From NCBI GenBank assembly GCA_032161105.1, contig JAVHTD010000001.1: a stretch of DNA of 64,000 nt; one strand, given 5' to 3'. Source of the stretch: Candidatus Thermosaccharophagus tengchongensis. GTDB lineage: Bacteria; Armatimonadota; Fervidibacteria; Fervidibacterales; Thermosaccharophagaceae. Each line of letters begins with the position of its first letter. Within the stretch, counting starts at the first letter, position 1. The translations under genes and the position numbers were made by a program. The notes under the pieces are model-generated. The model had not been told where the DNA came from. It worked only from the letters and a program-made list of their open reading frames with translations, and ran no database searches. This document shows positions 1 to 64,000 of this stretch, piece after piece.

Positions 1-1
1 G

Positions 2-55
2 AGTAGTGAAGGGGAGACAAGAACAGCATCGGGGGATGAGGAAAAGCCAGATTAA
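2..55 (+). CDS. 3' end of an upstream gene with a polar/acidic tail (SSEGETRTASGDEEKPD*), possibly a chaperone such as DnaK or GrpE; truncated by the window
   Basis: Open frame from the window edge to TAA at 53-55, just upstream of dnaJ; identity inferred from context only. Confidence 0.3.
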   Translation, partial: SSEGETRTASGDEEKPD

Positions 56-83
56 CTCCCTCTCGTTCAGGAGTTGAGGTTAG

Positions 84-1232
84 ATGCCGCAGGGTTACAA
101 GGACTACTATGCAATACTTGGCGTGTCCCGTGATGCCACTCAGGAGGAGATAAAGCGGGCATTCAAGCGGCTGGCTAAGGAGTGGCATCCCGACCTAAAC
201 CCACATAGGCGTAAAGAGGCGGAGGAGAGGTTCAAGGAGATCGCTGAGGCGTATCAAGTTTTGAGCGACCCGGAGAAGCGGCGCATGTATGACCTTTATG
301 GGCGGGTTGATGTTCAGCCGGCTGTGTCATCTTGGAGCGACTTTGGCGCATACGACCCATTCAGCGAGCTTTTTGACATCTTTGACTCATTCTTTGGTGT
401 CGGGACGAGGTCTTCAAGGCGTGAGAGGCGCACTGAGCGAGGCGAGGATGTAACAGTTGAGCTCTTCATGACGCTTGAGGAGGCACACAATGGCGCTACA
501 AAGGAGATTCAAGTCCCGTTGCTCGTGACTTGCAGCAATTGCGGTGGGACTGGTGCTGAGCGCGGCAAAATGCGCTTTTGCACGGAATGCGGTGGCAGCG
601 GGCGTGTCACATACTCACAAACGAGCTTCGGCGGCTTTGTCAGGTCGGTTACTACCATCACATGTCCATCGTGTGGTGGCAGTGGCAGAGTTGTTGATGA
701 CATCTGCAAGCGCTGTGGCGGAACCGGGAGGGAAAGGGAGACTCAAACTGTGACGGTTGAGATACCGCCGGGTGTTGAGGATGGTATGGAATTGCGTCTG
801 CCGGGGCATGGGAATGCAGGTCGGTATGGTGGGCAGCGTGGTGACCTATACATCCAAATACGGCTATTGCCGCATGAGCGCTTCCAAAGGAAGGGCAAAG
901 ACCTTTACACCGAAGTGACAATCACATTCCCGCAGGCTGCGTTGGGCGATGTGCTCACCATACACACACTTGATGGCGATGTTGAACTCGTCATTCCGCC
1001 GGGAACGCAGCCAAATGAGGTGCTGCGCATACCGCACAAGGGTATGCCAGACTTAAAGGGTAAAGGCAAAGGCGACCTCTATGTGACCGTTAAGGTGGAT
1101 GTGCCAAAGCAATTGACGCAGCAGCAACGTAAGCTCCTCCTTGAGCTCGCCGAGAGCATGAATGTGCGCCCGAAGGGCGCTGATAAATCCTTCTTTGAGA
1201 GGCTTAAAGGGGCATTCGGACAGCGCAAGTGA
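84..1232 (+). CDS. dnaJ: Chaperone DnaJ
   Basis: J-domain with HPD motif, G/F-rich region, four CxxCxGxG repeats, C-terminal domain with GDLY motifs. Confidence 0.97.
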   Translation: MPQGYKDYYAILGVSRDATQEEIKRAFKRLAKEWHPDLNPHRRKEAEERFKEIAEAYQVLSDPEKRRMYDLYGRVDVQPAVSSWSDFGAYDPFSELFDIFDSFFGVGTRSSRRERRTERGEDVTVELFMTLEEAHNGATKEIQVPLLVTCSNCGGTGAERGKMRFCTECGGSGRVTYSQTSFGGFVRSVTTITCPSCGGSGRVVDDICKRCGGTGRERETQTVTVEIPPGVEDGMELRLPGHGNAGRYGGQRGDLYIQIRLLPHERFQRKGKDLYTEVTITFPQAALGDVLTIHTLDGDVELVIPPGTQPNEVLRIPHKGMPDLKGKGKGDLYVTVKVDVPKQLTQQQRKLLLELAESMNVRPKGADKSFFERLKGAFGQRK

Positions 1233-1324
1233 ATGAGCTCGGGTTGCAACTGGCGATGTTGTCACTGCGCTATTATCGCAGCATTACAGCACCCCCCTTG
1301 GGGTGTAGAAAGGGGTGAGCCCTC

Positions 1325-3790
1325 TTGTCCACGACCATCGCAAGGGAGATAATCCCTACGAGCATCGTTGATGAGATGCGCACATCCTACATGCGATATG
1401 CGATGAGCGTCATAGTCAGCCGCGCCCTTCCCGATGTCCGTGACGGTTTGAAGCCAGTTCAAAGGCGCATCCTATATGCAATGTATGAGCAGCGGATGTT
1501 TCCGGACAGACCGAGGGAGAAATGCGCGGCAGTTGTTGGCGAGGTGATGAAGAAGTATCACCCGCATGGAGATGCCCCAATCTACGATGCGCTTGTGCGC
1601 ATGGCTCAAGACTTCAACACACGCTACCCGCTCATTGATGGGCATGGCAACTTTGGCAGCGTAGATGGAGATCCGCCGGCTGCAATGAGATACACCGAAT
1701 GCAGGCTCTCTCCGATAGCGATGGCGATGCTTGAAGACATTGAAAAGGACACCGTCGACTTCCGACCAAACTACGATGAGAAACACCGTGAGCCAGTTGT
1801 AATGCCATCAAAGGTCCCAAACTTGCTCATCAACGGTGCAACTGGCATCGCTGTCGCGATGGCTACGAACATACCGCCACACAACCTGAGTGAGGTGGTT
1901 GATGCGCTCATCCTGCTGATAGACAACCCGAATGCGAGCTTGGACGAGATAATGCGCTTCCTCCCCGGTCCGGACTTCCCGACAGGCGGTATTGTGCTCG
2001 GCGCAAAAGGGTTAAAGCAGGCATACACAACTGGCAGGGGGACGATAACGATACAGGGGCGCGCAACGATAGAGACGCTTGAGGGCGGAAGGACCGGAAT
2101 TGTGATCACAGAGCTGCCGTATCAGGTGAGCAAGGAGGCGCTGATCGTTCAGATAGCGAATCTCGTCAAGGAGCGAAAGCTTGAGGGCGTAACGGATGTC
2201 AACGATGAGACGGACCGCACGGGGATGAGAATCGTCATTGAGCTGCGCAGGGATGCGAATGCGAAGGTCATCTTGAACAAGCTATATAAGCACACAAGCC
2301 TGCGAACGACATACGGCATTATCATGCTGGCACTCGTTGACAACCAGCCGAGGATACTCGGCTTGAAGGAGATGTTGCTCCACTTCCTTGAGCACAGAAA
2401 GCAAGTTGTGCGCAGGCGAACCGAATTTGAGCTCAGGCAAGCTGAGGAGCGCGCACATATACTTGAGGGCTTAAGGGCTGTTGCCGGGCGAATTGAAGAG
2501 GCGATAAGGTTGATACGGAAGTCGGAGAACAGAGATGAGGCAAGGGACAGGCTCATTAGCAGGTTCAAGTTGACGGAGCAACAGGCAAATGCCGTCCTTG
2601 ACATGCCGCTCGGCAGATTGACGAGGCTTGACCAACAGGCTTTAAAGGATGAGTATCGTGAGCTCATCAAGCGAATTGAGTATTTGCGCGGCTTGCTTCG
2701 CCACCCGAGGCAGCTTATGGAGGTCATCAAAGAAGAGCTCAAGGAGCTGAAGAGCAAGTTTGGTGACCCGAGGAGGACTATACTCATCCCAGAGGAGCCT
2801 GAAGAGGCATCGCTTGAGGACCTGATTGACCTGCAAGACCTCGTCATCACGATAACAAGGGATGGATACATAAAGCGCGTGCCGCTGAGCACATACAGGG
2901 TGCAAGGGCGCGGCGGGAAGGGAGTGCTCGCCTTGACGAAGAAGGAGGAAGATACCGTCTCCCACATATTTGTTGCGACGACGCACCACACAATTCTCTT
3001 CTTCACGAACAAGGGCAAATGCTACCATCTCAAGGCATACGAAGTCCCGGTTGCCTCAAGGCAGGCTCGCGGGATTCCCATAATCAACCTGATTCAACTT
3101 GATGATGGCGAGAGGATTGTAGCCACAGTCCCGATACCGAGGTTTGACATAGGTGGTTACCTGTTCATGTGCACGAGGATGGGCTTGGTCAAAAAGACAC
3201 CGCTTGAGCAGTTCCAGACGAGGCTGTCAAGAGGGGTTCAGGCAATGAAGCTTGATGACGGTGACGAGCTCTGTTGGGTGCGCTGGACGGACGGCGAGCG
3301 CGACATCGTGTTGGCGACAGCCGGCGGGATGGTGATACGGTTTTCGGAAGGGGATGTTCGTCCAATGGGCAGGCAAGCTGGCGGGATAAGGGGCATAAAG
3401 TTGCGCTCTGGTGATGTCGTTGCCGCAATGGATGTTGTTGAGCCGGATGCAACTGAGATGCTCCTCGTCACCGAGAGGGGCTTTGGGAAGCGAACAAAGC
3501 TTGACCAAGTCAAGCGCATAGGGAGGGGTGGAAAGGGAGTCATCGGGATTAAGGTGAGCGAGCGCAATGGCAAGCTCGTCTCGTTACACACGGTGCGCGA
3601 GGATGATGAGGTGTTGCTCATCACGGCTAAAGGTATCCTGACAAGGCAGCGTGTCAAGGCGATTTCGCTGATCGGAAGGACTGCGCAGGGAATAAGGTTG
3701 ATGAGGCTGGATCCGGATGATAGAGTTGTTGATGCAGCGCTCATACCGAGTGGGAGAGTTGGTGAAGACGGAAATGCGTCCGAAGGGTAA
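1325..3790 (+). CDS. gyrA: DNA gyrase subunit A
   Basis: [21 protein letters not shown], catalytic AAMRYTE, GyrA-box QGRGGKG, C-terminal pinwheel repeats; TTG start. Confidence 0.96.
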
Positions 3791-4229
3791 GCGCTTTGAA
3801 CTGCTTGAGCACACTGCCGATAGCGGTGTGGTTGCGTTTGGCGATTCGTTTGAGAGCCTGCTTGAGAACGCTGCTGCAGGCATGTTCAGCATCATCGCCG
3901 ATGTAGATTCGGTTAAGCCAAAGCGATCCATTTGCGTTGAAGTTGAGGCGGATTCATACGAGGCATTGCTTGTGGCATTGCTGCGTGAGCTGCTCTTTCA
4001 ACACGATGCCTATGGATTCATCTTCAAGGAGTTGAAGGTTGAGGAGTTGAGTCAGCTCTCCGACGAACACGGTGAGATGCGTTTTAAGTTGCGCGCCATT
4101 GCATTTGGTGAACCGGTCTCGGAGACAAATGCGGAGCTGCATGGCGACATCAAAGCCGTCACATATCACGGGCTTAAGGTTGAGCGCGACGCCGGTGGCT
4201 GGAGGGCGCAAGTCATCTTTGATGTGTGA
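3774..4229 (+). CDS. Archease (RtcB cofactor family)
   Basis: N-terminal [13 protein letters not shown]-terminal IFDV; likely ATG at 3774 overlapping the gyrA end. Confidence 0.9.
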
Positions 4230-4242
4230 GGGCGATTGATGA

Positions 4243-5334
4243 ATGATGGCGCTAAGGAAGGGTGCAATGGTATTGGCGTGTGCCTTAATTGCCGCAGCAG
4301 CTTTGCTCCTCATGCACGGTTGCAAGGGCAAGAAGCGCCAGCCAATAATGCTGCTCTCCGGCACTGGGAGAATATGCGGCGTTGTCCTTGACGAGGATGG
4401 GATGCCGGTTTCAAAGGCTGTCGTTTATGTTGAGGGTTTAGCGAGGGTAGCACTCACGGATGATAAGGGGCAGTATACGCTCTCCGGGCTTCCAAAGGGG
4501 ACTTATGTGGTTGTGGCAGCATTGCCCGGCTATCGCAGGGCTGTGCGCACGAATGTCACGGTGAGCGAAGGGAAGGTGACGAGCGGAGTTGACCTGACAC
4601 TCGTTCGTGACCCGAAATATGAGCCGGACATGATACGCTTCATTGATGTATCGCCGCCAGAGGGGACGAGGATTGAATGTGGCAAGCCCGTGTTCGTCAG
4701 GGGAAGGATACAATACGCGTTGCGAAATGCTCGTTGGGGCACAATCTACATCTTCCTCATTGACGAGGGTGGCAAGCATGTTCTTGAGGGCAACTTGAGC
4801 AGGATATCGGCGATGACTGGCGAGCACATTGTCCCCTTCGGGAGGCAGGTCATCATACCGCAAGATGTGAGCGGGCGCATATACCTTGTTGCTGCTTTGT
4901 TTGCCGGGCAGGAGGCATCAGCATGCGCCGCTGACACTGTGGTGTATTCAACTGGCGTGGTGAGGGATGAAGTTGCTTTCCTAAGTTCCGAGCCGCCATT
5001 CGGGACGGAGCTTATAGCTGAATCGGGCATCAAGTTGAAGCTGAGATTGCGCTACCTGCTTGAGTCGGTTGAGAAGGCGCTCTTGAAAGTTGAGTTGCTC
5101 GGTGGGACGCAATCCGGAAGATACACCGTTGTTCTCGCTGAGGCAAGCCTTACAGTTGCAAAGTCGGGCGCTGAGCCGCAAGAGGTGGATGTTGAACTTG
5201 AATGCATACCGAGGGCGCACATGCCGGCGATTAAGGCAAGGGCTTTGCTCATGACAGCGGACGAGAAAAGCATAATCGCAGCTGCTTGGTCGCAAAGGTT
5301 TATCGTGGTGACGCCGAGGGGAGTAAGCAAATAG
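4243..5334 (+). CDS. Lipoprotein with carboxypeptidase-regulatory-like (prealbumin-like) domain
   Basis: Signal peptide with lipobox-like LMHGC; G-x-V-x-D...PV..A.V...TD..G.Y...L..G.Y pattern. Confidence 0.75.
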   Translation: MMALRKGAMVLACALIAAAALLLMHGCKGKKRQPIMLLSGTGRICGVVLDEDGMPVSKAVVYVEGLARVALTDDKGQYTLSGLPKGTYVVVAALPGYRRAVRTNVTVSEGKVTSGVDLTLVRDPKYEPDMIRFIDVSPPEGTRIECGKPVFVRGRIQYALRNARWGTIYIFLIDEGGKHVLEGNLSRISAMTGEHIVPFGRQVIIPQDVSGRIYLVAALFAGQEASACAADTVVYSTGVVRDEVAFLSSEPPFGTELIAESGIKLKLRLRYLLESVEKALLKVELLGGTQSGRYTVVLAEASLTVAKSGAEPQEVDVELECIPRAHMPAIKARALLMTADEKSIIAAAWSQRFIVVTPRGVSK

Positions 5335-5435
5335 CAGCGAAGTTAACGGTGTTAGAGTTTGTCGGCATGCGGTGCGTGATGTCCCTTTTGCGTGTTCAAG
5401 TGGCGATGCCTTGGGAGTGCCATTGAGGCAATAAG

Positions 5436-8400
5436 GTGAGTCATGTGAGCGAATGCGTCGGCGCTCATTCAAAGGTGTTCCTTCATCAACATCGCTGGAT
5501 GTGCATTGTTGCCTTCATAGGCACGCTGCTTGTATGTTGCTCTGGCACCAACATGCCGGCGCATGCGGATGACGGTGGTGGGTATACCGTAGCGGGTGTT
5601 GAAGGTGATGCCGACCAAACCGAGGTTGCAATTCGTGTCGGCGATGAGATAAAGCTGAGCAGGATGAAGCACATTGACAGCCAACCGAGCAGGATAGTCA
5701 AGGCACAGCCGATGCCGAAAGTTGCCGATGGGCAGCTTTGCTCATGGCGCATCGCATCCCTGACGCAACTCGGTGGCGCTCACGCAGAGACTGGGTTTGG
5801 CAAGCAGCTTACAAGCAAGCCGAGGGAGGGAGGAAGCGTTTGGCGCAAGTTGCAAATTCGCGGCACCGGGTTGCTCTCCTACAACATCCGCGATGTGGAA
5901 TCTTCAAGCAGCGCCGGAAGGGCTGCATTCGTGCAGGAAAACTATGGCGCTGCGAAGTCGCTTTACCACTACTCCTCAATCACGGTTGAAGGACCAATCT
6001 TGGGGAAGCTGCGCGTGCGTGCACAATTCAACACGCCATCATACAGCCCGAGGTCAAACACATTTGTGCTTGAGTATCCGGTGGGCAACTTCCTCCTGCG
6101 CTACGGCGACATGAGCCTATCAATCGTCGGAAACAGGTTTGCATCCTTGAGCCGATGGACAAGGGGCTTTGAACTTCGCTACTCGCTTGATGGTAAGGCT
6201 GAAAGCGTATACGGCATTGGGCAGGGTTCACCCAAAGGAAACGAACTCGTCATAGTGACTGCCGAGGGTAAGTCGCAAGTCAAGAGGGATGTCATTCAGG
6301 GAAACAACACTTCGGGACCGTTCTTCCTGAGCAGTAGCCCGATAGTTGAGGGCAGTGAGCAAGTGCTCGTTGATATGCGTCAGATGAGGCGCGGTGAGGA
6401 TTACCAAATTGACTACGATACGGGCATGCTCACATTCCTCGGGGCAACTGTTATACCGCCAACTTCAACCATCATCGTCACATACGAGGCTGCTCAACCG
6501 GGCGAGGGCATTGGGCGCTTTTGGGGCGCAAGGCTCAACTGGCATTTTGGGAATCGTGGGCGAGTCGGGATTTCCTTCCTGACGCAGGGCGCGGCGCAGA
6601 GGCAGAGCAGCTACGACGGCGTCAAGCGGCGTGAGGAATTCTTGGGCGCAAACACAGTCGGACCTTTCCAGCTGAGCCAGCGCCCGATAGTTGAAGGGAG
6701 TGAATCGGTGACCGTAAACGGTGTCCTTCAGGAGCGCAATCGCGACTACATCATCAACTACATCAGCGGCTTGATAACATTCGTCCGACCTGTCCCAGTT
6801 GGCGCAATCATCGCCGTTGAATATTTGCAGCGCGCATCACATGGTGCTGTCATCGGGCAGCATAGTGTCGTCGGGTTGGACGCCGATATATCGTTTGGGC
6901 GGCTTGGCGAGGTCAACTTGCAATTGGCACAAAGTAACGGGCCGGCGCGCAGCGGAACGGCGATTGAAATCGCCTCTCGGCTTTCGTTCGGCAGGTTAAA
7001 AGCTCATGGGGAGCAAAAGGGCGTATCAGAATCGGCTCAGCGTGGTGAGCAATCCAGCACTCGCCTTCAACTGCCGGAAGCGGGCGCACAGGTGGGCGAG
7101 TTTAAATCGGGCAGCGCGGATGAGGCTGGCGATAATACGCTCAGTGGCGATCGGGCAAACAATGCTGAGTGGGTGCGGGGAGGGGAAGATTTGCGCCAAA
7201 GCCCATCGGGTGGCAATGTGAGTTCGGTTGATGAAAGGGCGTTTGAACATAGCAGCGCATCGCCATCACGCATCACGGTTTTGCAACCACAACGCACACT
7301 CGTTGAACGCCAACAATGGAGCGCATGGCAAGGCGAATTGAGTGAGCCATACAGGGGAATGCAAGTTGGCGGTGCAAGGACTGAGTTAACATTGCGCCTG
7401 CTCAAGGTAACGCCCGGATTTGCGAGGATTGAGAATGCCGACTTCTATCAAAACGAGTCCGGGTTTGAGGCGAGCTTGGTTCACCGCTTCACTCCGCACA
7501 TCGCATTCACATCACATTGGGTGAGTGCGAGCACTTCATACCTCACCAGCGCATTTGGCATGTCATCGTCACCCACAAGCAGCAAGCGTTTCTCGGCGGC
7601 GCTTTCGTTTGACAAGCCCAACTTGCCGACACTTCGTCTGGCACACCAGCGCTTCAGCTTTGGCAGCAAGGGCAGCAGCAATGAGTATGCGAGCACTTCG
7701 GCGCTCATCTCTTACCGACGCAGGCGGTGGAGCATTGATGCAGCTTACGAGGATAATTCACAATCATCCGTGAACGCCATCAGCAGTTCGGCGGGTGATA
7801 AGGCAGCTTCACAAGGGTATGGCTCAAGCGGACGCACAAGGACAACGCTATGCAGGCTCAGCTTCAAGTATGAGCCATCCGAAAGGCTTTTCCTGAGCGC
7901 CGATTGGTCATCAAACAGGTCAACGAGTGGCTCACGCTCAGTAAGCGCTTCCAACCTTCAACTCGGCACGAGCTTTCAAGCATCGCGGTCTTTGCGCCTC
8001 TCATTCTCGCACAACATACTCACCGGCTCAGGCAGCGCCGGTATTGGCTCATTTATCATCGGCGGAGCTGCCGGCGCATACAGCGGTTTGCCATACACTT
8101 TCGGAGCATACGACATCGGCGCTGTTCAGTATGGTGGGATGATGACAGGGCTTGGCGGGTATGGGACTTTCGGCGCTGCACAGCGCCCTATAACCGGCTT
8201 GGGCGGTATGAGCGCCATCGGATACCACAGCGGGGCGATCGGTGGCTCACCCGGCTACGGCAGTGAATGGCGCAAGCGCCAGACCGAGGGCGGCTCAACA
8301 TTAACAGCTGCGAGGAATAAGTCAGTTGCCACTGTGGCATCACTTGACTGGCAGCCAAGCAGCCGATTGAGTTTTCTTTGCCAGTTCTCGCGCCAGTTGA

Positions 8401-8939
8401 CTTATGGCTCAAGCTTTATCGCCGATTACAGCAGCACTGATTGGGGCATGCAGCTTGGCTATCAGCTCTCACGCAAACTGACGCTCACCGGGCAGTTCTC
8501 GCGCCAGATGCAATCCTTCCTTCAGCCGAGCAGTGAGGCGTTTACGAGCATTTACGGTGTGGGTATGCACTATGCAGGCAACAAGCTCAATGCGTCGCTC
8601 TACTGGAATGTGCTCAGCAGCGAGAGCACACAGCAATTTTTCGGCGGGGCAACGGAGCAAGTTGGCGGGCAGTTCAATAACGCATTCAAAAGTTTGACGC
8701 TTGACGCTACATATAGGCTGAGCAAGCGCTTGGAATTGATGGGGACATTCGTGCATGCCCGCAACAGAGGGATTGGAGGATATGCGCAGAATTCGTTCCG
8801 AGCCGCGGTTGGCTACCGCATATTTGAGCATCTTTGGTTGGACATCAACATGGAGCGCATTGACCGAAAGGATTTGGTCGGCACTGGCAGCGATTACAAG
8901 GCTACCATTGTCAGCTTTCAACTTCGCGGCACATTCTAA
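5436..8939 (+). CDS. Large predicted outer-membrane beta-barrel protein with two SprA-N-like repeats
   Basis: Signal-like N-terminus, amphipathic beta-strand pattern, terminal Phe (QLRGTF), duplicated PIVEGSExVxV...DYxIxYxxGxxTF motif; start uncertain. Confidence 0.65.
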   Translation: MSHVSECVGAHSKVFLHQHRWMCIVAFIGTLLVCCSGTNMPAHADDGGGYTVAGVEGDADQTEVAIRVGDEIKLSRMKHIDSQPSRIVKAQPMPKVADGQLCSWRIASLTQLGGAHAETGFGKQLTSKPREGGSVWRKLQIRGTGLLSYNIRDVESSSSAGRAAFVQENYGAAKSLYHYSSITVEGPILGKLRVRAQFNTPSYSPRSNTFVLEYPVGNFLLRYGDMSLSIVGNRFASLSRWTRGFELRYSLDGKAESVYGIGQGSPKGNELVIVTAEGKSQVKRDVIQGNNTSGPFFLSSSPIVEGSEQVLVDMRQMRRGEDYQIDYDTGMLTFLGATVIPPTSTIIVTYEAAQPGEGIGRFWGARLNWHFGNRGRVGISFLTQGAAQRQSSYDGVKRREEFLGANTVGPFQLSQRPIVEGSESVTVNGVLQERNRDYIINYISGLITFVRPVPVGAIIAVEYLQRASHGAVIGQHSVVGLDADISFGRLGEVNLQLAQSNGPARSGTAIEIASRLSFGRLKAHGEQKGVSESAQRGEQSSTRLQLPEAGAQVGEFKSGSADEAGDNTLSGDRANNAEWVRGGEDLRQSPSGGNVSSVDERAFEHSSASPSRITVLQPQRTLVERQQWSAWQGELSEPYRGMQVGGARTELTLRLLKVTPGFARIENADFYQNESGFEASLVHRFTPHIAFTSHWVSASTSYLTSAFGMSSSPTSSKRFSAALSFDKPNLPTLRLAHQRFSFGSKGSSNEYASTSALISYRRRRWSIDAAYEDNSQSSVNAISSSAGDKAASQGYGSSGRTRTTLCRLSFKYEPSERLFLSADWSSNRSTSGSRSVSASNLQLGTSFQASRSLRLSFSHNILTGSGSAGIGSFIIGGAAGAYSGLPYTFGAYDIGAVQYGGMMTGLGGYGTFGAAQRPITGLGGMSAIGYHSGAIGGSPGYGSEWRKRQTEGGSTLTAARNKSVATVASLDWQPSSRLSFLCQFSRQLTYGSSFIADYSSTDWGMQLGYQLSRKLTLTGQFSRQMQSFLQPSSEAFTSIYGVGMHYAGNKLNASLYWNVLSSESTQQFFGGATEQVGGQFNNAFKSLTLDATYRLSKRLELMGTFVHARNRGIGGYAQNSFRAAVGYRIFEHLWLDINMERIDRKDLVGTGSDYKATIVSFQLRGTF

Positions 8940-8940
8940 A

Positions 8941-10809
8941 GTGCCCATTGCGCTGCTCGCTTTAGCCACCTCACTGCTCATCAGGTGCGGCGGTGGTAAG
9001 CCCACGAGCCCCGATAACATCCCGAATCAGACAGCCAAGGCAGTGATATTGGTCACTTCAACCCCGGGTGGGGCGAGGATTTTCCTTGACGGAGTTGACA
9101 CCAACGCCTACTCAGCTCCTTCGGGGAGCACCCCCACAAAGCTTGAGTTGCCGCAGTTTGTGCCCGCGGAAAGCGTTCATTTGGTCACACTCAGGCTTGA
9201 TGGCTATTACGAATGGAACACATTTGTGATGGTAATGCCCAGCTCAACCGTGATGGTTGATGCCAAGCTTACAAGTGTTGGACAAGCAAGTGCCACAAGC
9301 ACATTGCGCATAAGTTCTGAGCCTGAGGGCGCATTGATATCCATTGATGGCAAGCCAACCGGCTTGGTCACGCCGACCGAGTTGAAGAACCTCTCCCCAA
9401 CGAGGCACGCAATCAAGCTTGAGTTGAGTGGCATCGGGGAAGTATACGACTTCGTTGAACTTAAGCCCGATGTCGCTTACGAGTTGCATGTTGTATTTGA
9501 CGAGCCGGGCAAAGGTTCAATATCCGGCGTCGTTTACAATGCCTACGGGGATACGCTGCTTGATGCTGAGGTTCAGCTCATTCAAGGTGAGCGAGTTGTA
9601 GCGAGCACGAGGACAACGCAATTTGGCACCTTCATTTTCAGGAACTGTCCTCCGGGAAGATACAAGTTGCGGGCAACAGCCGAGCTTGCCGGCGTGACAT
9701 TGATTGGCGAGCGCGATAATGTCATCGTTGCAAGCGGCAGAAGGACTTTTAACGCCGATGTGACCGTCTTCCCGGAGGGCGCAACTGGCGGCGTCTGTGG
9801 GGTTGTGAAGAACCGAAATGGGCAACCAATTAAGGGTGCATATGTGTTTACGCTCATCGGCATGCTCTCATCCGTGTCGGATGTTACCGATGAGTTTGGA
9901 CGATATCGCTTGAGCGGAATGCCAGCCGGTTCGGCGATCGTTGAAGTTGTGGCAGATGGCTATCTGCAAGCTCGCCAGAGTGTTCAGGTTGAGAGCGGTA
10001 AGGAAGTGGAGCTCAATTTCACCCTGACCGAAGTCACCTCAGGGCTCCAACCGCTGCCCAAGCCACCAAACTTGAGCGGGACAGCATTCACATACCCTGC
10101 ATCTGTGACCAGGGGCGCTTATAGCGCGGGCTTTAATGCCTTCATGTCGTTTCTTCGTCGTCACCGAGTAGTTGGGTTGAGCAAGGTGCTCGGTGAGGCG
10201 CGCAAATTGTTTCCGAGGAAGCGCCTTCCACCGAAAGGCTGCATCATTGAGGCATCCTTGTGGTGGATGCCCGTCAGCAGGGAGGATATAGCCGGTTACT
10301 GCGTTTATCGCAGCTATGCTCACATTGGCGGCTTCAAGCGAATAGCAACAATACGGGGGACATCGTTGCCATTGTTCGTTGACATATCCGATGAGCACGC
10401 GCCGCTTAAGCCCGTGAGATATGCAATCACGCTGCTTTCAGCTACGGGCAGCGAGAGCGAGATGAGCAATGAAGTGAAGCTCATCCCGTTGGGTGATTTG
10501 CGCTTGTCATCACCGAGTAACGATGCGGTGATTTCAGTCAGTGAGGGTGAGCAGATAACCTTTGAATGGCAGCCTGTGGATGGAGCTGCTGCATATTGGG
10601 TGCAGCTGTATGCCGAGTTTCCAACGGGTGCAGTTGATCCGCAGTGGGAGACGACGATACCGCTCAAGGGAACGAGTGTCGTTTATGATGGTCAACCGCT
10701 ATTGCGCGCCAAGAGCTACTACTGGATGGCTATCGCCGCAGACTCGGAAGACCCGAAGACGGCGACCGCATTCAGCTACAGTGAATTGAGGCGATTCACA
10801 ACGAAATGA
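8941..10809 (+). CDS. Lipoprotein with two PEGA domains, carboxypeptidase-regulatory-like domains and FN3-like C-terminus
   Basis: Lipobox-like LLIRC-GGG; PEGA motifs VTSTPGGARIFLDG and ISSEPEGALISIDG; GTG at 8941 just after the previous stop is preferred over 8755. Confidence 0.75.
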   Translation: MPIALLALATSLLIRCGGGKPTSPDNIPNQTAKAVILVTSTPGGARIFLDGVDTNAYSAPSGSTPTKLELPQFVPAESVHLVTLRLDGYYEWNTFVMVMPSSTVMVDAKLTSVGQASATSTLRISSEPEGALISIDGKPTGLVTPTELKNLSPTRHAIKLELSGIGEVYDFVELKPDVAYELHVVFDEPGKGSISGVVYNAYGDTLLDAEVQLIQGERVVASTRTTQFGTFIFRNCPPGRYKLRATAELAGVTLIGERDNVIVASGRRTFNADVTVFPEGATGGVCGVVKNRNGQPIKGAYVFTLIGMLSSVSDVTDEFGRYRLSGMPAGSAIVEVVADGYLQARQSVQVESGKEVELNFTLTEVTSGLQPLPKPPNLSGTAFTYPASVTRGAYSAGFNAFMSFLRRHRVVGLSKVLGEARKLFPRKRLPPKGCIIEASLWWMPVSREDIAGYCVYRSYAHIGGFKRIATIRGTSLPLFVDISDEHAPLKPVRYAITLLSATGSESEMSNEVKLIPLGDLRLSSPSNDAVISVSEGEQITFEWQPVDGAAAYWVQLYAEFPTGAVDPQWETTIPLKGTSVVYDGQPLLRAKSYYWMAIAADSEDPKTATAFSYSELRRFTTK

Positions 10810-10825
10810 TGGTGGTGGATGTGGC

Positions 10826-13120
10826 ATGCGCAATTTCGGCATGCGCCATGCAGGTCATCAGTGCGGTGTGGCGTCGTTTAGTTGTCATTTGGCATTCGGC
10901 ATCTTTTTGTTCACGCTGGCGTTAACATCCGGCGCGTCGTTTGGTCAGAGCACATTTGAAGTTGTTGATGGGACGCCATTTGAGACGCGCATACGAGGCA
11001 TAGCCGGTGTCATATCAGTTGATGCATCCGGCGTGCGCACAGCAAAGCAGCTTCAGTGGCGCACTCAATGGGCGATAAGGGATGCCGAATGGCGCCTCAG
11101 GAGGACTCGCCCAAGGCTCATACGCTTCCTTCGCCAAATCGGCTATTGGAAAACCGATCGGCTCGGCATTGACATGCTTGCTGTCGCAGTTGAGCCGAGG
11201 AGGAAACGCATACTCCGCCCGGAGATGCTCACCCAGCGGCTTTGGGCATTGGCGCTCCGTTCAAAGAGTTATGGTGCGGGCAAGTTGGAGTTTGAATTTG
11301 TTGGCTTCCGAAAGGAGGTGGCGGAGTCAATTCGCAATTGGCTCAACGGCGCCATGCCGGTGATGATTGAGGTTTATGGTCATCCAGTGGCGTCACCGCC
11401 CGGGGCAACGCGCACAGTTAGGATAATTTTGGACACCACGCTTGATGCGCTTGATGGCGGTGTGTATTCGCCATCAACGGATGAGATACGCATAGGCGAG
11501 TTTGAGGGGCGCAGCTTTGACTATTTCAATCTCGTCCACCTTTTATTCCACGCATTCAGGGGTGAACTTGTGCTCTCATATCCATCATGGGAAGAGGGCA
11601 TGGCGAGAGCGGCGGCAGTTATAGCCACAAGAAGGCTTATACCCAAGTTTGACCCAAGTGACCCGCTTGACGGTGACCCTCTATTTCTGATGCCCATTTA
11701 TGACCTGCTCAACCAACCGCCATTGGGTAATCCCATCTTCATGCCACCATCAGGTTATCAACCGATGGCTATATGGCGATACGGCATGAGTGCCGCAGCG
11801 TGGCTCAAAGTGGCAATTGAGGACGACAGCTTCTTCAGGCGCTTCAATGAAGCCTACTACAACCTCTATAATGCGAACGCAAGCGTGCCGCTATCTGGCG
11901 ATGTGCCGGCGCTCAAGCGTATAGCCAGCCAGATTGTTAAGCAAGTTGAAGGGCTCGACTTTTACGACTGGTATCGCCGCCAGCATGTTTTGGACACGAG
12001 CGTAAAGGCTGGCTTCAAGTTGTATGTCTTCAATGTGCCGCTTGAAATCGGCGTCATCATCGGCATCAACTACTATCGCACAACGCCATCAGGTGACGAA
12101 ATCCCGCAAGATGCGGTAGCGCAGCTCGTATACAGCAACGACATGAGCGATGACTTATATGCCGAGGAAGGAAATGAGGTTGAAGTCGTTGGCGGTGAGG
12201 GTTTCATTGCGCCGCAGTTCTTCAACATCGGCGGTCCAAACAGGATAAGGGTGGACATATCGGTTGGTGGGATGAGGAAGATCATCTACTTCCCATATGG
12301 CGTGCGAGGTCCGGAGAACAATGAAAACCCACTATTTGGGGCGCTCATTGGAGCTGATGAGGGTTCGGTGAATATCAGTGGCGATGGGATGAGGGCGAGC
12401 GCCAATGTGAAGAGGGGTGTCTTCGCTATAACGAGCGGGATCAACTTGAACGGTCTGCGTAAGTTCACGATTGAGCATTGCGCAACTGATGGAACGGCAG
12501 TTGCGGAGTTTAGGAACGCATGCTTTGGCTTTTATGTGCTTATGCTGAATGCAGCTGGCTCAGTGGTGACCGTTACGAAGACATTCAAGAGCGGGTGGCA
12601 TCTGATGGGCATCCCAGTCTTGCCGCTCAAATCCGACGAAGCTGAGATACTCGGTATACCGAGGGAGAGGCTGTTGCTTGCCCATTGGCAGCCGAACTTG
12701 ATCGGGGTGAGCAGGTATGAGATTTATCCGAACATCTCAACACCGATGCACCCGGGCGTTGGGTATTGGCTCAAGTTGAACGAGGATACAACGATAAGTG
12801 TGCGCGGCATGCCGACGCCGACTGATGAGCCATTTGAAATGCCCCTTCTTGGCGGTTTCAATCAGCTTGCCAACCCATTCACATTCCCCATAAGTGTGAG
12901 CGACTTCAAGGTCCGATATGGCGACGGTGAACCCATGGACTTGCAATCGGCTTCGCAAGCCGGTTTGATTGACTCGGGGGTTTGGACATGGACGCAAGAA
13001 AATGGGTATCAATCAGCCAGCGTCATTGAGCCGTGGGGTGGCTTTTGGGTGCGCTCATTCAAGCCAATCGGCGTTTGGCTCATCATACCGCCAATCAGCG
13101 CAAAGGTTGTCGGAAGGTAA
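10826..13120 (+). CDS. Secreted hypothetical protein with degenerate gluzincin-like motif and C-terminal GWxLxGxP-type repeats
   Basis: Signal peptide; HLLFH...WEEGMA; GWHLMGIPV and GFNQLANPF repeats. Confidence 0.6.
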   Translation: MRNFGMRHAGHQCGVASFSCHLAFGIFLFTLALTSGASFGQSTFEVVDGTPFETRIRGIAGVISVDASGVRTAKQLQWRTQWAIRDAEWRLRRTRPRLIRFLRQIGYWKTDRLGIDMLAVAVEPRRKRILRPEMLTQRLWALALRSKSYGAGKLEFEFVGFRKEVAESIRNWLNGAMPVMIEVYGHPVASPPGATRTVRIILDTTLDALDGGVYSPSTDEIRIGEFEGRSFDYFNLVHLLFHAFRGELVLSYPSWEEGMARAAAVIATRRLIPKFDPSDPLDGDPLFLMPIYDLLNQPPLGNPIFMPPSGYQPMAIWRYGMSAAAWLKVAIEDDSFFRRFNEAYYNLYNANASVPLSGDVPALKRIASQIVKQVEGLDFYDWYRRQHVLDTSVKAGFKLYVFNVPLEIGVIIGINYYRTTPSGDEIPQDAVAQLVYSNDMSDDLYAEEGNEVEVVGGEGFIAPQFFNIGGPNRIRVDISVGGMRKIIYFPYGVRGPENNENPLFGALIGADEGSVNISGDGMRASANVKRGVFAITSGINLNGLRKFTIEHCATDGTAVAEFRNACFGFYVLMLNAAGSVVTVTKTFKSGWHLMGIPVLPLKSDEAEILGIPRERLLLAHWQPNLIGVSRYEIYPNISTPMHPGVGYWLKLNEDTTISVRGMPTPTDEPFEMPLLGGFNQLANPFTFPISVSDFKVRYGDGEPMDLQSASQAGLIDSGVWTWTQENGYQSASVIEPWGGFWVRSFKPIGVWLIIPPISAKVVGR

Positions 13121-13150
13121 TTTGCATTTGAGCGGCACTGTGTGAGGTGA

Positions 13151-14305
13151 ATGCAGTTGCGCAATGTGATTGCTCGTGTGGTGTTGGCTTTGGCGAGCGC
13201 AACCGCAGCAATTGCGTTTTTTGGATGCGGAGGCGGTCTTCCAAAAGGGGGCGCACGCATCACTGTCATGGGCAAAGTGGTGGACGAGGAGACCGGTGAT
13301 GGAATTAATGAAGCCATCGTGATCATCAACGGTTACAGGACGAAGACGCAGAGCAAAGGGAATGAGGTTGGATGGTTTGAGCTAACTATCGCTATCACAA
13401 GCGGGATGCGCGAGATACCGATGACGGTCTCAAAGCACGGCTATCAAACTCATGCGATGACTTGGCGACTTCCCCAGCCAATTCAAACTCCGTATCGGTT
13501 TGGCGATGTCAAGCTCTCAAGGCGCTCGGAATCAGCGACGCTCGTTGGGAGAATCATTGATGTGGACACGAGGCGGGGCATTGTCAATGCCATGGTGACT
13601 GCGACTTCCGATGGCTTGTCCGTTTATGGGTGGACGGACAACAACGGCGAGTTTGTGCTCAGTGGTATACTTGCAGGCTTGGTCAAGGTTAAGGTTGAGC
13701 ATCCGGATTTTATCACTCAACATGTGCCGTCAATTCCGTTGGTTGTTGGCGAAGAGAAAAACATCAGCGACATCGCACTGCTCCGTTTAGGTCGTCCAAT
13801 TGCAGTTGTCGGGATTGTGCTGGATGCCGAGGAGCAATTGCCAGTTAGCGGTGCAACTGTATCCATTGCCGGCAAGGAGACAAAAACAGATGGGCAGGGT
13901 AAATTTGAGCTATCCGATGTGCCATCCGGGGGGCAAAAAATCAGGGTGTCTCATCCGGATTACGAGCCGCTTGAGGCAACGGTGATGATACGGGGAGAAG
14001 AGCTGACGCTTTACCTTGCGCCGAAGGGGGCATTCCCGGCGTTGCCCTTCAACATTGGTGGCGTGGTCAAGCTTGCAAGTGGACAGCCAGCCAAAGGTGC
14101 AACCGTTGAGTTGCTCGACGCGCAATCTCGCACGCTCATTGAAAAAGCACTCACGGACTCAAGTGGGCGATATAGCTTCTTCGCCCCAGCTGGTGAATAC
14201 ATCATTCGTGTGCAGCTTGATGGCTACAAGCCGCAGGAGAAACGGATTACACTGCTATATGGAGCGATACTCAGCGATGTGAACTTTGAGTTAGAGCAAT
14301 TGTAG
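13151..14305 (+). CDS. Lipoprotein with four tandem carboxypeptidase-regulatory-like domains
   Basis: Lipobox FFGC-GGG; repeated G.V.D.ET..(P/G)I..A.V...TD..G.F units. Confidence 0.8.
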   Translation: MQLRNVIARVVLALASATAAIAFFGCGGGLPKGGARITVMGKVVDEETGDGINEAIVIINGYRTKTQSKGNEVGWFELTIAITSGMREIPMTVSKHGYQTHAMTWRLPQPIQTPYRFGDVKLSRRSESATLVGRIIDVDTRRGIVNAMVTATSDGLSVYGWTDNNGEFVLSGILAGLVKVKVEHPDFITQHVPSIPLVVGEEKNISDIALLRLGRPIAVVGIVLDAEEQLPVSGATVSIAGKETKTDGQGKFELSDVPSGGQKIRVSHPDYEPLEATVMIRGEELTLYLAPKGAFPALPFNIGGVVKLASGQPAKGATVELLDAQSRTLIEKALTDSSGRYSFFAPAGEYIIRVQLDGYKPQEKRITLLYGAILSDVNFELEQL

Positions 14306-14346
14306 AGTGCATTGCAACACACCCAAGGTTAGGAGGGGTATGAGCG

Positions 14347-14778
14347 ATGAGAAGCAAATGGATGCAAAAGCGAGCGCGTTGGTTCGCTGTTCTCGCTGTA
14401 GTGTGCCTTGTGCCATTTCTCACGGTGTCAGGGTGCGGTGGTGGCGGTGGCGGCGCTTTGCCGGGCACGGGTGGTGGGCAGAAGACTGCCGTAGTAACAG
14501 GGGTTGTGAGAGACGCAGTTGGTAAGCCAGTTCAGGGGGCAACGGTTGAGGCGTATGATCCGGCGGGCAAGCTTCTTGACACGGCAAGGAGCGATGCCAA
14601 TGGCGAATTCAAGCTGACATTGCCCGTAGGTGTTGCAGTGATGATAACAGCTTCGGCAGCAGGCTACGCTATCGGCTATGCCTCGCTTACGCCTGTTGAG
14701 GGTTACAATTCTCCAATCACAATTACGCTGTCATCAGCGCCGTTAACTCCTCCGCCTCCGCCGACATTCCCGGAGTAG
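14347..14778 (+). CDS. Small lipoprotein with one carboxypeptidase-regulatory-like domain and Pro-rich tail
   Basis: Lipobox VSGC followed by poly-Gly; GVVRDAVGKPVQGATV...SDANGEF; C-terminal PPPPP. Confidence 0.75.
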   Translation: MRSKWMQKRARWFAVLAVVCLVPFLTVSGCGGGGGGALPGTGGGQKTAVVTGVVRDAVGKPVQGATVEAYDPAGKLLDTARSDANGEFKLTLPVGVAVMITASAAGYAIGYASLTPVEGYNSPITITLSSAPLTPPPPPTFPE

Positions 14779-14795
14779 GATGAGGTGAGGCTTGT

Positions 14796-16358
14796 GTGAA
14801 GTCCCCTTTGAAACCCATCATGCAATGCTTTGCTGCGCTCCTTCTTCTCCTCACCGCTTCACTTTGCATATTGCGCATATGTTTGCGCTCCCCAAAGACG
14901 AAGCAGCCGCAATCTCATGCTGAACTGCGCCGTGATGTGGCAGTTGAGTTTGAGCGCATACGGGGCTTGAAGATACGAAGCCACGGTGAGACGCTTTGGG
15001 AGTTAAAAGCCAACACCATAAGGGTTAACAGGCAGAGGACATTGACCGAGGTGGATGGGCTGAAGGAAGCCATCTATTACGCCTCCGGGAGGGCGCTTTT
15101 GAGGGTTAGCGCAAAGCGTGCCGCATGGAACATGATCACCAACGACATTGATGTGTATGGGGATGTGACTGTGCGAAGCGAAGCCGGATTAACTATGACC
15201 ATGGAACGGATCACTTGGCGAGACCGTGAACGCGTGCTTGAGATACCATGCCGCGTTATCGGTGATTCTGACAGGTTGCGTTTTGTCACGATGCGCGTGA
15301 TTTACATGCCGATGGAGCATCATCTGCGCCTATGCGATGGAGTATATGCGAGCACGAATGAAGTGCAGTTCTATTGCCGCCAACTTGATGTGGACATGAA
15401 GGCTGGCGAATATGTGGCACATCCTCCTGTCAGGCTCATCGTTCACATCAACCAACCGTTGGGAGAATTTGAGTTGAAGCCATTGAACATTGAAGCGTTG
15501 ACGCACCTGATCGGCATGGGAGTGACCGCTCCGGCTCAATCCCCGGCGAAGGATTCCAGGGGTGGAGAAAAGAAGGAGCGCAAGATGCTATTTGACTCGC
15601 CAACGCAGCCGCTCAAGCGCGTTGGGAGAAAAGTTTTTGGCGCTGAAGTGACCGTGCGTGAGGAGGGCGAGGATTATGTCATACAGGTGAAGCGTTTCAC
15701 ATATGACGAGGAGAAGGAATACCTCTTTGCCGACGGCTTGGTGCATTATGAGGATTCCGACATAGTCCTCACCGCACCAAAAGCTGAGCTGTTCAGGCGT
15801 GATCGCAGGGTGCTCCTGCAAGGCAAGGTGCACCTTGAATCAAAGGTGAAGGAAAATGCTCAGGCAAGCGGAGCATCAAAGGGCGCGGAGCAAGCCAAAG
15901 GGAAAGCAAACAATCAGGGTGAAGAGGAGAAGTTGCCACTGCGTGAGCGCATAAGGCGCAAGCCAACTGTGATTGATTGTGAGAGGGTTGAATACTTCTA
16001 TCGTGAGCGGCGTGCCGTTGCCACCGGCAACCTGCAGTTCAAGCACGGGCAGTATGCCGGCAGCGCAAATGTAGTCACCTACTGGCATCGTGAGGATAAG
16101 CTCTTGGCGGAAGGGAAGGTCATCGTGCGCGACACTGAGGAAGGGCATGTTTTTGAGTGCACCAGCGTCACAATACTGCTCGCAAACGATGAGCGCAAAG
16201 AGGATGAGATAATTGTTGCACCCGGAGCAAAGGCATTATTGCGCGTGAAAGAAGAGGAGGAGTCAAAGGAGGAACAGCCACCGGAGCAGAAGAAGCCGGA
16301 AGGGAGCAGCGAATCACCGCAACAAGGCAAGGCATCATCGGAGCAGAAGCAACCTTAG
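14796..16358 (+). CDS. LptC/LptA (OstA)-like beta-jellyroll protein for LPS export
   Basis: N-terminal TM anchor then WELKA..., G.V.V repeats and A.G.V..(D/E) OstA-type repeats. Confidence 0.6.
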   Translation: MKSPLKPIMQCFAALLLLLTASLCILRICLRSPKTKQPQSHAELRRDVAVEFERIRGLKIRSHGETLWELKANTIRVNRQRTLTEVDGLKEAIYYASGRALLRVSAKRAAWNMITNDIDVYGDVTVRSEAGLTMTMERITWRDRERVLEIPCRVIGDSDRLRFVTMRVIYMPMEHHLRLCDGVYASTNEVQFYCRQLDVDMKAGEYVAHPPVRLIVHINQPLGEFELKPLNIEALTHLIGMGVTAPAQSPAKDSRGGEKKERKMLFDSPTQPLKRVGRKVFGAEVTVREEGEDYVIQVKRFTYDEEKEYLFADGLVHYEDSDIVLTAPKAELFRRDRRVLLQGKVHLESKVKENAQASGASKGAEQAKGKANNQGEEEKLPLRERIRRKPTVIDCERVEYFYRERRAVATGNLQFKHGQYAGSANVVTYWHREDKLLAEGKVIVRDTEEGHVFECTSVTILLANDERKEDEIIVAPGAKALLRVKEEEESKEEQPPEQKKPEGSSESPQQGKASSEQKQP

Positions 16359-16608
16359 CTGTGCCCCAACTGCGACCTTAACGGAGTGCCAGCCTTGGCT
16401 GCATGATTTGAATGGCAACGCGTGTTGTCCTTTGTTATCCTTTCCCGCACATTGCAAGATAAGTTGCGCTCCACGACCTTCATGGCGATGGCAAAAAGCG
16501 CCAATGGGCTGTCTGGGCAGTGTGCTATAGAGGCATCGGTTAACTCTCGCAGCCCTTTCAGTTGATGCTGCTTTCCGGTCACCCTTTGGTTGGCTCAGAT
16601 GGCGGGAG

Positions 16609-18600
16609 GTGCTCATGCATTCATTTTCAATTCATCGGAGAGGATGGCTAACTGAAGAAGCAGTTGAAGGGGTTGCGTTGCGTGGTGCGTTGGTGAGCCT
16701 GCAGCTTGTGCGTGGCGCCATCATCGCATTTCTTCTACTGCCGCTCAACGCCTATTGGATTGGGGTAACGGAGGGCTTATGGCATGCGCTCCACATGACA
16801 ACGCTCTCCCTGCCAATGAATGCCCTCGTGTTCCTCATCGCCTTGGGGTTGTTGAACAGGTTCATGGCAGCGCTTCATCCGAGATTGGCGTTAAGCGCTG
16901 GCGAGCTGCTGTTGATTCACATTGGATTAACTGTTCAAAGCGTCCTCATCGGTCACGATCAAATTGTTAGCTTGATGGGTGTCATACCGGCACCGGCGTG
17001 GTTTGAGAACCCGGCGAACAGGTGGCAGGAGCTCTTTTTCCCATACATTCCGAAGTGGCTCGCCATAACCGATAAGCGTGCTGCATGGCACTTTTATACT
17101 GGCAGCGGTAAGTTTTACGGCTCCGGGTATGAGAGCCAGTGGTTAGCGCCGGCTATTGCTTGGACTGTGTTTTTGGTTTCTTTGATCGTTGCGTATACCT
17201 CCTTGGGGCTGTTGATCTACTGCCGTTGGGCGCACCAAGAAAAACTTGGCTTCCCAATAACTCGCATGCCGATGGAGATAGCGGCTGGGCAGTTCAATTG
17301 GCGTTCAAACCTGCTTTGGTGTGGCTTTGCCGTAGCCGCATTTGTGGACATGCTCAACCACCTGCACCATCTCTATCCGAGTGTGCCGTTCATAAAGGTG
17401 CGCGCGAGGGATAGGGACTTAATGCACTTTATAACCGAGCCACCGTGGACAGCGCTCGGTTCAACTCCATTGGCGCTCTATCCCTTCATCATCGGCTACA
17501 GTTACCTCATGCCGCTTGATGTCTGCACATCGGCATGGTTTTTCTACTTGCTGCGCAAATTGCAAAGGCTGCTTGGGATGACCTTCGGGCTGATGCGTCT
17601 GCCGCGCTTTCCTTACGAGAATGAGCAAGCATCTGGAGCCGCCCTTGCCGTAGCCGTTCTGGCGTTATGGCGTGTCAGAAGGGCGCTCGTTGAAGCTGTA
17701 GTGCGCTCCTCTTCAATGGCTCGCAGAGAACGGCATCAGTGCGAATTCCAAAGGCTCTCAATGTCCGCTGTGATGGCATTTTTGATGGCGCTGCTTGTTT
17801 GCTTTCTCATTTCAACTCGTGCTGGATTGTCACTCGCAACAGCTGTTAGCTTTTGGGTGATGCATTTCCTCATCTCCATTGCCGTGACAAGGCTTCGCGC
17901 CGAAGCCGGTCCGCCATCGCATTCGCTATTGTTTGCCAACCCGCAGGACTTGATGCTCGCATGGCTTGGCAGCCGCTCATTTCGCCCAAAGGAGTTGGCG
18001 GCGCTCGCGCTTTTCTTCTGGTTCAATCGGCTCAATAGGAATCATCCAATGCCAGTTGCAATTGAAGCGATGCGAATGAGCGAAGTTATCAAGGTGCCAA
18101 TCCGGTTCACATGCGCATTCATCGTGCTCATGGGGCTAATGACTACAGCGTTTTGCTTCGCCCTTTACCCGGCGCTGTTTTACTCGCACGGTGCAACAAG
18201 AGTTGTCGGTGAAGTTGTATGGGTTGGGATGGATACATTCAACAGGCTCGCATCTTGGATTGGGACACCATCGCAACCAAATCCGTTCTCAAGGTGCGCT
18301 GTGGTGCTTGGGTTCGCCTTCACGCTTACTCTGAGCTCCCTCTATCACCGCATTTCATGGTGGGGGTTGCATCCGCTTGGCTACTTACTCGGGATGAGTT
18401 ACGCGATTGACTTCTACTGGCTCTGCCTGCTCATTGGCTCAACCGTTAAGTGGCTGCTTTTGAGATATGCCGGATCATACTCGGCATTGGCGGCAACCCC
18501 GTTCTTTGTCGGATTAATACTCGGTGAAGGGATAGTTGCATGCGCATGGAGCGTCTATGGCATCATCATCCAGAAGCCGATGTATGATGCGTGGTGGTAA
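16609..18600 (+). CDS. Polytopic membrane protein, DUF6785/DUF6784-like (putative transporter)
   Basis: Many TM helices; W...EKLGFPI..(M/L)P, RLRAEAGPP, WWGLHPLGY, PFFVGLILGE motifs. Confidence 0.7.
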   Translation: MLMHSFSIHRRGWLTEEAVEGVALRGALVSLQLVRGAIIAFLLLPLNAYWIGVTEGLWHALHMTTLSLPMNALVFLIALGLLNRFMAALHPRLALSAGELLLIHIGLTVQSVLIGHDQIVSLMGVIPAPAWFENPANRWQELFFPYIPKWLAITDKRAAWHFYTGSGKFYGSGYESQWLAPAIAWTVFLVSLIVAYTSLGLLIYCRWAHQEKLGFPITRMPMEIAAGQFNWRSNLLWCGFAVAAFVDMLNHLHHLYPSVPFIKVRARDRDLMHFITEPPWTALGSTPLALYPFIIGYSYLMPLDVCTSAWFFYLLRKLQRLLGMTFGLMRLPRFPYENEQASGAALAVAVLALWRVRRALVEAVVRSSSMARRERHQCEFQRLSMSAVMAFLMALLVCFLISTRAGLSLATAVSFWVMHFLISIAVTRLRAEAGPPSHSLLFANPQDLMLAWLGSRSFRPKELAALALFFWFNRLNRNHPMPVAIEAMRMSEVIKVPIRFTCAFIVLMGLMTTAFCFALYPALFYSHGATRVVGEVVWVGMDTFNRLASWIGTPSQPNPFSRCAVVLGFAFTLTLSSLYHRISWWGLHPLGYLLGMSYAIDFYWLCLLIGSTVKWLLLRYAGSYSALAATPFFVGLILGEGIVACAWSVYGIIIQKPMYDAWW

Positions 18601-18663
18601 CGAGGATTTGCCGTGCGAGCCCAAGCATTACATCACTGCCGATTGTCAGCGGTTGTGTGAACC

Positions 18664-21069
18664 TTAATCCCGTCGCCTTAACTTCAGGAGCAACTCCAAA
18701 GCGCGCTCACGCACCTTATCGGCAATGGTTCTGTCCTTCTCCTTCATCCATTGGATTTCGTTTGCGCCGATTGGTTCAAGGACGCTTCTAACCCCTTCAG
18801 TGAGCAGCATTTCGGCTTCAGCGGCAAGGGATGCCATTTTGCCGCGCTTGTTTTGTGCGGCGGCTTCTCTCAGCATTTTCAGTATCTCGTAATCCTGAAC
18901 GCCATCTCGTATGGCTTCCATTTGCTTTGCCGCCGTTACGCTATCCGGAGCCAAGAAGAGCGGTGTATAGCAGTTGCGCGGGTCAAGATATGCATTCCAG
19001 CATGAGTTGCCAGCGTTGTCTCCGAATGCCCAAAAGAACATTTCGTCGGCGCCAATGGAGAAGCAATGCCAAGCTTGCAGCCGATAGTATGCATACGGGT
19101 CAAGCAGCTTGCTCGGACCGCTGCATGAGTAGAGAGCAAGCCGCTTGCCTTTATCGCGCCATGCAGTGTAGAAGGACTCATGCGCTTTTGGATTGCTCAG
19201 CCAAATGATCCTGTTTGGGCAAAGCACATCAACGGCTTCCGGCATGCGTTGGTTCATTTTCTCCGGCTCACGCCAAGTTGGATCAACCCATATGACCACA
19301 TCTGGTGCGGCGCGCTTGATTGCCTCAGCCCATACGATTGTCAATTCATCTTGCTCTGGCGTATGCGGCTCGTCAACGAGCAGGAAGCCAAGTTGCCCCT
19401 TTGTCAGTCCTCGCTTTCGCGCATGCTCCCACCAGAACTTGATCCACTCGCCCACCTTGCGAGTGAACTCGTCGGTGCCAGCTTTCGCGCCTTCAAAACT
19501 GTTCCCGACGGAGAGGAACACATAGTATCGGCTCGCCCCCTTCCAACGCTCAAGCCATCGGTCAAAGTTGCCTGTATCTGGCGGCTCAATCATGCACCCG
19601 GGTTCGTCAAACTTGCCCGAGGGCATCACAGAGCGAGTTGCCCAAGGTATGTCCACAAAGCGCTCGCGAATGTGCTTGATGAACTCATCGCGATTCAGCG
19701 GTGTGACACCGTAGCGCTGTTCCACATCGGTGTAATCCCAACCGCCAAGGTGAAGCGACTGGCGTTCGGGCATGCTTATCGGCAGCAGCGAAATTTGAAC
19801 TTTAAACTCGGCTCTGTCATTTGCATCCGTCGTCAAAATGATGCGCCCCTCGTATTTGCGTGCACCCACCCCATGAAATGTCACCCACAATTGACCGAGC
19901 ATGCCGGAAGGCACGGCAAACTTATTGCCCTCAGGCAGTGCAGCAGCTATCGGGATGCCCTCCTTCGTATCAGTCCAAACTGTGTGGTGAATTCTGGCAG
20001 CGACCGATTTTAGCCCATCAACTCTCACGCTCACTGTGATGGCTCGTTCACGGGCGTTTACAATGTTGATGGCGATGTGGCGCGTCTCCCGTTGCAGCAT
20101 TGCAAGTTTGATGGTGCGGTTTTCCGCAGAGCTTGCTCCGGCTGAAGTTGCACCCACCCTTTTGGGCAGCGGCTCAAGCGTCAAGTAGGGCAATGGGTCG
20201 TATGGCGATTGGGCAATGAAGGTGGCAAACTCCGCAATGCCAATAGTCCGCCACAAGCGAGCCTGCAATTTGAATAGCTCACTGTGCCACTCGTTTAGCG
20301 GCAGTGTGGTGCGAAATAGCGATGGGTCATTAACTGTGAACGAACGAGGCATTGATGATGCAAGTTCGTTTAATTGCTCCATCAACTTTTTCCTTGCGTC
20401 CGCAGCTGTGTTGGCTTGCTCAATCATCTGGCGCAGCCTTTCACAGTCGGCTTTCAGGCGCCTCAACGCACACCGCTCAATTTCTTTAAGCTGCGCAAAC
20501 TCGGTTAGATTGCCATATGGCTTGCCAGTGAGCGGTTGCTTGAGCCACGCTTCGTCACCCTCATAAACCTCCACTTCATCAACGAAGCAATACGGTCCTT
20601 GCGGAATGATAACCAATCCCACGAAGCGCCCGTGCGTTTGCCATCTATCGGTCCAGAACCTGTGAACTGCATAACCCTCTGGTGGTGGCGGTCCATTTTG
20701 CCTCTCGCTGGCTTGAACGAGTTCTCCAACTTCAAACCATTGCTTGCCGTCTGCGCTCACAAGCACCCATATGGCGGCTGGGAATTGCACGCCTGCAACG
20801 CCGGCTGCAGTGTTGAATGAAGCGCCACAGATTGGCGCATCTCGCCCGAGGTCAATTGTTATGATGACCGGGCTAACATTTTGCCATCCGACAGTTCCTC
20901 TCTGCGTCCAGAAGTAGCCTTGCACATATTGCCCATCGGTGAGCTGTATTCGGTCATCTGCATCGGTGCAGTAGCGATAGTTCGGTGCCGGTTGAAGATG
21001 GTATGGGCGGTTGAGGGCAATGTTTGGGCGCTGCACTGAAGCGATGAGAAGCAAGCACACCCAAAGCAT
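18664..21069 (-). CDS. Secreted putative glycoside hydrolase (discoidin/F5-8-like N-terminus, DUF4091/GH123-like C-terminus)
   Basis: NIALNRPY, LTDG, ITIDLG, FVDEVEV; LVDEP; EAIRDGVQDYE. Confidence 0.65.
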   Translation of the reverse strand: MLWVCLLLIASVQRPNIALNRPYHLQPAPNYRYCTDADDRIQLTDGQYVQGYFWTQRGTVGWQNVSPVIITIDLGRDAPICGASFNTAAGVAGVQFPAAIWVLVSADGKQWFEVGELVQASERQNGPPPPEGYAVHRFWTDRWQTHGRFVGLVIIPQGPYCFVDEVEVYEGDEAWLKQPLTGKPYGNLTEFAQLKEIERCALRRLKADCERLRQMIEQANTAADARKKLMEQLNELASSMPRSFTVNDPSLFRTTLPLNEWHSELFKLQARLWRTIGIAEFATFIAQSPYDPLPYLTLEPLPKRVGATSAGASSAENRTIKLAMLQRETRHIAINIVNARERAITVSVRVDGLKSVAARIHHTVWTDTKEGIPIAAALPEGNKFAVPSGMLGQLWVTFHGVGARKYEGRIILTTDANDRAEFKVQISLLPISMPERQSLHLGGWDYTDVEQRYGVTPLNRDEFIKHIRERFVDIPWATRSVMPSGKFDEPGCMIEPPDTGNFDRWLERWKGASRYYVFLSVGNSFEGAKAGTDEFTRKVGEWIKFWWEHARKRGLTKGQLGFLLVDEPHTPEQDELTIVWAEAIKRAAPDVVIWVDPTWREPEKMNQRMPEAVDVLCPNRIIWLSNPKAHESFYTAWRDKGKRLALYSCSGPSKLLDPYAYYRLQAWHCFSIGADEMFFWAFGDNAGNSCWNAYLDPRNCYTPLFLAPDSVTAAKQMEAIRDGVQDYEILKMLREAAAQNKRGKMASLAAEAEMLLTEGVRSVLEPIGANEIQWMKEKDRTIADKVRERALELLLKLRRRD

Positions 21070-21114
21070 CTAACTCACCTCTAACCGGGCTATGAGTCAG
21101 TGTTTTCCATCTCA

Positions 21115-21771
21115 TCACCAACCCATTGCCTTAAGCCACGCATGCGCTATAAGCAGGTGACCAAACTGGTTTGGGTGGACTGGCTCCGGGCAGAACGCAT
21201 CTGCATGCCTATAGCGCAGCTGCTCCTGAAACAGCTCATGCAATGGCACAAACACGGCATTGAACTCGTCAGCGAGTTGACGGACGATGGCTTGATACTC
21301 CTTTAGCGCCTTGAGCACCTTCGTTCGCCATGAATCCGTCTCAATGTCAGTGCTTATGTAAAATGGCTCCATGAGCACAACTTGCGCGTTTGTCCGTTCC
21401 ATCGTCAATTCCAAGCATTGCCGGTAAAGCTCCTCATAGCGATTTGGCGGGACTGCTGTGGGATCGCCCGTGAGTGTCCGATGAACATCGTTGATCCCGA
21501 TGAGCACCGACAACCAATCTGGTTTGATGGTGAGCACATCGTCATGCCAACGGTCTCGCAAGTCCGCCACAGTATTCCCGCTTATGCCCTTGTTGATTAT
21601 TCTCACATTGAGTGGCGGATAGCGTATGGCAATCAGCTCAGCTATGAATTTCACATAGCCGTTTCCGAGCGGTTGTGCAATATCCCTTCGCCCACAATCA
21701 GTTATGCTGTCGCCGATGAACACAACCACTTGTCCATCGCTCAACCGAAACACTCCCTCCACCTCCCCCAT
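21115..21771 (-). CDS. SGNH/GDSL hydrolase (esterase)
   Basis: FIGDSIT, NKGISG, LIGIND, PVHPN blocks. Confidence 0.92.
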   Translation of the reverse strand: MGEVEGVFRLSDGQVVVFIGDSITDCGRRDIAQPLGNGYVKFIAELIAIRYPPLNVRIINKGISGNTVADLRDRWHDDVLTIKPDWLSVLIGINDVHRTLTGDPTAVPPNRYEELYRQCLELTMERTNAQVVLMEPFYISTDIETDSWRTKVLKALKEYQAIVRQLADEFNAVFVPLHELFQEQLRYRHADAFCPEPVHPNQFGHLLIAHAWLKAMGW

Positions 21772-21790
21772 TTTTGTTGTCCAATCATCC

Positions 21791-23728
21791 TCACATTTGC
21801 GGCTCGTGAGTGTAGGTATGCGTTAGGGAGATGTTCGCTTCAAATGCCCTTTTCAAGCGCTCATAGTTGCGCTGTAATTGTTGCTTCTCATGTATTGCCA
21901 AGTCCGGGTCCTCAAGCGCTTGGTAAATTATCGCCCCCTCACAATGCGATGGGACTGGCAGCTCCATCAGGTAGCAAACAGTTGGGACGATGTCCATGAG
22001 CCAGACTGTGCGCTCCAAAATGACACCTTTGCGCACCCCAGGACCGTTCATTATAAGCAAGCCCCTCATTGAACCGATGCCAAACTCAGCCGTTGGAAGG
22101 TGTGGTCCATGTTGAGCCATAAACAGCGGGCTTACAGCATAAACGATGTCGCCAACAAGCTCTCCATGCAGCCCAATGATGCGGGCGTCTTCTCGCTTAA
22201 GCGCAAACACTATGGGTTTCTTGCCCGTCTTTGGGTCAGTGTAGTTGTAGAGCGCTTCAATGACTTTGTCCCTCACATCCTCATATTCGTCTGGCTCCAC
22301 TATGCCATCCGGGTCTCTCCCTTTGAGGTTCACATAAATGTAAGCTGCTCGCTGTGGGAAGGCTTTTGTTTCCTTCCAGTCCACCACTCGCCTTCGCTTA
22401 TCGGCAAACTTGAGCAATCCATTGGCTTCAAGGACGCTTGCAACATCAAATGGATTTGTTGTTGCCTTCGCACCATGGTCTGAGACAATTATGACGAGCG
22501 CATCTTCGCCAGCGGCTTCAACTATGCGCCCGATCGTTTTGTCAATGCTTTTGTAAAAGCCAAGCTCAGCACCCTCATACTGCTTCCTTACATCCTCATC
22601 AGGGCATGTGAGTGGGTCAAGCTGTGTGGCGAATGCGTGGTAGGCGAAGTCGGGGCAATGTATTTGCATGAAGAACAACTCCCATCGCTGCCGCTCAAAC
22701 AGCTGCGTTGCCGCATCTGCATACCACTTGTGTTGCATGTCCACGATCTCAACGAATGTCTGCGGGTCTATCCAGTCAAACATGAGGGCATTGAAGCCGT
22801 TGCGGGGCATAGGTAAGCCATCCTCGGATTGAATCGTCCTCGCAATCCCCTTTGGGTAGTCCCATCCATCTAATGCGCAAAGGCTTGTGAAGTAAAGAGC
22901 GAACTCGCTTGCGTCATTGGAGAGACGCACTAACTTGCACCTGAACACAGCCTCCATCAAGCCTTCGTCGGTTTCAAATTCGTCCCTGAGCACCTTGCTC
23001 CACTGCCTGACGGCGAGGACATCAATGATGGCGTTTACATCCTTTCCCTTTGCGAGCATTGCACGCTCATACCCATTGCTGCCTTTGCGCAGCAGCACAA
23101 AGTAGCTTTTTGGTTTGACCTTCAGCTTCGCCGAGCGGTATTGCAGCGGGAGCTCAACTTCAAGGTCATCTTGGCGCAATTCAATTCCGTTCCAACCAAA
23201 AGCCTTCTTCAACTCCACACGAGTTGCTTGTGGCAGTTCGTCGGTGCAAAACATTTGCTCATCGCACAGTGTCATCGGGACACCCCATGGCGGAACTCCA
23301 ATCTGCCATTCATTCAGGCATAGCCCCATACCGCCAAGTTGAACGCCGTCATTAATCGTTGGCGGCCATGTTGTGGGGTAGTTGATGATTATTGAGCGCT
23401 TGCCCACGCGCTCAGCAGCATTCCAAATGAACTCCGCCTTCACATCCCTTGAGTCAAAAGCTTGCACAATCTTATCAAGCGGGTCGCCCGGCTTGTGCAG
23501 GTTGAAGCAAGTTATTCCGTGCGTCCCGACGGTTGCCCCGGTCACTATTGTCGTCCAGTTGGGTGGGGTTATCGTCGGGAATGGCACAAGGCAATTCTCA
23601 GCATATACTCCGCCCTCAATCAAGCGCTTGAATGTGGTGAGTTCTCCGTCCATTGCAAACCTATAAACCCTCGGCGCTATAGGTGCATCCAGACCTATGA
23701 GGACGAGCTTGGTCGGTCTTTTCGCCAT
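21791..23728 (-). CDS. Alkaline phosphatase superfamily protein (type I phosphodiesterase/nucleotide pyrophosphatase)
   Basis: LIGLDA, PTITPPNWTTIVTG with nucleophile Thr, VSDHG, terminal MDIVPT; ATG at 23728 has a strong SD (GAGGAGG). Confidence 0.85.
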   Translation of the reverse strand: MAKRPTKLVLIGLDAPIAPRVYRFAMDGELTTFKRLIEGGVYAENCLVPFPTITPPNWTTIVTGATVGTHGITCFNLHKPGDPLDKIVQAFDSRDVKAEFIWNAAERVGKRSIIINYPTTWPPTINDGVQLGGMGLCLNEWQIGVPPWGVPMTLCDEQMFCTDELPQATRVELKKAFGWNGIELRQDDLEVELPLQYRSAKLKVKPKSYFVLLRKGSNGYERAMLAKGKDVNAIIDVLAVRQWSKVLRDEFETDEGLMEAVFRCKLVRLSNDASEFALYFTSLCALDGWDYPKGIARTIQSEDGLPMPRNGFNALMFDWIDPQTFVEIVDMQHKWYADAATQLFERQRWELFFMQIHCPDFAYHAFATQLDPLTCPDEDVRKQYEGAELGFYKSIDKTIGRIVEAAGEDALVIIVSDHGAKATTNPFDVASVLEANGLLKFADKRRRVVDWKETKAFPQRAAYIYVNLKGRDPDGIVEPDEYEDVRDKVIEALYNYTDPKTGKKPIVFALKREDARIIGLHGELVGDIVYAVSPLFMAQHGPHLPTAEFGIGSMRGLLIMNGPGVRKGVILERTVWLMDIVPTVCYLMELPVPSHCEGAIIYQALEDPDLAIHEKQQLQRNYERLKRAFEANISLTHTYTHEPQM

Positions 23729-23750
23729 CCTCCTCACCTCCGATGTTGAT

Positions 23751-25004
23751 TTATTCGGCATATAGAACTGCGGCGGAGAATGTCACAACCGATTGCCCAT
23801 CGGGATCTAACGACTGCTCATACTTGAGAATGTGCCCCTTTGCTCCCTCCAAGGCTTTAAGCATCACATAAGCAGCCGGTGTCGCATCAATGTTGGTGAA
23901 GTTGCGGTTGCGAGAGATGAACTGAACCATTCCATCAGCATCGCCGCGCTCCACGCAGCTTAGGAACTCACCATCGTATCGGCGAAGCCATTGCAATAGT
24001 TGTGGTGAGATCTTAACGGTGTGCCCGAAGCGCATCCCTACATGGCTCAAGTCAACGCTCGCAATTATGCATATGCGCTCATGCCAGCATTCAATCAATT
24101 GGCGGAGCACGCCCACGAATTCCCTTATCGGCTCAAGCTCCATCGGGTTGCGGGTGCTCGTGTAAGCTTGCCCGAAGTCGCCACAGATAATGGGGACGAA
24201 TGTAAACGGCAGGACATCACCGAAGGCGTGTTGCAAGAAGAGCAATTGAAACTCAATGGAGTGTTCAAAGCGGTGCGCAAGCTCGTCCGAGAACGGATCA
24301 AAGCTGTGACAGAGCGCTGTGAGCCTCTCGACAAACTCAACATTTACTTTAGCCACCCCAAATGGAGTTTCAAAGTCCTTGCGCGTGATTGCGAATGGCT
24401 GCTCCGTTTGGCAATGCGCTATCCCGAGAATTACGAAAGTGATCGGTTGCGGCTCGGCAAGCAATGCGCTTGCCAACTTGAAATGCGCCCATGCATAGCA
24501 AGTCCCGCCACGGCGCAAATCTATATGCGGTGCCATTATGGCGGCGGGCAATTTTGCGCCGCCGTTTAGCAATGGCACTCCGGGTCCATCGGGAGTTTGG
24601 TATAACGAGTCAAGCAGCGTCCTCAGTTGGTCTGCGTCCTCAGGATATGAGAGACCGGCATGCGCAGCTTTCCTAACCGGTTGCTCGCTGAACCATTGCT
24701 TCAACTCAACGAGCCTATTTGTAAAGCGCTCGTTCTCAAGCAGGTAATGTTCGTCAAGCTGCTTGATGAGCCCTTGTATCTCATCGCTCATTACGAGCCT
24801 TCCGAAGCGCCGCACAAATTCAACTTGCATTTCTCGCACGGAGTGCATCCCATCCATTAAGCTGAGGAAGAAAGCCATTTGATGCGGGAGCATCAATACA
24901 CCTTCCATGAGCCCGAGTGGGTCTCTTATGGCGATGTATTGCTTTCCCTCCACCGTGATGGGGAAGATGTCCACATTGCGCAATTTCGGGCAGTCCATAG
25001 CCAT
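23751..25004 (-). CDS. amrB: AmmeMemoRadiSam system protein B (MEMO1 family) with N-terminal PqqD/RRE-like extension
   Basis: AHAGLSYP, APHID, FETPFG, EHSIEFQL, ASVDLSHVG motifs. Confidence 0.85.
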   Translation of the reverse strand: MAMDCPKLRNVDIFPITVEGKQYIAIRDPLGLMEGVLMLPHQMAFFLSLMDGMHSVREMQVEFVRRFGRLVMSDEIQGLIKQLDEHYLLENERFTNRLVELKQWFSEQPVRKAAHAGLSYPEDADQLRTLLDSLYQTPDGPGVPLLNGGAKLPAAIMAPHIDLRRGGTCYAWAHFKLASALLAEPQPITFVILGIAHCQTEQPFAITRKDFETPFGVAKVNVEFVERLTALCHSFDPFSDELAHRFEHSIEFQLLFLQHAFGDVLPFTFVPIICGDFGQAYTSTRNPMELEPIREFVGVLRQLIECWHERICIIASVDLSHVGMRFGHTVKISPQLLQWLRRYDGEFLSCVERGDADGMVQFISRNRNFTNIDATPAAYVMLKALEGAKGHILKYEQSLDPDGQSVVTFSAAVLYAE

Positions 25005-25135
25005 TCACTTCTGTAAGTGATGTCGCTTTAGGTGCGTGGGCTGTTTGGCAGCGTAGTCCCCATCTTAAGCTATGAGCCAGAGTTTGAGCGACGCTTGCAA
25101 ATGGGCTCAATGGCGCATCAGCACTGGCTTATTCC

Positions 25136-25393
25136 CTACCCCTCTTCACCCTCAACCTCAATCTTTCGGAGGCGCTGCGTAGCTTCCTCAAGGCGGTGTA
25201 TGCGTGCATCAATGATTGAACGCACCGCAAGCAATAATTCCTTCCTCGCATTCACGAGATGCTCAACTGCCTCCTTGCCGATCAGCCCAATCATGCACCT
25301 CAGCACAAGATTACGCATGCCCTCAAGCTTCTCCTCAATTGACTCAACTTCTGGTCTGCGCGGTCTGGCTGCGCGCCTTTCGCGTTCGGTCAT
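25136..25393 (-). CDS. Small helical hypothetical protein
   Basis: Strong SD (GGGGAGGTG) before ATG at 25393; amphipathic helices EHLVNARKELLLAVRSIID. Confidence 0.65.
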   Translation of the reverse strand: MTERERRAARPRRPEVESIEEKLEGMRNLVLRCMIGLIGKEAVEHLVNARKELLLAVRSIIDARIHRLEEATQRLRKIEVEGEEG

Positions 25394-25566
25394 GTCTATC
25401 ACCTCCCCTTATGTGCAGTGGAGCATCATGTTGGTCATACTTTGTCATACGGCGCAGCTCTATCCAACCTCAAATTGCATAGCTACAAGCCATTGCTTAG
25501 TTTGCCACACCGTCGTTTGCTGGCAAGGTTGGGTCAGTTTGCACAGTTTGCATTGCGCTCTGAGGG

Positions 25567-28017
25567 ATGCCGAAGATGATGCGTTATCAAACAACCATCA
25601 AGCAGTGGCACTGCCTTTCGCTTTATGGCGTGCTCGGATTTTGCTCAATGATTGTTCAGGCAATTTTCGTCCGCGAGTTTCTGGCTGTCATCTACGGGAC
25701 GGAGCTCTCGCTCGGCATCCTATTTGCATCTTGGCTGCTTTGGATAGCTATTGGTGCAGAGCTTGGCGCATACATTGCTCCGAGGGTGAAAAACCCAATA
25801 TTTTCATTTTCGCTCTGGCTGCTCATAGTCGGCTGTCTTCTGCCGGCTCAGATTGCGTTCATACGCTCAATGCACATCATCCTGCGAACCCCACCGGGTG
25901 AATTGCCGTCACCGTTATCAACCGCACTGTATGTGCTCCTTGCGTTGTCCCCATTCAGCCTCGCCATCGGGTTTACATTCCCATTGGGTGTGCGCATGTA
26001 TCGCACATTGGGTCAAACAACTGCGCGCCCCGTTGCTCTGATTTATGCGGTTGAAGCCCTCGGAAGCTTGCTTGGCGGATGCGCATTCTCGTTCTTGCTT
26101 GTGCGCATCATGCCGGCGTGCGCTCTAATCGCGCTCGTATCGTGCTTGCTTTGTGGCGCGTCAGCAAGCCTGCTCTATTGCATTGCGGGCAACAGGCTGC
26201 TCAAATTCTCACTCCCCACCGCAGCATTGCTTCCGGCGTTAATTCAGGCATCACTTGCGCCGCAGCTTGAGCGAACCCTAACGGTGTTGCGCTGGAACTC
26301 GTATGGGACGGGAAACGAGCTTGTCCTCAGCATGGATTCTCCATATCAAAACATCGCCATTGGGAAGCGGCTGGATCAATACAGCCTGTTTTGCGATGGG
26401 CACTTCATTGCGAGCTTCCCCGATGAGTATGCGAACGCATCGTTGGCGCTGTTGCTTGTTTCGCAAGCCGATAAGCCATCCAGAGTGCTTGTCATAGGTG
26501 GTGGGATTGAGGGTCTGTTGTCACAGTTTGTTGCACTCGGCATCCAGCGAGTTGAATATGTGCAAACTGACCCATGGTTGATTGATGCCGTTACACCGTT
26601 CCTATCACGCCCGGATAAGGAGGCATTGAGCAGCGGCAATGTGATCATATGGCATGCTGATGCAAGGCAATTCATCAGGGAGACCAAAAGGAGCTATGAC
26701 TTGATCTTCCTCAACATCGGTGACCCATCAACTGCTCAGCTCAACCGCTACTACACCGTTGAGTTCTTCGAGCTCGTTCGCAAGCGCTTGAGCAAAAGCG
26801 GTGTCTTCGTGCTGCGCATAACCGGTTCGGAGTCGTATCTTGGCGAGGCGTTGGCATACTATGTCGGCAGCATTTACCACACTGTTAAAGCGTCGTTCAA
26901 GCACATCGCCGTATCCGTCGGAGAGACGATTTTCCTGTTTGCATCGGATCGCGTTAACCTCGTCACGGAGTCGCCCGAGCAATTGATGAGGCGAGCAATT
27001 AACATCACCAAGGGTGCCAGCGTGGGGTCAGTTCGGACAACTTCTCATCACATCTCCGCGCTGACCATGCCACCGCATGTTTTGCTTTCATACTTCCCAC
27101 CGCTTCGCTCCGAGTGGCTGCATGGTGAGATGCGCAATTTAAAGGACAGGATTGGCTCAAGTGGCAGGCTGCTCAATGGCGATCTTCATCCCATGAGCTA
27201 TTTTCATTACCTTCGCCTTTGGTTGCACAAATCGCATCCGCAAGCCATGTTAAAGATTGAAGGCTGGCTCAAGAGGCATTTGAAGTGGCTCCCAATGGCA
27301 GCCGCTCTAATGTTTGTGATGCTACTCCTTGCCGAAGCGCTCACAGCTCAGTTCAAGTTGGCGTTCGGGAAGCGCCCCGCAGGGGCTGTAAAGCGCTCTT
27401 CACTCCTCGCTGCGTCATTTGCGGGGATGAGCGCAATGGGCATGGAGCTTATCTTGCTCATTGCCTTCCAAAGCCTTCATAGCGCCCTTTACCAAATGGT
27501 CGGCGCCCTCGTTGCGATGTTCATGCTCGGCTTATCGCTCGGGAGCATCGCCGCTGGCAGATTGCAAATTCGCGCTCGCGGGCTATTGCAAAGTTGCATC
27601 ATCTTGAGCTGTATCTCCATTCTCATCTCATCGTTTGCTTTCGCAATGCCGCATATGCTTACGCTGATTGCAGCGTGGTTAACTTCAATTCCGTTGCTTT
27701 TGTCATTCCTCCTCCTGCTCATCATCTCCGGCTTCCTTACTGGCGCTGCTTTACCGGCAGCAGTTAGTGCTTACCAAGCGGCTATGGATGAGCAGGATGA
27801 ACTCAGCTTGACGCATTCAGCCGGCAAGGTTGACAGGGCTGACCATCTTGGGGCATCAATTGGTGCTCTCATTGTGCCAGTAGTCCTATTCCCGCTGTTT
27901 GGATTCGGCTTAACCTGCAACATCATTGGGGCGCTCAACCTGCTTGCCGCAATGTTAATCATCTGTTCATCCGTATGCCTGTTGCCATTCAAACGGAGCG
28001 TGGCTAAAGGGGGGTAG
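25567..28017 (+). CDS. Fused membrane domain/spermidine synthase-like (SAM-binding) protein
   Basis: TM blocks at both ends; SPYQNI, VLVIGGG, DARQFI, YDLI, NRYYTVEFF motifs. Confidence 0.85.
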   Translation: MPKMMRYQTTIKQWHCLSLYGVLGFCSMIVQAIFVREFLAVIYGTELSLGILFASWLLWIAIGAELGAYIAPRVKNPIFSFSLWLLIVGCLLPAQIAFIRSMHIILRTPPGELPSPLSTALYVLLALSPFSLAIGFTFPLGVRMYRTLGQTTARPVALIYAVEALGSLLGGCAFSFLLVRIMPACALIALVSCLLCGASASLLYCIAGNRLLKFSLPTAALLPALIQASLAPQLERTLTVLRWNSYGTGNELVLSMDSPYQNIAIGKRLDQYSLFCDGHFIASFPDEYANASLALLLVSQADKPSRVLVIGGGIEGLLSQFVALGIQRVEYVQTDPWLIDAVTPFLSRPDKEALSSGNVIIWHADARQFIRETKRSYDLIFLNIGDPSTAQLNRYYTVEFFELVRKRLSKSGVFVLRITGSESYLGEALAYYVGSIYHTVKASFKHIAVSVGETIFLFASDRVNLVTESPEQLMRRAINITKGASVGSVRTTSHHISALTMPPHVLLSYFPPLRSEWLHGEMRNLKDRIGSSGRLLNGDLHPMSYFHYLRLWLHKSHPQAMLKIEGWLKRHLKWLPMAAALMFVMLLLAEALTAQFKLAFGKRPAGAVKRSSLLAASFAGMSAMGMELILLIAFQSLHSALYQMVGALVAMFMLGLSLGSIAAGRLQIRARGLLQSCIILSCISILISSFAFAMPHMLTLIAAWLTSIPLLLSFLLLLIISGFLTGAALPAAVSAYQAAMDEQDELSLTHSAGKVDRADHLGASIGALIVPVVLFPLFGFGLTCNIIGALNLLAAMLIICSSVCLLPFKRSVAKGG

Positions 28018-28021
28018 CATC

Positions 28022-29176
28022 GTGAGGTTTCTCATAGCGTGCGATTCCTTCAAAGGCAGTGCCACATCAAAGCAGGTTGGGGAGGCGTTGAAAGATGGCA
28101 TCCTGCGCGCAATGCCGCATGCCGAAGTTTTGGTCATACCGGTCGCCGATGGCGGCGAGGGGACTGTGCAAGCGCTCGTTGATGCCACCGATGGCAAGTT
28201 CGTCACCGTGGATGTCACAAACCCGATTGGCGAGAGAGTGAAAGCATCATTCGGCATATTGGGCGATGGTGAGACAGCCGTCATTGAAATGGCTGCTGCA
28301 AGCGGCTTAATGCTAATCCCGCCGGAGAGGCGAAACCCGTGGATCACAACAACATATGGGACTGGTGAGCTCATCAAAGCGGCGCTTGAGCATGGCTGTC
28401 GGAGGATAATCATCGGCATAGGTGGAAGCGCAACAAATGATGCCGGTGCTGGCATGGCACAGGCACTCGGCATCGGTCTGCTTGATGAGGACGGCAATCA
28501 GATTGGCTTTGGCGGCGGCGAGCTATCAAGGCTTTGCCGAATTGATATGAGTGGGCTTGACACAAGGGCGATGGAAGCCGAGTTCATCGTCGCATGTGAT
28601 GTTGACAATCCGCTAACTGGTGAGAAGGGTGCTGCTTATGTGTATGCTCCGCAGAAAGGGGCAACGCCAGACATGGTTCCAAAGCTTGATGCTAACTTGC
28701 GCCACTTCGCAAAAGTGGTGCGAGAGCAACTCGGGGTAGATGTTGAGCATGTTCCGGGGGCTGGTGCAGCTGGCGGGCTCGGTGCCGGTCTGATGGCATT
28801 CCTCGGGGCAAAGTTGCGTCCCGGGACTGAGATCGTTTTTGAGCTTGTTCGGCTTGAGGAGCGAATGAGGGATGCCGACTTGGTCATCACTGGCGAGGGG
28901 CAGATTGATTCACAAACTGCTTTTGGCAAAACGCCGGTTGGCGTCGCTAAGCTTGCAAAGAGGTATGGAAAGCCAGTCATAGCTGTTGCCGGCGCAATCG
29001 GGGATGGGGCTGAGATAGTTCATGCTCACGGGATTGATGCCGTGTTCAGCATCGTCAACCGCCCGATGACTCTTGAAGAGGCGATGGGTGATGTGGTGCA
29101 CCTGCTCACGAGCTTCGGCGAGCAGCTTGGGCGATTGATCTTGGCACTGGGAATCACCACCAAAGGCATGGTGTGA
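28022..29176 (+). CDS. glxK: Glycerate kinase (GlxK/GarK family)
   Basis: DSFKGS, PVADGGEGT, GGSATNDAG, GAGAAGG, ITGEG motifs. Confidence 0.95.
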   Translation: MRFLIACDSFKGSATSKQVGEALKDGILRAMPHAEVLVIPVADGGEGTVQALVDATDGKFVTVDVTNPIGERVKASFGILGDGETAVIEMAAASGLMLIPPERRNPWITTTYGTGELIKAALEHGCRRIIIGIGGSATNDAGAGMAQALGIGLLDEDGNQIGFGGGELSRLCRIDMSGLDTRAMEAEFIVACDVDNPLTGEKGAAYVYAPQKGATPDMVPKLDANLRHFAKVVREQLGVDVEHVPGAGAAGGLGAGLMAFLGAKLRPGTEIVFELVRLEERMRDADLVITGEGQIDSQTAFGKTPVGVAKLAKRYGKPVIAVAGAIGDGAEIVHAHGIDAVFSIVNRPMTLEEAMGDVVHLLTSFGEQLGRLILALGITTKGMV

Positions 29177-29270
29177 CAGTCGCTTATGCCGGCGGAAAAT
29201 AGCCTTTGGCTTCGCCTTGCCACAGTGAAGTTGCGCCATGGAAATTCAGGGATTGGGGTGAGATGGAACG

Positions 29271-30098
29271 ATGAGGCTTCAGCGTCGGTTTGAGGAGCTG
29301 CGCAGGAATGGTGATGGCGGTTTGATCGTGTTCATAACTGGCGGCGATCCAAATGTTGAGGTGACAATTAGGGCTGCGCTTGAGCTCGCGGATGCGGGCG
29401 TTGATGTGATTGAAATAGGCATACCCTTCTCCGACCCGATTGCCGATGGACCTGTAATTCAGGCATCCTCCGAGAGGGCACTCGCAGCTGGCACCACAAT
29501 ACAATCGCTTTTGTCGGCGGTGAGTGAGATTCGTGAGCACACGGACATACCGCTCATATTCATGAGCTACTTCAACCCAGTGTTGCAATATGGGCTTGAA
29601 CGCTTTGCGATGGATTGTGCATCAGTTGGCGTTGATGGTGTGCTCATAACTGACCTGCCGCCGGAGGAAGCTGGTGAATGGATTGAGGTGGCGAGCCGCT
29701 GCTCAATTGACACCGTCTTCTTGCTTGCGCCAACGAGCACGGATGAGAGGGTTAAGAAAGTAGCACTGGTTTCCACCGGCTTCATCTATTGTGTTTCACG
29801 CACCGGGATAACGGGCGAGAGGGAGAGGTTGCCAAAGGACCTGAGTGAGCTCGTTGGGCGAATAAAGCGTTTCACCGATAAGCCAGTGGCGGTTGGATTC
29901 GGCATATCAAGTCCAGAGCATGTAAGCGCCGTTCTAACTCAAACTGAAGCCGATGCAGTTGTGGTTGGAAGCGCTGTGGTCAGGAGGATGCACGAATGGC
30001 TATCATCGTGTAGGGATGCAGATGCATGGCTCTCATTGCGCCAGTTTGTGGCGTCATTGAAGGAAGCCACATTGAACAAAAAGGCGGAAGCTGAATGA
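29271..30098 (+). CDS. trpA: Tryptophan synthase alpha chain
   Basis: EIGIPFSDPIADGPVIQ, DLPPEE, VSRTGITG, VGFGIS, VVVGSA. Confidence 0.97.
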   Translation: MRLQRRFEELRRNGDGGLIVFITGGDPNVEVTIRAALELADAGVDVIEIGIPFSDPIADGPVIQASSERALAAGTTIQSLLSAVSEIREHTDIPLIFMSYFNPVLQYGLERFAMDCASVGVDGVLITDLPPEEAGEWIEVASRCSIDTVFLLAPTSTDERVKKVALVSTGFIYCVSRTGITGERERLPKDLSELVGRIKRFTDKPVAVGFGISSPEHVSAVLTQTEADAVVVGSAVVRRMHEWLSSCRDADAWLSLRQFVASLKEATLNKKAEAE

Positions 30099-30109
30099 GG
30101 TGAAAGCAC

Positions 30110-30808
30110 ATGAGCTTAGTGAGGCGCTTGGCTGAGGCAATTGACTTGTCACTGCTTCATCCGACGCTCAAGCGAACCGATATTGAGCGCGCCTGTAAAG
30201 AGGCTGTTGATTGGGGAGTCGCATCTGTGTGCGTATCTCCATGTTGGGTGAGGCTCGCATCGGAGTTAATTGGCGAGTGCGATGTGGCGGTTGGCACCGT
30301 CGTGGGCTTCCCGCTCGGTAGCAGTGAGACATCGGTTAAGGCTTTTGAAGCGAGGCGTGCAATACAAGATGGCGCAACTGAGATTGACATGGTCATGAAC
30401 ATCGGTTTTCTGAAGTCGGGCGACCTTGAATCGCTCCTTGATGACATGAAAGCCGTAGTTGAGGCGGCGCAAGAAGCGTGCGAGTGCGTGCGCGGAAAAA
30501 GAGCCATAGTCAAGGTGATCCTTGAAACCGGCTATTTGGAGAGGGATGAGATTGTGAAGGCTTGCGAAGTTGCGCTTCGTTCTGATGCGGACTTCGTAAA
30601 GACATCCACAGGCTTTGGACCGAGGGGAGCCACCATTGATGATGTGAAGCTGATGCGAAGCGTTGTGGGCAACAGTATGAGGGTGAAAGCGGCTGGCGGG
30701 ATAAGGGCGCTGCGGCAGGCAATTGAGTTTCTCAACGCAGGAGCTGACAGGCTTGGGACAAGTCACGGCATTGCAATCCTTCTTGAGGCTCAACAGAGCT
30801 CGCTCTGA
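30110..30808 (+). CDS. deoC: Deoxyribose-phosphate aldolase
   Basis: VVGFPLG, EIDMV, KVILET, FVKTSTG, KAAGGIR, RLGTS. Confidence 0.96.
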   Translation: MSLVRRLAEAIDLSLLHPTLKRTDIERACKEAVDWGVASVCVSPCWVRLASELIGECDVAVGTVVGFPLGSSETSVKAFEARRAIQDGATEIDMVMNIGFLKSGDLESLLDDMKAVVEAAQEACECVRGKRAIVKVILETGYLERDEIVKACEVALRSDADFVKTSTGFGPRGATIDDVKLMRSVVGNSMRVKAAGGIRALRQAIEFLNAGADRLGTSHGIAILLEAQQSSL

Positions 30809-30855
30809 GTTGAGGCGCTCATGAGCGAGCATTATTCAAGCGGATTCCGTCAACG

Positions 30856-31065
30856 CTACGCCACCCGCCTCACCGGGATTGAGAAGTAACTCTCGTTTTC
30901 AACCCTTATAGGTTCCTCTGGGGATTCGTAGCGGCGATAGTGGTCTATGCCATAACATTCCTTGCAGACGAGGTTGTGTATCTTGAACGGCAAGCCGAGG
31001 ATTGGTTTCCCACAAACCCTGCAATGGTTCTCTACAACCTTGATTTTGCGAATCGCTGCCACCAT
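30856..31065 (-). CDS. Small zinc-finger-like protein (CxxC...CxxC)
   Basis: CRVC and CKEC pairs; strong SD (AGGAGGGAGGTG) upstream of ATG. Confidence 0.7.
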   Translation of the reverse strand: MVAAIRKIKVVENHCRVCGKPILGLPFKIHNLVCKECYGIDHYRRYESPEEPIRVENESYFSIPVRRVA

Positions 31066-31337
31066 GCACTGTTCACCTCCCTCCTTTTGGTGTATTTGAA
31101 CCGCTGCAAAGCCCGATTAAGAGACGACGCCATATCGGCTCACCTCTGACTCCGCAGCGAAGTGTGTTGCTTCCAAATTGGCAATCATAATTTTACCACG
31201 CGCCATATGACGCTTAAAACGGCACTGCAGCAAAGGTGCGCTTTGAAGTTGCAACGCTGCGCCATTTAATCCCTTGAGGTTCGCTTTAAGCGCTACAATG
31301 TGTAGCAGATTGAAGTCTCTCATTTTCCATCGGAGGG

Positions 31338-32813
31338 ATGCACCTCATGCAACTTGCAAGCCTGATCAGCATTGTAAGCGCTGCTTGCAGCGTGCAAGTT
31401 GGTGCATTTATCCTCGCACTCAACCGCGCTGTGGCAAAGCGAACAGAGAACTTCGTGTTTGGCTCGCTTTGCATAACGCTCGGTGCAACAGCATTTTGCT
31501 CCTTCATGTCGTCAGTGGAAACTCAACCTTACGGTGTGCTGATTTGGGTAAGGCTTGAACATGCGCTGCACTTTCTCACTTCGGGCATGTTTGCGCACTT
31601 TATTGCGCTCTACCTCGGGCAAGCCCCGACGCCTTCCCTCACGCGCTTGATGTATGCCGCATGCGTTGTCTTCTCGGTGTTAGCGTTTACGCCCGCCTTC
31701 TTGAGTCTGCCAGAGGATGCTCAAATTCAGGGTTTGCTCGTTTCACTCCGTCCCGGACCGCTCTACGCATCAATGCTATTTGGATTTGCGCTTTGGCTGA
31801 CACCGGCATGGTTTTTGCTCCGCAGGTGGCGGGCAGCATTGAAGAGTGCGGGTGATGTGAGCGCTCCGCAGTCTGATGCGTCATTTGGAGTGCCCCCTTC
31901 TGATGGGGAAGCTAAGCTGATGAGTGAGCTCAGGCTGATGCTGGTTGGTGCGATAGCTGTTGTGACCCTCTGTTGGCTTGACTTCGGCTCGGCGATTTTG
32001 GGTTCCACCAATCCATTGCGCTTGCACCCGCTTGGCATACTTTTGCTCTCACTTTTGAGCGCCATACCCGTCGGAAGACGGGCTATCTTTTCCGAATTGC
32101 AATCGCGAGAGCTGGCAACGCTCCTCAGGGCAAGGGAAGCTGCCGCAGATGATGTGGCACATGAAATGAAGACGCCGCTGACGGTGATTAAAGGGTATGC
32201 CCTTACGCTGCTTCGCATGCCCTTTGGCGAAGTTGAGGAAGAGTTCTTGCGGGAATCGTTGATGGCAATTGCTGATGAGGCAGATCGCCTTACGAGGATG
32301 ATAAACAACATGCTTGACATAGCGAGGCTTGAAGCCGGAAAGCCAGTCACATTGCGCCCGCAGCACATCAACTTAAAGACGATGCTCCTGCAGCTTTCGG
32401 AGAGGATGCAGCGCTTGAGCGATAAACATGAGTTGAAGCTCCAATGGCTTGCTCGTGAAGAGGAGTTCACAATTGATGCCGACAAGGTCTACCAAGTGGT
32501 GATGAACCTCGTGGACAACGCCATCAAATACTCCCCCAACGGCGGTGATGTGATAATACGGGTTGAGGATGTTGATGAGCGTCTGCGCGTATCGGTGATT
32601 GACCAAGGCATTGGGATGAGTCCGGAACAGCAGGCACGCCTCTTCCAGCGGTTTGAGCGCTTCGTTGAGCCTAAGCGAAGGATAACGGGCACAGGCATCG
32701 GATTGTATCTGATGAAGCAGCTTGTGGAGGCAATGGGCGGTGAGATGGGAGTCCAAAGTGAGCTTGGTAAGGGAAGCATATTTTGGTTCACGATTCCGAG
32801 GGAGATGCGCTGA
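31338..32813 (+). CDS. Membrane sensor histidine kinase (7TM-type N-terminus)
   Basis: About 7 TM helices; H-box AHEMKTPL, N-box NLVDNAIKYS, G1 DQGIG, G2 GTGIGL. Confidence 0.93.
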   Translation: MHLMQLASLISIVSAACSVQVGAFILALNRAVAKRTENFVFGSLCITLGATAFCSFMSSVETQPYGVLIWVRLEHALHFLTSGMFAHFIALYLGQAPTPSLTRLMYAACVVFSVLAFTPAFLSLPEDAQIQGLLVSLRPGPLYASMLFGFALWLTPAWFLLRRWRAALKSAGDVSAPQSDASFGVPPSDGEAKLMSELRLMLVGAIAVVTLCWLDFGSAILGSTNPLRLHPLGILLLSLLSAIPVGRRAIFSELQSRELATLLRAREAAADDVAHEMKTPLTVIKGYALTLLRMPFGEVEEEFLRESLMAIADEADRLTRMINNMLDIARLEAGKPVTLRPQHINLKTMLLQLSERMQRLSDKHELKLQWLAREEEFTIDADKVYQVVMNLVDNAIKYSPNGGDVIIRVEDVDERLRVSVIDQGIGMSPEQQARLFQRFERFVEPKRRITGTGIGLYLMKQLVEAMGGEMGVQSELGKGSIFWFTIPREMR

Positions 32814-32861
32814 TGGAAGCCTGCCCCACAGGAAGGTCGCATTGGCTCAAAGGATGGCGAA

Positions 32862-33143
32862 TCACTTGCGCCGCTGCCGAAGTAACACTGTGAGCATGCC
32901 GACAAGCCACCCGAGAGCAAATGCGATGATGAGGGCGACGCACAGCGGGGCTGTTACGGGTTGCGTGAACGGGAGCAATGTCACATCCACAGATTGCCAA
33001 TTAGCCACGATGAAGCTGAGGACTATAATCCCGCATATAACGAGAAGCACTATGAGCGCCCATCGCTTCACGCCCTGCATCGTGATGCCTTTAGTGGCTG
33101 GCTGTCTGGTCACATCTTCGTGCTGGCTATGCTGCTGGGTCAC
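32862..33143 (-). CDS. LapA/DUF1049-like small membrane protein
   Basis: Two TM helices, F..AN...V.V..LP, basic C-terminus; start uncertain. Confidence 0.7.
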   Translation of the reverse strand: MTQQHSQHEDVTRQPATKGITMQGVKRWALIVLLVICGIIVLSFIVANWQSVDVTLLPFTQPVTAPLCVALIIAFALGWLVGMLTVLLRQRRK

Positions 33144-33297
33144 AACAGCTCACCTCGCTCTGGCTCTGAAGCGCACGAGTGGCTATCAAATGTTCATTAT
33201 GCGGGTTTGATTAAAGCGTTGCAAGCTGAGGGATCGTCTGTGTGATCAGGGCGCTTGTGTGAGCGGGATGGACAGAGATTGACCTGTGCGGTTTCAA

Positions 33298-33315
33298 TTG
33301 GCAATGGCGTTGCAT
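33298..33315 (+). promoter_or_regulatory. Candidate sigma54 (-24/-12) promoter of the hydrogenase operon
   Basis: TTGGCAATGGCGTTGCAT has GG-N10-GC with TGGCA and TTGCA, about 60 nt upstream of the first CDS. Confidence 0.5.
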
Positions 33316-33375
33316 AAATCTCTGAATTCAGCGGGCAGTTTGGCTGAAGTAATTTGAGTAGCCCTATGGGGGGCA

Positions 33376-35313
33376 GTGGCGATGGTTAGCGCAAGGACAA
33401 CATGTGGCTTTTGTGGGTGCGGTTGTGGCTTATATGTGTTGAGCGACGGCGATGGCGTCATCGGTGTAATACCGAGTGAGGCTGATGTGGTTGGCGAGGG
33501 CAGGTTGTGTATTCGTGGATGGCATATATATCAGCCGCTCAGGGACACGGATAGGATTTTGCGAGCCATCGTCTCGCTCAACGGATCCAAGCGTGAAGCG
33601 GATTACAAAGATGCAGTTTCGCGTGCTGCTGAGGCGCTCAAAAAATTTTCTCCGAACCAGATTGGCATCATTGCTTCGGCAACGGGCACAAATGAGGACG
33701 CATACATAGCTACAAAGTTTGCCAGAGCTGTCATTGGCACAAATAACATTGACTTCCCGGGACGCCCAAGGCTTATGCCAACGCTGATGCAGCTTGGCTC
33801 GGTTGATGAAGGCATATCAATGCCATGCACATTAAACGAGTTGGCGGATGCCGACTTGCTCTTCTGCATTGGCATCGGTGCTTCAACTCGCTACCCGCAG
33901 GTCACGGCGCGCATTTTCAAATCCGTCGTTGAGATGAAACATCTTCTGCTCATAGACACATGGCACTCGGACTTCGCGCCGTATGCATCACTGCACATCT
34001 CGCCAAAGCCGTTTTCGGATGCCGTCCTTTTGAGGGCGCTCGCCGGCATCTTGGACAGCGCTGTTAAAGTTCCATTCTCCGATGACGAGGTTAGCTCCAT
34101 AACTGGCGTAAGCTCGGAGCAACTTAGGGCGATGGGCGATTTGCTTTTGGGCGGCAAGCGTTTGGCTGCAGTTTACGATACGGCATCTCTGATGCACATG
34201 TGCTCGCCACATTGCGTTCGTGAGCTGTTGGTGTTAATCAGAGCCCTCAGGGGGAGGGGCATTGAATGGTGCGGTATTTTGCCCATGGTTGAGCGATGCA
34301 ACTCAAACGGCGCATTGCGCATGGGCATTGCGCCCATGCTCCTTCCCGGGTTGAAGAGCATAACGGATGGCGAAGCGGTGCGACGGGCATGCTCAATTTG
34401 GGGCATTGATGGCTTGCCGCAAGTGATGGGCATGAGCACATCTCAAATGCTATCGGCAGCTGTGAGCGGTGACTTGAAGGCTCTGATCATCATCGGTGAC
34501 GATTTGCTGACCGATGTCCCGGATGAGCAGCGGCTCAGGGACGCGCTCAGCAAAGTTGAGTTGCTAATTGCTATCTCGTCATACCATTCGCCGCTCACGG
34601 AGGCAGCTCGGTTCGTATTCCCGAGGTCAATTTGGGGTGAGACAGTGGGCACGCTTGTGAACACGGAGGGACGAATGCGCCGGCTCATAAGGGTTGCCGA
34701 ACCACATGGTGATGCGATGCAGGAGTGGCAAGTGCTTTGCGACCTCGCAACGGCGCTCGGCTTCAAAATGAGCTATTCAAGCAGCGATGAAGTGCTTGAT
34801 GAGTTGAAGCGTTTTGTGCCCGAATATTCTGACATTGAGCTGGACGAGGTGGGAAAGGGCACATGCCTGCTCCGTGAAAAGCCGGCGTGCGCACCAGAGA
34901 ACATCACACACGAGGAAATCGCCATACCCGAATTGCCATCTCCCTCCGATGAGTTCCCGTTGCTGCTTCTGGTTGAGCGATACTACTTGCCGTGGCATGC
35001 GGATACACTTGCGCTTCACTCGTCAACTCTTCGGCGCGAGTTCAGGCTCCGGTTTACGCCATATGTGTTCGTCAATTCGGCGCAAGGACATTCGTTTGGC
35101 TTGCGAGATGGCATGCCGGCGCTCCTAAAGACACCGCAGGGGAGTGCACGCGTGACATCAGTCTTTAACGACGCCGTCCCAGCTGGCATTGCCATACTAC
35201 CCGAGATGTTCTTTGCTCAACTGCGCCAAGCAGTCGGACAGGAAAGGGTTGACGAGCTCACTGGGGCAACCATTTACCCGGTGACAGTGGCGGCATTGGA
35301 GCGTGCAAGATAG
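33376..35313 (+). CDS. FdhF/NuoG-like molybdopterin-oxidoreductase-fold protein with N-terminal [4Fe-4S] site, lacking the catalytic Cys/Sec
   Basis: CGFCGCGC...LCIRG cluster motif, TNEDAY, GTNNID, GTLVNTEGR; the CARV(C/U)H segment is replaced by FPGRPRL. Confidence 0.85.
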   Translation: MAMVSARTTCGFCGCGCGLYVLSDGDGVIGVIPSEADVVGEGRLCIRGWHIYQPLRDTDRILRAIVSLNGSKREADYKDAVSRAAEALKKFSPNQIGIIASATGTNEDAYIATKFARAVIGTNNIDFPGRPRLMPTLMQLGSVDEGISMPCTLNELADADLLFCIGIGASTRYPQVTARIFKSVVEMKHLLLIDTWHSDFAPYASLHISPKPFSDAVLLRALAGILDSAVKVPFSDDEVSSITGVSSEQLRAMGDLLLGGKRLAAVYDTASLMHMCSPHCVRELLVLIRALRGRGIEWCGILPMVERCNSNGALRMGIAPMLLPGLKSITDGEAVRRACSIWGIDGLPQVMGMSTSQMLSAAVSGDLKALIIIGDDLLTDVPDEQRLRDALSKVELLIAISSYHSPLTEAARFVFPRSIWGETVGTLVNTEGRMRRLIRVAEPHGDAMQEWQVLCDLATALGFKMSYSSSDEVLDELKRFVPEYSDIELDEVGKGTCLLREKPACAPENITHEEIAIPELPSPSDEFPLLLLVERYYLPWHADTLALHSSTLRREFRLRFTPYVFVNSAQGHSFGLRDGMPALLKTPQGSARVTSVFNDAVPAGIAILPEMFFAQLRQAVGQERVDELTGATIYPVTVAALERAR

Positions 35314-35334
35314 CAATTGATGTGCTTGTGAGGG

Positions 35335-36432
35335 GTGGGGAGCATGTCAGGCGCATCGGCGGAGATAAGAGCAATGGTGCTCCGCAAGGAAAGGCTCAAT
35401 GATTTGCTTTGGTCAATTGAGGGTCAGTTAGCTGCGCCCATTCGCCTTGAGCATGGCGAGGTTCACTTTGCGGTCAATCCGCCAATTGAGCAAATCTTGC
35501 AGGACTCAGATTATGTGAACAGCACAATATCGCCTGTGGCACTCCTTTTCCCGCAGACCGAGATCCTCTTCAATTTCAAGCTCAATGGCAAGCCGCAAAT
35601 TGAGTTCCCAAAGGAGCCACAGCCGCTGACCATATTCGGCATACGCTCGTGTGATGTTGCGGCAATGCGTTACCTTGAGATGTTCTTCTCGCGCAAGTTC
35701 ATTGACACCCCATTCATGGAGCGAGCCAGCAGGACAACGCTGATAAGCATAGCCTGCCAGCGTCCGGGAAGCAGCTGCTTTTGCCCATGTTGTGCTGGCG
35801 GTCCATTCCTTGAGGAGGGGCATGACATTCAACTCACCGACTTTGGAGACATCTTCCTCGTTGAGGTTGGCTCACATAAGGGCGCACAGTTTGCCGATGG
35901 GCGAATGGAGTTCTTTGAGCCGGCGCCATGCGAATTGATTGAGCGGCGAAACAGGGTGGCTGAGGAGACGCTGCAGAAGTTTCAGATTGCATCGCACATG
36001 GGCACTGGTGTCCGCAAATTGACATCAAGGTCGGTTTCAGAGGAGCTTTGGAATATGATGGCAGCGAGATGCATTGAGTGTGGCGGGTGCGCATTCGTGT
36101 GCCCGCTATGCACATGCTTTGATGTAGTTGACCACAAGCTTCCGCCAGATGGTGATGGGGCAGCTCGTGGTTGGCGGGAGAGGTGTTGGGATTGCTGTCA
36201 ATTTGCCGGCTACTCAATTGAGGCAGCTGGTGTTAATCCGCGCCCGAACAAGGTGAGCAGGTTTAAGCGCCGTTTCTATCACAAGCTCAGCTACTTCTAC
36301 ATGGAGATGGATGGGCGTGTTGGGTGCGTTGGCTGTGGGAGGTGCATCCAAGTCTGCTTTGGCGTCGTTGACATGCCGGCAGTGGTGAACACGCTTAGGG
36401 AAGAGAAGCTACTTGGGGTAAGGCTGAGGTAA
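35335..36432 (+). CDS. 4Fe-4S dicluster protein, AsrA/sulfhydrogenase beta (HydB)/FlxB-like
   Basis: FGIRSCD, CFC, CIECGGCAFVCPLCTCF, RCWDCC, CVGCGRCIQVC. Confidence 0.88.
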   Translation: MGSMSGASAEIRAMVLRKERLNDLLWSIEGQLAAPIRLEHGEVHFAVNPPIEQILQDSDYVNSTISPVALLFPQTEILFNFKLNGKPQIEFPKEPQPLTIFGIRSCDVAAMRYLEMFFSRKFIDTPFMERASRTTLISIACQRPGSSCFCPCCAGGPFLEEGHDIQLTDFGDIFLVEVGSHKGAQFADGRMEFFEPAPCELIERRNRVAEETLQKFQIASHMGTGVRKLTSRSVSEELWNMMAARCIECGGCAFVCPLCTCFDVVDHKLPPDGDGAARGWRERCWDCCQFAGYSIEAAGVNPRPNKVSRFKRRFYHKLSYFYMEMDGRVGCVGCGRCIQVCFGVVDMPAVVNTLREEKLLGVRLR

Positions 36433-36484
36433 TTTTTGCGTGTATGTTCTTCAGCCTCGTTTGCTGTGGTGAGGTGAACTCAAC

Positions 36485-37378
36485 ATGGCAATGGAAGCAC
36501 TTCAAGCGGCATGTAACGGCAAGCATCTCTACGAACCGGTGTTGGCACGCATCGTTGAGATAACCGATGAAACGCCCGATGTGAAGACATTCACGCTTGA
36601 GCTTGAATGCGGCGCAATTGAATATCGTCCCGGGCAGTTTGCCGAGGTATCTGTGTTCGGCGTCGGTGAAGCGCCATTTGGCATCTCGTCAAGTCCGACA
36701 TGGACGAAGCGGACTGGGTATATCCAAGTGACTGTGCGTGCAGTTGGGAGGGTGACTGGTGCGCTCCATCAACTTAATGTTGGCGACTATGTTGGTGTGA
36801 GGGCACCATTGGGTAATGGTTTTCCGGTTGAGCGTGCCGAGGGTAAGCGCGTGATAATCGTCGGTGGCGGAATTGGCTTGCCGCCGCTTCGCTCCCTCCT
36901 CAATTACATGTTGGATAACCGTGAACGCTTCGGGAAGATAACTCTTCTCTACGGTGCACGCACACCTGCCGATAGGGTTTACAAGCGCGAGCTTGATGAA
37001 TGGGAAAGGCGAGATGATTTGGAATACCTGGACACGGTTGATATTGCCGATGAGGAGTGGCAAAGGCTCGGCAAGCGTGTTGGCGTTGTAACGACGCTCT
37101 TTCCGATAATAGACGAGCAAAGTCCCATTGACCCGCCAAACACGATCGCCTTCATCTGTGGACCGCCAATCATGATTCATTTCGTCATCATTGAACTTGA
37201 GAAGCGCAATGTGCCAGATGAGAACATCATCTCAACGCTTGAGCGACACATGAAGTGTGGCGTTGGCAAGTGCGGTCATTGCGCCATCGGGCACAAGTAT
37301 GTTTGCACCGATGGTCCCGTTTTTTCTTGGGCTGAGATGAAAGAGCTTGAATGGATGTGCGCTGAGCCAACTGTGTAG
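36485..37378 (+). CDS. FAD/NAD(P)-binding [2Fe-2S] protein, AsrB/sulfhydrogenase gamma (HydG)/FlxA-like
   Basis: PGQF, GEAPFGISS, VGRVT, GGGIGLPPLRS, YGART, CGPPIM, MKCGVGKCGHC, VCTDGPVF. Confidence 0.9.
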   Translation: MAMEALQAACNGKHLYEPVLARIVEITDETPDVKTFTLELECGAIEYRPGQFAEVSVFGVGEAPFGISSSPTWTKRTGYIQVTVRAVGRVTGALHQLNVGDYVGVRAPLGNGFPVERAEGKRVIIVGGGIGLPPLRSLLNYMLDNRERFGKITLLYGARTPADRVYKRELDEWERRDDLEYLDTVDIADEEWQRLGKRVGVVTTLFPIIDEQSPIDPPNTIAFICGPPIMIHFVIIELEKRNVPDENIISTLERHMKCGVGKCGHCAIGHKYVCTDGPVFSWAEMKELEWMCAEPTV

Positions 37379-37419
37379 TGCCTTAACCTCTCAATGGCGG
37401 TGAAAAGGGTGATACGGTT

Positions 37420-37908
37420 GTGCCTGAGGAAAACCAATTGGAGGTTCTCTGTCGGGTGTTGAGGGGGAGGGTGGCTATCATCGGTATCGGAAATGAGATG
37501 CGCGGTGATGATGCGGTTGGATGTTATGTGGCTCGATGCCTTGAGGGTGTTGAAGATATGCTCGTAGTAGAGGCTGGCGATGTGCCCGAAAACTATGTTG
37601 GTCTGCTGCGCGAGTATAAACCCGAATGTGTTGTATTCATTGACGCCGTTGATGTTGGGGCTGAACCTGGCTCAATTGTCATAGCAAGTGCTGATGAGCT
37701 ACCATCTTCTGCCGTTGTGTCAACGCATGGTATGCCGTTGAAGTTGCTTTCCGATTACCTGCTCCGTGAAGTTGGCGCCAGAGTGATGCTCATTGGGATA
37801 CAAGTGCGCAGGACAGCACTTAATGCGCCGATAAGCAAAGAGGTGTGTGAGGCAGCTGAAGCGATTGTTGAGTTGATTCGCTCAGCACGATTGGCAATGA
37901 GGGCTTAA
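37420..37908 (+). CDS. hycI: Hydrogenase maturation endopeptidase (HycI-like)
   Basis: GIGNEMRGDDAVG, PEN, IDAVD, STHGMPL. Confidence 0.88.
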   Translation: MPEENQLEVLCRVLRGRVAIIGIGNEMRGDDAVGCYVARCLEGVEDMLVVEAGDVPENYVGLLREYKPECVVFIDAVDVGAEPGSIVIASADELPSSAVVSTHGMPLKLLSDYLLREVGARVMLIGIQVRRTALNAPISKEVCEAAEAIVELIRSARLAMRA

Positions 37909-37992
37909 AGCCATGACATTGAAATTGGCGATAAGCGCTTCAGACGGTGGTGAGGGAGCCTGATTTGCCCCGGTTGCAGAGGCAGGCGGGAA

Positions 37993-38967
37993 TTGGTCAG
38001 CATGATATGGGTGATTTTGCACGCAAGTTTATCGCCTGCTACGGCAACAGTAGTGCAAGTTGCCGAGAGCGGAGAAAAGCAAGTTCGCCTCTTTAAGGTG
38101 GCATCGTTTAAGGTTGACCAATTGCCAGTGCTTGCCACTCGCTTTTCCGGCGAGATGCTGATGGCGCTTACTAAGGGAGGAAAAGCATGTGCTTTGAATG
38201 TGACGGCGCGCAAGCGTGTGCGTGAGTTTAAGTGTGCGGATAAACTCATTAAAGTCGGTGCGTTCTCAGGCGATGGCAAATGGCTTGCTTGTTCCGACGA
38301 GAGCCAAGTCGTTAAAGTTTATGAGTTAGCCAGCGGTAAGGAAGTTGCAACCATAAGGGGACATGGCGGCGAGATAAGGCAAATGGCATTCTCGCCGCAT
38401 GGAGAGTTGCTCGCAATCGCTTGCGAAGGTTGTTGCAACATGGAGGGAGATACACGCCTTTGGTGGGCAAAGTCGGGCAAGCTTTTTCGCAGGTTAAGTG
38501 GTGATGCCTTTAGCGTTGCATTTCTGGGTGGCAGCAAGCTTATTGCAGTTGGCGGAAGGAATGCTGTGGCAGTTTGGGATGTGAGTGAGGGGAAGATGGT
38601 GCGGAGGTTGCAAGTTGGGTTAAAGGTGAACAACATCTGCTTCTCTGACAAGCGTGGGTTGCTGATAGCCAGCGCTGCTGATGGTGTTCGTCCATTTGAG
38701 CTTTCAAGTTGGCGCGTTAAGCCGTTGATTGAGGTAAGGCGTGCAAGTTCGCTTTCATGCTCTCCGGATGGCTCGCTGCTCGCCGTTGGCACTTACGATG
38801 GTGTCACTGTTGTGGACACCATCAGATGGAAAGCCATTCTTCGGCTCACTGAACACGGTGGTTCTTTTACATCGGTGGCATTTTCTCAAGACGGAGCATT
38901 GCTTGCAGCCGCGAATGTTGGTGGGATGGTAGTGGTGTGGAAAGTGGTGAGGCAAAAACAGCGATAA
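37993..38967 (+). CDS. WD40 repeat beta-propeller protein
   Basis: Repeated AFSxDG..LA and GH...W(D) units. Confidence 0.85.
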   Translation: MVSMIWVILHASLSPATATVVQVAESGEKQVRLFKVASFKVDQLPVLATRFSGEMLMALTKGGKACALNVTARKRVREFKCADKLIKVGAFSGDGKWLACSDESQVVKVYELASGKEVATIRGHGGEIRQMAFSPHGELLAIACEGCCNMEGDTRLWWAKSGKLFRRLSGDAFSVAFLGGSKLIAVGGRNAVAVWDVSEGKMVRRLQVGLKVNNICFSDKRGLLIASAADGVRPFELSSWRVKPLIEVRRASSLSCSPDGSLLAVGTYDGVTVVDTIRWKAILRLTEHGGSFTSVAFSQDGALLAAANVGGMVVVWKVVRQKQR

Positions 38968-38982
38968 GGTGGGTGTTCAAGT

Positions 38983-40491
38983 ATGGATAACATGGTTGTT
39001 TGGTGCATGCTCCTCATTGCCATTCCGGGTATCAGCGGGATTGTATGTGCGCTCTTGCCTGATAGGGCTTCGCGCATTGTTGCCACATTTGCGTCTCTCG
39101 CCACAGCCGGTGTTGGCTTATGGTTGATTGGCAACTATGGGTTTGAGGAAAATGTCGCGGAGTTGGGTGGCTTGGCTTGGATAACCAAGGTTGCAGGGGT
39201 AAGGGTCAACTTGTTTGGCTTCATCATTGATCCGCTAACGAGCATCATGCTATCGCTCGTTGTCGTGATTGGCTTCCTTGTCGTGCTTTATTCAACCGAC
39301 TACATTAGTTCCGGCAACAGGGAGCATCCAGTGACTAAAGGCGCATCGCGCTATTTCAGTTGGATGCTCTTATTCATCGCCTCAATGGCTGGCGTCGTCA
39401 CCTCTTCCACATTCCTTCAGCTTTTTATCTTTTGGGAGCTAACGACGCTGTGCTCATGGGCGCTCATCTCGTTTGACTATGATGATCCGGAAGCCATGCG
39501 TGCGGGCTACAAGGCGTTGTTGATGACGCATGTTGGTGGGCTGTTCTTGATGACCGCTGTCGTATTGCTCTTTGCGCACACGAGGTCGTTTGATTTTAAC
39601 GCCATGACTCGGCTCACTCCGACCATGCAAGCCACATTGATAGTGCTGATGTTCATAGGCGCTTGGGCGAAGGCTGCGCAGTTTCCATTTTACACATGGC
39701 TTCCCGATGCAATGGTTGCACCAACGCCGGTCAGCGCATATTTGCACGCTGCTGCCATGGTCAAAGCCGGAATATACTTGCCAGCAAGGGCAGTGCTTGC
39801 AGTTCGTCCATTCCTGAAAGCCTTCCAATCAACGGCTCTTGACACTGCTGGAATACTTATGGGCGCACTCTCAATCATCACGATTATCGTGGGGTGCTAC
39901 ATGTTCTTCTACCAAGACGACTTGAAACGCTTGCTCGCTTTTTCAACGATAGTTCACCTTGCGCATGTCCTGATGGAGTGGGCATGCGGTTCACTTGGTT
40001 GCTCAATATGCTATCAAAGCGGCTTAGTGCACATTATCGCTCACGGTGTTGGGAAAGGTTTGCTTTTCCTATCTGTTGGTGCGGTGGCATATGCGACCGG
40101 CACAAGGCGCATAAGTCAACTCAGTGGTGTTGGCTTAAAGATGCCGATTGTAACGGTTGGCTTTCTCATCGGTGTGCTGACCATCTCAGGTTTACCACCG
40201 TTTGCGGGCTTTTGGAGCAAGCTTTATTTTGTCGCTGGAGCAATAACGCTTGGCAGATGGGGTATACTTTTTGTCATCGTGGGTCTGGTTGATGCCATCA
40301 TACGATTTGGTTGGTTCATATGGGTAGCTCACAAAGTGTTTGCCGGCGAACCATCAGAGCCAGTCCGCAATGCCAGCGGGATTCCACTTGCTATTGGGAC
40401 AGCGGTTGTCATCATGATGCTGCTTTGTTTTGTTTCAACACCATTTGCTGTGCAAATGGCTGCAACTGCTGTTGGGCTTTGTGTTGGTTGA
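38983..40491 (+). CDS. Hydrogenase-4-type antiporter-like membrane subunit (HyfD/NuoL-like)
   Basis: FIFWELTTLCSWALI, KAAQFPFYTWLPDAMVAPTPVSAYLHAAAMVKAG, DDLKRLLAFST. Confidence 0.88.
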   Translation: MDNMVVWCMLLIAIPGISGIVCALLPDRASRIVATFASLATAGVGLWLIGNYGFEENVAELGGLAWITKVAGVRVNLFGFIIDPLTSIMLSLVVVIGFLVVLYSTDYISSGNREHPVTKGASRYFSWMLLFIASMAGVVTSSTFLQLFIFWELTTLCSWALISFDYDDPEAMRAGYKALLMTHVGGLFLMTAVVLLFAHTRSFDFNAMTRLTPTMQATLIVLMFIGAWAKAAQFPFYTWLPDAMVAPTPVSAYLHAAAMVKAGIYLPARAVLAVRPFLKAFQSTALDTAGILMGALSIITIIVGCYMFFYQDDLKRLLAFSTIVHLAHVLMEWACGSLGCSICYQSGLVHIIAHGVGKGLLFLSVGAVAYATGTRRISQLSGVGLKMPIVTVGFLIGVLTISGLPPFAGFWSKLYFVAGAITLGRWGILFVIVGLVDAIIRFGWFIWVAHKVFAGEPSEPVRNASGIPLAIGTAVVIMMLLCFVSTPFAVQMAATAVGLCVG

Positions 40492-40590
40492 ACATGCTCA
40501 GCAACTCCTTAAGCGATTGCTCATTTGAAGCTTTTCGGCGTCCTTGCGAGGTGGATAGCTTGCACAGGCAAAAGTGAGGTGGCAGAAGTT

Positions 40591-42651
40591 ATGCAGCTCT
40601 CCCAGGAAGGCTTTGCATTCGCTATTATGGGCGTCTTCTTCATCGGCGCGCTTGTGACGGCGGCAACTTCTTCGCTGCGCCGTTTGACGGCATGGGTGGG
40701 GTTCATTTTCACACTCGCTGGTTCGGTGCTGTGTATGATGATTGCTGTCAAAGCCTTCTATGCACCTGCGGTTGAACCTGGGCGTCCTCACCTCACCCTG
40801 CCAATCTTGAATGCATCGCTTCAGGTCCGCATTGATGCGTTGTCATCTCCCTTCTTGTTCATTATCGGTTTGCTCGGCACATGTGCTGCACTATACTCCG
40901 TTGGCTATATCACGCACGAGCGCTACAGGGAGGAGCATCTGATTCGCTATTATCCGTTTCTGATGTTCTTCCTCATGGGCATGGTTGGCACAGTAGCGAG
41001 CTGGGATATGTTTTACTTCCTCGTCTTTTGGGAACTGATGGCGCTTTCATCTTATGTGCTCATCATCTTTGAGAAGCGCGATCCAGTTGTGTTGCGTGCT
41101 GGCTTGAAATATTTTGTGATGACTCACATCGGCACAACTTGTATTGTCACTGGCGTCATCATTGTTTGGCTCTGGTGCAGGTCATTCAGCTTTGATTCAC
41201 TGAAGATCGGCATGGAAGTCCTCTCACAGGAGCGACCGAGGTTACTTCACCTTGTGCTGCTTTTGCTTTTCATTGGTTTTGCCACTAAGGCAGCTCTATT
41301 CCCATTTGGCGATTGGCTGCCAGACGCTCACCCAGCTGCTCCCTCAGCAATTTCGGCATTGCTATCTGGCGTGATGATAAAGATGGGCGTGTATGGCATG
41401 CTCCGCACATTCGTTTGGATGATGCCATACTCACCGCACCTTAGCACATGGGGATTGATTATAGCCTTCTTTGGCGCACTGACATTTGTTGTGTGCTCCA
41501 CAGCTGGCTTGTTCCAAAACGATTCAAAACGCCTATTGGCGTTCAGCAGCATGTCGCAGATAGGCTATGTATGTGTTGGAATTGGTGTTGGCGTTGGCTT
41601 TCTTCGCGTCTCGCCAGCGATAAGCGCACTCGGATTTATCGCTGGGTTGTATCATGTCCTCAATCACGCATGCATGAAAGGACTGCTCTTCCTGAATGCC
41701 GGCTCTGTTCTGATTCGCACTGGAACTCGCGACATGAACTTGCTTGGCGGCTTATGGCGCTTCATGCCAACGACGGCTCTGACAGCGCTCATTGCCTCCC
41801 TCGCTATATCCGGCATGCCGCCGCTCAACGGGTTTGTAAGCAAGTGGATGGTTTATCATGCGTCCATTATGAGCGGCTTGCAAGCTCCTGTGTATCTTGC
41901 TTTCGGCGTAGCTGCCATTTTCATCTCGGTCGTCACGCTCGCCATGTTTGCCAAATTCATGGGCGCAATCTTTATCGGGTTGCCATCAAAGCTCGTGAGC
42001 CAAATTGAGTGGCAGCTCCGTGAGGTTGATTGGACCATGACTGTATCACAAGTTGTGCTTGCGCTTATGTGCATTGCGCTTGGGCTTTTCCCCTCACATG
42101 TTGTGCCAATCCTTTACTGTGCCGTTGAAACCATGCGCCCTGAGTTTGCACCGCCAATTGATGCGCTCATCTCCGGCACACCAATCTCGCTTGGACTATG
42201 CGTTGGTGAGGGTGTCTCTGGCGTTTTTTCGCCGCTCGTTTTTGTGCTGGCACTCATGCTGTGCATGCTCATCCCATATGCCCTTTATAAGCTCTCAGGT
42301 GCTCAAGTTAGAGTTGCATCACCATGGGCATGTGGCGAGTCGCATTCGCACGATGAATTGCGATATCGCTCAAGCAGCTTTTACCTTCCGTTCCAAAGAT
42401 TCATGTCCTTTAGGATTGGTCAAAGGCGCATAACGACACTCTATCCGACATTGCCAAAGCCGAGAACTCCATGGCTGGCAAAGCTTCGCGTCGTCTTTGA
42501 TGTGGACACGCTTTACAATGCTGTCATTCGTGTCGGAGCGAGGGCGTGTGAATGGTTCAGCGCGACACATGCCGGAATCCCACAGCTTTATGTGTTGTGG
42601 ATAGTTGCCGGTGTGGTGCTCGCAATCTTGTTGCTCTTTTTGCTCTCCTAA
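40591..42651 (+). CDS. Hydrogenase antiporter-like membrane subunit (HyfB/HycC-like)
   Basis: FWELMALSSY, WLPDAHPAAPS..SALLSGVMIKMG, PPLNGFVSKW, PWACG; ATG at 40591 with SD GAGGTG. Confidence 0.88.
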   Translation: MQLSQEGFAFAIMGVFFIGALVTAATSSLRRLTAWVGFIFTLAGSVLCMMIAVKAFYAPAVEPGRPHLTLPILNASLQVRIDALSSPFLFIIGLLGTCAALYSVGYITHERYREEHLIRYYPFLMFFLMGMVGTVASWDMFYFLVFWELMALSSYVLIIFEKRDPVVLRAGLKYFVMTHIGTTCIVTGVIIVWLWCRSFSFDSLKIGMEVLSQERPRLLHLVLLLLFIGFATKAALFPFGDWLPDAHPAAPSAISALLSGVMIKMGVYGMLRTFVWMMPYSPHLSTWGLIIAFFGALTFVVCSTAGLFQNDSKRLLAFSSMSQIGYVCVGIGVGVGFLRVSPAISALGFIAGLYHVLNHACMKGLLFLNAGSVLIRTGTRDMNLLGGLWRFMPTTALTALIASLAISGMPPLNGFVSKWMVYHASIMSGLQAPVYLAFGVAAIFISVVTLAMFAKFMGAIFIGLPSKLVSQIEWQLREVDWTMTVSQVVLALMCIALGLFPSHVVPILYCAVETMRPEFAPPIDALISGTPISLGLCVGEGVSGVFSPLVFVLALMLCMLIPYALYKLSGAQVRVASPWACGESHSHDELRYRSSSFYLPFQRFMSFRIGQRRITTLYPTLPKPRTPWLAKLRVVFDVDTLYNAVIRVGARACEWFSATHAGIPQLYVLWIVAGVVLAILLLFLLS

Positions 42652-42693
42652 TGAGCTGTGGCAGTGAAAAGCCGAGTATTGGAGGGATGCAGC

Positions 42694-44421
42694 ATGACTT
42701 CGCAGGAGCTGATCCAAAGGCTTCGTGAGGATTTGAATGGCAAGGTGATTGATTGCTGGGAGCCGAGAGATGGAAGGGTGTTTGTAAAAGTTTCACCAAG
42801 CGATATCGTGTCAGTTTGCGATTATGTCTTCAACACGCTTGGTGCACGCTACATGACCACTTGCGCAACCGATGACAGATTCCGCACAGGCAAGTTTACA
42901 GTGACTCACTTCTTCTCGCTTGACCCCGACAAGCTATTCCTGTCCATTAGGGCTGAAGTGGATCCTGAAAATCCGGTGCTCCCATCAATCACACCGCTTA
43001 TTCCGGGTGCTGATTGGGCTGAGCGTGAGCAGCAGGATTTGGTCGGAGTCAGGTTTGAGGGTCATCCAGATCCGAGGAGACTTGTGTTGCCCGATGATTT
43101 CCCGCTTGACTTGCACCCGTTGCGCAAGGATTACCCATACAACTATCGCCCGCAGCCCGATATGCGTGGCAAGGTCGCGATGAAGGAGCCGCCTGATGGA
43201 ACGACAGTGGTCGCAGTTGGACCTTTCTTTCCGGTCCTTGAGGAGCCGGCATACTTCAGGCTTTTCGTTGATGGCGAGACGGTTGTTGGCTGCGATTATC
43301 GTGGCTTTTACAATCACCGCGGCATTGAGAAGCTCGGCGACAGCAAGCTCACATTCAATCAAATTGTTTTCCTTGCCGAGCGCATATGAGGGATATGAGG
43401 CTTCATACACAGCACGGTGTGCTGTGAGGCTACAGAAAACGCTCTCGGAATAAGGGCACCAAGGCGAGCGAGATTCATCAGAAGTATTATGCTTGAGATT
43501 GAGCGAATACATAGCCATCTGCTTTGGCTTGGCATTGCGGGGCATATAATCGGCTTTGATACAGTGCTTATGCAGGCGTGGCGCATACGAGAACCAGTAA
43601 TGTGGCTTGCTGAATACATCACCGGCAATCGCAAAACATACGGCATGAACATCATTGGTGGCGTAAGGCGGGATATAACAAGGGAGAAGCATGAGCGCAT
43701 CCTTGAAGTGATGAGGCGAGTTGAGGAGGAAGTAGTGGCAATCATAAAGGCGGTTGAGGGTGACACGATGCTCCATGCAAGGCTTCGTGGCGTTGGGTAT
43801 CTTTCACCTGAGGATGCAAGGGCAATGTGCGTTGTTGGTCCGACTGCGAGGGGCTCTGGAGTCGCAATTGATGCGCGTGTTGATCATCCATACGCAGCAT
43901 ATGATGAACTTGTGCCGGAAAAGAAAGTGCATGACGAGTGCGACATATGGGCAAGGACGCTCGTGCGCCTTGAGGAAACGATGGAATCAATCAGGCTCGT
44001 TAGAGAGGGCATAAAAGCGCTTCAGGATATGCCAGAGGGCGACATAGTCATTAACATAACCGAGGATGTGCCTGAGGGTCTTGAGGGCATATCAGTTGTT
44101 GAGGCGCCACGAGGCGAGTGCATCCATTATGTCATCACGAGCGCGGAAAATAGACCGCACAGATGGCGAGTCCGTGCACCCTCATACATGAACATCCATG
44201 CGCTGCCTGTCATGTTCAAAAACACAAATGGAGGTATACCGGGCGAGCCATTCATTAACGCGAACCTTGCAGACATACCGATAATTGTTGGGAGCATTGA
44301 CCCATGCTTCTCATGCACCGAACGAGTTGAAGTGATTGATGTTAGGAACAGGCAGATGAGAGTTTTCAGGCACAGTGAATTGATTGAGCTGTGTAGGCAA
44401 GCCACAAGCCGAAATAGATAA
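42694..44421 (+). CDS. hycE: Group 4 [NiFe]-hydrogenase large subunit (HycE/HyfG-like, NuoC+NuoD fusion) with two in-frame TGA codons at the L1 cysteines (putative Sec232 and Sec235)
   Basis: ORFs 42658-43389 and 43417-44421 share one frame; the junction reads ERI-TGA-GI-TGA-GFIHST, matching RxCGxCGxxHS; HRGIEK, VEAPRGE and C-terminal DPCFSCTER with a cleavable tail are intact; total 575 aa, close to full HycE size. Confidence 0.9.
43399..43431 (+). promoter_or_regulatory. Candidate bacterial SECIS element in the large-subunit mRNA
   Basis: Perfect 8-bp stem CACAGCAC/GTGCTGTG with apical GGT loop, a 4-nt bulge and a lower GGCTT/AGGCT stem with G-U pairs; loop starts 17 nt after the second UGA and 26 nt after the first. 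Confidence 0.7.
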
Positions 44422-44459
44422 CGCAACTGGCAGCAATTTTAAAGGGGGGTGAATTAACC

Positions 44460-45026
44460 TTGGAAGGGCAAGAGATGGATGAATTCTTGAGGTTAGTGTT
44501 GGAGGGCGTTGATGTGGAAGCATTAGCAGCTGGCGATAACCGTGAACTTGAAAGGTTCAAGGCGAACATGCTTAGGGTTGGAAGGATGATTTACTCAAAG
44601 CCGCCAGCTGAGAGGGCAAGGTGGTTTTCGGCATTGAGGGCTGGCTCACTTCAGTTAATTGCTCAAATACCCATCATTACACCGATGCTGACTGCAATCC
44701 TTGAGAGCGCCACCGGGGAAGACCTTGGAAGCAAAATAGATGCCCTTGGAAGCAAAATAGACGCCCTTGGAGGAAAAATAGACGCCCTTGGAAGCAAAGT
44801 GGATGCCCTTGGAGGAAAAATAGACGCCCTTGGAAGCAAAGTGGACGCCCTTGGAGGAAAAATAGATGCCCTTGGAAGCAAAGTGGACGCCCTTGGAGGA
44901 AAAATAGACGCCCTTGGAAGGGACTTGGGCGGGAAGATGGATCAAATGTTGAGCTTGCAAAGGGAAACAATCGGCTTCCTTGCGAGGATATTGAATGTGC
45001 TTGAGGAGAGGTTGCCGCGAGCATGA
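44460..45026 (+). CDS. Hypothetical coiled-coil protein with 9 tandem heptads LG(S/G)K(I/V)DA
   Basis: Open frame co-oriented inside the operon, with SD-like GGGGGGTG upstream; heptad repeat. Confidence 0.75.
   Translation: MEGQEMDEFLRLVLEGVDVEALAAGDNRELERFKANMLRVGRMIYSKPPAERARWFSALRAGSLQLIAQIPIITPMLTAILESATGEDLGSKIDALGSKIDALGGKIDALGSKVDALGGKIDALGSKVDALGGKIDALGSKVDALGGKIDALGRDLGGKMDQMLSLQRETIGFLARILNVLEERLPRA
44724..44918 (+). repeat. Tandem 21-bp repeat, 9 full copies plus a partial, mostly alternating two variants (42-bp higher-order unit)
   Basis: CTTGGA(A/G)G(C/A)AAA(ATA/GTG)GA(C/T)GCC units head-to-tail with no spacers. Confidence 0.95.
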
Positions 45027-45055
45027 ATGCTCTGGCGAAAAGAGGGTGATGGATA

Positions 45056-45967
45056 ATGCTCAGGCTCTGGCTGGCTATACTCAATGTGATTGTGGTCCTA
45101 TTCTTTGCACCGCTATTTGAGGGGTTTGTCCGCAAATACATACGGGCTAATGTCGCGCATTCAAGGAGAGGTCCACTTGTCGGTGTATGGCAGCCGTTTT
45201 ATGACTTGCTAAAGCTGTTTGCGAAGGAGGACATACGGGTTGGCGGTCCACTTCAAACATTCATGCCCATGTTGTGCTTCAGTTCAATCTTGGTGGCTTC
45301 TTTGTTTTTGCCGATTGCAGGTCTTGCGCCACTTGAGGAGTATGGGGATATCATAGCTTTCGTTTACACAATAGGACTGGCTATCACGGCGCTCGCCATT
45401 ACTGCGTTGGATACAGGTTCGCCATATTCATACTCCGGTGCGATTAGGGAATTGATGCTCATGGCATTGGTTGAGCTCGTGTTCATCAGTGCCTTGCTTT
45501 GCGGTGCCGTATGCGCTCGTTCTCTGAGGTTATCCGAGATAATCCTTTGGTATCGTTCCCGGGCGTTTTCTTTCCCGATGATTTTAGCTGCGGGCACACT
45601 CTTCTTAGCCATGCTTGCTCAGTTTGGTCGCCTCCCATTTGACATACCGGAAGCAGAACAAGAGATCATGGGCGGACCGCTCATTGAAATTTCTGGACCA
45701 AGGCTTGCCCTGCTCAGATGGGCAATATGGATGCGTCAGTTTGTAAGCGCGTCGCTGTTTGCATGTGTGTTTATACCTTGGTGGACGACAGGCATACTCA
45801 TCGTTGATTTGCTCATAACGCTCATAAAGGTGTTTGTGGTGTTTGTCTTGGTCACCGTGATTGAGGTGCTCTCGCCCCGTCTTAGAGTTGATCAGGCACT
45901 CAACTTTTACCTTGGCGTTTTTCTCACATCGGCGATAGCGATTGCTATTGCCTATGTCGCGCCATAA
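45056..45967 (+). CDS. Hydrogenase membrane subunit (HycD/HyfC, NuoH-like)
   Basis: SRRGP...WQPFYDLLKLFAKE, GRLPFDIPEAEQEIMGGPLIEISG, PRLR. Confidence 0.92.
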   Translation: MLRLWLAILNVIVVLFFAPLFEGFVRKYIRANVAHSRRGPLVGVWQPFYDLLKLFAKEDIRVGGPLQTFMPMLCFSSILVASLFLPIAGLAPLEEYGDIIAFVYTIGLAITALAITALDTGSPYSYSGAIRELMLMALVELVFISALLCGAVCARSLRLSEIILWYRSRAFSFPMILAAGTLFLAMLAQFGRLPFDIPEAEQEIMGGPLIEISGPRLALLRWAIWMRQFVSASLFACVFIPWWTTGILIVDLLITLIKVFVVFVLVTVIEVLSPRLRVDQALNFYLGVFLTSAIAIAIAYVAP

Positions 45968-46000
45968 AGCGAACCAATGGCGTTGGAGGGGGCATATCCA

Positions 46001-46510
46001 ATGATAGGGAGCAAGTTGAGGGAATTGATAATAGCAATTCGTGGTGGTGCTCCAAGACCGCTCGTTGTGACTTTGCCATATCCGCTTGGGCGAGGCGCTG
46101 AGGTCCCCGAGGGCTTTAGAGGGAAGGTTGAAGTTGATGTATCAAAGTGTGTTGGGTGTGGTGGGTGCGCGAATGTGTGCCCGCCAAGGTGCATTATTGT
46201 TGAGGACATCTCTCCGCTTTGGAGGAGAATGACAATACTGAGGGAGAGGTGCACATACTGTGCGCGCTGCCAAGAAGTGTGTCAGGAGAACGCCATAGCC
46301 CTTACGATGGAGTTTGAGCTTGCCACTGATGACCCAAACGACCTAACCGATACTTGGGAAGTCTTCATGGCAACATGTTCACGCTGTGGCAGATGCTTCA
46401 AGCCGAAAACAGCTTTGGATAAGATGATGGAAACGGGCTATAAGCCGCCAATGCAAAAGCGCTATGGTGCTGTCGCAACAGTGCCAGTTGAGTCAAGCTC
46501 GTCATCTTGA
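46001..46510 (+). CDS. Hydrogenase 2x[4Fe-4S] subunit (HycF/HyfH, NuoI-like)
   Basis: TLPYP, FRGK, CVGCGGCANVCP, CTYCARCQEVC, FELA, CSRCG; ATG at 46001 with SD (alternative 45977). Confidence 0.92.
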   Translation: MIGSKLRELIIAIRGGAPRPLVVTLPYPLGRGAEVPEGFRGKVEVDVSKCVGCGGCANVCPPRCIIVEDISPLWRRMTILRERCTYCARCQEVCQENAIALTMEFELATDDPNDLTDTWEVFMATCSRCGRCFKPKTALDKMMETGYKPPMQKRYGAVATVPVESSSSS

Positions 46511-46525
46511 AAGGGGTGAACTGGT

Positions 46526-47209
46526 ATGCCCTTAGCTATCCAACAGAGTGACATTTTGGCATTGCTCATGATTGCGCATCTTCTTGCATCACTTGTGGCA
46601 GCTGAGTTGCGCAACCTGCGCTCAGCCGTATGGGCTCTCATTATTCAATCCTTCCTCCTGACATGCATCATAGCCTCGTTCGCTTTCGTCTGGAACAACT
46701 ATACGCTTTTGATCTGGGCGGCTATAACCCTCGCAACGAAGGTCGTCCTTATCCCGTCAATCTTGCTCTACCACCTGCGCGTCACATCGCTCGTGACGGA
46801 GCTCCGCCCGTTGATCGGATTGAGAGCCTCAATCATATTTGGAAGCATCCTCGTCATCGTCTTCTACTGGTTGCTTCGCACATACATCTACTTCGTTGCT
46901 CCAACGCAAGCTGCATTGGTTGAGCCAGCACGCTCAAACCTCGCCATCGCATTTTGCGTTTTCTCACTCGGCGTTTATGTGCTTATCACCAGAAGGGATG
47001 TGGTTAAGGTTGTCATAGGGTTGCAGCTGCTTGAAAATGGTGCTCACTTGGCGCTCATTACACTGGCGCCAACATTGCCACCAACAACGAAGCTCGGGAT
47101 ATGGACGAATGTCGTCGTCGCAGCTTACATGCTCATTAAGCTTGCAGAGGGCATCTACAAGACGCTCGGCGTTGTTGATACTCTAACGCTCTCAGAACTT
47201 AAGCGTTAA
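46526..47209 (+). CDS. Hydrogenase-4 membrane subunit E-like (HyfE)
   Basis: Small polytopic protein; TKVVLIP, LLENGAHL, terminal LSELKR. Confidence 0.8.
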   Translation: MPLAIQQSDILALLMIAHLLASLVAAELRNLRSAVWALIIQSFLLTCIIASFAFVWNNYTLLIWAAITLATKVVLIPSILLYHLRVTSLVTELRPLIGLRASIIFGSILVIVFYWLLRTYIYFVAPTQAALVEPARSNLAIAFCVFSLGVYVLITRRDVVKVVIGLQLLENGAHLALITLAPTLPPTTKLGIWTNVVVAAYMLIKLAEGIYKTLGVVDTLTLSELKR

Positions 47210-47242
47210 ACGGCGCACGGCAACAGGTGAGGTGTTTTAGAC

Positions 47243-48766
47243 ATGATGGTGGAATCGTGGTTGCCCATCCTTGTCTTCGCCATCCCAACAATTTGTGGCG
47301 TCATAAGCCTTTCCTTCAGGCGTGCAAGCGCTCTCTTTCACAGCGTGATCGCCGTCCTCGGGCTTGCTGGGACATTTGCCATCTCTGTGGCAATCACAAG
47401 TGATGTGCTGCGCGGCAATGTGCTTGTCGCGCTCAATAATGCTGTTTATGCCGATGGTCTAAGTGCCTTGATGGAATTGCTCGGAAGCTGCATGGGGATG
47501 CTCGTGGCTATCTATTCAATCCGATACATCCCAATTCATGTTGCCCGCCGCCCCGATGCGCCTCAGAGGCTTAGCACATACTATGGGCTGTTGCTCCTCT
47601 TCCTTGGGATGATGAATTGGACATGCGTGACAAACAGCATTGTTTGGCTTTATGTCACGCTTGAGGCTACAACGCTTGCCACTGTCTTCCTCGTGACATT
47701 TTATTGGGAGAGGCGCTCGCTTGAAGCCGGCTACAAATATTTCATGCTTGTGACGATCGGGATCATATTTTCCCTCTTTGGTCTCGTGCTCATTTATTCA
47801 GGTGCTGTGGAGCTGCCGGAAATGCAAGGGCGTGATGTGCTCCTTATAACCGAGCTCAGCAGGATCGGGCGAAAGATACCGCGCAGCGTTGTGCTGCTTG
47901 CAAACGCGCTTCTCATTGCTGGCTTTGGAGCGAAGGCTGGGCTTGTCCCATTCCATGCATGGCTTCCGGATGCGCACGCAGAGGCACCAGCACCAATTAG
48001 CGCTTTGCTATCGGGTATCGTGATAAAGGTCGGCGCATACGCTATCGCAAGGACTGCAACAATATTTGCACCCCAGTATCCGCCTATCATAGTCTTCATT
48101 GCAATCATGGCTTCACTGAGCATGGTCGTCGGGATACTGATGGCGCTCGTCCAAGACGACATAAAGCGCATGCTTGCATACTCATCCGTAAGCCAGATTG
48201 GTTATGTTGTTGAGGGGCTTGGTCTTGGGACATACCTTGGAATTTATGGCGGTCTGTTCCACCTCGCAAACCACACCATCGTCAAGGCGCTTCTCTTCCT
48301 TTCCGCTGGTGCGATTGCGCATGTTACTGGCACAAGGAAGATGAGCGAGCTTGGTGGGCTCGTGCATCGGATGCCAGTTACAGCTGTTTGCTTCTTCATT
48401 GGCGCGCTCGCCATCGGCGGGTTGCCACCGTTTAATGTGTTCATGAGCAAGTTCACACTTTTTGCCGCTGTGGCTGATGCCGGTCTGATATGGGCTGCGG
48501 TGATAGCAGTGTTTACAGGGCTGTTAACAGTGGCGTGCTTTGTGCGTGCTGCGATGCGCATATTCTGGGGCAAGCCGTCGGAGATTACTCAGGCTGCTTT
48601 AGCGTATGCGAATGGTGGCGAAGGAAGGTTGCCTATGAGTATGGTTATCCCGATGGTCTTGCTCGCCATCTTAACGGTGGTAATCGGTCTTTATCCGGGA
48701 TTGATTCACCCGCTGTTGGATAGCGCAACAGAGTGCATTTTGAAGGTGCTTCGTGGGGCATTCTGA
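47243..48766 (+). CDS. Hydrogenase-4 antiporter-like subunit (HyfF/MrpD-like)
   Basis: LEATTLAT.FLV, SLEAGYKY, KAGLVPFHAWLPDAHAEAPAPISALLSG, KRMLAYSS, PPFNVFMSKF. Confidence 0.88.
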   Translation: MMVESWLPILVFAIPTICGVISLSFRRASALFHSVIAVLGLAGTFAISVAITSDVLRGNVLVALNNAVYADGLSALMELLGSCMGMLVAIYSIRYIPIHVARRPDAPQRLSTYYGLLLLFLGMMNWTCVTNSIVWLYVTLEATTLATVFLVTFYWERRSLEAGYKYFMLVTIGIIFSLFGLVLIYSGAVELPEMQGRDVLLITELSRIGRKIPRSVVLLANALLIAGFGAKAGLVPFHAWLPDAHAEAPAPISALLSGIVIKVGAYAIARTATIFAPQYPPIIVFIAIMASLSMVVGILMALVQDDIKRMLAYSSVSQIGYVVEGLGLGTYLGIYGGLFHLANHTIVKALLFLSAGAIAHVTGTRKMSELGGLVHRMPVTAVCFFIGALAIGGLPPFNVFMSKFTLFAAVADAGLIWAAVIAVFTGLLTVACFVRAAMRIFWGKPSEITQAALAYANGGEGRLPMSMVIPMVLLAILTVVIGLYPGLIHPLLDSATECILKVLRGAF

Positions 48767-48813
48767 TTTCATCGTTTTTGTGGTGGCGCAGATTCCCCCG
48801 TGAGGTGAGCATA

Positions 48814-49329
48814 ATGGTCGGATGGTTTAGAGGGTTGTGCGAGAAGGCGTTCACGAAGGCACTTTGGGTCTTTCATGCAAACACCGGCGCATGTAACGGG
48901 TGCGACATTGAGGTCATCAATGTGCTCACCCCATATTACGATGCCGAGCGTTTTGGTATAAGGCTCGTTGGCTCACCGAGACATGCGGATGTGATCATCG
49001 TCACAGGTCCAGTTACAAGGCAATCCGCGCCAGCGCTTGAGCGGCTGATTGAAGCTGTTCCATCACCAAAGTTGATCATCGCCGTCGGCTCTTGCCCGAC
49101 TGGTGGAGGGATGTGGTTTGACTCGTATTCCACATGTGGTGGCTTAGCTAACTTCCTCAAGGACAGAGGGATCAACATACCCGTGTATTACATCCCGGGA
49201 TGCCCACCTCGTCCTGAAGCAATCCTATACGGTGTGGCATTGGCACTTGGCTTGGTTGACAAGAAGGTGGCTGGGAAGCATCTCAAGCAGGGGTTGCTCC
49301 CGCCGAAGAAGAGCAGCGATGAGCAATGA
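48814..49329 (+). CDS. Group 4 hydrogenase small subunit (HycG/HyfI, NuoB-like)
   Basis: GACNGCDIE, SPRHAD, GSC, YIPGCPPRP; ATG at 48814 with SD GAGGTG. Confidence 0.93.
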   Translation: MVGWFRGLCEKAFTKALWVFHANTGACNGCDIEVINVLTPYYDAERFGIRLVGSPRHADVIIVTGPVTRQSAPALERLIEAVPSPKLIIAVGSCPTGGGMWFDSYSTCGGLANFLKDRGINIPVYYIPGCPPRPEAILYGVALALGLVDKKVAGKHLKQGLLPPKKSSDEQ

Positions 49330-49383
49330 AACGGGCATTCGGAAGTTGTATTAAGCCCACTTTTGCTTGGCGGGTGATGCGCA

Positions 49384-50298
49384 ATGAAACGAAAGCGCTG
49401 GATGATTAATTGTTGGCTTTGGGCAATGCTTTTACCGTTGCTCACATCGCTGTGTGGCTGCGGCAAGCACCGCATTTTAGCGCTCCCTTCGGTTAAGGTG
49501 GCGCTTGAGCCTGAATACCCATTGCACATAATGGCGGCTCGCTACAACGAATTGATGACCTATTTGGGAAAAGCGACCGGCAGGCGCGTTGAGTGGATTT
49601 CGGCGATGAGCAGCGAGAGCATGGTAGCCACCATTGAGAGCAGGAAGCCAGACATTGCCCTCGTTGACCCTTTGCATTATGTCATCCTGAGAAAGACATG
49701 CGGAGCAATACCATTGTTGAAGGTGCTTTTGCGACCGCCGAGCACCACAGGTGGCGAAGAAATCAGCACTCACACTCGCGGGTTAATCATAGCTCATGCT
49801 GATGGTGGTGCTCCGTCTTTGTATGAGTTGGGGAGGAGCATCGTCGTTGTTCCATCAAGGCAGTTGCTTTTTGGGTTTGTGGCTCAGATCAAAGTGTGCA
49901 AGGACGCCGGGGTTGACTGGCATTCGGCTCGCTTCTTGGTTGAGAGGCGTGAGGACAGAGTTGTTGCGGCAGTTGCATCGGGCAGGGCAAAATTTGGGTT
50001 CATCAGGGAAGGCACTCTTGAACTTCTGTCCGATTCAATTGACCTGAGCAAAGTGGTTCAAGTGGCGAAGACCAAACCATATCCAAACCCATGCTTCATT
50101 TGCCTCCCAGAGGTGCTACAGAGGCGAAGGAAAATCGTGATGGAACTCAAAGAGGCATTGCTCAAGCTCAATGAGCCATCACCCGAAAATAAGCGTGTGT
50201 TGGACTTGGCTGGATGGGTTGGGATCACGGATCAAGTTAGTGACAACGAATATAACTCGGTCAGGCAACTCATAAGCGAGCTCAATTTGCCGTATTGA
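49384..50298 (+). CDS. PhnD/SsuA-family substrate-binding lipoprotein
   Basis: Lipobox LCGC; L..YL...TGR.V, V..AV.SG.A..G pattern. Confidence 0.7.
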   Translation: MKRKRWMINCWLWAMLLPLLTSLCGCGKHRILALPSVKVALEPEYPLHIMAARYNELMTYLGKATGRRVEWISAMSSESMVATIESRKPDIALVDPLHYVILRKTCGAIPLLKVLLRPPSTTGGEEISTHTRGLIIAHADGGAPSLYELGRSIVVVPSRQLLFGFVAQIKVCKDAGVDWHSARFLVERREDRVVAAVASGRAKFGFIREGTLELLSDSIDLSKVVQVAKTKPYPNPCFICLPEVLQRRRKIVMELKEALLKLNEPSPENKRVLDLAGWVGITDQVSDNEYNSVRQLISELNLPY

Positions 50299-50555
50299 TG
50301 ATGCTGTGCAAAGCACGGATGATGTCCCGCAGGAGCGAAGTTATCTCCACGACTTTCGGTGATGTAATAGCGTCTCTAACATGCATAACCTTGGGGGCTT
50401 TAAAGCGGTATCAAAAAGCTCCATCGCTAAGGTGAGGCTGCAGCATACTCGTTCAAGTTTCATCGGCGCATATTTTCGCCGTCAGGACGGCTGCGCAATT
50501 GTGCTCGCTCTGTAAGGCAAACCAAATTTACCTTGCGTCTTCTTCGGGGTGGAAA

Positions 50556-51419
50556 ATGATGAGGTCACTCGGCAGGCTTGTGAGAGGGCAGCCTGCAAGG
50601 GGGTTATTAAAAGTTGTCTCCCCGGAAACATGCGGTCTGAACTGGCTTGAGTTTAATTTGCTCCGTTTGGGCAATGGAGAGAGCTATGCTGATGAGGCGC
50701 TTTTCAAGCCCACTGCTGGCGAAGCCCTACCAGCTGAGCTTGTCATCGTTGTGCTCTCGGGCGCTTGCTCGCTTTATGCGGGCAATGCTTCGTGGGAGGG
50801 GCTTCAGTGCAGGCGTGATGTGTTCAGCGGTAAAGCGACGGCGCTTTATGTCCCACCAAGTATGCATTATCGCATTGTGGCGAGGGGTGAGTTGGAAGCT
50901 GCCATAGTGAAAGCAATTGTTTCAGATGAGGACGGCGTTAACGAACCAGTGCTCATCACACCAGATAAGGTGAAGCGGCGTTTAGTGGGCTTCCTAAACT
51001 GGCGCCGTGAGATTGACGACATCGTTGACGGCTCTTTTCCCGCAAGGCGACTGCTCGTTGGTGAGACGCGCAACCCGCCCGGGAATTGGTCAAGCTATCC
51101 GCCGCATAAACACGACCGACACAATCCGCCATATGAAGTGAAGCTTGAGGAAGTCTACCATTACCGCATATCGCCACCACATGGCTTTGCAGTCCAACTG
51201 CTTTACGATGAGGAGCATTGTGAGTCGTATGTTATCCACAATGGTGATACGCTCGCCATATCCAAAGGTTACCATCCAGTCGTTGTGGCGCCCGGATATC
51301 AGCTCTATTACCTTTGGGCACTCGCCGGTGACGATAGGCAAATGCAGGTCAAGTTTGAAGAGGCTCACGCATGGGTGCTCGCTATGGAAGCCGTTATAGC
51401 ATCTGCGCAGCCTGAATGA
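50556..51419 (+). CDS. iolB: 5-deoxy-glucuronate isomerase
   Basis: RRDVF, GNWSSYPPHKHD, LEEVYHY, GYHPVV, YYLWAL. Confidence 0.92.
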   Translation: MMRSLGRLVRGQPARGLLKVVSPETCGLNWLEFNLLRLGNGESYADEALFKPTAGEALPAELVIVVLSGACSLYAGNASWEGLQCRRDVFSGKATALYVPPSMHYRIVARGELEAAIVKAIVSDEDGVNEPVLITPDKVKRRLVGFLNWRREIDDIVDGSFPARRLLVGETRNPPGNWSSYPPHKHDRHNPPYEVKLEEVYHYRISPPHGFAVQLLYDEEHCESYVIHNGDTLAISKGYHPVVVAPGYQLYYLWALAGDDRQMQVKFEEAHAWVLAMEAVIASAQPE

Positions 51420-51496
51420 CCAGTTTGAGTTGTTGATTGAACCAAGGTGATTTTTCGGTGCAGCTGTGATGCCAGCTATCCAATGGGTCTTCAAAA

Positions 51497-51561
51497 GTGG
51501 GGCATTTTCACCCTTTCTGCCCCACAGGAGTCCTCACCCCGGCAAGCTTCGCTTATGGGGT
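51497..51561. terminator. Two GC-rich hairpins between the convergent iolB and pfkA genes (possible terminator/stabiliser)
   Basis: GTGGGGCA/TGCCCCAC (51497-51525) and ACCCC..AAGC/GCTT..GGGGT (51536-51561). Confidence 0.35.
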
Positions 51562-51605
51562 CGCAACCCAGGTTGATACTTTGCCATCTTCGCAATAGGG
51601 AATCC

Positions 51606-52616
51606 TCATGTGGCGAGGAGTTGTGCGAGTGCGATGAGCGATTTGTCAAGCGGCTTTTTCTTTGAGTAGGTTTCCTCAAGCGGTGTCAGGACGATTTGTC
51701 CGTTCACTTCGCCGACCATTTTGTCAGTCTCACCGGCAAGGAGCGCCTCAACGGCAGCAGCACCGAGCTTGCTTGCCAGAACTCTATCCCTTGCTGTTGG
51801 CTTGCCGCCGCGCTGTATATGCCCGAGGACAGTCACCCTTGAATCAAGTCCCGTCCTGTCTTTGATGAGTTGAGCCAATTGAAATGCGCCGCCAGCTTCA
51901 TCACCTTCAGCCACCACCATGATGCAACTTGTCTTCCCCATGTTGTGCCAATGAAGCAATTGCATTGAGAGCTCTTCTATGTCCGTCCTCACCTCTGGGA
52001 TCAGTATCGCCTCAGCGCCACCGGCAACGCCGACATCCACAGCGATGAATCCGGAAAGCCTCCCCATGACCTCAACCCAGAATATGCGCCCGTGAGCTAT
52101 AGCTGTGTCCCTTATCCGGTCAATGGCATCAAGTGCTGTATTAATTGCGGTGTCAAATCCGATCGTGTAATCGGTGCCATAAAGGTCATTGTCTATCGTT
52201 GCGGGAACTCCTATGGTGGGTATGCCCGATTCAATGTAAAGCTTGTGCGCACCCTTGAATGTGCCCTCACCACCGATTGCAACTAAGCCATCAATGCCAG
52301 CTTCACGCAACTTTTGAATTGCCTTGCGCCTGCCGGACTTGTAATGAAACTCCTTGCACCGAGATGTCTTGAGGATTGTGCCGCCAGTCTGAATGATGTT
52401 TGATACTGACCTTCTATCCATCTGGATAAAGTCCCCTTCAATCATGCCCTCGTAACCGCGCATGATCCCAATCACTTCAACGCCGTGAAACAGTGCGGTG
52501 CGCACAACCGCCCTTATGCAGGCGTTCATTCCGGGTGCATCACCGCCGCTTGTGAAGACGCCAATGCGCCTTATCTCAGCTCTTTTATCACCGCCGATGT
52601 AGAGCCACCCCTTCAT
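51606..52616 (-). CDS. pfkA: ATP-dependent 6-phosphofructokinase
   Basis: TSGGDAPGMN, GGEGT, PATIDND, EVMGR, LGHIQRGG; Gly in GGEG and no Lys in PATIDND fit the ATP type. Confidence 0.95.
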   Translation of the reverse strand: MKGWLYIGGDKRAEIRRIGVFTSGGDAPGMNACIRAVVRTALFHGVEVIGIMRGYEGMIEGDFIQMDRRSVSNIIQTGGTILKTSRCKEFHYKSGRRKAIQKLREAGIDGLVAIGGEGTFKGAHKLYIESGIPTIGVPATIDNDLYGTDYTIGFDTAINTALDAIDRIRDTAIAHGRIFWVEVMGRLSGFIAVDVGVAGGAEAILIPEVRTDIEELSMQLLHWHNMGKTSCIMVVAEGDEAGGAFQLAQLIKDRTGLDSRVTVLGHIQRGGKPTARDRVLASKLGAAAVEALLAGETDKMVGEVNGQIVLTPLEETYSKKKPLDKSLIALAQLLAT

Positions 52617-52638
52617 GAGCGATCACCTCGGCAAATGC

Positions 52639-54174
52639 TCATTCGCTGTCTCGCTTAAACTCGCAACGATAGATGCTGACGCCGCGCAACTTCAGCACAA
52701 GCTCAATGATTGCGCATTTGTGCAGCCTCGCAATTGCTTCATCACTGCGCCATTCAACCCAAGGTCTCCAGTCAGTCGTCTCAACGAGCCAAAACTTATC
52801 GGTCAGCTCGTTGAGTTCCCCAACGCCGCTCAGGCTTGCACTCGGCTCAATCAGCAGGACGAAGTTGGTTGCCGCCGTTGCACTTTCCTTCGTCAACCCG
52901 AAAACCTTATGCCCAGCCGTTGAACCCATGTAGTAGGCAATGGGAGCGAATGAAAGGACAGAGGTGTGCACAACTGGTTCGTTATAGCGGTGCTCAATCA
53001 GGTAGCCGGCTGCTACTTTCCATTGCGCTTCGGCATATGCATCATCGGTGAAGTAAAACCAAAGCGAAGCTATGTTGAGCATCACGGTGAGGGATAAGAG
53101 GGCGATGGTTATCCTTCGCCTGTGGCTCGCTATCGCCTGCGAGATGAGAAGGCAATATGATGGCGCAAGTGGCAATAGCGCCCTCGGATGCCATATGGGA
53201 AGGAAGGAGGCTATTACTGCCCATGTTGCGATGCCGATGAGAAACACCCACCAAACAAATCCCTCCATTTGCCTCGCGACATTGACCCACGCACCGCGAA
53301 AGAGCAGATACGAAAACAAGAGTGCTCCCGCAACAACGACTGTGCGCGCGTGGATAACGGCATGGTGCACAGACGGCGCAAAGAGGCTGAAGTCGTGGAG
53401 CATATCAAGGATGCCAATCGGGCTCACCTTTGACATGTGGAAGCCATGCGCGATTGACGACGCACGCTGGAGCATGAATTTTGCCCATGGCAACACCATC
53501 AAAACGATGAGCAGGTTTGCAACCAGCCACTGCACGAGCAGGCGCCTCGTATGGCGCAGGTAAAGCGCGCAAGTGATGGCAATGGCAAACAATGGTGGCA
53601 GCGCAATGTAGTGCGTGTAGAGGGCGAGCAACGATGCGATGCAATATGTTGTGATGAGCCAATGCGCCAAACCGAACTTGAGATTGCGTTCACTCGCTCC
53701 AGCATCATTCTGCTCGCTGCCTTTTCCCGCACCGTAATGTTGAATGAGGCGCCATGCAGCAAGCAAAGCCAAGGTCACAAAAGCCGTGCAGGGCATGTAG
53801 CTCCAAACCTTTTGGCTGAATGAGACGAAATAGCAATTTGTGGCTGTGATTAAGCCGGCAATCAATGCGAGCCGAGGACCGCCAACGCCCATCCCAATTT
53901 CAAATGTCATCGCAACAAGTGCCACACCGATGGCGACTGAGAGCAGCCTCGCCCAAACATAGCCATCAGCACAGTTCCATAGCTTCTGGATGATGAACCA
54001 AAGCGGTCCGTAGTTTTCGTGCGGCAGTATTTGGAGCAGCCTTTCCCAACTCATCTTGCTGTAGAGCATGACGACGGCTTCATCGCAGTAAAGGTCCCTT
54101 TGAGAGAGCCCGATTAAGCGCACAATGAGCGCGCCAACCAAAATGAGCAGCATGGAATTGTAGCGGTTGAGCAT
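52639..54174 (-). CDS. GT-C glycosyltransferase (family 39/ArnT-like)
   Basis: N-terminal TM then DE motif (LYCDEA), PLWF, RLLS, LYTHY; multiple TMs. Confidence 0.8.
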   Translation of the reverse strand: MLNRYNSMLLILVGALIVRLIGLSQRDLYCDEAVVMLYSKMSWERLLQILPHENYGPLWFIIQKLWNCADGYVWARLLSVAIGVALVAMTFEIGMGVGGPRLALIAGLITATNCYFVSFSQKVWSYMPCTAFVTLALLAAWRLIQHYGAGKGSEQNDAGASERNLKFGLAHWLITTYCIASLLALYTHYIALPPLFAIAITCALYLRHTRRLLVQWLVANLLIVLMVLPWAKFMLQRASSIAHGFHMSKVSPIGILDMLHDFSLFAPSVHHAVIHARTVVVAGALLFSYLLFRGAWVNVARQMEGFVWWVFLIGIATWAVIASFLPIWHPRALLPLAPSYCLLISQAIASHRRRITIALLSLTVMLNIASLWFYFTDDAYAEAQWKVAAGYLIEHRYNEPVVHTSVLSFAPIAYYMGSTAGHKVFGLTKESATAATNFVLLIEPSASLSGVGELNELTDKFWLVETTDWRPWVEWRSDEAIARLHKCAIIELVLKLRGVSIYRCEFKRDSE

Positions 54175-54328
54175 TTCCTCTCCACCTTCAGTGCTATGTT
54201 GGCATGCGCTTCAATGCGAAGCCGGCGTTGAAGGGCACATTGCGCATAGCCATCGTCATGCCAATATGTTAAACTGATTTGCGATAAATGTCCGCTCCAC
54301 AAAATGCGCTCGTTGAGGTGAAAAGCCG

Positions 54329-55018
54329 TTGAGTGATATCGTTGCAGCCGTGCAGAGGATAATCCTCGCAGCGCCGGCCTTTATTACGGGGATTGTTTTG
54401 CATGAGTGTGCGCATGCATGGGTTGCATGGAAACTCGGTGATCCAACTGCTGTAGTTGAGGGGCGCTTGACGCTTGACCCGAGGGCGCATTTTGATCCCG
54501 TTGGCACCCTGATGTTTGTGATCAGCATGATTGCTGGAGTCGGGTTTGGCTGGGCAAAGCCAGTTCCAGTGAACTATTGGCGTTTCCGAAACCCATTGAG
54601 GGACATGGCGATAGTTGCAGTTGCCGGTCCAATGACAAATTTTTTGCTTGCACTCGTTTGGTATCTGTTGCTCGCCATCATGATACTGCTATTCGCATTC
54701 CTTAAGCCGCTCACCGGCATTCCGGTAGTTGGAATGGTGTTTGGTATGCTCATGCGAGTCTTGATTGCGATCGCCGTTAATGGCGTCATCATCAACTTCG
54801 CTCTGACGGCTTTCAACCTGATTCCGATACCGCCGCTTGATGGCGGCAGGATCGCAGTTGCGCTCCTGCCATCGGAGCTCGGCTACCAGCTTGCTCGCTT
54901 TGAGCCATTTGGCTTTGTAGTCCTAATTTTGCTTCTCTGGCTCGGAGCATTCAAAATCATGTTCACACCATTCATGGCGCTCATTAACTTGATGTTCCAA
55001 CCTTTGCCCATTTATTGA
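54329..55018 (+). CDS. Site-2 protease (peptidase M50)
   Basis: HECAH, GWAKPVPV, AGP, FNLIPIPPLDG. Confidence 0.93.
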   Translation: MSDIVAAVQRIILAAPAFITGIVLHECAHAWVAWKLGDPTAVVEGRLTLDPRAHFDPVGTLMFVISMIAGVGFGWAKPVPVNYWRFRNPLRDMAIVAVAGPMTNFLLALVWYLLLAIMILLFAFLKPLTGIPVVGMVFGMLMRVLIAIAVNGVIINFALTAFNLIPIPPLDGGRIAVALLPSELGYQLARFEPFGFVVLILLLWLGAFKIMFTPFMALINLMFQPLPIY

Positions 55019-55068
55019 GCTATCACGCAACAGCAATATTGCAATCTCCGGCTAAGGGAGTGTGAGCC

Positions 55069-56067
55069 ATGTCGCAGGGCAAAGTCAAACGCGGTCGCAT
55101 ACTGAGCGGGATGCGCCCGACGGGGAAGCTTCATCTTGGCAACCTTGAAGGCGCCCTAAAGCAGTGGGTTGAGCTTCAGGATGAATATGAGTGCTTCTTT
55201 GAGATTGCCGATTGGCATGCATTGACGACAGCATGGCAGGATACAAGCGAGCTGCGCCAGTTCATAAGAGACCTTGCGATTGATTGGTTGAGTGCCGGCA
55301 TTGATCCGAAGCGCAGCGTCATTTTTGTTCAATCGCTTGTCCCAGAGCATGCCGAGTTGCATTTGCTCTTTTCAATGTTTGTGCCCGTGCCTTGGCTTGA
55401 GCGCAACCCGACTTACAAGGATTGGATTGACGAACTCGGACCGTCGGCAGCCACATACGGATTGCTTGGCTATCCGGTGCTCCAAGCTGCCGACATACTC
55501 ATTTACAAGGCTGACACTGTGCCGGTTGGGAAGGACCAACTACCCCACCTTGAGCTCACAAGGGAAATTGCGAGGCGCTTCAATCACCTCTATGGCGAGA
55601 TATTCCCGGAGCCACAGGCAAAGCTGACGGAGTTTGCGCTTGTCCCCGGGATTGACGGGCGCAAGATGAGCAAGACTTACAACAACCACATACTCATGTC
55701 GGAGCCGCCGGAGGAAGTTGAGCGCAAGATAAGGCGCATGTTCACCGACCCGGAAAAGATACGCATGGGAGATGCCGGTCACCCTGATAGGTGCCCGGTG
55801 TTTGCGCTTCACAGGATTTACAACGCTCAAGAGACGGAATGGATTGATTCGGAGTGCCGTTCGGGGAAGCTTGGGTGCGTCCCATGCAAAGAGAAGTTGG
55901 CAAAGAGGGTGAACGAGGAACTTGAGGTGTATCGTGAAAGGCGCTCATATTGGGAGGGGCACATTTCCGAACTTGATGAGTTGCTCTATGAAGGAAGCAT
56001 GCGCTCAAGGGAAGTTGCTAAGCGCACATTGGAAGAAGTTCGGCAAGCGATGAAGCTCTGGCAATGA
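55069..56067 (+). CDS. trpS: Tryptophanyl-tRNA synthetase
   Basis: SGMRPTGKLHLGN, YPVLQAADIL, VPVGKDQ, KMSKT. Confidence 0.97.
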   Translation: MSQGKVKRGRILSGMRPTGKLHLGNLEGALKQWVELQDEYECFFEIADWHALTTAWQDTSELRQFIRDLAIDWLSAGIDPKRSVIFVQSLVPEHAELHLLFSMFVPVPWLERNPTYKDWIDELGPSAATYGLLGYPVLQAADILIYKADTVPVGKDQLPHLELTREIARRFNHLYGEIFPEPQAKLTEFALVPGIDGRKMSKTYNNHILMSEPPEEVERKIRRMFTDPEKIRMGDAGHPDRCPVFALHRIYNAQETEWIDSECRSGKLGCVPCKEKLAKRVNEELEVYRERRSYWEGHISELDELLYEGSMRSREVAKRTLEEVRQAMKLWQ

Positions 56068-56128
56068 GGCAGATGGTGCAAGTGCACGAGATGCAGCAAC
56101 AAACTCAATCACCAACGCAGCGGAAGAG

Positions 56129-56986
56129 GTGGCAAAGGTGAGAGAAGGTGATGGAGGAATTGTTAGCCATGCGGAAGCCGTAGCGGAGAAACCCGAACGG
56201 AGGCTAATATTTACAGCACCATATGAGCCATACAGCTTCAACGGATACCATGTGCGCATAAGCATATTTGAGGGACCGCTTGAGCTTTTACTTTACCTCG
56301 TCAGGCGAAACGAAGCAGATGTGCGCGAGATACCGCTCGCCGAAATTACGAGTCAGTTCCTTGAGCACCTGCAACTCATGCGTGAAGTCAACATAGCCAT
56401 CACATCGGAGTTCATCCTCACGGCAGCCACATTGCTTTACCTAAAGTCAGCATTGCTCCTTCCGCAGCCGGAAATCGGTGAGGAGATTGAGGGCGACGAT
56501 GGTCCACAAAAGCTTTCCGAAGAGGAAATTAAAGCAATGCTCACGAGAAGGCTGGCTGAGTATTCTGGCTATCGTGAGGCAGCTGAGTATTTGCAGGAGC
56601 GATTTGAAAGGCGTGCGCTCATGTTCACACGCTTCAACGATGAGGGCGGTCAAGTTGGTCAACCGGAAGTTGTTGAGCTTGGGAGCGTATCCGTGTTTGA
56701 CCTAATTTGGGCATTGCGCGAGGCGCTGAATCGCCTTCCCGATGGCTCAAGGTTGCGCATTAAGCGTCGCAAGGTCACGGTCGCAATGCGCATAAAGGCG
56801 ATACTTTCAAAGCTGCGCTCAAAGCCATCCGGATGCGCCTTCTGGGAATTATGCGATGACTGCCAAACGAAGCTTGAGGTCATTGTGACATTCATAGCAT
56901 TGCTTGAACTCATCAGGCAAAGGCTCGTCACGGCTGAGCAGGAGAAACCGTTTGCGCCGATCGTTGTCCACCTCGCCCCAACATGA
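56129..56986 (+). CDS. scpA: Segregation and condensation protein A
   Basis: FEGPLELLLYL, KS..LLP, VTFIALLELI; followed by scpB. Confidence 0.93.
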   Translation: MAKVREGDGGIVSHAEAVAEKPERRLIFTAPYEPYSFNGYHVRISIFEGPLELLLYLVRRNEADVREIPLAEITSQFLEHLQLMREVNIAITSEFILTAATLLYLKSALLLPQPEIGEEIEGDDGPQKLSEEEIKAMLTRRLAEYSGYREAAEYLQERFERRALMFTRFNDEGGQVGQPEVVELGSVSVFDLIWALREALNRLPDGSRLRIKRRKVTVAMRIKAILSKLRSKPSGCAFWELCDDCQTKLEVIVTFIALLELIRQRLVTAEQEKPFAPIVVHLAPT

Positions 56987-57019
56987 GTTGCTTGAGTAGA
57001 TGCTGCTTAGTTTCACGGG

Positions 57020-57685
57020 TTGAGCTCTGCCAAGCATTGTGTTTGCGAGGTGGCTAATGTGCTCAATGAGGGTGAAATGGAACAAGCAAACGATGCCGTA
57101 TGCTCGCAAGAAGCCAAAGCAGCCGAGCCTGATGAGCGACAATTGAAGCGCGCTATTGAATGTCTCCTCTTCGTCTCCGATAAGCCTTTAAGCTTGAACG
57201 AACTCAAGGGAGTGCTTGAGGTCAACAGTGAGCTCATCCAACGCTTAATTGGCGAACTCATGAGAGAGTATGATGAGCGAAGTGGCTTAGCCATAGTTGA
57301 GGTTGCCGGTGGCTATCAAATGGTCACCCGCCCCGAGTGCGCATTCTATGTCTCAAGGCTTCGTCAGCCACGCCGCATAAAGCTCTCAAGGGCATCACTT
57401 GAGACGCTCGCCATAATCGCATACAGACAGCCGATCACGCACCCGGAGATTGAGCAGATAAGAGGCGTTGACTCCTCCGGGTGCATAGCGAGGTTGCTTG
57501 AGTTGGGTCTGATCAAAGTGGTCGGTAGGAGGGAATCACCCGGACGACCATACCTTTATGCGACGACCGAGCGCTTCCTTGATGTCTTTGGACTTAAGGA
57601 CCTTTCGGAGTTGCCCCCAATTGAGCAGTGGCAAAGCAAGGTTGCAGAGGCGGAAATTGAAGTGAGCGAGACGAAGGGTTCGTGA
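57020..57685 (+). CDS. scpB: Segregation and condensation protein B
   Basis: IECLLF, VAGGYQ, LSRASLETLAIIAYRQPIT, IRGV, GRP.LY.TT..FL..FGL; true start may be the downstream ATG. Confidence 0.95.
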   Translation: MSSAKHCVCEVANVLNEGEMEQANDAVCSQEAKAAEPDERQLKRAIECLLFVSDKPLSLNELKGVLEVNSELIQRLIGELMREYDERSGLAIVEVAGGYQMVTRPECAFYVSRLRQPRRIKLSRASLETLAIIAYRQPITHPEIEQIRGVDSSGCIARLLELGLIKVVGRRESPGRPYLYATTERFLDVFGLKDLSELPPIEQWQSKVAEAEIEVSETKGS

Positions 57686-57795
57686 TGGCAGTATGGTAAG
57701 GCGTGGTTTGGAATCTCTGGAGGGAGCCCTTTGCCTTTGGATTCGGAGTAAGCCACAACAACCCGTGTTAAAAGCCGGCAAAGCAAATTGCCGTA

Positions 57796-59796
57796 ATGGG
57801 GGCGGGCGATGAGCGCATGCACCAAGATGACATTCAAAAGCGCCGTATGAGTTTGCTCGCCTTCACTTGCTCGTGGTTTGTCCCGCTCATTGTTTATCTG
57901 TGGACGCTTTCACCGACGGTCTCATTTGGTGGCGATTGCGGCGACTTTATAACCGGCAGTGCCCTCATGGCGCTCGTTCATCCAAGCGGTTATCCGCTTC
58001 ATCTCCTTCTCGCAAAGCTGCTCACAATCGTGCTCCCAATCGGGGACATCTCATTCAGGGTGAATTTGCTCTCAGCGTTATTCGGCGCAGCTGCGTGCGC
58101 AGTAGCATATGGGATTGTTGTCTCTTTGACGAGGTCCACTCTTGTGGCACTCATCACGGCGCTGTCGCTCGGCTTTTCGTATGTGTTTTGGTCACAGGCA
58201 GTCATCGCGGAAGTTTACACCGGCTCCGTTTTCTTTACACTGCTGCCTTTGCTGTTGCTCATCAAGCTGCACAGGACCAAAGATAGGCGCTACCTCTACG
58301 GCTTGGGGTTGGCTTTGGGTTGTGGCGCATGCCATCACCTTTCAACGCTCATGCTTGCTCCGGCATTGGCGGCGTCAGTTTTAATGCTCGCCATTAAGTT
58401 GAGGATGCGCATCGCCGATCTATTGGTGGCTCTCATTTTTCTCATCCTGCCATTGAGCCTTTACGCCTACATACCATTGCGTGCGAATAGGGCAACGATA
58501 CATCGCTACTGGCAAAACGAGCACGGCTTCCCGCATCCGGGAAAATCGCTCAGCGGATTCAAATTTTATGTCACGGGTCAGATGTATCGCACAAAGATGA
58601 TGGCAATACCATTTCGCCGCCTTCCAGAGAGGCTATCTCTCTGGGCGAATGTCGGCTTTGCGCAGATGTGGCTTATATTTGCCCTCGCCATATCAGGATG
58701 GGTGGCTTTGCCATTTCTCTCGTTCCCATCTTTCGTCTCGTTTGCCATTGGGTTGCTCATCCAACTCCTCTTTTATCTGCGTTACGATGTTCCCGACATC
58801 GTTTACTTCTACCTGCCCTCATGGGCGATCTGGGGATGCGTTGGCGGGATAGGCGCCGGATGCATTTGGGATGCCGTAGCTGGAATGCGCCACCGCTACG
58901 GGCGCGTTTTGCTCTCCATCTATGCAGCGCTTCTCATTGGCACTGGGCTCTCACAAGCTGTGATTGCCTACCCGATGGCATCAATGCGCGGCAACAGGAT
59001 CGCAAGGGAGATGGCTGAGGACATACTCAAAAATCTCCCAACAAATGCCAAGCTGCTTGTCATGAGCGACGACCTGCTCTTCGCCATCTGGGTGGTGCAG
59101 AGGGTTGAGGGGATGCGCACGGATGTTGAGGTGCTCGGTTACCCGAACGATGAACGCTGGGCTGATTTGATGGCTTGGGATAAGGTGAGGAGGTTCATCA
59201 ACGATGGGCTTGTGCATATCACTTTCGTCTCACCGAGCTCAAGGAGATGGTCATTGCATCCGTCCGGATGGGTGGCAAAGCTGTCACATGAACCGCCGGC
59301 TAATGTGATTGGTTGGATGCCGAGCGAAGCCGGCTTTGGCAGTTTGCTCAGCACCAACTATGTTCGGTTGGTTGAGGCGAGAGTCCATCGCAGGCAAACC
59401 CATCCGGAGATGATGATAGCGCTCACATGCAAGTGGCATGTGCTTGATGCAGCATTGCTAAACTATGCCAAAGTCGTTTGGCTCGTGAGGATGAAAGGCG
59501 CTGATATATCTCATCCAAAGGTGAAAGATGTTGGTGGCAATGAGCGTCCATTTTGGTATGCGGAGGCTCATCCGATAGTGCCGAGGGGCTTCAAAGTGAG
59601 CAATGGATGCGTGATTGCCGTTGACTATTGCCTGCCGGTTGACTTTGACTTCCTTCCCGGCAGTTACGAAGTGCTTGCAGCTGCTGTTCTAAACAGTGAG
59701 CTTGCCGGGCTGCACTTAAGTAACGGTTCCGAACTGAAGCGCCGCCTCTGGAACAAATTCAGAGTTGTGGGTGAGTGTGAGATTGTGTTCAGGTGA
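57796..59796 (+). CDS. DUF2723 (TMEM260-like) membrane glycosyltransferase-like protein
   Basis: TLSPTV..GD.GDF, HPSGYPL, RVNLLSA, FWSQAVIAEVY. Confidence 0.85.
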   Translation: MGAGDERMHQDDIQKRRMSLLAFTCSWFVPLIVYLWTLSPTVSFGGDCGDFITGSALMALVHPSGYPLHLLLAKLLTIVLPIGDISFRVNLLSALFGAAACAVAYGIVVSLTRSTLVALITALSLGFSYVFWSQAVIAEVYTGSVFFTLLPLLLLIKLHRTKDRRYLYGLGLALGCGACHHLSTLMLAPALAASVLMLAIKLRMRIADLLVALIFLILPLSLYAYIPLRANRATIHRYWQNEHGFPHPGKSLSGFKFYVTGQMYRTKMMAIPFRRLPERLSLWANVGFAQMWLIFALAISGWVALPFLSFPSFVSFAIGLLIQLLFYLRYDVPDIVYFYLPSWAIWGCVGGIGAGCIWDAVAGMRHRYGRVLLSIYAALLIGTGLSQAVIAYPMASMRGNRIAREMAEDILKNLPTNAKLLVMSDDLLFAIWVVQRVEGMRTDVEVLGYPNDERWADLMAWDKVRRFINDGLVHITFVSPSSRRWSLHPSGWVAKLSHEPPANVIGWMPSEAGFGSLLSTNYVRLVEARVHRRQTHPEMMIALTCKWHVLDAALLNYAKVVWLVRMKGADISHPKVKDVGGNERPFWYAEAHPIVPRGFKVSNGCVIAVDYCLPVDFDFLPGSYEVLAAAVLNSELAGLHLSNGSELKRRLWNKFRVVGECEIVFR

Positions 59797-59802
59797 AGAA
59801 TC

Positions 59803-60828
59803 TCAAGGCAGTATAAGCATTGCATCGCCGAAGGAGTAAAATCGGTATCGCTCGTTGATGGCGATTTGGTATGCACGCCGTGTAAGCTCAAGCCCGGCAA
59901 AGGACACAACTAAGACGAGGTTCGTTGAACGGGGCGTGTGGAAGTTCGTTATGATGGCGTCCACAACTTTGAACCTATATCCCGGAGTGATGTATAGCCT
60001 TGTCCAACCGACCAAAGGCTTTATGCGACCGCTATCATCACTGGCTGTTTCAAGCGTCCTAACTGTGGTTGTTCCGACAGCGATGATCCTGCAACCCCTT
60101 TCCTTTGCTTCGTTTATCACTCTTGCAGCATCTTCGCTGACTTCGCAATACTCCTCTCCCATCTCGTGTTGTTCAACCTCTTGCGAGGTGATCGGTTTGA
60201 AGGTTGCCCAACTCACATGGAGTGTCACTGCCGTCATCCTTACCCCGGCATCATGCAGGGCTTTAATCAGGCGTTCAGTGAAATGCAATCCGGCTGTGGG
60301 AGCTGCAACTGCGCCCGGCTTGCGGGCATAAATTGTCTGGTAGTCCTCTTCGTTGACCTCGCTCTTGATGTATGGCGGTGTGGGAACTTTTCCGCGCTCA
60401 TTGAGTGCATTCCAGAACTCCACGCCGGTTAAGTTGAATTGGAGCACCCTTGCGCCAGTCGGCTTGATATCAATAACCCTCGCCACAAACCCATCACCAA
60501 ACTCCAACTCAGTTTGCAACCTCACTTTCCTCGCTGGGCGCACGAAAGCTTCCCAAATGCCATCGTTGATTTCACGAAGGAGCAGCACTTCAACCCTTCC
60601 ACCAGTTGGCAGCCTCCGTCCATATAGGCGCGCCTTTATCACCTTTGTGTCATTGACTACGACGACATCGCCCTCATTGAGCAGCTCAACGAGTTCATAA
60701 AATCTTCGGTGCTCAATTTTGCCGCTGCCCTTATGGATCACCATCAACCTTGCGCAATCTCTCGGTTCAACAGGCGCTTGCGCTATGAGCTCTTCAGGGA
60801 GGTCAAACTCAAGAAGTTCTGTTCTCAT
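59803..60828 (-). CDS. queA: S-adenosylmethionine:tRNA ribosyltransferase-isomerase
   Basis: LPEELIAQ.P, NDTKVIKARL, PPYI, YQTIYA, AAPTAGLHFT, VGTT, TNFH, YRFYSFGDAM. Confidence 0.97.
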   Translation of the reverse strand: MRTELLEFDLPEELIAQAPVEPRDCARLMVIHKGSGKIEHRRFYELVELLNEGDVVVVNDTKVIKARLYGRRLPTGGRVEVLLLREINDGIWEAFVRPARKVRLQTELEFGDGFVARVIDIKPTGARVLQFNLTGVEFWNALNERGKVPTPPYIKSEVNEEDYQTIYARKPGAVAAPTAGLHFTERLIKALHDAGVRMTAVTLHVSWATFKPITSQEVEQHEMGEEYCEVSEDAARVINEAKERGCRIIAVGTTTVRTLETASDDSGRIKPLVGWTRLYITPGYRFKVVDAIITNFHTPRSTNLVLVVSFAGLELTRRAYQIAINERYRFYSFGDAMLILP

Positions 60829-61047
60829 GGCACTGTGCCCTTGTCATTGATTGCTTGATGCGAAAGTGCCGCACGCCGATGCGCAGCCGCATCTTCGCCC
60901 ATTCATAGTGGCAAGTGGAGCGCACCGCTACTTACCCAGTTGACTTATAAACTCGCCTTCATTTCGCCACCTTATAAAGTATGGTGCGACATGCCAAAGA
61001 TGTGAGTTGATGACCCTGCAGCAATGCTGGCTGCTTATCAGCGTCGT

Positions 61048-61075
61048 TTCAAACCCCCGATGGCTTCAGTATAAT
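61048..61075 (+). promoter_or_regulatory. Candidate sigma70 promoter of the atp operon
   Basis: TTCAAA-N16-TATAAT in the queA/atp divergent spacer. Confidence 0.4.
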
Positions 61076-61194
61076 GTTTTGGGGTTGCAGCCGCGAGCTT
61101 GTTGCCTCAGCTGCTGTTTGGTAGCCATCAACATGCAATCCCGATCGCATGGTTTTTGGTGTCATGTGGGGTTCGCAAAGTGGTGGCAGTCACT

Positions 61195-61437
61195 ATGAAT
61201 TTTCCGGATGACGACAAGCAACGGAGCGAGAGGGAAAAGAGACAGCGCGATGCAATCATAGTTGGCGGTGCTGGGAGCATGTTTGTTGGTGCCGTCGTTT
61301 TTGGCTGGTTGGTCGGCAACTGGATTGATAGCAAGTTCAACCTCAATGGCATAGGTGTTGCAATTGGCATACTTGTGGGGTTTGCTGCTGGTGCGTATGA
61401 AGTGTTGCGGACTCTATCAAAGCTTGGGCGTGATTGA
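61195..61437 (+). CDS. AtpZ/AtpI-family protein (ATP synthase gene 1)
   Basis: G.LVG.WID.KF, two TMs; first gene of the atp operon. Confidence 0.8.
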   Translation: MNFPDDDKQRSEREKRQRDAIIVGGAGSMFVGAVVFGWLVGNWIDSKFNLNGIGVAIGILVGFAAGAYEVLRTLSKLGRD

Positions 61438-61478
61438 GCCGGCATCCATCAAATGCAAATCAGGGTGAAGCCACCGTG

Positions 61479-61925
61479 ATGAATTTGCAAAGCCGTCTCA
61501 TGAGGAGTGTATGCTACACAGCCATCATCTTTGGTGCCTTGCTCTTTCTCCCGCTGTGCGAATTTCAGAACTGGTGGTTGCTGTTGAATTATTGCATCGG
61601 ACTGCTTATTGGCATGCTCTTTACCTATGTTACAGGAATGCAGGTCACCGAGTCAATCTTCAAATGCGGCTCAAAGTGGAGCGTGTGGTTCATCGCATTC
61701 CTCACAGTCGCAAAGTATGCCCTGCTCATCTTCGCACTTTACATGCTCGCAAGATACGATGTCATGAACCCGATCGGGTTGCTTATAGGACTTTCCGTAG
61801 CCCCGACGGTGCTTGTGCTCAAACTCATCGGGCAGAGCTATGTTGAGGGTGGGCGAAAGGCGGTTGCTTGCGATCATGCGGATCACAATGCAGCAGTGAA
61901 AATGGGTGGTGCAGATGAGGCATGA
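61479..61925 (+). CDS. atpI: ATP synthase subunit I-like membrane protein
   Basis: Four TMs, lies directly before atpB; start uncertain. Confidence 0.65.
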   Translation: MNLQSRLMRSVCYTAIIFGALLFLPLCEFQNWWLLLNYCIGLLIGMLFTYVTGMQVTESIFKCGSKWSVWFIAFLTVAKYALLIFALYMLARYDVMNPIGLLIGLSVAPTVLVLKLIGQSYVEGGRKAVACDHADHNAAVKMGGADEA

Positions 61926-62737
61926 GTGGGGTTGAACTTGCGCACGGTGCAAATCAAACTTCAATTGCGCCGCCTGAGGAAACTTGGTTTCACTTTGTCT
62001 GGTTGCTTACAAAAGACACCCGCTTTCCGATACCAGATTGGCTCTTTCTATGTTGGCTCGTCATTGGCGGGCTCGTTGTCTGGGCGTGGTGGACAAAGCG
62101 CAATTTGAAGCCGATCAGCACATCAGCCAACCAGACTGTAGCGGAGTGGTTCGTTGAAGCCATTGATGGATTGGCAGTCTCTGCCATCGGAGAGAGGGGG
62201 AGAGCGTATACGCCGCTCATTGGGACGCTCTTCATCTACATCCTTACGCTCAATTTGATTGGGTTGCTTCCCGGCTTCATGTCACCGACATCTCACCCTT
62301 ATGTGACTATTGGGCTGGCAATTGCTGCCATTGCCAGCGTCCATTTCATCGCGGTCAAGGAACTGGGCATCAAGGGTTACCTGATGCATTACATTGACAA
62401 GCCATTGCTCGGCAACCCGCTTACAGCGTGGATGGTTCCGGTGACGATTTGCATTCACATCGTCAGCGAGTTCGCAAAGGTGATATCGCTGTCAATGCGT
62501 TTGTTCGGAAACATATTTGGTGAAGATGTTGTGCTGTATCAGTTTGCACTCCTCGGCTTAGCTGCCTATGGATTCTTCAGGGGGCTAATTGGATTGCCAC
62601 CGCCGTTCCAAATGTTGTTCCCGTTCCAATTGCCCGTAGCCTTGCTTCACCTGCTCATCGGTGTAGTGCAGGCATTCGTGTTCTCGCTTTTGACAGCAGT
62701 CTATATTGGGATGTTCTTGCAGCATGAGGAGGATTAG
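61922..62737 (+). CDS. atpB: F0 ATP synthase subunit a
   Basis: NLIGLLPG, SLSMRLFGNI, VQAFVFSLLTAVY. Confidence 0.96.
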   Translation: MSGVELAHGANQTSIAPPEETWFHFVWLLTKDTRFPIPDWLFLCWLVIGGLVVWAWWTKRNLKPISTSANQTVAEWFVEAIDGLAVSAIGERGRAYTPLIGTLFIYILTLNLIGLLPGFMSPTSHPYVTIGLAIAAIASVHFIAVKELGIKGYLMHYIDKPLLGNPLTAWMVPVTICIHIVSEFAKVISLSMRLFGNIFGEDVVLYQFALLGLAAYGFFRGLIGLPPPFQMLFPFQLPVALLHLLIGVVQAFVFSLLTAVYIGMFLQHEED

Positions 62738-62760
62738 AAGATGCTTGGCGGAGGTGAGGA

Positions 62761-63018
62761 TTGATGGAGGGCAATGCGGCGTTGTATATGAGCATATTCG
62801 GGGCTGCTGTGGCTATAGGCTTGCCATTGGCTGTGGTGTTTGCGGCGCATGCGCAGGCTCGAGCATCCATTGCAGCATCGGAGGCTGTCGCGAGGCAACC
62901 GGAAGCTGCAGGGCATGTCTGGCGTTTCCTAATACTCACGCTTGTGCTGATTGAGTCTCTCGTCATTTACGCGCTTGTTGCCTTCTTCATCCTTCAAGCG
63001 AAGATCAGGTTGCCGTAA
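62761..63018 (+). CDS. atpE: F0 ATP synthase subunit c
   Basis: ARQPEA loop; conserved carboxylate in IESLVIY. Confidence 0.95.
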   Translation: MMEGNAALYMSIFGAAVAIGLPLAVVFAAHAQARASIAASEAVARQPEAAGHVWRFLILTLVLIESLVIYALVAFFILQAKIRLP

Positions 63019-63125
63019 GCCTTTGGTGCAGGGTCGCACGGGACGGCTTGCGGCAGCATCAACTGCAATTACGGGTTAGCCGTTGGCGATGCGGCTCATC
63101 AATCTCAAACTCGTCTGTGAGGTGT

Positions 63126-63686
63126 ATGGGTGTGGAGCAGTTTAATCCGCTCAATGTGCTCAGCGAGATGCATCTCAATTGGGGCTACATACTGACTCAG
63201 GTTGGCAGCTTCCTGATATTGCTCTTCCTGATGACGAAGTTCCTGTTCAAGCCGATACAGAGCTTGCTTGACGAGCGCCGTGAGCGAATAAGGAGGGAAA
63301 TAGAGGGAGCTGAGAGGGAGCGCCGAGAGGTTGAGCGGTTGCGGAGCGAGTATGAGCAGCACTTGGCTCACATTGAGGATGAGGCGAGAAGGCGCGTCCA
63401 AGAGGCAATGCAAGAGGCGTATGCGGCAAGGGATGAGTTGCTTGCGCAAGCGCGAACCGATGCCCAAAAGATGCTTGAACGGGTGCGCCGCGAGCTTGAA
63501 TATGAGCGAGAGAAGATGCTGATTGAGTTGCGTGATTTCATCGCCGACATATCCGTTGCTGTAGCCAGCAAGGTGCTTAAAGGCATCTTGGACATTGATG
63601 CACATCGCCAACTTATAGCTCAAATCCTTGAGGAAGAGTTGCCGAAGGGGGATACATCAGGTAATGGCAATAGGGGGCATAGCTAA
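63126..63686 (+). CDS. atpF: F0 ATP synthase subunit b
   Basis: N-terminal TM (FLILLFLMTKFLFKPI), LDERRERI, long charged coiled coil. Confidence 0.93.
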   Translation: MGVEQFNPLNVLSEMHLNWGYILTQVGSFLILLFLMTKFLFKPIQSLLDERRERIRREIEGAERERREVERLRSEYEQHLAHIEDEARRRVQEAMQEAYAARDELLAQARTDAQKMLERVRRELEYEREKMLIELRDFIADISVAVASKVLKGILDIDAHRQLIAQILEEELPKGDTSGNGNRGHS

Positions 63687-64000
63687 GCGGTATGCGAAGG
63701 CATTGTTTGAGGTGGCAAAGGAGCATGGCATAGTGGAGGAAGTAGAGCATGACCTCTATTCCGTCTGGGCATTGCTTCAGAGCGAAAAGGATTTGCTCAA
63801 ACTGCTCTCACACCCAATGATACCGATGAGCGTGAAGGTTAAGCTGCTGCATCGTTATCTTGAGGGGGGCATTGGCGAACTCGTCATGAACTTCACTGAG
63901 CTTTTGCTGCGCAGGGGAAGGATTGGTCAGATTGGACAGATTGTCCCCATATTCAGGGAGCTCGCCGATGAGTGGAGGGGCGTGCTCCATGTTGAGGTGA
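63664..64000 (+). CDS. atpH: F1 ATP synthase subunit delta (partial, runs off the window)
   Basis: Own translation from ATG at 63664: MAIGGIAKRYAKALFEVAKE...LSHPMIP...NFTELLLRRGR. Confidence 0.92.
   Translation, partial: MAIGGIAKRYAKALFEVAKEHGIVEEVEHDLYSVWALLQSEKDLLKLLSHPMIPMSVKVKLLHRYLEGGIGELVMNFTELLLRRGRIGQIGQIVPIFRELADEWRGVLHVEV

Follow-up and report, generated by a model that had tools for sequence, protein, structure and literature searches.

The window, the whole 64,000-nucleotide stretch of DNA analyzed here, carries a gene for a hydrogenase catalytic subunit with two in-frame TGA codons, which raises the question of whether the gene is broken or recoded and, if recoded, which amino acid the two codons specify. 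The frame comprises 575 codons and ends in TAA, and its only internal stops are the two TGAs in the sequence CGC ATA TGA GGG ATA TGA GGC TTC ATA CAC AGC ACG, read as R-I-U-G-I-U-G-F-I-H-S-T, the L1 Ni-binding motif. The gene and its motifs are placed as follows.

42694..44421, + strand: group 4 (Hyf/Hyc-like, 4b) [NiFe]-hydrogenase large (catalytic) subunit, from the frame, Pfam and phmmer
43387..43389, + strand: UGA1, codon 232, first Cys position of L1, from alignment to HycE and orthologs
43396..43398, + strand: UGA2, codon 235, second Cys position of L1, from alignment to HycE and orthologs
44299..44325, + strand: L2 motif DPCFSCTER, both Cys retained, from translation and alignment

The product matches the Pfam families Complex1_30kDa, Complex1_49kDa and NiFeSe_Hases, a fused NuoC-like plus NuoD-like architecture, and phmmer aligns it with E. 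coli HycE (7z0s_E; E 4.7e-125, residues 4–564) and with Mbh alpha (6cfw_L; E 1.2e-69). Both TGA codons fall opposite the two Cys of ...drvCgiCgfahst... in HycE, confirming an earlier note on this DNA that had placed them exactly on the L1 Cys pair. Its further claims also held: translation revealed no other stop or frameshift in the 575 codons, and L2 is intact together with its tail, a 31-residue C-terminal extension (44326–44418) of the type removed by HycI. The subunit thus has the motifs of a group 4 large subunit, with U at both Cys positions of L1 and DPCFSC as L2. By homology, the UGA1 position would provide a terminal Ni ligand and the UGA2 position a Ni–Fe bridging ligand. The fused NuoC-NuoD fold, the L1 and L2 motifs, the HycI-cleaved tail and the Hyf-like membrane and Fe-S partners are shared with E. 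coli HycE and hydrogenase-4 HyfG (group 4a; PDB 7Z0S/7Z0T), whereas the two L1 positions are Cys in HycE and UGA in this gene.

Genes of this kind have been described by Takano, Inoue, Aono, Ochi and Mihara (Front Microbiol 17:1925269, September 2026; PMC13582414), who, from sequence alone, described 47 group 4 hydrogenase variants with Sec; 16 of these are of the UXXU type and in group 4b. Row 194 of their Supplementary Table 1 (Armatimonadota, hot spring) is identical to our protein over the 400 residues shown, and the subgroup 4b label used here is their HydDB assignment for that protein. The UXXU reading of this protein is therefore already published, contrary to the earlier note, which knew of no described example. 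Their UXXU hydrogenases share with ours the motif R-I-U-G-I-U-G, a SECIS loop G that is the third base of the Thr codon ACG, and an operon type with an Fdh-like protein lacking Cys/Sec plus SHI beta/gamma homologs; the accompanying combination of tRNA-Sec with tRNA-ReC(GCA) is likewise found here, and the tRNA-ReC and SECIS strings of row 194 equal those of this genome. No material difference separates the two. A few synonymous nucleotide differences set row 194 apart from the window, and its assembly is of another size, indicating another assembly from a very close strain.

We found that the large subunit gene is real, conserved and recoded, and that purifying selection acts strongly on each of its halves. 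An error in sequencing or assembly, or a genome-wide use of TGA as a sense codon, can be ruled out, given that positions 43300–43500 are identical in contigs of all four metagenome runs from four studies (word depth 22–798), that both TGAs occur in assemblies of four different species, and that TGA is the commonest stop of this genome, ending 737 of 1277 ORFs of at least 300 aa, with prfB (RF2) present. The UGAs are thus recoded at this site and not genome-wide. Decay of the gene, with the TGAs as nonsense mutations and at most a truncated product of about 231 residues, is a very improbable explanation. It would account for the way in which genetic table 11 cuts the frame into 42658–43389 and 43417–44421; however, both TGAs lie precisely on the two ligand Cys, the rest of the frame is open, and the remaining operon genes and hycI are intact. 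Both TGAs are moreover kept in all four species-level genomes of the genus, at 89% protein identity, and dN/dS among these genomes is 0.023–0.063, alike upstream and downstream (dS 0.5–2.8; 10 of 12 half-gene comparisons computable). By contrast, the 13 more distant orthologs read (12 from the sister family plus G038) all have TGC or TGT at both L1 positions (C-G-I-C). This is the pattern of a selenoprotein gene, with in-frame UGA at Cys positions of homologs and conservation in close relatives. The earlier argument that two independent nonsense mutations at these residues are unlikely is supported by these data, and the checks made along the lines proposed with it, on metagenome contigs, related genomes and selection on both halves, came out in its favor. 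Confirmation of the sequence in the data of four studies and the strong purifying selection on both halves add to the published case.

We favor, with a probability of roughly 60%, a working group 4b hydrogenase subunit with Sec at both UGA1 and UGA2, inserted via one hairpin, in an enzyme fed by NAD(P)H. The gene product would be the catalytic subunit of a Hyf-type, membrane-bound, ion-translocating hydrogenase. SelB carrying Sec-tRNA(Sec) would bind a hairpin at 43399–43431 and deliver selenocysteine at UGA2, at a canonical distance of 11 nt, and the same hairpin would also serve UGA1, 9 nt further upstream. In the product, selenium would be a terminal Ni ligand (U232) and the Ni–Fe bridging ligand (U235), with the C-terminal motif keeping its two Cys. 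The electron donor would probably be NAD(P)H and not formate, with the sulfhydrogenase beta/gamma homologs and a catalytically degenerate Fdh-like Fe-S subunit as the route. We infer each of these parts from the sequence: Sec in place of Cys, one hairpin for two codons, the ligand roles and the electron donor. A natural double-Sec hydrogenase had been suggested before; recoding, hairpin and Sec machinery support that suggestion in part, and its novelty has not lasted.

The hairpin predicted beside the TGAs accords with the SECIS-like element of the earlier note and was upheld by folding and conservation.

43399..43431, + strand: SECIS-like hairpin, 33 nt, from folding and conservation

Its lower stem begins directly after UGA2, and its upper stem pairs CAGCAC (43410–43415) with GUGCUG (43419–43424) around the apical loop GGU (43416–43418). 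The predicted fold has an energy of -15.1 kcal/mol (z -3.23; 1 of 200 shuffles as good). The element is near-invariant in the genus, with two substitutions in one congener (G003) that preserve pairing, and no other 15-codon segment of the gene varies as little as codons 231–245 (0.13 of codons varying versus 0.725 overall). No pair is changed on both sides, so the support comes from conservation and energy, not from covariation. Searches of the window with Rfam (gathering thresholds) and ARAGORN gave no match. The UGA-to-SECIS distance is strict in E. coli. Here, the upper stem starts 11 nt 3' of UGA2 and 20 nt 3' of UGA1, so that the hairpin, lying just 3' and carrying an apical-loop G, has canonical spacing for UGA2 only. 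The selD UGA of this genome is followed by a hairpin with equal N11 spacing and a GGU loop; the two layouts thus agree, and this match to the selD SECIS identifies UGA2 as the canonical site, a further addition to the published description.

Most of the genes needed for selenocysteine insertion are present, and HypD is encoded as well. We identified a canonical tRNA-Sec (75.9 bits, 8-bp acceptor stem, G73, anticodon UCA), SelB (413.5 bits; one of five matches over the SelB cut-off) and a Sec-type SelD whose Cys17-equivalent codon is UGA. In this assembly, which is 97.4% complete, neither TIGR00474 nor PF03841 nor tblastn with the SelA of a congener (G002) detected SelA, so that, of the Sec genes the earlier note proposed to look for, tRNA-Sec, SelB and SelD were identified here and SelA was not; a search for archaeal-type SepSecS (TIGR03531) gave no match in the assembly. 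Two of the three congeners have SelA (G002 and G003; not found in G001), as does the row-194 assembly with the identical protein (PMC13582414), in contrast to ours. For the gene that neighbors selA in G002, contig C5 of this assembly offers no better than a 63–70% match, so synteny gave no location for a gap. SelA not found in this genome and G001, together with the 20 nt between UGA1 and the upper stem, counts against the Sec reading. A de novo scan of the genome for selenoproteins, using codon-usage scores, frame comparison, and Shine-Dalgarno and hairpin filters, listed mostly shadow frames and neighboring same-frame genes. The UGA-recoded genes found number two, the large subunit gene and selD, a count of those found and not a total, as the strict scan missed both of these positive controls.

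The unequal spacing bears on a variant in which UGA2 is read as Sec and UGA1 is read less efficiently, or as Cys at low selenium, giving a mix of UxxU, CxxU and perhaps CxxC enzyme; we consider this variant unlikely. On such a mixed reading, the Sec machinery of the genus would be kept mainly for the hydrogenase, because the only UGA-recoded genes found are the hydrogenase gene and selD.

A more substantial rival, possible although we doubt it, has a tRNA-ReC-like Cys-tRNA acting at the SECIS-marked codons and inserting cysteine at one or both UGAs, either at all times or only under selenium limitation; some or all of the enzyme would then be an ordinary hydrogenase of the CxxC (or CxxU) type. 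Takano et al. raised the same possibility for one or both UGAs (PMC13582414). It is a live rival because all four genus genomes encode, alongside the normal 74-nt tRNA-Cys(GCA), a second tRNA-Cys(GCA) of 92 nt, in which U73 is combined with a long variable arm and a D-arm resembling that of tRNA-Sec. This long tRNA is real and conserved, with compensatory changes in 9 of 32 pairs between genus and sister-family copies, and its tRNA-Sec model score, 46.7 bits, falls just short of the gathering score of 47. According to PMC13582414, tRNA-ReC-like genes occur in all five Armatimonadota genomes of the UXXU type; among UXXU genomes as a whole the share is about 56%, versus about 2.3% of other Sec-type genomes. 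The two genus assemblies in which SelA was not found and the non-canonical distance from UGA1 to the hairpin would also fit cysteine insertion.

Several features argue against it. The anticodon GCA is cognate to UGC and UGU, not UGA, and we found no second SelB. The long tRNA shares the Cys identity marks U73 and GCA, tRNA-Sec-like arms and its place beside a canonical tRNA-Sec with the selC* tRNA-Cys/tRNA-ReC class (Mukai et al. 2017; Vargas-Rodriguez et al. 2018), but its fold is 7/5, with 7 bp in the acceptor and 5 bp in the T stem, and not the 8/4 form with a bulge that PMC7609411, in the portion drawn on here, gives for selC*, and the genome has neither the dedicated selB* nor the cysS* that this definition includes for some lineages. 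The earlier alternative of SelC*-type insertion therefore found its U73 long-arm tRNA-Cys(GCA), but not the 8/4 form or a selB*. The long tRNA also occurs in 4 of 20 sister-family genomes, where the ortholog is CxxC or lacking, which indicates that it is not tied to the UGAs; its 7/5 fold and its occurrence in CxxC relatives too are likewise additions to the published case. Finally, a UGA that meant Cys should have given way, over a dS of 0.5–2.8, to UGC or UGU, which would be synonymous, cheaper and favored, yet the third-position A is kept at both codons, suggesting that the product differs from Cys.

Selenocysteine at both UGAs, the reading we prefer, would set this enzyme apart from the classical [NiFeSe] hydrogenases. 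In the classical examples (Desulfomicrobium baculatum, Desulfovibrio vulgaris Hys, Methanococcus voltae Vhu/Fru), a UGA-encoded Sec likewise replaces a large-subunit Ni-ligand Cys. However, the classical enzymes of groups 1 and 3 carry a single Sec, which takes the place of the first Cys in the C-terminal motif (DPUxxC; PMC13582414), whereas here both UGAs lie in the N-terminal motif and the C-terminal motif is DPCFSC, on which ground we rejected membership in the classical [NiFeSe] groups (1a/3). In the portion of Evans et al. (2021 PNAS; PMC8020662) drawn on here, each of the four Ni-ligand Cys of E. coli Hyd-1, both L1 positions among them, was replaced with Sec and the enzyme still worked, only the natural [NiFeSe] position giving a marked change, extreme O2 tolerance; those were single substitutions by synthetic recoding in a group 1d uptake enzyme, in contrast to the two natural UGAs here. 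Selenium at both positions would make this a natural hydrogenase in which selenium forms the Ni–Fe bridge and a second Ni ligand, with a bearing on how selenium tunes H2 production and O2 tolerance, and it would show one SECIS serving two UGAs nine bases apart. We know of no characterized enzyme with selenium as Ni–Fe bridge and second Ni ligand, engineering having changed only one site at a time.

Which partners the subunit would work with can be read from its operon.

33376..35313, + strand: Fdh-like molybdopterin-fold subunit, from profile searches and alignment to 7qv7_S
35335..36432, + strand: sulfhydrogenase beta subunit homolog (HydB/ShyB-like, 4Fe-4S dicluster), from profile searches
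36485..37378, + strand: sulfhydrogenase gamma subunit homolog (FAD/NAD(P)-binding, 2Fe-2S), from profile searches
37420..37908, + strand: HycI-type hydrogenase maturation endopeptidase, from PF01750, TIGR00072 and TIGR00142
37993..38967, + strand: WD40 beta-propeller protein, in the operon, from a profile search
38983..40491, + strand: HyfD-like antiporter-type membrane subunit (NF005097, 487.8 bits, over the cut-off)
40525..42651, + strand: HyfB-like antiporter-type membrane subunit, from profile searches
45056..45967, + strand: HyfC/NuoH-like membrane subunit, from profile searches
45977..46510, + strand: HycF/HyfH-like 2x[4Fe-4S] subunit, from profile searches
46526..47209, + strand: HyfE-like membrane subunit, from profile searches
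47243..48766, + strand: HyfF-like antiporter-type membrane subunit, from profile searches
48733..49329, + strand: NuoB-like hydrogenase small subunit, from profile searches

The NuoB-like, NuoH-like, antiporter-like and 2x[4Fe-4S] subunits of a group 4 operon are all present, as is the HycI protease, and the profile searches confirmed the earlier impression that the other operon genes and the protease are intact. The protease scores 57.6 bits on PF01750, 102 bits on TIGR00072 (over the cut-off) and 110 bits on TIGR00142, slightly below its cut-off of 119. The Fdh-like subunit reads ..GRPRLMPT.. opposite ..CARLCHAPT.. of FdhF and thus lacks the Cys/Sec-His catalytic pair; it reaches 284.7 bits on TIGR01591 against a cut-off of 666, and a true FDH is encoded elsewhere in the genome (C8, 863 bits). 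We conclude that the subunit is probably an Fe-S scaffold and not a formate dehydrogenase. A strict formate hydrogenlyase (FHL) was rejected, since the Fdh-like partner has no Cys/Sec followed by His, in contrast to FdhH, the partner of HycE, a true Sec formate dehydrogenase; the operon here also goes beyond E. coli formate hydrogenlyase in having a beta/gamma module of the NAD(P)H type. Reading 45977–47209 through two TGAs as a further selenoprotein was likewise rejected, as this region consists of adjacent HycF-like and HyfE-like genes. The window differs from the UXXU hydrogenases of PMC13582414 in an additional 188-codon repeat ORF, which lies 3' of the large subunit gene.

The recoded gene is a group 4b hydrogenase large subunit, and the features concerned lie in the window as follows:

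42694-44421, plus strand: hydrogenase large subunit, 575 codons, ending in TAA
43387-43389, plus strand: UGA1, codon 232, in-frame TGA
43396-43398, plus strand: UGA2, codon 235, in-frame TGA
43399-43431, plus strand: SECIS-like hairpin, 33 nt, directly after UGA2, predicted by folding

UGA1 and UGA2 are the only internal stops in this frame (CGC ATA TGA GGG ATA TGA GGC TTC ATA CAC AGC ACG), which a table 11 reading splits into ORFs at 42658-43389 and 43417-44421. The read-through protein matches Pfam Complex1_30kDa, Complex1_49kDa, and NiFeSe_Hases, and its top solved relatives are E. coli HycE (7z0s_E, E 4.7e-125, residues 4-564 aligned) and, second, Pyrococcus Mbh alpha (6cfw_L). Both alignments place the UGAs on the two Cys of R-x-C-G-x-C-x-x-x-H; the C-terminal motif DPCFSCTER and the 31-residue tail are undamaged. 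The gene, frame, TGAs, and motifs had been described accurately by the earlier note in all details checked. Both codons sit inside a direct 9-nt repeat (43384-43401, plus strand; ATATGAGGG / ATATGAGGC, Ile-UGA-Gly twice), so that their immediate 5' and 3' contexts are identical.

The TGAs are not sequencing errors, as contigs from four public hot-spring metagenome runs (four studies) match 43300-43500 without any differing letter. Searching 41 genomes (the source genome G000 and 40 relatives) for orthologs, we found that the other three species of the genus have close large-subunit orthologs (89% identity), each with TGA at both of these codons. None of the 12 sister-family orthologs (56-57% identity), nor the one from a member of another family (52%), carries a TGA; all read R-I-C-G-I-C at the site. 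Pairwise Nei-Gojobori estimates among the four genus genes gave dN/dS of 0.023-0.063 on both sides of the TGAs at dS of 0.5-2.8, with two of the 12 half-gene dN/dS comparisons too saturated for computation. In a truncated or dead gene, the 3' half would show no such constraint. A changed genetic code is ruled out: TGA is the commonest stop of G000, ending 737 of 1277 ORFs of at least 300 aa, and RF2 is encoded (503 bits). TGA recoding in this genome is site-specific.

The best current reading of the sequence evidence, and the one proposed by the earlier note, is Sec at both sites, at least with selenium available (probability about 0.6). It is favored by a full canonical Sec route in the genus, a Sec-type SelD, a hairpin with the organism's own SECIS geometry, and the retention of both UGAs. 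G000 encodes a canonical tRNA-Sec (95 nt, 8-bp acceptor stem, 6-bp D stem, G73, UCA, 75.9 bits), SelB (413.5 bits; the next match, a 402-aa GTPase frame, is probably EF-Tu), and HypD. selB, selC, and selD are present, and SelA gave no match in G000 (97.4% complete, 44 contigs) with two profiles or with tblastn using a congener SelA. SelA is found in 32 of the 41 genomes, including two congeners (G002 and G003) and excluding G000 and the remaining congener, G001. The selA copies of these two congeners are on short contigs or close to a contig end, and the region may therefore assemble or bin poorly.

For the hairpin (-15.1 kcal/mol, z -3.23), one of 200 shuffles was equally stable. Its upper stem, CAGCAC/GUGCUG with a GGU loop in the centroid fold, starts 11 nt past UGA2 and 20 nt past UGA1. 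In E. coli, the 11-nt spacing from UGA to stem is strict. We used selD of G000 as an internal control for this geometry:

G000:C5:91187-92119 (locus L014), minus strand: selD, with UGA at the Cys17-equivalent position (..RASG-U-ASKW..)

Downstream of the selD UGA come an 11-nt spacer and a 7-bp stem that has one bulge and is capped by a GGU loop. The hydrogenase hairpin shares this geometry of the organism's own predicted SECIS relative to UGA2, marking UGA2 as the canonical site and UGA1 as the odd one. Among the four species, no 15-codon window of the gene varies less than codons 231-245 (fraction of variable codons 0.13, vs 0.725 overall). Two substitutions in the G003 hairpin, C-G to U-G and U-G to U-A, retain base pairs; among the four genus genes, no pair is altered on both sides and true covariation is absent. 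The stem-forming Ser AGC and Thr ACG codons occur in all four genus genes, and in the Cys-type orthologs the Ser codon is TCA or TCC and just 2 of 11 Thr codons are ACG. In the available part of Takano et al. (2026, Front Microbiol 17:1925269, PMC13582414), on UXXU-type group 4 hydrogenases, the apical-loop G of the group 4b SECIS is the third base of a Thr ACG codon.

The less probable alternative is that Cys is inserted at one site or at both, either constitutively or conditionally. It draws on UGA1's non-canonical distance from the hairpin, the absence of SelA from two of the four genus assemblies, and a long tRNA-Cys in all genus genomes:

G000:C10:44437-44528 (L042:1501-1592), outside the window, minus strand: long tRNA-Cys(GCA), 92 nt, U73, long 8-bp variable arm
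G000:C5:103083-103156: normal tRNA-Cys(GCA), 74 nt

The available text of Takano et al. (PMC13582414) reports that UXXU genomes are enriched in such tRNA-ReC-like tRNAs (Armatimonadota 5/5) and cautions that one UGA or both could be read as Cys. The long tRNA has a tRNA-Sec-like D-arm (5-bp/4-nt), scores 46.7 bits against the tRNA-Sec model, and lies in the genus in the same conserved tRNA cluster each time (Lys, Arg, Cys, His, Arg, Gly, Pro). Compensatory changes at 9 of 32 pairs between genus and sister-family copies indicate that it functions as a tRNA. However, it carries the Cys anticodon and a 7/5 fold, unlike selC* tRNA-Cys, which is described as 8/4 in the portion of PMC7609411 available; G000 has no selB*; and the same tRNA also occurs in CxxC relatives (4/20 sister-family genomes, as against 4/4 in the genus and 0/17 remaining genomes searched). 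Moreover, a UGA meaning Cys should drift at these dS values to UGC or UGU, which are synonymous and cheaper, yet both UGAs persist. Se at the L1 positions is chemically tolerable, since in E. coli Hyd-1 single C-to-U changes engineered at each of the four ligand positions gave working enzymes (Evans et al. 2021, PMC8020662, in the part available). All other explanations together are very improbable. ARAGORN also reported three odd tRNAs in G000, which may be mobile element parts or non-canonical tRNAs:

G000:C21:22132-22218: tRNA-His(GTG), 87 nt, long variable arm, only 41% G+C
G000:C21:29437-29519: tRNA-Ser(ACT), 83 nt, near the tRNA-His(GTG)
G000:C9:77613-77710: tRNA-Arg(ACG), 98 nt

For exactly this protein, the finding has already been published on in-silico evidence, and the earlier note's remark that it knew of no described example is out of date. 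In the accessible portion of Supplementary Table 1 of Takano et al. (PMC13582414), row 194 is a UXXU-CXXC, group 4b entry from Armatimonadota class HRBIN17, genus DRYI01, from hot-spring sediment. Its 575-residue protein is identical to ours over the 400 residues shown, and its tRNA-ReC(GCA) and SECIS strings are those extracted from G000. At the nucleotide level, the row 194 sequence and the window disagree at a few sites, and the assembly behind that row is of another size and has SelA. SelA is listed in three of the five Armatimonadota rows. A May 2026 review, in the part available, names further bacterial selenoproteins with a predicted UxxU motif (Prx-like oxidoreductase, metal-binding protein, FmdB-family protein) and no group 4 hydrogenase. 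Beyond Takano et al., our analysis contributes independent metagenome-based confirmation of the sequence, estimates of selection among the genus genes, the comparison with the selD SECIS, in which UGA2 stands out as canonical, and the observation that the long tRNA-Cys folds as 7/5 and is distributed more widely.

The gene lies within a 16-kb plus-strand cluster encoding, in order, an Fdh-like molybdopterin-fold protein, sulfhydrogenase beta and gamma homologs, HycI, a WD40 protein, HyfD-like and HyfB-like proteins, the large subunit, a repeat ORF, HyfC-like, HycF/HyfH-like, HyfE-like, and HyfF-like proteins, and a NuoB-like small subunit. Three members, all in the window, are:

33376-35313, plus strand: Fdh-like subunit, molybdopterin-fold, followed by the sulfhydrogenase beta/gamma homologs
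37993-38967, plus strand: WD40 beta-propeller protein, between hycI and the HyfD-like gene
44460-45026, plus strand: repeat ORF, 188 codons, TTG start, downstream of the large subunit and upstream of the HyfC-like gene

The Fdh-like subunit (..GRPRLMPT.., aligned to ..CARLCHAPT.. of Thermoanaerobacter FdhF) lacks the Cys/Sec-His pair and scores far below the Fdh-alpha cut-off, and the true, Cys-type FDH of G000 is on a different contig, so the complex is probably not a formate hydrogenlyase. Together with the sulfhydrogenase homologs, the missing catalytic pair points to NAD(P)H rather than formate linkage, and the complex is more likely NAD(P)H-linked, ion-translocating, and H2-evolving, perhaps confurcating. 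Takano et al. (PMC13582414, in the part available) take the same view of this operon type, with its degenerate Fdh and SHI beta/gamma homologs. A WD40 protein is not a usual component of hydrogenase operons. Within the repeat ORF, a tandem repeat at 44723-44920, with a 21-nt unit present 9.4 times (or a 42-nt unit 4.7 times), encodes GSKIDAL-type heptads; tblastn gave no match at the same place in congeners, where the HyfC-like gene directly follows the large subunit, and the ORF is a mid-operon insertion.
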